From: a virus | Lineage: Duplodnaviria > Caudoviricetes | Length of the DNA stretch: 27,700 nucleotides | Virus record (IMG/VR): IMGVR_UViG_3300022936_000132 | Span: 1 to 27,700 of that record | Reading direction: 5' to 3' (one strand) | Shown here: piece after piece, positions 1 through 27,700 of the stretch | How the letters are laid out: each line of letters begins with the position of its first letter | Position numbering within the stretch: the stretch's first letter is position 1 | Notes under the pieces: model-generated | The model's input: only the letters and a program-made list of their open reading frames with translations | Told to the model about the DNA's origin: nothing | The model's database searches: none | Position numbers and translations under genes: made by a program

Positions 1-21
1 AAAGAATTCAATAGCTATAGA

Positions 22-54
22 CAGCAAAAAGCCCGCTAAGCGGGCTTTTTGTTG
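22..54. terminator. Rho-independent (probably bidirectional) terminator downstream of yccA
   Basis: AAAAAGCCCGC-TAA-GCGGGCTTTTT inverted repeat with A/T runs on both sides, just past the yccA stop. Confidence 0.85.
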
Positions 55-69
55 AAACGTAGCTGATGA

Positions 70-741
70 TCAGTCGTCGCGGCTCATGATGCCGAAGATC
101 TGCAACAGGCTGATGAACAGGTTATAGATCGATACATACAGGCTGATGGTGGCCATGATGTAGTTGCGCTCACCGCCGTGAATGATCGCGCTGGTCTGGA
201 ACAGAATGCAGACCGACGAGAACAGTACGAAGCCAGCGCTGATGGCCAATTGCAGACCGCTGATCTGGAAGAACATGCTCGCCAGAACCGCCGCCAGCAG
301 GACGAAGAAGCCAGCGGTGATGAAGCCACCGAGGAAACTCATGTCCTTGCGGGTGATCAGCACGTAAGCCGACAGACCACCGAACACCAGCGCAGTCATC
401 GCGAAGGCCGAGCTGACAACTTCAGCGCCGCCTTGCATGCCCAGGTAGCGATTAAGGATCGGGCCGAGCAAAAAGCCCATGAAACCGGTCAATGCAAAAG
501 CCGACACCAGACCCCACGCCGAATCGCGCAGTTTGTTGGTGAGGAAAAACAGACCGTAGAAACCGATCAGCACGACGAAAATGTTCGGGTAGCCGACGCG
601 CATTTGCTGAGAGACGTAGGCCATCACGCCGCTGAACGCCAGGGTCAGGGCCAGAAGACCGTATGTGTTGCGCAGGACGCGGCTAACCTCTAGCTGATCG
701 GCCTGCACGCCGTTATTAACTGCGTAATCCTGTTCGCGCAT
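70..741 (-). CDS. yccA: Bax inhibitor-1/YccA family inner-membrane protein (FtsH modulator)
   Basis: VLRNTYGLLALTL...IIHGGERNYIMATISLYVSIYNLF signature, about 7 hydrophobic segments; ATG at 741 has AGGAG 7 nt upstream, preferred over the ORF-track start at 777; yccA next to serT is a conserved linkage. Confidence 0.93.
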   Translation of the reverse strand: MREQDYAVNNGVQADQLEVSRVLRNTYGLLALTLAFSGVMAYVSQQMRVGYPNIFVVLIGFYGLFFLTNKLRDSAWGLVSAFALTGFMGFLLGPILNRYLGMQGGAEVVSSAFAMTALVFGGLSAYVLITRKDMSFLGGFITAGFFVLLAAVLASMFFQISGLQLAISAGFVLFSSVCILFQTSAIIHGGERNYIMATISLYVSIYNLFISLLQIFGIMSRDD

Positions 742-817
742 GGCGAAACTCCTAGTGGTTGAAATGTTGAGTTGCAAAGATCATAACAGACGCTCTGCAA
801 TCAGCCACCCAGAGAGT

Positions 818-854
818 TTGACAGCGTGTTTCATTCCGGTATTATGGCGCCCGC
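818..854 (+). promoter_or_regulatory. sigma70 promoter of tRNA-Ser
   Basis: TTGACA (818-823), 16 bp spacer, TATTAT (840-845), GC-rich discriminator GGCGCCCGC; typical stable-RNA promoter. Confidence 0.8.
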
Positions 855-863
855 AATGCAAAC

Positions 864-951
864 GGAAGTATGGCCGAGTGGTTTAAGGCAGCAGTCTTGA
901 AAACTGCCGACTGTAACAGGTCCTAGAGTTCGAATCTCTATGCTTCCGCCA
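864..951 (+). tRNA. serT: tRNA-Ser (anticodon TGA); probable prophage integration site
   Basis: Acceptor stem GGAAGTA/TGCTTCC, discriminator G, encoded CCA; anticodon arm GCAGT-CTTGAAA-ACTGC; long variable arm; T-loop GTTCGAATC; 88 nt. Confidence 0.97.
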
Positions 952-959
952 TCTTAGAT

Positions 960-997
960 ACGACAAAGCCCTGATTTTTCAGGGCTTTGTCGTTTTT
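960..997 (+). terminator. Rho-independent terminator after tRNA-Ser
   Basis: Perfect 15-bp stem ACGACAAAGCCCTGA/TCAGGGCTTTGTCGT, 4-nt loop, followed by a T run. Confidence 0.85.
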
Positions 998-1027
998 GGG
1001 GTTTGGTGAATCTCAAGAGCGAAACGC

Positions 1028-1061
1028 GATCATTTCCGCATCTTTTTAGATCGTTTCCGCA
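1028..1061. repeat. 13-bp direct repeat, candidate integrase arm-type binding sites
   Basis: GATCATTTCCGCA (1028-1040) and GATCGTTTCCGCA (1049-1061), 21 bp apart, between the tRNA and the int stop. Confidence 0.55.
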
Positions 1062-1079
1062 ACTTGGCTATAAACAGGC

Positions 1080-2150
1080 CTATCTGGTCGGTTTCACAAT
1101 CTCCCCCACGCGGCGGTAAACGGTCTCTGTAATCCGCCTGTCGCTATGCCCGAGCAGCCGACTGGCGTCCGCCAAATCATCGATTTCGCTTGCTGCCTTG
1201 GGCCGGATGTCCCTGAACTGAAAGCTCCTGATGCTCTCTGCCAGTGCTGGATCCCGATTAGCCTGTGCTTTTGACACTGCAGCTTCTCTCGCATCATCGA
1301 AACGGTGACGCAGCATCACCTTGGTGAGATGCCGGCCGCTCTCGGTGACGATCAGATAAGGACTGATGACGCCCCTTGCCCGGTGTGCCTCCAGCAGGCG
1401 TGCAACGAGCTGGCCCAACCCGTTCAACGCCTCTCCTGCCATTAACCTGATTTTCAGTTTTTTAGAGGTTTTGCCCTGGGCGACCAACAGGAAGCCGTCT
1501 GTCACGTCGGCAACACGCATCCTCAACACATCCGATGGTCGCTGACCGGTCAGATACGCAAGATCCATGGCATCACGCAGCTCTGGCACTGCTTTGGAAT
1601 AGACCGCATCCCAAATCTCCGGCGTGGCATAGAAGTCCCGAGGCACTTCCTTGTTTTTACGGACTCCGGTGGCGGGGTTGACCATGGCGGTCACTCCCCA
1701 CTCCCGAGCCATGTTGTAAATATGAGACAGCAACGCAATTTCCCGGTTGGCTCGGACCTTGGCCGTCCGGGCGTCTCGGTACTGAGCAATCGCCTGGGGC
1801 GTGATTGCCTCTACGGGTGCGTCACCAAAAGCGTTGCGCAGCTGTTTAAGAGCCAAAAGGTTCTCGCGCTGCGTACTCTGTTTTTTGTTCGGAATCACAT
1901 CCCGTTCGTAACGATCAAATAAGTGGTTCATGAGCCTGACGATCTTCGGTACCGGCTTGCGATCCAGCTTGGCCCATTCCAACTTGGCAACGTCCAGGTC
2001 AACACCCAGAGGGATTTCGAGGCGCTTGCCTGTCGATAAATCCCGGCCATCGTAGTAATACCCAATCCAGATCTTGCCGCTTTTCAATTTACGAACCCGC
2101 CGCAACATCCTCGGTGGCAGGTCACGGTTAACAGTCTTTCTTGGCCGCAT
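1080..2150 (-). CDS. int: Phage tyrosine integrase
   Basis: LTGQRPSD (R), QGKT (K), FRDIR (HxxR variant), LLGH, VYRR (Y); next to tRNA. Confidence 0.95.
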   Translation of the reverse strand: MRPRKTVNRDLPPRMLRRVRKLKSGKIWIGYYYDGRDLSTGKRLEIPLGVDLDVAKLEWAKLDRKPVPKIVRLMNHLFDRYERDVIPNKKQSTQRENLLALKQLRNAFGDAPVEAITPQAIAQYRDARTAKVRANREIALLSHIYNMAREWGVTAMVNPATGVRKNKEVPRDFYATPEIWDAVYSKAVPELRDAMDLAYLTGQRPSDVLRMRVADVTDGFLLVAQGKTSKKLKIRLMAGEALNGLGQLVARLLEAHRARGVISPYLIVTESGRHLTKVMLRHRFDDAREAAVSKAQANRDPALAESIRSFQFRDIRPKAASEIDDLADASRLLGHSDRRITETVYRRVGEIVKPTR

Positions 2151-2153
2151 CCC

Positions 2154-2420
2154 TCAACCCACCCGCGACAAATCAAGCGTCCATGTCTCAGCCACCGCAT
2201 TGGTTGCTGACGGATTAACCCCGGCCAGTTTCAATCGCGCATACAGCCGCCCAACAATCGGCCGGCGTGCACCGGTAAGCACATACTTCCAGCCGTTCAT
2301 ATTCAGCCAGTCGATCTGCCTCGACGGCACCCGGTAGCCGGTGATCACGGCCAGCTCTTCGTCAGCCAGCGTTTCGCTCGACAGCCGTAAATCCCCCATC
2401 ACCTCGTCCCTTGCCTGCAT
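2154..2420 (-). CDS. Excisionase-like protein (DUF4224 type)
   Basis: LADEELAVITGY...QIDWLNMNGW...GRLYARLKL pattern, directly upstream of int; ATG at 2420 has AAGGAG 8 nt upstream (2399 is an alternative start). Confidence 0.8.
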   Translation of the reverse strand: MQARDEVMGDLRLSSETLADEELAVITGYRVPSRQIDWLNMNGWKYVLTGARRPIVGRLYARLKLAGVNPSATNAVAETWTLDLSRVG

Positions 2421-2437
2421 CTGCACAACTCCTTGCC

Positions 2438-2704
2438 TCAAATCATGTTCTTCATAAAAATCTGTTCCATCGCACCCCGAGCACTCAGCGGCCGCAACCG
2501 CCGAGCATCTACCCAAGTAGGGCGCCCCTTGCGATGGCGAATCCGCGCCCGTGATCCGTCAAACTCAAGAACAATGCCGCTCTTGATCCCTACATAAAGG
2601 CTGCGCGGCGTCGCCCTAATGATCAGGTAAACCACCGGGTCATTGATCCTGAAACCGTTTGTGGTAACGTCCCCGGTGCCGCTTACTGGTTGTACTGCTT
2701 GCAT
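2438..2704 (-). CDS. Hypothetical phage protein (small, basic)
   Basis: 88-aa ORF with AGGAG RBS, co-oriented in the early operon. Confidence 0.7.
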   Translation of the reverse strand: MQAVQPVSGTGDVTTNGFRINDPVVYLIIRATPRSLYVGIKSGIVLEFDGSRARIRHRKGRPTWVDARRLRPLSARGAMEQIFMKNMI

Positions 2705-2716
2705 GGTGTTGCTCCT
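2699..2716 (-). repeat. 18-bp translation-initiation repeat, copy 1 (AGGAGCAACACCATGCAA)
   Basis: Identical to 3587-3604. Confidence 0.9.
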
Positions 2717-2776
2717 GGTAGTGGTAGGTATCGGGGAGGTGCAACTCCTCGATACCCCTATATTTTCGTCAGCCGA

Positions 2777-3592
2777 TCAGTACGGCGTCGTTTCAAACAG
2801 CAACATGTCCTGAATCGCTTGCCGCACCAGCAGGCGCTTCGTTGGGCTCAGGCTCAACATCAGGCACAGGCAGTCCAGCAAAGACATCAACTGGCCGTAA
2901 TTCCTGGCCTGGCGCTCGCTGATTTCGTCTTCGTATTCCTCCAGTAGCTCCAAGGTGTACGAAGGCATGCCTCGGCTGAAAATCTCGAAAATCTCCTTTT
3001 CACAGTGTTTCGCCAGGCTGGCAAAGCAGCCCGCTTGCCAGCAGGTCAGTTCTGTAAGTGCCTCCACGCTCTTGGAAACGGGCTCAGATGCGTAAAACCC
3101 AATCAGCTGTACGCGAAGGAGGCGGTTTGCCAGCTCGTCGATGTCTGCTGAGTTACCACTGATAACCAGCGCGCCGCGGAACGGGATTCGTACAGGCAAC
3201 CCTTTAGGTGGCCGAACCAGGAAGGCTCCACCGCTGTACAGGTCAAACAGTTCGCGCCAGTGAAATGAGCTACGTCGTTCGTTACTCACCTCGTACATCA
3301 GCACTTCACGTCCGAGGCTGGCCATGACCCGCGCACGGCTGAAACAGGGGGCACCTTCTGGCACGCAAATGGGATGGGCATGCCCTTGCAGTTTGCTCAG
3401 ATAGTTCAGCAATACGGATTTTCCACTGCCCGGCCGGCCTCTGACATTGAGTAGCGGAAAGCTCCCGTACTCGCGTCGTATCCGCTGCGCATGCTGCGCG
3501 CCCAGCCACCAGGCCAGCGCAACAACGCCCTGTGCTCCATAAGCGGTCCATAAATCATCGAAGCGGATGGCGTCTCTCAGTGTGTTTTGCAT
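2777..3592 (-). CDS. Stand-alone P-loop NTPase domain, paralog of the C-terminal domain of the adjacent primase-helicase
   Basis: Walker A GRPGSGKS; aligns by eye with the C-terminal third of 3615..6338 (GAQGVVALAWWLG vs GAKGVVALAFWFG, PFRGAL vs PFRGTI, LMSLLDCL vs MMALVDCL). Confidence 0.82.
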   Translation of the reverse strand: MQNTLRDAIRFDDLWTAYGAQGVVALAWWLGAQHAQRIRREYGSFPLLNVRGRPGSGKSVLLNYLSKLQGHAHPICVPEGAPCFSRARVMASLGREVLMYEVSNERRSSFHWRELFDLYSGGAFLVRPPKGLPVRIPFRGALVISGNSADIDELANRLLRVQLIGFYASEPVSKSVEALTELTCWQAGCFASLAKHCEKEIFEIFSRGMPSYTLELLEEYEDEISERQARNYGQLMSLLDCLCLMLSLSPTKRLLVRQAIQDMLLFETTPY

Positions 3593-3604
3593 GGTGTTGC
3601 TCCT
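3587..3604 (-). repeat. 18-bp translation-initiation repeat, copy 2
   Basis: Identical to 2699-2716. Confidence 0.9.
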
Positions 3605-3614
3605 TGGTTGAAAG

Positions 3615-6338
3615 TCATGCTTGAAACAGCCAGCACTTGACCGTCATGCAACGATCAAACATCTGGTTCTTTGCGGCCTGGGCAGAGCGCACTGCACTGT
3701 CTACGGCCTTGTTGCTCTCTATGAATTTGTGGCTGCGCGACTCCTTGAGCAGGGCGCGCAGCGTCGCCACGTCCGCCAGCTTTTGTTTGTGCTCGGCGGC
3801 GCGCTCTGCGAACTCGTTGAGGTTGATGGCGATAACGTCAGGCTTCTTGCTGTGGTTGACCTGTGGGCCTTCGCCCAGGCTTTCCAGGTACTCGTAGACC
3901 TCCCAGAAATCGGCCACTAACGCGTGATCGGCACTAATCGCCGTCTGCCGCTCAAGCGCCATTCGGGTCAAGGTTTGCTGAGTCAATTCCCGCTGCTGCG
4001 CATTGAGAGGGCAGACCAGATCCAGGCAATCGACCAAGGCCATCATCTGGCTGTGGTTCTTGATGATTCGCTCGATGCGTATTTCTTTCAGGGCGCGTAA
4101 CCGCTGCTCATGGATCAATACTCGTTCGGCAAAACGCTCCAGTACCTTCGCTTCTGCTTTCACCGCGAGCAGCAGGAAGTGACTCAGGTCCTCCACCTGC
4201 AGCAGGTTCAGGTTGTCAGCCGCTGCACGGCCCTCGTCGCTCTGTTCCGGGCGATCGAAGTGCAGTTTCACGATACGGGTCAGAATCGCCTCAGACGCGC
4301 TGATAGCCGCGTTCTGGCTCATGGCGATCGTCCCGCGAAAGGGCGGCTCATAGGTTTCGTTACCGCTGGTTTTCATACCTTTGGTGCCCAGCGTGCCGCC
4401 GCCGAAAAAATCCTTCAGTTCGTCCCAGTCGAAGCTTTTGGCGTGCAGCTTGTCTGGCTCGTTCCGGTCGCCCTCGATCATCACCACCGGCATATTGGAG
4501 ACTTGCCCCATCGCCCGTTGACGGCCGGCACGGGTCGATTTGGTTGGGTCAAAGCCCTCGTAATCGCGTCCGAGCAGCTTCCACAGAAAGGTAAGCAAGG
4601 TGGTCTTGCCGGCACCGGCTTCCCCAGTCGCCTCCAGGAACGGGAAGGACTTGTAGCGCTTGCGGATTTGCTCGGCGAACAGCGAGCCGAACCAGAACGC
4701 CAAGGCCACAACACCCTTGGCCCCAAAGCTAGTCCACAGCATGGGCAGCCAGTCCGTCCGGTTGGCTTTGCTGTCCTGCTGAATGTGAATGCCGATCGAC
4801 TTCTGCAGCGTCTTGAGACGCAGCGGCCCGAACTCGAAAAAATCCTCGGCGTTTATCTGCGTAACGATGCCGCCCCGTACTGCCAGATCCCCATACACAT
4901 AGGTCTCGTACTCCCGGCTGTAGCCAATAAAGTCGATGGTCTTCACCGTCTTTATCTTGAACAGCTGCTTTTTAAGGATCTGATCGAGCTGGTGACCACT
5001 CCCGGTAAACACCGCACCAGGGGCGATATGAATCAGGCGTTTCTTGAACTCGCTTGCCGCTGAAATCTGCCCGCCGGTGAAGGTGTTCTTCACGCTGCCG
5101 CCGTCGTGGGGAAAGTCCACCTGGAAGTAATACCAGGCCTCGTCCGTCACCTCGTTGCGCTGGTAATACAGCGCCTGCGGAAAGCACTCCGCCAGCTCCG
5201 TCACCGATACACATTCGGCCAGGGATTTATCCCTGCGCTGCGCTTCATTCAACAGCTGATCTTCGTGGCGGTCCGACTCCTGGAGCTGTTCGACCTTCTT
5301 ACTGTGCTTTTCTGAGTCCAACTTGAACCAGTACAGCCGGTTGTCGAAATTGAAGTGAAACTGCCGGCACTCGTCCCACTTGTAGAGCAGCAGGCCTTTC
5401 TCCTCTGCGCGCTCGGCAATCAATACCGCGCCAAGGTGCCGAGCGTGCGCCAGGTCCTTCTTGATACGCCGCGTACGCTCCTGCTCGTCATCAATGAACT
5501 GCCAGCGGTGATGCAGATCGTTCCAGTCCACCTTGCGGCTATCGCGCTGCGGCACCTGCGCGGCCTCGCACGCATAACCCAGCTCCTGGGCCATCTTCAC
5601 CCAGCGTTTGGTGTAGCGATGCGCGCCGGGTTCGTTATCCAAGGCCCACACCAGTTTCGGCAGCTTGCCGCCACGCTGGCGGGCAAGCTCTTTTAAGGAC
5701 TCCTCCGGAAAGGCGTTGGATGACATCGCTGATACCGCCGCCATGCCGTGATGCACCAAAGCGATGGCGTCGAAAATACCCTCGACGATCCACAGCTCAC
5801 TGATGTTCAGCAGGTCGACGCAGGGCGGGCACCACCAAAACCCACGGTAGGACTCGCCGGTTTTGAAACGCGCCTTCATCTTGCCGAAACGCTTGGGCCG
5901 ATCGATCAGCCGTTCCCAGTAGCCGCCTTTCTCCAGCGCGAAGCGCACCGTCGCGCTGCCGGCATTCAGCTCCCGAGACCAAAAATTCTCCTGGGTAAAC
6001 CAACCCTGAATCAGGTCCAGCCGAAAGCCGCGGGCAAACTCCAGATACGCCCGCGCCGTAGCGGTCGGCTCTTTGTCCGAGGACGGCGCACGCTCGCTCC
6101 AGTCCTCAAACAGATCCTCATACACCTCCTTGATATGCCAGGTTTGCCCGCAACGCCTCTGACGGCCGCAGCGCAGCACCCACGGGTTCAGATCGTGGGT
6201 GTACAGCTCTTTCTTGCCGCATGCCGGGCACTTACCGCCGCGCCGGAACTTGGCGTCGGAGAGACATTTTTTAATCCCGTAATCCGCTTCAAGGCGTTGC
6301 AGGATCTGCTGGCGCAGCTTTTCTTGCATCTGGCTCAC
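3615..6338 (-). CDS. Replication protein: Zn-finger + TOPRIM primase + P-loop helicase
   Basis: CPAC...CGRQRRC zinc site, IVEGIFDA and ALDNE...DWND TOPRIM motifs, Walker A GEAGAGKT; start is GTG 6338 or ATG 6329. Confidence 0.9.
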   Translation of the reverse strand: MSQMQEKLRQQILQRLEADYGIKKCLSDAKFRRGGKCPACGKKELYTHDLNPWVLRCGRQRRCGQTWHIKEVYEDLFEDWSERAPSSDKEPTATARAYLEFARGFRLDLIQGWFTQENFWSRELNAGSATVRFALEKGGYWERLIDRPKRFGKMKARFKTGESYRGFWWCPPCVDLLNISELWIVEGIFDAIALVHHGMAAVSAMSSNAFPEESLKELARQRGGKLPKLVWALDNEPGAHRYTKRWVKMAQELGYACEAAQVPQRDSRKVDWNDLHHRWQFIDDEQERTRRIKKDLAHARHLGAVLIAERAEEKGLLLYKWDECRQFHFNFDNRLYWFKLDSEKHSKKVEQLQESDRHEDQLLNEAQRRDKSLAECVSVTELAECFPQALYYQRNEVTDEAWYYFQVDFPHDGGSVKNTFTGGQISAASEFKKRLIHIAPGAVFTGSGHQLDQILKKQLFKIKTVKTIDFIGYSREYETYVYGDLAVRGGIVTQINAEDFFEFGPLRLKTLQKSIGIHIQQDSKANRTDWLPMLWTSFGAKGVVALAFWFGSLFAEQIRKRYKSFPFLEATGEAGAGKTTLLTFLWKLLGRDYEGFDPTKSTRAGRQRAMGQVSNMPVVMIEGDRNEPDKLHAKSFDWDELKDFFGGGTLGTKGMKTSGNETYEPPFRGTIAMSQNAAISASEAILTRIVKLHFDRPEQSDEGRAAADNLNLLQVEDLSHFLLLAVKAEAKVLERFAERVLIHEQRLRALKEIRIERIIKNHSQMMALVDCLDLVCPLNAQQRELTQQTLTRMALERQTAISADHALVADFWEVYEYLESLGEGPQVNHSKKPDVIAINLNEFAERAAEHKQKLADVATLRALLKESRSHKFIESNKAVDSAVRSAQAAKNQMFDRCMTVKCWLFQA

Positions 6339-6445
6339 TGCTGCACCACTGAGACTGCGTTAAACATGGTCCACCTCAAATTTCGGGCAAAGCTCACCCA
6401 AACCCATGGGAAATGGGGCGGGGCAGTAGGATTTAGGGGGTGTTA

Positions 6446-6826
6446 CTAGGAAGCGTGATGCGGTGCCGAATGGCTCAACGTGAGCAGGCCTTGGGGTAGC
6501 AGCCGTGCCGACACGCAGTAGCGATGTTGAGTGCGTGTATCAATCAAATGCACAACCCGAGCGCCAGGCGTGCGCAGCGCTTCAACAGCCACGCCACGTG
6601 CGGCGCGTTCGCGGCGGTGAGCGGCCTGCAGTTCCGTCCAGGCGTTATGCGTCAACTGCTGCGCCAAGAAGGTGGGCACCTCCAGCGCGAACGCAAGGTG
6701 ATGCACGCAGTTATCGAACAGCAAGTCAGAGTCGGCCAGGTACTGCGCTTCATGACGTTGCAGGTAGGCATAAGCAGCGCGCTGCATGCTGCTCCGGTAA
6801 TCGTGGGACATCAGGTGATGCTTCAT
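6446..6826 (-). CDS. Hypothetical phage early protein
   Basis: 126-aa ORF, ATGA overlap with the ogr stop. Confidence 0.75.
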   Translation of the reverse strand: MKHHLMSHDYRSSMQRAAYAYLQRHEAQYLADSDLLFDNCVHHLAFALEVPTFLAQQLTHNAWTELQAAHRRERAARGVAVEALRTPGARVVHLIDTRTQHRYCVSARLLPQGLLTLSHSAPHHAS

Positions 6827-7125
6827 TGGTCTTGCTCCGTATCGTCAAATTGCTCCAGCAGATCAAGCTGGTCGTCCTTCTTCCGTGTATCGAGCAAAGC
6901 CTGCTTCCGGGCGCGCGAGAGCGCTTGCGGCACCACATTGATGGGTTGCGCCAAGCCGGAAGGGCTGAGCATGTAGTCAATCGTCTGGCTGCCACCGTAA
7001 GTCGCACCACAAACGAAATTTTTGCACTGGTAGTACAGCGCCCGAAAACACGGGGTCTGACCCTCGGATGTGCGAATGACAAGGGGGCCATAACAGGCAG
7101 GACAAACCAGCTTGTACGTACTCAT
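6823..7125 (-). CDS. ogr: Ogr/Delta-like zinc-finger late-gene activator
   Basis: CPAC...IRTS...YYQCKNFVCGATY C4 zinc finger of the P2 Ogr family. Confidence 0.88.
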   Translation of the reverse strand: MSTYKLVCPACYGPLVIRTSEGQTPCFRALYYQCKNFVCGATYGGSQTIDYMLSPSGLAQPINVVPQALSRARKQALLDTRKKDDQLDLLEQFDDTEQDQ

Positions 7126-7128
7126 GCG

Positions 7129-7368
7129 TTAACGGGGTTCCATCAAGGTTCTGGCAGCTTGTAGTGATTCCATGGCTGTATCCAGGATCGTGCTGACGGT
7201 CGAGTAGTCGCCGAACTCCCGAGCGCGATGAACCTCATGACGCAGATCGATCAGATCGTGCTCATGAACCAGCAACAGCTCGTCAAACAGAGCCATCACG
7301 TCGTGTGGCAAAACCAGTTTCTGCGGCATGCGCAAATCATCATGGTTTGCGAATTGAGCAACGTTCAT
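7129..7368 (-). CDS. Hypothetical phage protein
   Basis: 79-aa ORF, tightly packed (ATGA overlap with the antirepressor stop). Confidence 0.7.
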   Translation of the reverse strand: MNVAQFANHDDLRMPQKLVLPHDVMALFDELLLVHEHDLIDLRHEVHRAREFGDYSTVSTILDTAMESLQAARTLMEPR

Positions 7369-7937
7369 GGCTGATCCCCTGCGAACAGATCATGGTTATC
7401 CGTGGGCGTTTGCTCACCCAGGTGCGGAGCCGCGGAGCGACCAACTGAATCCAGCGGCGGAATCGGCAGCGCCAGTAAGTGGCAATGCTGGCTCAACTGA
7501 GCATGCAAGGTCTGACGCACTGCGGGTGATGTCTCGGCCTTTAGCTTGGCGAGCAACACCGGCACCTGACGATGGATCGCCAGCTGTTGGCTGACAGTCA
7601 GATACGCTGCACCGCGACTTTCCCGGGCCTGTCGCTCCATGGCGATGAAAGAGCGCCGAACTTGACGGCCTTGGTCGTTGTTTTCGACCATGGCGAGTTC
7701 TTTGGCCATGTCGAGGGTGAGGTGGTAGTCCTGGGAAGGGCGGCCACCCGTACTTTTTGCCAAAACCGGCAAAAAGTCCTCTCCGTCGGTGAACCCATAT
7801 TGATCAATTCGCTCTTTGATCCAGGTGCTGAAAAATCGACCTACTCCTAGAAACGTATGGAGGTCCCGCGCATCGCAAATCTGCTGGTAGCGGCCATCCA
7901 GCTCGCCATTGAAAACAGGTACAAGTGAAGTGTTCAT
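7365..7937 (-). CDS. AntA/AntB-family antirepressor
   Basis: DARDLHTFLGV...FSTWIKERIDQYGF...GGRPSQDYHLTLDMAKELAMVE signature. Confidence 0.88.
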   Translation of the reverse strand: MNTSLVPVFNGELDGRYQQICDARDLHTFLGVGRFFSTWIKERIDQYGFTDGEDFLPVLAKSTGGRPSQDYHLTLDMAKELAMVENNDQGRQVRRSFIAMERQARESRGAAYLTVSQQLAIHRQVPVLLAKLKAETSPAVRQTLHAQLSQHCHLLALPIPPLDSVGRSAAPHLGEQTPTDNHDLFAGDQP

Positions 7938-7944
7938 TAGACCC

Positions 7945-8154
7945 TCATTTAATCAGCGCCGTGCTTGCTGACGTTTGCGTAGCGACGATGTAAAGCGTCT
8001 GTTTACGTCCGCAAAGCTTCATTGCTGCTCTTCGCAAACGAGCCTTGATCAGCCACTCAGCGGCTTGATCAATGCTTGCCAATTTTTGGTTGAGACGAAC
8101 TCGCTCTAACAGCTCTGCTTCTTTCTCGTCACAACAGAACTCAAGTTTGGGCAT
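7945..8154 (-). CDS. Hypothetical phage early protein
   Basis: ATG at 8154 with GGGGAG RBS; LERVR...IDQAAEWLIKARLRR resembles small proteins of P2-like Pseudomonas prophages. Confidence 0.65.
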   Translation of the reverse strand: MPKLEFCCDEKEAELLERVRLNQKLASIDQAAEWLIKARLRRAAMKLCGRKQTLYIVATQTSASTALIK

Positions 8155-8179
8155 TTCAGTAACTCCCCAGTGACTGGGA

Positions 8180-8371
8180 TCAGCATGTCTCTGCCGATAA
8201 CATAGGTTCTGGTAGTAGAAGTTCTCGGGCCTCACTCAAAGCTAGCGTGCGTAGCACGCTTGCCTGTTCCATACCTGTGTAGTTCACCAATGCCTTTATT
8301 AGGTCTTGCTCGTAGTCATCGAGGTTTAGCGTGGCTCGGTGTTTACGGATGCGCTTTGGATCTTGATACAT
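8180..8371 (-). CDS. Small conserved P2/phiCTX-like early protein (possibly DNA-binding)
   Basis: MYQDPKRIRKHRATLNLDDYE N-terminus; GAGGG RBS. Confidence 0.72.
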   Translation of the reverse strand: MYQDPKRIRKHRATLNLDDYEQDLIKALVNYTGMEQASVLRTLALSEARELLLPEPMLSAETC

Positions 8372-8403
8372 AGTCGGCCCTCTTCATTGCCGTTGCTTTC
8401 GAG

Positions 8404-8640
8404 TTATTCGGAAATTTCAGACTCAATCGCGAGAATGCCCGGTAACACCTCCCTACCAATCGCGGTGGAGAGATCGCGAAGAATCTGAAAAGTGAGTCGT
8501 CCGCGTGGAAATTCATCTTTTTCCGCCCATCGCTGCACGGCTTGGGTGACGGTGCGTGGTTCGTAGCCGTGCTGAAGCGCGAACTGTCGAAAATTGCTGC
8601 CTTGCTCGACCAGACCTGCCTGGATTTGGTGCTTGTTCAT
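8404..8640 (-). CDS. Cro/Cox/Ner-like HTH regulator, first gene of the lytic operon
   Basis: 78 aa with an HTH-like segment FRQFALQHGYEPRTVTQAVQRW; divergent from cI. Confidence 0.75.
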   Translation of the reverse strand: MNKHQIQAGLVEQGSNFRQFALQHGYEPRTVTQAVQRWAEKDEFPRGRLTFQILRDLSTAIGREVLPGILAIESEISE

Positions 8641-8758
8641 GACGCTGATGTCTCTTTGTTGGAGCTTCCGCGATCAGTCTCGTCTGAGAATGTCGTAGGA
8701 AAAATTGCCGCGCGAGCGACACAGCTCGTGGTTCGGGTGTACACAATTGGTTAACATG

Positions 8759-8823
8759 TACTCACAGCGCATACGTTAACTACTCATAATGCGTATGTCA
8801 AATGGAAATACTCAAAATGCGTA
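8759..8823. promoter_or_regulatory. Three candidate CI operators (TAC[T/G]CA-N3-TGCGTA)
   Basis: TACTCACAGCGCATA 8759-8773, TACTCATAATGCGTA 8781-8795, TACTCAAAATGCGTA 8809-8823 in the divergent switch region. Confidence 0.75.
8773..8801 (-). promoter_or_regulatory. Early lytic sigma70 promoter
   Basis: Minus strand TTGACA (8801-8796), 17 bp, TAACGT (8778-8773); the spacer is occupied by operator 2. Confidence 0.72.
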
Positions 8824-9236
8824 ATAAAAGTACAGCGGCAGTCCTCTCACGACTGAAATCAGTGACAAACACAGACACCGATACGGGCCTTTCCACGGCA
8901 CTTGGCATTAGTCCTCAGACCTTGAGCAGCTGGAAAAGCCGTGAAAGTACGCCTTACGCAATATGCGTAGATATTGCTGAGCGTCTTGACGTCTCGTTGG
9001 ACTGGCTATTGATGGGGGAGGGCCCGGCTACCCGCGTAGACGGGCCTTCGCGCGTTGAGTGCGATGATTCGTTGCAACCTATGGAAGCTGAGGTGATAGC
9101 ACTTCTTCGCGAGCTTCCCGAGGAAGATCAACGCACTGTGCGTAGTCTGATTGAGGAGAAAAAGCGAGTGAGAGGGTTAGAGAAACGGTTGGCTGACCTT
9201 TCTATGGTGCTTGCTGATATTAAACGGCCAGCTTAA
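8817..9236 (+). CDS. cI: Phage CI-type repressor (HTH)
   Basis: LSTALGISPQTLSSWKSR HTH and VSLDWLLMGEG motif; divergent from the early operon; start is ATG 8817 or 8802. Confidence 0.88.
   Translation: MRNKSTAAVLSRLKSVTNTDTDTGLSTALGISPQTLSSWKSRESTPYAICVDIAERLDVSLDWLLMGEGPATRVDGPSRVECDDSLQPMEAEVIALLRELPEEDQRTVRSLIEEKKRVRGLEKRLADLSMVLADIKRPA
8955..8969. promoter_or_regulatory. Perfect-palindrome candidate CI operator inside the cI ORF
   Basis: TACGCA-ATA-TGCGTA, the symmetric form of the three switch-region sites. Confidence 0.55.
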
Positions 9237-9374
9237 TCTGTTCTCGTTTGGTACGTTCTCAACGAGACGTAAGAATGATCTTCTGTGCGAGGACTGTATC
9301 CGTCTGAATGATGGGGCCTGTCCAGGGTTAACCATAAGTGCCGTCATTGATGGACGTAGTAGATAGGGAATGTA

Positions 9375-10256
9375 ATGGCTAGGGTAAGGTCTTCTGCAAT
9401 TCATATTGGTGCACTCAATCTCGTGCTGCAGCCCCATACACCAATTACCTATATTGAAATGCTGCAGAAAATGGCGCGTTATAAGTTTGATGCACAAGTG
9501 CATGGTGATAATGCACTTCTATTAGGTACATGTCGGTATTTGGACCCTTCCAACCCGCTTGAGGGTGTAAGAGGTGATATTTACAAGTTTTTGAAGTTGG
9601 ACTCTTCTGATGCTTGGTTTAATACCGAAAATATGGATGAGGCTACTGAGGATGAAGTGGCGGAAATAAATATTCCGGAGAACCTTAAGCCTCATTTCAA
9701 AAGATTTCAGTACATTTTTTTCCCTGAAGGGCATCGATTTTATTTCATTAGTTCTAAGCCAAAGCAAAGTCTCTCACCTCGCTTGGTGAAGATTTTTTTC
9801 GAGAGTGTATTCAGGCGGGAAGAGTTTGCTGAGTTTGGATCTCTAAACGTAACGATTCAGCCAGACCCAAATCGACTGGACGAATTGTTCGCCATGAGGA
9901 ACATTTCTGTCATTAAGATGGAGATTGCAAGGCCGAATCCTGACGATTTGGAAGAAGCAGAGGCGGAGATACTTGAGAGGCTGAATCGTATAAATGCAAA
10001 GACTGAAAAAATTGAATTTTTGGCAGCCAATACTGAGGGTTTACGTCCAGATGGAGAGCTCAGGGTTTTAGCTGAGGTCGCAAATGATAATGGCTTTGTA
10101 TACGCCGAGGGCAAGAGTGCTGACGGATTGAAGACTTACATGTCTACAAAAGACATGCCTTTGCATATTACTGCAAAATACAATCCCAATATTAGCTCAG
10201 AGTTCGACGCTCTGTATGATAAGGTTGTCGAAATACATCGAGAGATTACAGGGTAG
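9375..10256 (+). CDS. DUF4747-like protein (cargo, candidate defence component)
   Basis: N-terminal IGALNLVLQPH and IPENLKPHFKRFQYIFFPEGHR...I.RPNPDD...NGFVYAEG patterns recalled from DUF4747 proteins; AT-rich relative to the phage backbone. Confidence 0.7.
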   Translation: MARVRSSAIHIGALNLVLQPHTPITYIEMLQKMARYKFDAQVHGDNALLLGTCRYLDPSNPLEGVRGDIYKFLKLDSSDAWFNTENMDEATEDEVAEINIPENLKPHFKRFQYIFFPEGHRFYFISSKPKQSLSPRLVKIFFESVFRREEFAEFGSLNVTIQPDPNRLDELFAMRNISVIKMEIARPNPDDLEEAEAEILERLNRINAKTEKIEFLAANTEGLRPDGELRVLAEVANDNGFVYAEGKSADGLKTYMSTKDMPLHITAKYNPNISSEFDALYDKVVEIHREITG

Positions 10257-10258
10257 TT

Positions 10259-10828
10259 ATGACTGGCTTCGGCAAAATTAGGGCTGATTTTAAAGGCGTT
10301 CGTTCTATATGGAGTAAGTACTGGTCCGCCTATGGGGGGACTGCTGCTCTGTTTAGCTCGACATACTTCTACATTGCGCTCATTTTGACCGTTGTCAATT
10401 TTGGCGCTTGGTATCACTCGGGTTGGTGGGATCTGGTACTTGCTACCGTCCCAACTATCCTAGGTTTTACGCTTGCGGGTCTCGCCGTTTTCTTGGGCAT
10501 GGATTCAGGTTTTTGTAGATTCCTGGCTGGTGAGGTCGAAGGAAAAACTTCGCCTTTCATGCAGTTGGTGTCAGCGTTTGTGCATTTTATATTAACTCAG
10601 TGTTTTGCGGTGATTATTGCACTAACTGTGAAGTCTGCTTTTTTTCAAGTGGGAGGGCTTCCCGAATATTATTATGATGTTGTTTATGTTCTTAATAGAG
10701 TTGTTTGGTTTGTAGGATACTTTGTCTATATGTATTCGATGGTTCAGACATTTAGTGCGGTATTTGCAATATTTCGTGCGACCCGGTGGTACGAACTCTA
10801 TATTAACAAGGGCGAAAATAGGAGTTGA
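10259..10828 (+). CDS. Multi-pass (about 4 TM) membrane protein, operon partner of the DUF4747-like gene
   Basis: Starts 2 nt after the upstream stop; four hydrophobic segments; P..LGFTLAG.A motif. Confidence 0.8.
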   Translation: MTGFGKIRADFKGVRSIWSKYWSAYGGTAALFSSTYFYIALILTVVNFGAWYHSGWWDLVLATVPTILGFTLAGLAVFLGMDSGFCRFLAGEVEGKTSPFMQLVSAFVHFILTQCFAVIIALTVKSAFFQVGGLPEYYYDVVYVLNRVVWFVGYFVYMYSMVQTFSAVFAIFRATRWYELYINKGENRS

Positions 10829-10919
10829 TAACGTATGGTTTTATCCCGCGAAGAATTCTTATGAAGGTCATGGATTGATAGTGAGATTGTCACCTAAGAT
10901 TTTAGGTTTGCTGACGAAA

Positions 10920-11804
10920 TTATTCTGGAAGGCCATAAAGCTCCTTGATGTGCTTGACTATGTTGTTGCCCGAGTATATGCGTGCAGGGATATTGTTAAT
11001 TAGAGAATAATTGTGTGTAAGCCAGGCAAATCGGTCGTTGCTATTATGTGCTTTGCGAAATGCAGCGTAATAGCCAATTAGGCAGATTATTTCTCCTCCC
11101 AGGTGAGCTTTGATGATGCTAGCGTACATGTGATCATCTTGAAGAATTGATAGTTTTTCACTAATGGCCTCCGAAGTTAGCGCAAGTTTAGCTTTGGTGT
11201 TGTTCGCAAGAAAATCTAGTAGTTGTTGTATCATTCGGAGATACTCTATGCATGTTTCGAAGTCTCCTGTACGGAATGATGAAAGGTCAGTAGGCCCCCT
11301 CCAGCAATTGGCTAAATGATAGAGAGTTTCGCGTAGCACATCGTCTTTTTTTAATTGTGTAAGCCGGTCGTTGTGCTGGTTTAGTAATGCAAAAAAAGTT
11401 CCCTCAAACTGCTGTTTTAGCTGGGTTTTTGACTGCTCATCCATTACTTTTTGGGTTGCCTCTTGTGCCATAGCACTTCGTTTTAATTCACCGCGAGTGG
11501 CTTCAAGTTCCAGTCTCGTCAGTTCAAGCTCCTTCCGGGCGAGCTCAAGTCCATTATTTTGAATTATTATAGTTAATAAAAGGGCTATTAGCCCCAAAAA
11601 GCTGAATATTGGGTTCAGCGTACCTCCAATAAAATCTCCGAAGGTACCCCAGTCGCCGTTTACCGTGCTGAAGCTAGAACCTGGCGAAAATCTGACGAAG
11701 TAAGCACCATAAACAATAATGGCTGCAAGGCAAGCTAGCGCGAAGATGACTATCAACCATTTGGTCAAACTCTCGGTTCCTAGCTTCTGGCGCTGCTTTG
11801 TCAT
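10920..11804 (-). CDS. Putative phage abortive-infection (putAbiC-like) membrane protein
   Basis: Two N-terminal TM segments with WGTFGDFIGGTLNPIFSFL, a coiled coil (LELARKELELTRLELEATRGEL), then QQFEGTFFALL; ATG 11804 preferred over 11936. Confidence 0.72.
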   Translation of the reverse strand: MTKQRQKLGTESLTKWLIVIFALACLAAIIVYGAYFVRFSPGSSFSTVNGDWGTFGDFIGGTLNPIFSFLGLIALLLTIIIQNNGLELARKELELTRLELEATRGELKRSAMAQEATQKVMDEQSKTQLKQQFEGTFFALLNQHNDRLTQLKKDDVLRETLYHLANCWRGPTDLSSFRTGDFETCIEYLRMIQQLLDFLANNTKAKLALTSEAISEKLSILQDDHMYASIIKAHLGGEIICLIGYYAAFRKAHNSNDRFAWLTHNYSLINNIPARIYSGNNIVKHIKELYGLPE

Positions 11805-11914
11805 GAATATTTCATCCGCATTCGAAGTGGCGATGTTACATCGGCTCTGATGTTGAGGCCATTTGATTTCGATCTTTTGTTGGATTATTAAGATTTCCCT
11901 GCCAGGCCCATACG

Positions 11915-12088
11915 ATCTGCAAGGCACATGAAGCATATGTGTATACCAATGGCTTGCAGCTGAAACCCAGGCCTCAGCTTGATAGACGAGCTGGGCCGGC
12001 TGACGTCGCCCACGATGAAGTCATGGCAAAAATGGAGCCACAGATTGAAGATTTGCAGGCTGGTGACAAGGGCATGAAGCGTGACTGA
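11915..12088 (+). pseudogene. Possible frameshifted remnant of an antitoxin-like gene
   Basis: Fragments in two frames: KAHEAY / YQWLAAETQAS / ADVAHDEVMAKME, resembling the C-terminal Y..WL.A.VQ...HDEVMA.M motif of ParD/PaaA2-like antitoxins. Confidence 0.35.
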
Positions 12089-12419
12089 ATCCCTATATCG
12101 TATCTGCTGCGAGCTGAGTGCGCACGCAAAACCATCAAGTAACCGTCTGCACATAGGCCGAGAAACCCTTTCAAGACTCCCCGCTTCGGGAAAGAAATAA
12201 TATCAACTCAAATGCTTAGAGTGTTTCCTGAAACAGGGTGACCAAGTCGGCCGGGGTTGGCCCAATCCCGTGAGCTGGTTCTACATCCTAACTACATTGT
12301 CTTCACCGCTTGCTCACTAATCAGAAGCAAGTTCAGATTCTGAGAGTGAAGCACGTCGTCCTTAGGCTATTACCATAGGAGTGGCGGAACCTACAAAATG
12401 GCAAGACTGCTCGGTTCCG

Positions 12420-13319
12420 CTATTTCCCATCCTTACTCGGCTGATCGCTGCTGCTCGTCTTCTTTAGCAGCGGCAATGGGCAAGAGACGGGTTTAAAAGT
12501 AAAAACCTCTTTTTCATCTGCGACAGCGAGGATGGCTTTGTCGTCATCCAAAAGAGCAACGCTTGAGTTTTCAGGTTGTCCGGCAATTCCACACCTCTCA
12601 GGTGAAACATGAAAAGATGAATAAACCAATAATACCTTTACGCGCTTGTTAGCCAGATCATGTGACAGCTCGCTGAAAGCGTTTAGGAAAATGACGAGGG
12701 TGTATGAAATCCCCACGAGTGCGATCATTGATAGCGTCGATGCTCGCGTGGTCGTAGCTTTTTTAAATACGGTATGAAAGCCTATGGATAGAAATACGAA
12801 CATTGTTACGAACATTCCCATCACTGACCAGCACCAAATAACCGTAACCAGACCTAAGATTTTCTGTGCGGTTGGAAATTTATCTGCATTCATACCCGTA
12901 AGATTGGCAATAGAGCTGTCTACCACAGGTGCAGTGAGGATGGCGAAAGCAGCAGTCGTCAATGCTGCAAACACATTAAGAATGCCGGAAAACCTCGAGT
13001 ACTTGGTCATGATTTTGTAGTACATGGCTATCAATGCGACAGTGCATAGGCATGTCCACGCCAGTATCAACCAGCGATACGACCTAGGCATGTCGAAGCC
13101 TAATTCTATAAAGCATCCAATGTACACCAGCAACAAAATATTGAATGCATTTATCGCGGCAAGATATTCCGAGTAGGACCAGTCAACAGGTCTGTAATTA
13201 AAGGTCGGTGTCGGGCGTAAGCTAAACAGTGGTTTGCGTTTGAAAGCATGCCGCAGCACACAATATATTATCAAGGTCACAAAAAAAACGACGAGTACAG
13301 GTATTATTGGAGTCGGCAC
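12420..13319 (-). CDS. Polytopic membrane protein of unknown function (cargo)
   Basis: 299 aa, about 6 hydrophobic segments followed by a soluble tail with two Cys; AT-rich; GTG start. Confidence 0.75.
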   Translation of the reverse strand: MPTPIIPVLVVFFVTLIIYCVLRHAFKRKPLFSLRPTPTFNYRPVDWSYSEYLAAINAFNILLLVYIGCFIELGFDMPRSYRWLILAWTCLCTVALIAMYYKIMTKYSRFSGILNVFAALTTAAFAILTAPVVDSSIANLTGMNADKFPTAQKILGLVTVIWCWSVMGMFVTMFVFLSIGFHTVFKKATTTRASTLSMIALVGISYTLVIFLNAFSELSHDLANKRVKVLLVYSSFHVSPERCGIAGQPENSSVALLDDDKAILAVADEKEVFTFKPVSCPLPLLKKTSSSDQPSKDGK

Positions 13320-13376
13320 GACATATCTCTTCAGACGGAACAGCAGCTATCTGCTGAAATTTTTTGGACGGGTATC

Positions 13377-14630
13377 TTAGTTTCTTTGCCACTCCCTATC
13401 CACCGCCCGCTTGGCACTCCCCAGCCCACTATACAAATGCGCCAACCGCCTGGGCTTGCTCTGGTCCCCAGCCGTCACGCTCTTCTCCTTTCCGGTCTTC
13501 TCATCCCGGTAATACGCAATCACCCCCGTGCAATCGCCACCGCTGTCATCTGCCAGCTCGGCTACCGCATCCTCTGGCAGTTTGCTTTCCAGGCTCAGGC
13601 TCATGGTGTAGCCACTATCGGCGCTGAGGCTGTGTTGCACGTTGCCGCCGTACCAGATGATGGCGTCGATATCGGGTTTGATGCCTTGCAGGGTGTAGGT
13701 CAGTTCGGGGATGAGGTCGGGGCGGCCTTTGGCTAGGGTGTAGGTGAGCGTGGCGCTGCCACGTTGCAGGCGGCTCCATTCGCTGCGGGTGGCGCGTAGG
13801 GCGCTGGGTTGGTCGCTGTAGGTGTGTCGCAAGTCTTTGAGGTTGTCGCCGCCACCGGCGATTGCCTCCTGTTTCTGGGCGCTGTTCACGTCGTAGAAGT
13901 AGGCGCGCACGCCGTCGTAGCTATCGCGGTCGGCCTGCAGGAAGCTGTGTTGGTCTCCGTCGGCACGGGTGAGGGTGATGTGGGGCAGGTCGAGGCCGCT
14001 GACGGTCTTGCCGCCGTTGCTGGGCATGAAGATCAGGTTGCCCGCTTTGACGGTGGCCACCGCGTCGTACTCTTCGCCCAGGCGGGTCAGCAGGTTGGCG
14101 TCGGACTCGTTGGCCTGGTCCAGCTGCAGTACGGCCAAGCCGTCCAGCTTGCCAGCAATGGTGGCCGTCAGGTCGTTTGCGATGGCGATATCCCCCAGCA
14201 CGTCGCCCACGGTGCTGTTGCTCCAGCTGCGTTCGCGTTTTGTCTTCAGGCCTTTGCGCAGGTCTGCCGATCGGGCGCGAATGCTCAGCACGTCCGGCGC
14301 GCCACTGTGCTCAGTTTCGTCGACGGTGTAGGTACCTTTGTCGACCAGCCCAGTATCACTCCAGCCCAACCACAACCGAATCACTGCGCCACGGGGCGGG
14401 ATGGCGAGAAGGCCGTCATGGTCGCTGAGGCTGATGCTCAACTGGTCGGCTTCCATGCCTCGGTTGTCGGTCAGGTCGAGGCTGATCAGTCGCGGGCTGA
14501 TGAGCTTGGCAATGTCGTTGCCGTCCACGGTAATGCGGAACGCGGGTGCAGGGTGGCTGGTTCCCTTGCGGATCTGGTCGGCGCTGTCCCTGATAAAACC
14601 AGTGACCTTATCCAGCGCTTCGCCTATCAC
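13377..14630 (-). CDS. D: Phage late control/baseplate hub protein GpD
   Basis: RLISLDLTDNRGMEADQL, GTYTVDETEHSGAPD, DQANESD motifs; follows U. Confidence 0.93.
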   Translation of the reverse strand: MIGEALDKVTGFIRDSADQIRKGTSHPAPAFRITVDGNDIAKLISPRLISLDLTDNRGMEADQLSISLSDHDGLLAIPPRGAVIRLWLGWSDTGLVDKGTYTVDETEHSGAPDVLSIRARSADLRKGLKTKRERSWSNSTVGDVLGDIAIANDLTATIAGKLDGLAVLQLDQANESDANLLTRLGEEYDAVATVKAGNLIFMPSNGGKTVSGLDLPHITLTRADGDQHSFLQADRDSYDGVRAYFYDVNSAQKQEAIAGGGDNLKDLRHTYSDQPSALRATRSEWSRLQRGSATLTYTLAKGRPDLIPELTYTLQGIKPDIDAIIWYGGNVQHSLSADSGYTMSLSLESKLPEDAVAELADDSGGDCTGVIAYYRDEKTGKEKSVTAGDQSKPRRLAHLYSGLGSAKRAVDREWQRN

Positions 14631-15067
14631 AGCAGCTTCCTGGCGATGTTCAGGCCGGTACTGGTTGCCGCGCCAAGCATGTCTACCAAGCCGTCATCGA
14701 TGCGTTTCAGGCTCAGGGTGAATTCAATACGGCGGGGCGTGCCGTCACGAAAGAACAGCGTCCTGGTTTCGCTGATGCTCTCGATTACCCACAGCCCGTA
14801 AATCCGGCCGCTGCCTTCGACCATGGGCCAGGCTTTGCCGGTGTCTGCCATCAGGCGTAAGGCGTCGAGGCTCAGGGCACTCCCAGCCAGTTCCGGCAGG
14901 ATCACGCCCGGTAAGGTGATGGCGTCTTCGCCACGGCCCAGGAACTGCCGTGCCGGTTGTGCGCCTACTCGGTTGCTGCTGGGGTGACGCCAATCGGTTT
15001 GGCGTTGCATCTCCTGGTACGCGGCGGTGTGCAGGCTGAAAACGAACATGCCCAGGGCAAGCATCAT
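14627..15067 (-). CDS. U: Phage tail protein GpU
   Basis: MMLALGMFVFSL...QFLGRG...G.PRRIEFTLSLKR. Confidence 0.93.
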   Translation of the reverse strand: MMLALGMFVFSLHTAAYQEMQRQTDWRHPSSNRVGAQPARQFLGRGEDAITLPGVILPELAGSALSLDALRLMADTGKAWPMVEGSGRIYGLWVIESISETRTLFFRDGTPRRIEFTLSLKRIDDGLVDMLGAATSTGLNIARKLL

Positions 15068-15073
15068 GTGGGT

Positions 15074-17626
15074 TTACTCCAAATCCTGAAGGCTGCTGCG
15101 ACGGCGGGCTGATTTTTCGCTGTCGATGCGTGCCAACTCCGCACGCACAGCGCGGGCGATGGTTTGCGGGTCCATGCCTTGGGCCGCGTGGATGTTGATT
15201 TCATAGGTGTCGCTGCTGGAATACGAAGATGTGCCGGCGCTGGCAACCGGTGGGCTGTCATCGATCGCCAACGCTGGGGTAACAGCTGCGCCGAGCGTCA
15301 GCGCTCCAGCAGCGGTGAGTTGTTTGCCCAGGCTAGCGACGGCGCTGAGCGGGCCGTTTTCGCCGTCCTCAAGACCTTGGGTCAACCCGGCCATGGTGAA
15401 ACCGCCCAATTCGGCGAACACGCGGGAAGGGCTGTGGATGCTGAGCTTTTCCTTGAACCAGCCAGTGAGGCCGTCAGCGATTTCGCCGATCTTGTCTTTG
15501 ACCAGGTTGTATTTTTCGGTAATCCCGGACAGCAGCCCATCAATCAGCATGCCGCCGAAATCCGTGAATTTGCCCGGCAGCTCAATCCCGAAATAGCTCA
15601 GCACTCCGGCGAAGGCGCTGTAGAACAGGCCCAGCGGAGAGAAGTTGGCCAACGTCGCCAGGATGCCGCCGATCCCGCCGTTGAACCCTGCGGTGATTTC
15701 CGCCCAGATCCCCTGGAAGTAAGGGACGATCTTGTCCCAATACTGATAGATCACGAACGCGGCTGTGCCGATCGCAGTGATTGCCAAACCGATGGGGTTC
15801 ATGAGCAACGCGCGGCCCAGCAACACGATGGCTTTGGTCACGAAGGGCAGCGCGTTTTTACCAAGATTCCAGAACAGGCTGATCAGGCTTGGCAGGCGGA
15901 TGCCAACCTGAGCCAGCATCAGGCGCAGCACCAAAAACGGGCCGAAGATCCCGGCCAGTGTCAGGGCCAACGCGCCGACCCCGGCAGCCAAGGCGGCAAC
16001 GATGGCGGCACCTTTGACTAGCCCTGCAACGAGCACCGGGTTTTCTGTGGCCCAGGCCTTCACGCTGCGGATGATGTCAGTGAAGGACTGGACCATCCCA
16101 CGCATCGTGCCGTTCTGTTGATCTTGAAGCTCAATGCCCAGGTCTTCCCAGGTACTGGTCAAGGTCTTCAGGTCACCTTTGAGGTTGTCCATTTTGACTT
16201 TGGCGGTTTTAGCGGACTCACCCTGGGACCCACGCAGGGTGGCAATCATCTTCTGCAGCTCGCCATTGCCTGCTTGCTCGACCAACTGCGCCATGCCCTT
16301 TACCGCTTCTTCACCGGCAATGTCCTTGAGCAAGCCGCCACGCACGGCGGTGCCCATGCCTTTGGTCTTGTCGTAAATCTCTTTGAGGATATCGGGCATG
16401 GCGCGCAGATTGCCGTTGGCGTCTGCGGTTTTGATGTTGAGCTTTTCGAGGGCCTTTTCTGCGGCTTTTGGCGGCGCAGCAAGTCGGTTCATGATTGAGC
16501 TGAGCGCGGTACCGCCCATGCTGCCTTGTAGACCGGCATCGCCGAGCTTGCCCGCCATGGCAGCGGCGGTTTCCAGATCCACGCCATAAGTTTTAGCCAT
16601 GGGCGCGGCGTATTTCATGGTTTCGCCAAGCATGCGCAGGTTTGTATTGGAGCGGGTGAATGTACCCACCAACACGTCACCCAGCTTGTCCATTTCGGCT
16701 GCGCCGAGGCCGAGGCCTGACATGATGTTTGAGGCAATGTCGGCGGTTTCTGCAAGCTCGCTACCACCTGCGGAAGCGAGATCCAGCATGCCAGGCATTG
16801 CGGCTTTGATCGCCTTGGGATCAAACCCGGCCATGCCGAGATAGCCTTGTGCATCTGCTGCTTGGCCTGCGGTGTACTGTGTCGAGCTGCCCAGCTCACG
16901 TGCCTGGTTACGCAGGCCTTTCAGGTCCTCAGAGTCTTTATCCAGCCGCGTCACGGCCTGCACATTGCTCATGCTGGCATCAAACTCAAGGCCGGGCATC
17001 AACATCTTCGCCCCGCCGTACAGCGCCGCTCCGCCAGCTGCCATACCCGCTGCGCCTTTGCCCGCCATGCTGCCGGCCATCTGCTGCGCCCGCTGATAAT
17101 CCTGAGTCGCACGGGTAGCCTGTTGCTGTTGGCGGGCCAAGGTTTCCAGGCGCTTGCGTTGGGTGTCCAGTTGGGTGTTCGTGCTGGAGATGTCCTGCCT
17201 CAAACGTCGTTCGTGTTGCCCCAGTTCACGGGTGCTCACACCGGCCGCTTGCAGTGTCTGGCGCATCTGCTGAAGCTTTTGCGTCTGGCTGGTTTCCTGC
17301 GCGGCGAGCTGCTGCAGGTTGCGCTTGGCTTGTTCGAATTCCCGCGCCATTGCCCGTGTCGGGTTCTGGGTTTGGGCGATGGTCTGGCCCAGTTGCTGGG
17401 TGCGCATTCGGGCAGCATCCAGTGCCGCACCTGTGGCGCTCAGGCCTCGTTTCAGTTCGCTGAAGCCACTGATTTGTTTCTGGGTATCGTTGAGGTGCTT
17501 CAGGCGCTCGCGGGTTGCTTTGAGTGCCTGCGCGGTCTGTGAGGATTGACATTGTACGCCACGCAGCGGCGCGGTTGCCTTATCGATCGTATTGAGCAGC
17601 ACGCGCAGTTGAAGAGTGTTAGCCAT
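15074..17626 (-). CDS. T: Tail tape-measure protein
   Basis: 850-aa helical Ala/Gln-rich protein with TP901-type core (AMPGMLDLA, GLQGSMGGTAL); position after E/E'. Confidence 0.93.
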   Translation of the reverse strand: MANTLQLRVLLNTIDKATAPLRGVQCQSSQTAQALKATRERLKHLNDTQKQISGFSELKRGLSATGAALDAARMRTQQLGQTIAQTQNPTRAMAREFEQAKRNLQQLAAQETSQTQKLQQMRQTLQAAGVSTRELGQHERRLRQDISSTNTQLDTQRKRLETLARQQQQATRATQDYQRAQQMAGSMAGKGAAGMAAGGAALYGGAKMLMPGLEFDASMSNVQAVTRLDKDSEDLKGLRNQARELGSSTQYTAGQAADAQGYLGMAGFDPKAIKAAMPGMLDLASAGGSELAETADIASNIMSGLGLGAAEMDKLGDVLVGTFTRSNTNLRMLGETMKYAAPMAKTYGVDLETAAAMAGKLGDAGLQGSMGGTALSSIMNRLAAPPKAAEKALEKLNIKTADANGNLRAMPDILKEIYDKTKGMGTAVRGGLLKDIAGEEAVKGMAQLVEQAGNGELQKMIATLRGSQGESAKTAKVKMDNLKGDLKTLTSTWEDLGIELQDQQNGTMRGMVQSFTDIIRSVKAWATENPVLVAGLVKGAAIVAALAAGVGALALTLAGIFGPFLVLRLMLAQVGIRLPSLISLFWNLGKNALPFVTKAIVLLGRALLMNPIGLAITAIGTAAFVIYQYWDKIVPYFQGIWAEITAGFNGGIGGILATLANFSPLGLFYSAFAGVLSYFGIELPGKFTDFGGMLIDGLLSGITEKYNLVKDKIGEIADGLTGWFKEKLSIHSPSRVFAELGGFTMAGLTQGLEDGENGPLSAVASLGKQLTAAGALTLGAAVTPALAIDDSPPVASAGTSSYSSSDTYEINIHAAQGMDPQTIARAVRAELARIDSEKSARRRSSLQDLE

Positions 17627-17738
17627 TTCCGCCGGCGCTCCTGACCCGCGCCCGCTCGCGCCAGTCCATCAGTTCTTGCAGGCCCAGCTTGTCCATGTCA
17701 GCCGGTGCCCAATGGAAAACCACAGCCAGATCGGCCAT
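17619..17738 (-). CDS. E': GpE' tail-chaperone extension (39 aa; absent from the ORF track)
   Basis: MADLAVVFHWAPADMDKLGLQELMDWRERARVRSAGGNG; in the -1 frame of E. Confidence 0.85.
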   Translation of the reverse strand: MADLAVVFHWAPADMDKLGLQELMDWRERARVRSAGGNG

Positions 17739-17746
17739 GGCGTCTT

Positions 17747-18073
17747 CTACGCAACAAGGGACGCGTCCGTCTTCGCCGACTTCTGCAACAAAAAACCAAC
17801 GACCTTGCCGCCGATGGCCAGCAGGTCAGCCGGGTCCAGGTTGGCAACTTCGGGGGCGGTCAGTCCGGGGTTACTGAGGCGGGGAATGACTTTGATCAGG
17901 CTGGCCACGTCGAGCTGGATCAGCTCGGCCAGTTGAATGCCGCGCAATTCTCCGGAGCTGGGCTTGCGCAGGGTGATCTCGGAGATTTCAGTTTTGCCGC
18001 GCTTTACAGGGGTATCGAGGGTGATGGTGTTGTCGTCGGGGCTTTGAACGGCTGCGGTGTCTTCGATGGTCAT
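17747..18073 (-). CDS. E: Tail assembly chaperone GpE
   Basis: ITLDTPVKRG...LRKPSSGELRG...LDPADL; between tube and tape-measure genes. Confidence 0.9.
   Translation of the reverse strand: MTIEDTAAVQSPDDNTITLDTPVKRGKTEISEITLRKPSSGELRGIQLAELIQLDVASLIKVIPRLSNPGLTAPEVANLDPADLLAIGGKVVGFLLQKSAKTDASLVA
17789..17795 (-). other. -1 programmed ribosomal frameshift site giving E+E'
   Basis: T TTT TTG slippery heptamer as in P2 gene E; the -1 frame is open through FVAEVGEDGRVPCCVEDA into E'. Confidence 0.82.
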
Positions 18074-18097
18074 GGTGCTGTTCCAGATTCAGGGTTA

Positions 18098-18613
18098 TCA
18101 GATGCCGAGGGCGCTGCGCTGTTTTTCCAGCATGTCCACGCCGTTGACCTTTTCGATGAAGTTGAGCAAATCGATTTCGATGATTTCCTCACCGTCCACG
18201 GTCAGCTTGTAGTAGCTGCAAGTCGTGGTCATGCCGTGCTCGGTATCTTCGCCAGGCTGGGCGTCGCCCATTTCGATGGTCTCGTGCCGGCCGCGAACCA
18301 CAATCTCGACCTGGCTGTCTTCGCCGGTGTCGTCCTGCTGGAAAAAGCCGGTGAAGCGCAGGGGCACACCCGCAGCTTTGGTCGCGCCGAACTGGCGTAG
18401 GGAAATCAGATCCAGGCCGCCGGTTTTCCATTCCAGCTGGATACCGTCGTCCGAGAAACCCAGATCAGCCTTCACCGGGCCGTTCATGCCACCGCCGCGA
18501 TAGCTTTCCATCTTGCGGCCGAGGGAGGGCAGGGTGACGGTCTTGGCAACGCCCAGGTAAGCGTTGCCGTCGTTGAACAGATTCATGTTTTTCAGTTTGC
18601 GTGGCAGAGCCAT
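18098..18613 (-). CDS. FII: Major tail tube protein FII
   Basis: MALPRKLKNMNLFNDG...YRGGGMNG...EIDLLNFIEKVNGVD. Confidence 0.95.
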   Translation of the reverse strand: MALPRKLKNMNLFNDGNAYLGVAKTVTLPSLGRKMESYRGGGMNGPVKADLGFSDDGIQLEWKTGGLDLISLRQFGATKAAGVPLRFTGFFQQDDTGEDSQVEIVVRGRHETIEMGDAQPGEDTEHGMTTTCSYYKLTVDGEEIIEIDLLNFIEKVNGVDMLEKQRSALGI

Positions 18614-18628
18614 GGTCGGGCGCTCCGG

Positions 18629-19798
18629 TTAGCTGTTGATTCGGCTGGCGAAGTCCACCAGGTAGCGGTCGGTGATGCGCTGGCGCAAGGTCAGGTCTTC
18701 GAGCGGCGGGACGGGGGTGTAGTCGTAGTCCAGGTAGAGCTTGCCAGCCTTCAGTGTGTCTTTGTCGTTGATGTCGTCCGGATACCAGCACTGGCCGTCG
18801 ATGATGTAGCCCTGGGCTTTCAGCTCGCGGAACTTGGCGTTGATGCCTTCGATAATGTCCCGCACCAGTGAGGGATGCATGGGCTTGTCCATGGCCCACA
18901 TGTGCGCCTCGGCCATGGTGTCAGCGAGCACCTGAGCGGTGCGGGTGTAGTTCTCAAAGGCAAACAACGGATCATCGGAACAGGTGCGGCTGCCCCAAAA
19001 GCGAAAGCCGCCCTCGTTGATCAGCGTCGTGACTTCGTTGCCGTTGAGGTAGTTGGCATCGGTGGCAGGGTTCTGCAGATCCCAGAACACATCGGCACTA
19101 ATGCCGGTAACGCCATTTACCGCGACGTTGGAAAGGGTTTTGTGCCAGCCGGTTTCCTGATCGATCTTGGCGCGTAGGCCCAGCGCTCGGGCAACGGCAG
19201 AGGCGTCCACTGTGGAATTGCTGACCGTGCTCCAGTTCTGAAACTCCGGCCAGACCAACATGGCTTCCCGAGCGCCGAAGTTCTTGCGATAGGCAACGGC
19301 TTCTTCTTTGGTCTTGCAGCCCCAGGCGCTGACGTACGCAAAGGCACGTAGCTGTTGAGCAACCGCCACCAATGCGGCCGCAACCGGCTGGCTGTCCAGC
19401 CCTGGCACACCGAGGATGCGCGGCACCAACCCAAGGCGCGACTTGGCAGCCAGTAGCGCTTTCATACCGGTGTACTGACCAGTGGGAGAGGTGCCGCCAA
19501 TCAGCGCGCTGGTGGTTTCGGCCTCGTCTTCGCCTTCCTGGACGCGCACGACAATGGTCATGGGCTTGGTCTGGTCGGCAATTGCTTGAAGGCTGGCAGC
19601 CAGCGTGCCCTTGGTACCAGCTTTCGCAATGGCGGCTTGCACATTGGTCAGCAGGACGGGGGTGTCCAGGGGAAAGGCTTTGGGGTCAGCGTCATCGGCG
19701 GTACAAACCATGCCGACGACAGCGGTTGAAACGGTGCGAATCGGTCGCGTGCCCTCGTTGATTTCGAGGACCCGCACGCCGTGAAGGTAATCGGCCAT
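18629..19798 (-). CDS. FI: Tail sheath protein FI
   Basis: [16 protein letters not shown]...GWHKTLSN...GFRFWGSRT...[11 protein letters not shown]; ATG 19798 preferred. Confidence 0.95.
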
Positions 19799-19875
19799 GG
19801 GGTGAGCCTGTGCAGTGTTGGGGTGATGCTGCACAGATTGCCGGGCGAAAGATGGTTGAGGCGACTAGATGTGGG

Positions 19876-19894
19876 TGTAACGGGTGGGCGTACA
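19876..19894 (-). promoter_or_regulatory. Ogr-type late promoter box upstream of FI
   Basis: TGTA-N11-TACA dyad; the same dyad lies at a similar distance from a -10-like hexamer upstream of V. Confidence 0.68.
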
Positions 19895-20105
19895 ACATTC
19901 GAGGCCTCAGTGAGGCGCGGCCTAATTAACGCAAGACTGGGGAAAAAAGCGGATGAAAGTACGAAGGTTGTGGGATATCAGCAGAGGGCAAGAGCGGACC
20001 GGATAGGCAAGGTCAGACAAATTTTAATCTAACCTATTGAAAGATGGCAAATAGCCTCCATTATGCTTGCTAAGCATTCATAATTAAAAATGGCAGGGAA
20101 AGCAT

Positions 20106-20465
20106 ATGGACGTCGAGCAAGCAGGTGAAGTCGCTGCTGTAGGTGTAGCCGCCGCGACTGGCGCAGGATTAGGTGCCGCTTATGGCGTAGGCGTTATTGG
20201 GGTCGCAGCTGCCGAAGCTGCTGCGGCTACGGCCATCGCGGCGGGCGCATCGGCAGCGACGACTACGGCCGCCATTGCAGCAGCAGGTGGGGGGGCTATT
20301 GCCGCAGGCGGCACAGGAATGGCCGGAGGTGTCGCCACAATAGCTGGGGCGGCTGCAGGTACCGCGATACTCCCTATTGTGGCTTGCGCTGTCGGCGGTG
20401 CCGTCGTGCTAGGTGGCGTGGGCTGGGGAGCCTACAAGCTTGGTCAGAAGCTACTGAAAAAATAG
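20106..20465 (+). CDS. Gly/Ala-rich hydrophobic (glycine-zipper-like) small protein, cargo
   Basis: 119 aa, mostly G/A/V/I/T, with a basic C-terminus; AGGGA RBS; antisense to the tail genes. Confidence 0.72.
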   Translation: MDVEQAGEVAAVGVAAATGAGLGAAYGVGVIGVAAAEAAAATAIAAGASAATTTAAIAAAGGGAIAAGGTGMAGGVATIAGAAAGTAILPIVACAVGGAVVLGGVGWGAYKLGQKLLKK

Positions 20466-20584
20466 CTTTGGCGTATTGCTAATGACAGGTTTAGGTGAGC
20501 GACATGGTATATCTTGCTGCCTAACAAACAACGAAATTACTCCCACCCTCATTTCCCTCATACGGAAGACTACAAGGAATTTTC

Positions 20585-21454
20585 ATGTCGGAGCATCTCG
20601 GTTTTTATTTGTGTAATCTCATCATTCCAGGAGAGCCTGAGAAGCTTGAAATTAATACTCGGCTGGGGACGTGGGAATTAGAACGAGAGCATCGCTACCT
20701 CGAGGTTAAGCAAGCGCTCGCAGACGGTAGGGTTGGAGAGACATACAGCATTATGACCGACGTTGTTGTTGGTCCGTCCGGCCGTGCAGCTTCTCTTGAT
20801 GCAGTGTTTGATGAATTGCTACCTATCTGTTTAGCCTCGAGCTACCTGACTGGTGCTAGTGTAGCGGTGAGTAGGTCGCATCCGTTTTCTGAATGCAGCT
20901 TTTTGCAAGTCGGTCCGCATTTTCCAAGGCTACGGGCCGTATGTGAAATTGACAGTGTAGTAAACACTCAGCAACAGTTCGCTGAACGTGTTGAAGCCTT
21001 CGTGCGTAATCACTCAGTGTCGGGATTTGCAGAGAAGGATCGGCTTCTAGTTCATCACTGGCTCAATGCGGTCGCATGTTGGTCGATGGAAGACCTCTGC
21101 CTAAGCACAGGGACTCTACTTGAGATAATCGCAGCAACTGCAGAGCGAGAGGGGAAAGTTGCTGGGCAATCCCTCATGAACTTCAACCAAAGAATTCAGT
21201 TCGCTGCGACTCGTTTCACGTTGCCGCAGCTAAGCGCAGATTTTAGGAATATGCGGAATGATCTCGTTCACGAAGGGACGCTTTCAATAAAAAAATTCCC
21301 TAACAAATCTCTAGCAGAGTGTGCAGCGGCTGTGGCCGAGGCATTGCACTGGATTGATCAGTACATGCATGCCGCACTTGGTTTGGGGTCGTTAATTAGC
21401 AACAGGTTTCCTGCCAATACCTACAGGAGTCTGAACGCATTCTCTCTAGACTAA
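20585..21454 (+). CDS. HEPN-motif protein (candidate anti-phage RNase)
   Basis: C-terminal RNDLVH (R-x4-H) preceded by a helix with LLEIIA; AAGGA RBS. Confidence 0.7.
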   Translation: MSEHLGFYLCNLIIPGEPEKLEINTRLGTWELEREHRYLEVKQALADGRVGETYSIMTDVVVGPSGRAASLDAVFDELLPICLASSYLTGASVAVSRSHPFSECSFLQVGPHFPRLRAVCEIDSVVNTQQQFAERVEAFVRNHSVSGFAEKDRLLVHHWLNAVACWSMEDLCLSTGTLLEIIAATAEREGKVAGQSLMNFNQRIQFAATRFTLPQLSADFRNMRNDLVHEGTLSIKKFPNKSLAECAAAVAEALHWIDQYMHAALGLGSLISNRFPANTYRSLNAFSLD

Positions 21455-22318
21455 TGCTTCACCCTTAGCGCGCGTATTGATTAATCGACATGCAATCCAC
21501 TCCGCAATTTGCGGCACAACGGCGTTTCCGCTAGCGAAAGCTTCTGCAAGGTTGGCCTCATCCAGTCCGAGGCAAAGCCCATCATTTTCAGACGCTCGCT
21601 GCCGCTCAACCATCTGATCCCATCGGTTCGGCTCAGCGACGAAAGTGGTGCAGCCCAGAGTGATTCGCCCTGGGGCGTTGTCTGCCAGCAGAGTATTGGC
21701 AGCCCATGCATCCGCGGGGCGTGGCCACTGGATCGAGCCAGACGCTGGAGATATTGCGTCCACTGGCGTGGCGTCAGCCAGCAGCTCCATGGGGGGCATT
21801 TGTCGATAACCGGCGACCAGGAATATGCGACGACGTTGCTGGGGGACTCCGAAATATTGAGCATTAAGCACTCGCCAAAATCCCACATACCCGCAGTCCG
21901 CAAGGGCCCGGATGACTGTCTCAAAGTCTTCGCTATCGTTGACAGCGAGCAGGTTAACGACGTTCTCAAGGACCACCCAGCGAGGTTGTATTTCTTTGAG
22001 GATGCGTATGACTTCCCAGAAAAGGCCGCTGCGTTCGCCGCGTAATCCCCGCTTGCCTTGATTGTTGGGGTTGGCTCCGGCGATGCTGATGTCCTGGCAG
22101 GGAAATCCGCCGGTGAGCACGTCGACACGGGAAAGATTGTGCGCGCCGCAATGGCGCACATCTTCGAACTGTTGGGCGTGCGGAAATCGATCGGCAAGGA
22201 CAGCCCGGTTAACGGGGTTGAGTTCAACTTGCCAGGCAGTGCGATAGCCTGCGTTTTCGAATCCGACATCGAAACCTCCTATGCCTGCGAACAGGCTTCC
22301 AATGGTTGGCTGTGGCAT
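21446..22318 (-). CDS. DNA (cytosine-5) methyltransferase, alpha-type polypeptide lacking motif IX
   Basis: Motifs I LFAGIGG, IV GFPCQDIS, VI LENV, VIII PQQRRR, X GNAVVPQIAEWIA. Confidence 0.9.
   Translation of the reverse strand: MPQPTIGSLFAGIGGFDVGFENAGYRTAWQVELNPVNRAVLADRFPHAQQFEDVRHCGAHNLSRVDVLTGGFPCQDISIAGANPNNQGKRGLRGERSGLFWEVIRILKEIQPRWVVLENVVNLLAVNDSEDFETVIRALADCGYVGFWRVLNAQYFGVPQQRRRIFLVAGYRQMPPMELLADATPVDAISPASGSIQWPRPADAWAANTLLADNAPGRITLGCTTFVAEPNRWDQMVERQRASENDGLCLGLDEANLAEAFASGNAVVPQIAEWIACRLINTRAKGEALV
21481..22269 (-). CDS. Nested +1-frame ORF: candidate MTase beta polypeptide carrying motif IX
   Basis: 262 codons with no stop, same strand as alpha; AGGAGG 5 nt before ATG 22269; IRWLSGSERLKMMGFASDW matches motif IX (R.L...E..RL.GFP..W). 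Confidence 0.75.
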   Translation of the reverse strand: MSDSKTQAIALPGKLNSTPLTGLSLPIDFRTPNSSKMCAIAARTIFPVSTCSPADFPARTSASPEPTPTIKASGDYAANAAAFSGKSYASSKKYNLAGWSLRTSLTCSLSTIAKTLRQSSGPLRTAGMWDFGECLMLNISESPSNVVAYSWSPVIDKCPPWSCWLTPRQWTQYLQRLARSSGHAPRMHGLPILCWQTTPQGESLWAAPLSSLSRTDGIRWLSGSERLKMMGFASDWMRPTLQKLSLAETPLCRKLRSGLHVD

Positions 22319-22485
22319 TGCGTGGTGGTTGTTCCTGGGTGCAGATGCTCACGGCGTTCTGGCAGGAGGCTCGCGGCCTTCAAGTGGTTCAGTGTCCGGC
22401 AGCGCGGGCACTTGATTTGTATTTCAATGACGCCGCTCGCGGCGGCAAGTTTGCGGCTGCAGTGGCCGCAGCGGATGTCTTGCAT
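22279..22485 (-). CDS. com: Mu-like Com zinc-finger translational regulator
   Basis: MQDIRCGHCSRKLA...IQIKCPRCRTLN C4 motif; directly upstream of and overlapping a DNA-modification gene, as in Mu com-mom. Confidence 0.85.
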   Translation of the reverse strand: MQDIRCGHCSRKLAAASGVIEIQIKCPRCRTLNHLKAASLLPERREHLHPGTTTTQCHSQPLEACSQA

Positions 22486-22540
22486 GTGCAAATCCATTTG
22501 CGAATGTTCAGGTGGTGGCGAACTGGAAGTCGTGATTACG

Positions 22541-22990
22541 TCATGACGTCTGGGAGGCAAGCCAACCAGGCGGGGAGGGTCTCGACTTGGCTTTAGGGAA
22601 GGTTTTAAGTTGTGGCCACTCCCGCAGAGCTTGTCGGTGAGCCTGCAATTCCGTGTATTGCGTCGGGCTTAGCGTGGTTTTAGCGCGATTCTCGACCTCG
22701 TCCCTGTGCCTGAGCACCATGGCATCCGTGCGCGCAAGCTGGGTATCGCGCCAAGCTCGTTCTAAGGCCTCTAGCTGCTCGACAGTCATGGACGGTGGGT
22801 CAATCAGCTGCGGATAGCCATCTGCTCCTGCGGCCATTTTCTTGGGGCTGACCGCCAACTCTTCGAGCAATGCTTGCCATGCGGATGCGGTGACTTCCAC
22901 AACATCACTTGGCATCTGAGAGCCGTGCATTTCTGTGGTGTAAGCGCCAAGTGTGGACGGGCTGAAAAAAACATTTGCACTCATGGTCAT
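22541..22990 (-). CDS. Tail fibre assembly chaperone (GpG/Tfa-like)
   Basis: GYPQLIDPP...ERAWRD...RQALREWPQ...RPSPP.WL; ATGA overlap with the fibre stop. Confidence 0.85.
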   Translation of the reverse strand: MTMSANVFFSPSTLGAYTTEMHGSQMPSDVVEVTASAWQALLEELAVSPKKMAAGADGYPQLIDPPSMTVEQLEALERAWRDTQLARTDAMVLRHRDEVENRAKTTLSPTQYTELQAHRQALREWPQLKTFPKAKSRPSPPGWLASQTS

Positions 22991-24531
22991 ACCCCTAACG
23001 CACGCCAATAAACACCCCATCCGGCTTGCGCACTCCCATCAGCATTTTGTACGCGGACGGTGCAGCCAGTGGTCTTTACTGATCCATTGATGACGCAGCT
23101 CTTTAGCCCGGCGGTGCCGATGTGTAAAAGGCTGATGTTTCGCATTGCGACGGGGAATGCCATTGGGAAAGTGATGTAGACATAGCCGTTGGCATCACAT
23201 GCCCCCGTTCCCCATTGCTCAATGGCGCCGCCCGGCTGCCTATAGCCGCTGTTCATGTTGCTGATTGAGAAAGCCGGCGAATATTTAAGCGCCGCATCAC
23301 CCCGTTCCAGCTCCCAGCCGCTCGCATCATCAGCTCGGCGGAAAATTGCCATTGAGGTAGGCATGATCGCGATAGGACCTGTTACGCCTGATAGTGTGCG
23401 AAGAGCCTGGCCGCTCCAGGTGGTCGCCGTTAGGTCTTCCGTGGCTCGGGACAAAACTGTAATCAGGCTGCCCGACGCGACTGATCTTGCGTCTGGCAAT
23501 GTGATTGCAGCGCTTGTCCCGGTTATCGAAACGAGTCGCCCAACATCCGCCGCCGTCAGCGTTACGTCGCCGGCATAGGTCACGGCTTCGGAATAACTAC
23601 CCTGGTTGCGGATTACAAACTCGGTCGTCGCCAGCGCGCCAGACCTATCGAATTGCGGGGGAGTATTCGCCGTCGGATTAGTCAGTGTTGGGGCGTTCAT
23701 TGGGGCGTAGCCCAGGGTGACGTCCTGAAACTTTAGCGCAGTGATCCCCAGCACAATGGGCCCATCAGTCACCAACTGCCATCGAGTGTCCGCCAGCTTC
23801 GCACCTTGCTCGACTGATACCAGGAGCGCCGAGGTAACTTCGCTATGGTGATCAGCATCAGCGCTGCGCGCCCATACCCCAGGGCTGGCAATGTAGATGC
23901 CATTGTCTTTGGCCACCTTCTGGTTCTTTACCAGGACTCGATCACCCGTGACCAACTGCTGGGTGTCGATGATGTGAAGCCCCGCCAAGCTGATATTGGC
24001 GGTGGTAGCCAGTCGTACCGACTGTTTGTTATCGAGCTTGAAAAGCTGCTCAATTATTCGGGAATCAACATATTCGCGTGTCGCCAGAACCACGCTCGGA
24101 TCGATCTTGAGCACCACGTTAGCCGTGCTGCTGATGATGAATGTCATGCGCACGACCTGCGTCCTGCCGGAACCCTGGCCGAGCAAGGGTTTGTAGCTCG
24201 GCGCGCAGTTCGATACCGCTACCAGATCCCCGTCCGCATCGTATAACCCGACCTCTCTGACCCACCAGCCGCCCACGTCAGCTGGAATGACTTGCTCGGC
24301 GATGAGCAGGCCAGGGTTCTTTGCATCGATGGTGAGCTGGTTTAACGGGGCGCGTCTGCGTTCGTTGATCAATGCAGTCTGTAGCCGATCGGGAATTGGG
24401 TCGCTGCCATTTGCATCACCGACGCCCATTTGAGTGATCAGCCAAGGGATACCGAGTGCATCGGCGTTGGCCTGCTTGGCCTCTCCCACGGCTGTGAGGA
24501 TCGCTAAAAATTGAGAGTTCTGGTCAATCAT
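22987..24531 (-). CDS. H: Tail fibre protein GpH
   Basis: N-terminal DUF3751-like region (AILTAVGEAK...GGWWVREVGL...IDPSVVLATREYVD), C-terminal QWG...ITFPMAFP domain. Confidence 0.92.
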   Translation of the reverse strand: MIDQNSQFLAILTAVGEAKQANADALGIPWLITQMGVGDANGSDPIPDRLQTALINERRRAPLNQLTIDAKNPGLLIAEQVIPADVGGWWVREVGLYDADGDLVAVSNCAPSYKPLLGQGSGRTQVVRMTFIISSTANVVLKIDPSVVLATREYVDSRIIEQLFKLDNKQSVRLATTANISLAGLHIIDTQQLVTGDRVLVKNQKVAKDNGIYIASPGVWARSADADHHSEVTSALLVSVEQGAKLADTRWQLVTDGPIVLGITALKFQDVTLGYAPMNAPTLTNPTANTPPQFDRSGALATTEFVIRNQGSYSEAVTYAGDVTLTAADVGRLVSITGTSAAITLPDARSVASGSLITVLSRATEDLTATTWSGQALRTLSGVTGPIAIMPTSMAIFRRADDASGWELERGDAALKYSPAFSISNMNSGYRQPGGAIEQWGTGACDANGYVYITFPMAFPVAMRNISLLHIGTAGLKSCVINGSVKTTGCTVRVQNADGSAQAGWGVYWRALGV

Positions 24532-25136
24532 GGGTATACGTCCAGGGTATCAATACAGTGCTCGGCACCGGTCATGCCGATGCGTCCTACGACTTCAATG
24601 TCACGTTGGGCGGGCGGGTAAATGTCGGTCTGGTCACCTTCGAAGAGGCAAGCCCCGACATGGATCTGGCCGCTGGTTTCCAGACTGATAGCCAGGCCTG
24701 TCAGGTGGCGACTGAGGGGTTTGGCGTCGTCAATCAGCCAAGTCAGCTCCTGATACATCTCTTCGGTAATGCCGGTATCCAGCACGCCAACGGTGAGCTG
24801 GAAAGTGCCAGGCGTGGTCGTTGGTGTTTCCTCCCACCATTCCCGGACCTCGATCAGGAATCCCAGTGGTTCGACTACTCGGCGCAACGCGCCAATGGTG
24901 CCTTTGCGCGAGTGGACGAAATGCGCTGAGCGAATGGCCGACCGCTTGGCAGATTCAGGCCAGCGGCTATCCCAGCGGTCTACGGAAAACGCCCAGGCCA
25001 GGTATGGCAGCAAGGGAGCAGGGCAGGTATCCGGGTTGCACAACTGGCGCAACGGAATGGGCGTGCGCTGGATCTGCGCCAATGCTTGGGCGGCTAGGCG
25101 TTCCAGCGGAGTGGCATTGCCGGGGAGCAGGCTCAT
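24528..25136 (-). CDS. I: Phage tail/baseplate protein GpI
   Basis: SLLPGNATPLE...CPAPLLPYLAWAFSVDRWD...KGT; ATGA overlap with J. Confidence 0.93.
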   Translation of the reverse strand: MSLLPGNATPLERLAAQALAQIQRTPIPLRQLCNPDTCPAPLLPYLAWAFSVDRWDSRWPESAKRSAIRSAHFVHSRKGTIGALRRVVEPLGFLIEVREWWEETPTTTPGTFQLTVGVLDTGITEEMYQELTWLIDDAKPLSRHLTGLAISLETSGQIHVGACLFEGDQTDIYPPAQRDIEVVGRIGMTGAEHCIDTLDVYP

Positions 25137-26047
25137 GAGAATGCTCCCAGCGCGACATCGATACCTGTGCAAAAAGGTGCCTGTTGCAGGCTGGCTGTGA
25201 TGTCTTTCCAGTCGTGGAGCACGACTTTACGCACGCCCTCGACGTGGAGCGCCGCGTGTAGTGCCGATTCAGAAACCTCCATGCCCAGCCGTCTACGTTT
25301 ATGCACGAAGGCGAGCAAACGTTTCTCGGCTGCCGCAAGAATCGGTTCAGACTCCGGACCGATGGTGATCAGATGCAGGGTCGCTTTGACCTGATAGCGC
25401 AAGACCTCCGCACCACGAACCGTCAGTCGATCGGCAACAGGCCGACGGTCTTCGTCGCTCAAGTAGCGCGCGACAACTGATAGCAGATCGTCCGGGCTGG
25501 TCCCGTCGCCCATCACTGATTGCACGGTGACCACTACGACTGCTGGTGTTGGGCTATCGGCTGTGGCATCTGCTACACGACCATCGGCGGCGCGGGCGTG
25601 AAAGATATAGCTGTTACGCGGCCCTGCGGTGCTCAAGCCTTCCCACGCCATTTGCGCCCGCTCACGTAGGCTGTCATCGCTTTCCATGATGCGCGTCTGC
25701 GGCGGCGAGGCCTTCGGGTTGCTTGGCTGAATCACCAGGCGCTTGACGTTGTAGTTGGCTGCCAGCTGCTCCAAGTCGGTGCCTTCAGCGCTGGACAGCA
25801 GGTTTGCCAGGGCGGCTTCGTTCACCCTTTGCCGCCAGATCATTTCCCTGTAGGCGTTCTCTTGGAGCAGCTTGTTCAGCGGCTCGGATTCCAGTGCCAG
25901 ACGTGCAGCTATCTCCGCTTGTTCGTCCTGTGGCCAGAGGCTGATGGCGTAGGCTTTGCGCTCGCTCAGGATCTGCTCATAGTCCAGCTGTTCGACCACT
26001 TGCGGCGGTGGTAGCTGACTGAGGTCGATGGCGGCAAAGGTATTCAA
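25133..26047 (-). CDS. J: Baseplate assembly protein GpJ
   Basis: IDLSQLPPPQVVE...ESDDSLRER...LSTAGP...RPVADR. Confidence 0.94.
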   Translation of the reverse strand: MNTFAAIDLSQLPPPQVVEQLDYEQILSERKAYAISLWPQDEQAEIAARLALESEPLNKLLQENAYREMIWRQRVNEAALANLLSSAEGTDLEQLAANYNVKRLVIQPSNPKASPPQTRIMESDDSLRERAQMAWEGLSTAGPRNSYIFHARAADGRVADATADSPTPAVVVVTVQSVMGDGTSPDDLLSVVARYLSDEDRRPVADRLTVRGAEVLRYQVKATLHLITIGPESEPILAAAEKRLLAFVHKRRRLGMEVSESALHAALHVEGVRKVVLHDWKDITASLQQAPFCTGIDVALGAFS

Positions 26048-26388
26048 ACGCTGCCTCCCAGTTGCAGTGGGATGCTCATGCTCAGCGGTTCATGGCTATC
26101 GATGATGCTGCCGTGCAGATCCAGCTCGGATTTGCCTTGCTGATCGGCACCCAGCAACTCCATATGGCTCAGGCGTATGCGTGGCTCCCAACGCAGCAGG
26201 GCCATGGCCGTGGCGGCATACACCCGCAGCCGGGTGAAGTCATTGAACGGATCATCGATCAGCTCGGGCACCAGGCTGCCGTATTCACGGCGCATGACAC
26301 GGGTCCCGATGCGAGTGGTGAGGATGTCGGTAATCGACTGGCTGATACTTTCGCGCCTGCTCAGGCTGCCCCCGGTGTGCCGATTCAT
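26044..26388 (-). CDS. W: Baseplate wedge protein GpW (gp25 family)
   Basis: QSITDILTTRIGTRVMRREYGS...RWEPRI. Confidence 0.93.
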   Translation of the reverse strand: MNRHTGGSLSRRESISQSITDILTTRIGTRVMRREYGSLVPELIDDPFNDFTRLRVYAATAMALLRWEPRIRLSHMELLGADQQGKSELDLHGSIIDSHEPLSMSIPLQLGGSV

Positions 26389-26987
26389 TGCGGCGGGCTC
26401 GTCGGAGCACCGAGGTTGCCCACGTGCACGTGCTTAACCAGGCTGATGCCGGCGGCGACCACATCAGCGGACACGGTGACTTTCCCGGTGATGGTTTGAT
26501 TGCCGGTCTGGCTGTAACTCCCCGCCTGGGTAAAGTTGCCTGTCTGGGTGTAATCGCCTTCATGAGTGACCGGCCCGACAAGGTGAATACCGCCGCTGCT
26601 GATTAGCTCTGTGGTACCGCCCTCAGGCAGTTGCGCCCGCAACTCGTGGGCCACGCTGTCGTACTCGATCACAGCGCCGTCCTGATACGTGCGGCGGTGC
26701 AAACCCAGGCGATCGCCGTTGGCCGGGATTGCATCGCTATAGATGCCGGTGATTACCACGGCGTTTGCCAACTGGCCGGATGGGCTGAGCAGCAAAACTT
26801 GTTCGTTTATCGTCGGAGGATCCCAATCGACATCGGCACCTGCTCGTAAGGCTAGCCACGGCAACCAGCCAGTGGTCAACCCACCGGTTTTGACTCGGAC
26901 ACGCGGGGGCTTCATCTGGGTTTCGGCAATGGTGCCGAAGCGGATGAGGTTTTCGATCAGGCGGGAGAGGGTCGCGGTGTCGTTCAT
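26385..26987 (-). CDS. V: Baseplate spike protein GpV
   Basis: RLIENLIRFGTI...WLPWL..RAG; 6-residue beta repeats; C-terminal HVH metal-binding motif. Confidence 0.94.
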   Translation of the reverse strand: MNDTATLSRLIENLIRFGTIAETQMKPPRVRVKTGGLTTGWLPWLALRAGADVDWDPPTINEQVLLLSPSGQLANAVVITGIYSDAIPANGDRLGLHRRTYQDGAVIEYDSVAHELRAQLPEGGTTELISSGGIHLVGPVTHEGDYTQTGNFTQAGSYSQTGNQTITGKVTVSADVVAAGISLVKHVHVGNLGAPTSPPQ

Positions 26988-27034
26988 GCCGCCAATGGTG
27001 GCGGGAGTGCAGACAGGATGCAGCTAGGTGGGGC

Positions 27035-27053
27035 TGTAGTCCGCGGATCTACA
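27035..27053 (-). promoter_or_regulatory. Ogr-type late promoter box upstream of V
   Basis: TGTAG-N9-CTACA dyad, 48 bp upstream of the V start. Confidence 0.7.
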
Positions 27054-27381
27054 AAGGTTTCGAGCGCTTGTCCCAGTAGGCCTTTATCGTTTCCAGGTTT
27101 GTGTGTCGGCCCGCATCAATGTCCGCCAGGCCCTCGGCAATCGCGGCCTGATGCCATGATGCGTTGCCGAGCAAAGCCTGAACCTCTTCATCGCTGGCGA
27201 AATCACCGGCATCCGCTTCCTCTACAGCACGCTGAAGCTCAGCGACTTGCTCTTGCTCGCGTTCCAGGTAGATTCTCAATGACTCCAGCGCGAGGGTTGA
27301 CTCGTCACGTCCGGTTCTTTGTGCCATTAGTGCCAAGTGATTGGCGAGATCGGCAGGGAGGTTAAGGGTGATTTCGTTCAT
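27049..27381 (-). CDS. CopG/RHH antitoxin-like protein with a duplicated C-terminal module
   Basis: ITLNLPADL...LALMAQRTGR...LRIYL RHH fold pattern, then EEADAGDFASDEEV and EGLADIDAGR; ATG 27381 preferred over 27534. Confidence 0.72.
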   Translation of the reverse strand: MNEITLNLPADLANHLALMAQRTGRDESTLALESLRIYLEREQEQVAELQRAVEEADAGDFASDEEVQALLGNASWHQAAIAEGLADIDAGRHTNLETIKAYWDKRSKPL

Positions 27382-27589
27382 AGCGATGCACCGTGTTCGT
27401 AAGCGGTTGATTCGTGCTGAGCAGGAATGGAAAGCGTCTATGGTCCATGATGAGCCGTCATCCCTGTGAAAGGCTATAATGGGCCCGTTCCCGACGACGG
27501 AATATCTAATTTTACCCTGTCGCGATTTGCTCAAAAATGATTATTGGAATAAGCTTTTAGGCATGAATACACATCCTCTGGAGGCTTCC

Positions 27590-27700
27590 ATGGCCACCAC
27601 CAAGAAAACTGAAAAGCCACGTAAGAAGGTCATCAGCAATCAGCTGACATACCTCGACGTTCGTCAGGCCGCTCGTGACGGACAACAGGCGTTTGAGACG
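27590..27700 (+). CDS. Partial ORF of unknown function (runs off the window)
   Basis: GGAGG 5 nt before ATG 27590; open to the edge: MATTKKTEKPRKKVISNQLTYLDVRQAARDGQQAFET. Confidence 0.55.
   Translation, partial: MATTKKTEKPRKKVISNQLTYLDVRQAARDGQQAFET

Follow-up and report, generated by a model that had tools for sequence, protein, structure and literature searches.

The 27,700-nucleotide stretch of phage DNA analysed here (the window) carries a gene for a Mu-type Com zinc finger followed by two overlapping reading frames, alpha and beta, which as judged from their sequences probably encode a two-subunit cytosine methyltransferase. The three frames are conserved, the start of beta is conserved with them, and two Com-type hairpins lying within com are conserved at the nucleotide level. 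Because the arms of these hairpins are predicted to hide the alpha start and the Shine-Dalgarno sequence of beta, Com would gate both subunits through hairpins in its own coding sequence; on the folding models we give this two-site model about an even chance. The elements of the locus are as follows.

22541-26987, minus strand: P2-type tail genes V-W-J-I-H-G, assigned with Pfam, directly upstream and 55 nt from com.
22279-22485, minus strand: com, a Mu-type CxxC-x-CxxC zinc finger of 68 aa that shares its frame with beta.
22367-22379, minus strand: Com-type site 1, a 4-bp stem with a C-N-N-G-A loop, in com codons K-A-x-S-L.
22364-22372, minus strand: 3' arm of site 1, the predicted anti-Shine-Dalgarno arm, complementary to the Shine-Dalgarno sequence of beta.
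22345-22357, minus strand: Com-type site 2, which corresponds to the 19-mer of Mu and has a 3' arm predicted to pair with the alpha start.
21446-22318, minus strand: alpha, 290 aa, with motifs I-VIII of the C5-cytosine methyltransferases and a motif-X-like segment at its C-terminal end.
22283-22296, minus strand: TTCG-loop hairpin of 5 bp in the motif I codons, a predicted side arm of the helix between the anti-Shine-Dalgarno arm and the Shine-Dalgarno sequence of beta.
22267-22281, minus strand: overlap of the com stop with the Shine-Dalgarno sequence of beta, followed by the beta ATG.
21481-22269, minus strand: beta, 262 aa, in the +1 frame of alpha.

The region is the tail end of a P2-type prophage adjoining a tRNA-Ser gene, and the closest relatives of the locus are in Pseudomonas genomes. 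Between G and com, the minus strand contained neither a terminator-like nor a sigma-70 promoter-like site. A separate promoter for the cassette was considered and rejected, a sigma-70-type site being absent near com. The tail genes likewise had no TGT-N12-ACA box, which we take to be the Ogr-type motif, and among 45 of the 88 upstream regions no common sequence was found. The genes preceding the cassette vary widely among relatives; 26 of the 37 upstream ORFs tested (91 distinct in all) belong to the PHROG tail category and one of the 37 to endolysin. The cassette is presumably read from the late tail transcript, and active enzyme would then appear late. A comparison by shared words with 24 sequencing runs gave no run containing half of the words, the fraction in the RNA runs being 0.04-0.06. 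By analogy with Mu, such late enzyme might protect progeny DNA from restriction by methylating it while leaving the lysogen unaffected. Two plus-strand genes separate the methyltransferase from the sheath gene. One is a Gly/Ala-rich ORF of 119 aa at 20106-20465 and the other an ORF of 289 aa at 20585-21454 that overlaps the end of alpha by 9 nt, and neither had a match in Pfam, PHROG, NCBIfam, or PADLOC. Elsewhere in the window, an accessory block at 9375-13319 contains DUF4747, a 189-aa unknown, a weak match to a putative AbiC (E 1.8e-5, short of the cut-off in PADLOC) and a 299-aa unknown. A RelB-like antitoxin match below the cut-off lies upstream of gene V at 27049-27534 (minus strand), and the tRNA-Ser gene at 864-951 (plus strand), beside the integrase, is the likely attachment site.

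The product of com matched the Mu-like Com family of Pfam (PF10122, E 2e-18) as well as PHROG 6417 and 13819, and its four Cys residues were invariant in 98 of 98 loci. The arrangement at its end was confirmed as the original prediction had described it: the TAG at 22281-22279 overlaps the AGGAGG at 22280-22275, and the beta ATG at 22269 lies in the com frame, three codons past the TAG. The combination AGGAGG-N4-8-ATG occurs once in the window on both strands taken together. A survey of homologs found the junction widely conserved: of the 5' regions compared, 140 were distinct, and com stopped at the same TAG in 98 of them. The ATA and GGA codons of alpha motif I at this place had been called uncommon, and so they are in the late genes of the window (6 of 172 Ile codons and 14 of 284 Gly codons, respectively). 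In the 98 TAG loci, codon 4 is ATA in 96 and GTA in two, and hence the TAG outlives an Ile-to-Val change. Furthermore, the TAG tracks com, as it was retained in 98 of 98 loci where com ends there and lost in six of the nine clade loci in which com is absent or ends elsewhere. Several public phage records leave com unannotated or annotate another frame in its place (L193, L194, L195, L197, L201 and L202, at about 1100-1300).

Alpha begins inside com at ATG 22318, preceded by an AGGA 14 nt upstream (22336-22333), which agrees with the weak and distant ribosome-binding site noted earlier. The Shine-Dalgarno sequence of alpha is weak clade-wide, with a match of at most 3 nt in 94 of 98 loci. The distance of 14 nt is due to six extra nucleotides (window 22332-22319) between site 2 and the alpha start, which were seen in four of 98 loci, the window included, and are specific to the lineage of the window. 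The protein matched PF00145 (E 1.4e-51, profile positions 3-161 of 324), and its FPC, ENV and G-N-A positions were conserved in 33 relatives. The structural model of alpha aligned with M.HhaI over 218 residues (Z 23.2, rmsd 2.6), and when folded alone it was unconfident at residues 184-259. By the motif labels that we assume, I-VIII and X are present and IX is absent. Six proteins annotated as cytosine methyltransferases (P0105, P0109, P0112, P0113, P0060 and P0056) are alpha/beta chimeras that differ in the point of frame switching and are devoid of the motif-X-like end; we read them as sporadic frameshift alleles.

The selection on beta was evident from 108 sequences (107 loci and the window). 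Motif I could be recognised in 104 of them, and the distinct sequences in which alpha is complete numbered 80. Of these 80, 78 were free of stops in the +1 frame and not one was in the +2 frame. Leu and Val codons ending in TG before A, which would form a stop in beta, occurred in 3 of 725 cells, compared with 1135 of 2751 elsewhere, and by site in 0 of 12, compared with 27 of 42; counting by site is fairer because the sequences share a common origin (most have 80-87% identity to alpha). The same avoidance was found in codons 5-94 (0/224 versus 268/772), and so the N-terminal half of beta is kept open too. The beta ATG is present in 92 of the 98 TAG loci, and a TTG one codon on was found in five of the six loci devoid of this ATG and in none of the 92 having it. 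The open frame, the avoidance of stops and the ATG/TTG compensation together bear out the claim that beta is an ORF under selection with its start at 22269, and com and alpha are likewise under selection.

A protein search returned 119 beta homologues, down to about 40% identity. Beta has no family in Pfam or NCBIfam, gave one weak PHROG methyltransferase match (E 1e-4), and three of 41 beta members matched PF00145 weakly. Searches of beta against plasmids, and of one distant beta as a single query against viral contigs, returned no match, and nothing significant was found among solved structures by sequence, profile or Foldseek. Beta is predicted to have a disordered N-terminal half and a folded C-terminal part with a conserved end, which we take to be motif-IX-like; its model was confident at residues 151-244 and disordered before them. 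When 48,161 chains were searched for similar folds, seven reached Z 2 and five of these belong to the C5-methyltransferase family, matching beta at 105-245, which is a hint only because the Z values are low (2.0-2.8).

The known Com site of Mu is a hairpin whose loop reads CC(N)2-3GAG, and the same source (PMC6483171) reports a selected motif of two parts and suggests that Com may use more than one site. Site 2 resembles both the Mu site and this loop motif. A loose site pattern had 10 matches in the window on both strands; a pattern match alone is thus not decisive, and the assignment of the sites rests on conservation. A third Com-like pattern at 22445 was not conserved and was rejected. The third bases of com codons L-K-A-x-S-L, which cover site 1, were invariant in 98 of 98 loci, though x is P, Q, A or K. 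Two com codons over site 2 were also invariant, and none of the 31 upstream com codons was. The stem of site 2 changes on both sides across relatives and has one C-A mismatch in the window. The third-position invariance, the two-sided stem changes and the match to the Mu site argue that both sites have probably been selected as RNA. The distance from site 2 to the start of alpha is 32 nt in the window, 26 nt in 94 of 98 loci and 22 nt in Mu. Twelve named phage records carry other cargos (Mom, adenine or N4/N6 methyltransferases and unknown genes); in these a site is found 21-28 nt ahead of the start of the cargo gene, and eight of the 12 have site 1 as well. The alpha start is thus placed like those of genes under Com control. 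A thirteenth record, DVM-2008, was left out of the folds, its partner starting after com ends. Site 1 is older than the split enzyme, and so the reason for its conservation may lie elsewhere than in beta.

In the predicted minimum-energy fold of the free RNA, the alpha start is paired with the 3' arm of site 2 and the AGGAGG of beta with that of site 1, the TTCG hairpin forming a side arm. This anti-Shine-Dalgarno pairing was predicted in 91 of 95 relatives. Four C-G pairs of the helix are present in 99 of 99 loci, and its central pair (n = 99) shows one compensatory change (L286), two wobbles and two mismatches. Eleven of the 99 have a mismatch at another pair, and two of three changes in the 5' arm leave a mismatch. 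The helix is nearly invariant with little covariation, and both of its arms are protein-coding. The TTCG hairpin had been put forward as a control element just before the ribosome-binding site of beta. It is present at that place, with a median pairing probability of 0.95, and the role in control was not upheld, the Com sites lying 50-100 nt upstream. It was rejected as a Com site because it is without the CC-N-GAG loop and is common by chance; the minus strand has 31 perfect stems of 5 bp with a 4-nt loop. This hairpin coincides with the S-L-F-A-G codons and occurs also in distant loci devoid of an internal beta start. Its loop is closed by G-C, and the stable cUUCGg loop closes with C-G.

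When hairpins were held in folding tests of 95 of the 98 loci (three with no pattern match were omitted, and easing was taken as more than 2 kcal/mol), holding site 1 eased opening of the beta start in 80 loci and of the alpha start in two, and holding site 2 eased opening of the alpha start in 70 and of the beta start in six. With three more nucleotides covered, the counts were 78 for beta and one for alpha with site 1, and 81 for alpha and three for beta with site 2. Among six held hairpins in the window, alpha was opened by site 2 only, and beta was opened best by site 1 and by one sham that overlaps the anti-Shine-Dalgarno arm. Holding site 1 also eased the cargo start in six of the eight single-cargo phages that have this site. 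The Mu control was missed when the hairpin alone was held (9.5 to 9.8 kcal/mol) and recovered only when 3' nucleotides were covered (down to 3.6 kcal/mol with three). The site 3' arms paired with their own start regions at -9.6 kcal/mol and with those of others at -7.5 kcal/mol, a score that can be inflated by shared base composition or overlapping segments. In permutations, own-start pairing of this strength was reached in 0 of 20000 (33 of 35 loci with a site) and in 2 of 20000 after pruning to 20, and the cognate start came out as the strongest partner in just five of 33 loci. The equilibrium probability of site 2 in free RNA was about zero, and holding both sites cost a median of 11.5 kcal/mol and 16 in the window; the Mu hairpin, by contrast, is present in the free fold. 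Because of this low probability and high cost, capture by Com would have to be co-transcriptional or follow a ribosome.

The history of the beta start was examined in a distant set of 30 distinct loci, made up of metagenome contigs (beta 41-56% identical) and two Ralstonia phages. In 27 of the 30, beta starts upstream of motif I and there is no TAG; 20 of these 27 have ATG-N-ATG, in which beta starts four bases after alpha. A com gene was recognised by pattern in 16 of 36 undeduplicated distant rows, and in most distant relatives its frame is a different one. In several distant ATG-N-ATG loci (L109:1218-1224, L110, L322, L333, L341, L354, L356 and L359), one Shine-Dalgarno sequence serves both starts and the 3' arm of the Com site is complementary to the start region. 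In an alpha tree of 49 rows, midpoint-rooted with no outgroup and with direction set by parsimony, the start with TAG and Shine-Dalgarno overlapping marks the Pseudomonas clade (support 100/99) and occurs also in L328, inside a clade of tandem starts (100/100), and in L347 on a long branch. Com lies in another frame in L328 and was not found in L347. From these positions we infer two or three origins for the internal start of beta. Judging from the tree, the older layout would have had both subunits starting at one ATG-N-ATG, and this clade would have moved the beta start into motif I, within reach of the anti-Shine-Dalgarno arm. In single-cargo com cassettes the same arm would pair with the cargo's own Shine-Dalgarno sequence.

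A Pseudomonas lineage without com and both sites (L053, L064, L066, L095, L096, L101 and L301) constitutes a natural control. Its two frames are intact, the enzyme abuts a baseplate gene, and GGAGG and ATG are retained. The beta start was kept in all six intact com-less loci of the Pseudomonas clade and in three with com ending elsewhere. The original prediction had coupled beta to com termination. Since the beta start persists where com is missing, and also in L328 and L347, com termination is not needed for it; a contribution of such coupling may remain.

In the two-site model, the site 2 arm would cover the alpha start and the site 1 arm the AGGAGG of beta as long as Com is absent, the TTCG hairpin standing as a side arm, and capture of each hairpin by Com would free the matching start. 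Ribosomes finishing com on the Shine-Dalgarno sequence of beta may help to open beta. Ribosomes on com and alpha cross every element, however, and could open beta with no binding of Com, and coupling to com termination is the main rival reading for beta. In this reading, which is the original prediction with its control element relocated, Com would gate alpha only, with both hairpins as one binding platform, and beta would be made by termination and reinitiation whenever com is translated. We rank this below the two-site model and regard it as possible rather than probable. In its favour, the com stop overlaps the Shine-Dalgarno sequence of beta in 98 loci, the TAG is kept through the Ile-to-Val change and mostly lost where com is absent or ends elsewhere, the two sites also precede single cargo genes, and beta alone would be harmless. 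Against these stand the persistence of the beta start without com termination, including the same type of start in L328 and L347, and the need for the TAG as the com stop in any case. Moreover, as the alpha Shine-Dalgarno sequence is weak clade-wide, that of beta is the only strong partner for the site 1 arm.

Three further readings were weighed. Late transcription alone might set the timing, with Com sites that are inherited and do little and both subunits translated with the message; the com-less Pseudomonas lineage keeping both frames directly behind a baseplate gene, the 20 of 36 distant rows devoid of com by pattern and the mismatch in site 2 of the window would fit such a reading. It is nevertheless improbable, as the third-position invariance over both sites in 98 loci and the near-constant distance from site to start argue for present selection. 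A functional Com-beta fusion by amber read-through, as proposed earlier from the shared frame and the single TAG between com and beta, is very unlikely. No in-frame fusion was found in 114 com loci, and a Com domain was absent among the 119 beta homologues (144-459 aa) and one longer match. The position of com in other frames in most distant relatives and the maintenance of the beta start by compensation also go against it. Equally doubtful is the reading that beta is a shadow of the alpha codons making no protein, the enzyme being degenerate or a single chain dependent on frameshifting. The missing Pfam and NCBIfam families, the single weak PHROG match, the existence of the chimeras and the weak fold matches would suit it, but the avoidance of stop-forming codons by cells and by sites does not, and the chimeras, with their varied switch points and lost motif-X-like end, look like sporadic frameshift alleles.

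Of these readings we give the two-site model the highest probability. A fuller version of it, to which we give somewhat less than an even chance, is an RNA AND-gate in which one protein and two hairpins, each licensing one subunit, would act with an old anti-Shine-Dalgarno arm re-aimed at a new start inside the motif I codons. The cassette opens no new class of mechanism. If true, the model would show how a Com switch handles two starts, allow the proposed use of more than one site by Com to be tested directly, and explain the stop-free disordered stretch of 150 residues in beta as keeping the beta start inside the control region. The cassette also marks a phage methyltransferase family in which the second subunit and the com gene are often unannotated.

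The closest comparison is with com-mom of Mu, where the mom gene is late, harmful to the host and protective (PMC3299994). In both systems a Com zinc finger overlaps the start of a DNA-modification gene, a hairpin with the CC(N)2-3GAG loop lies 20-30 nt before the cargo start, and the cargo start is predicted to be hidden in RNA structure. The cassette thus shares the four-Cys zinc finger and the loop hairpin before the cargo start, the two sequence criteria of a Mu-type switch. It differs in that the cargo is a two-frame C5-methyltransferase and not Mom, in having two clear Com-type hairpins that are predicted alternatives to blocking helices instead of neighbours of one, and in its place in a P2-type prophage with no separate promoter found. 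In the RefSeq record of Mu, the annotated start of mom is an ATG that lies 30 nt upstream of the in-frame GTG. Cassettes of com with a methyltransferase are described for B3 ORF47/48, FluMu HI1523, Hia5 and Pnm1, with control by Com proposed (PMC3299994), and the KS5 account places the com cassette gp21/gp20 in the slot between the tail-fibre assembly and sheath genes (PMC3091744). As in these, com here is followed by an orphan DNA methyltransferase, the slot is that of KS5, and site 1 is common to B3, UMP151, others and this locus. Their cargo is a single-chain adenine or N4/N6 enzyme with one start, whereas here there are two starts 49 nt apart.

The two-frame layout is that of M.EcoHK31I (YGGCCR), in which beta lies wholly in another frame of alpha, alpha holding motifs I-VIII plus X and beta holding motif IX (PMC2836561, PMC3404938). 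In both, the second ORF is nested in another frame, and here it is under selection. The beta of our locus spans almost all of alpha, starting at or near the alpha start, and it stands behind com with no restriction endonuclease recognised nearby. M.EcoHK31I was not among the sequence matches found, and the likeness described here is one of layout. M.AquI is also a C5-methyltransferase of two polypeptides, split differently, with motifs IX and X on the small subunit. Neither Com with a two-frame enzyme nor a model of one site per subunit was found in searches of the open-access literature. Both parts are known, from Mu com/mom and from M.EcoHK31I, and it is their combination that appears to be new.
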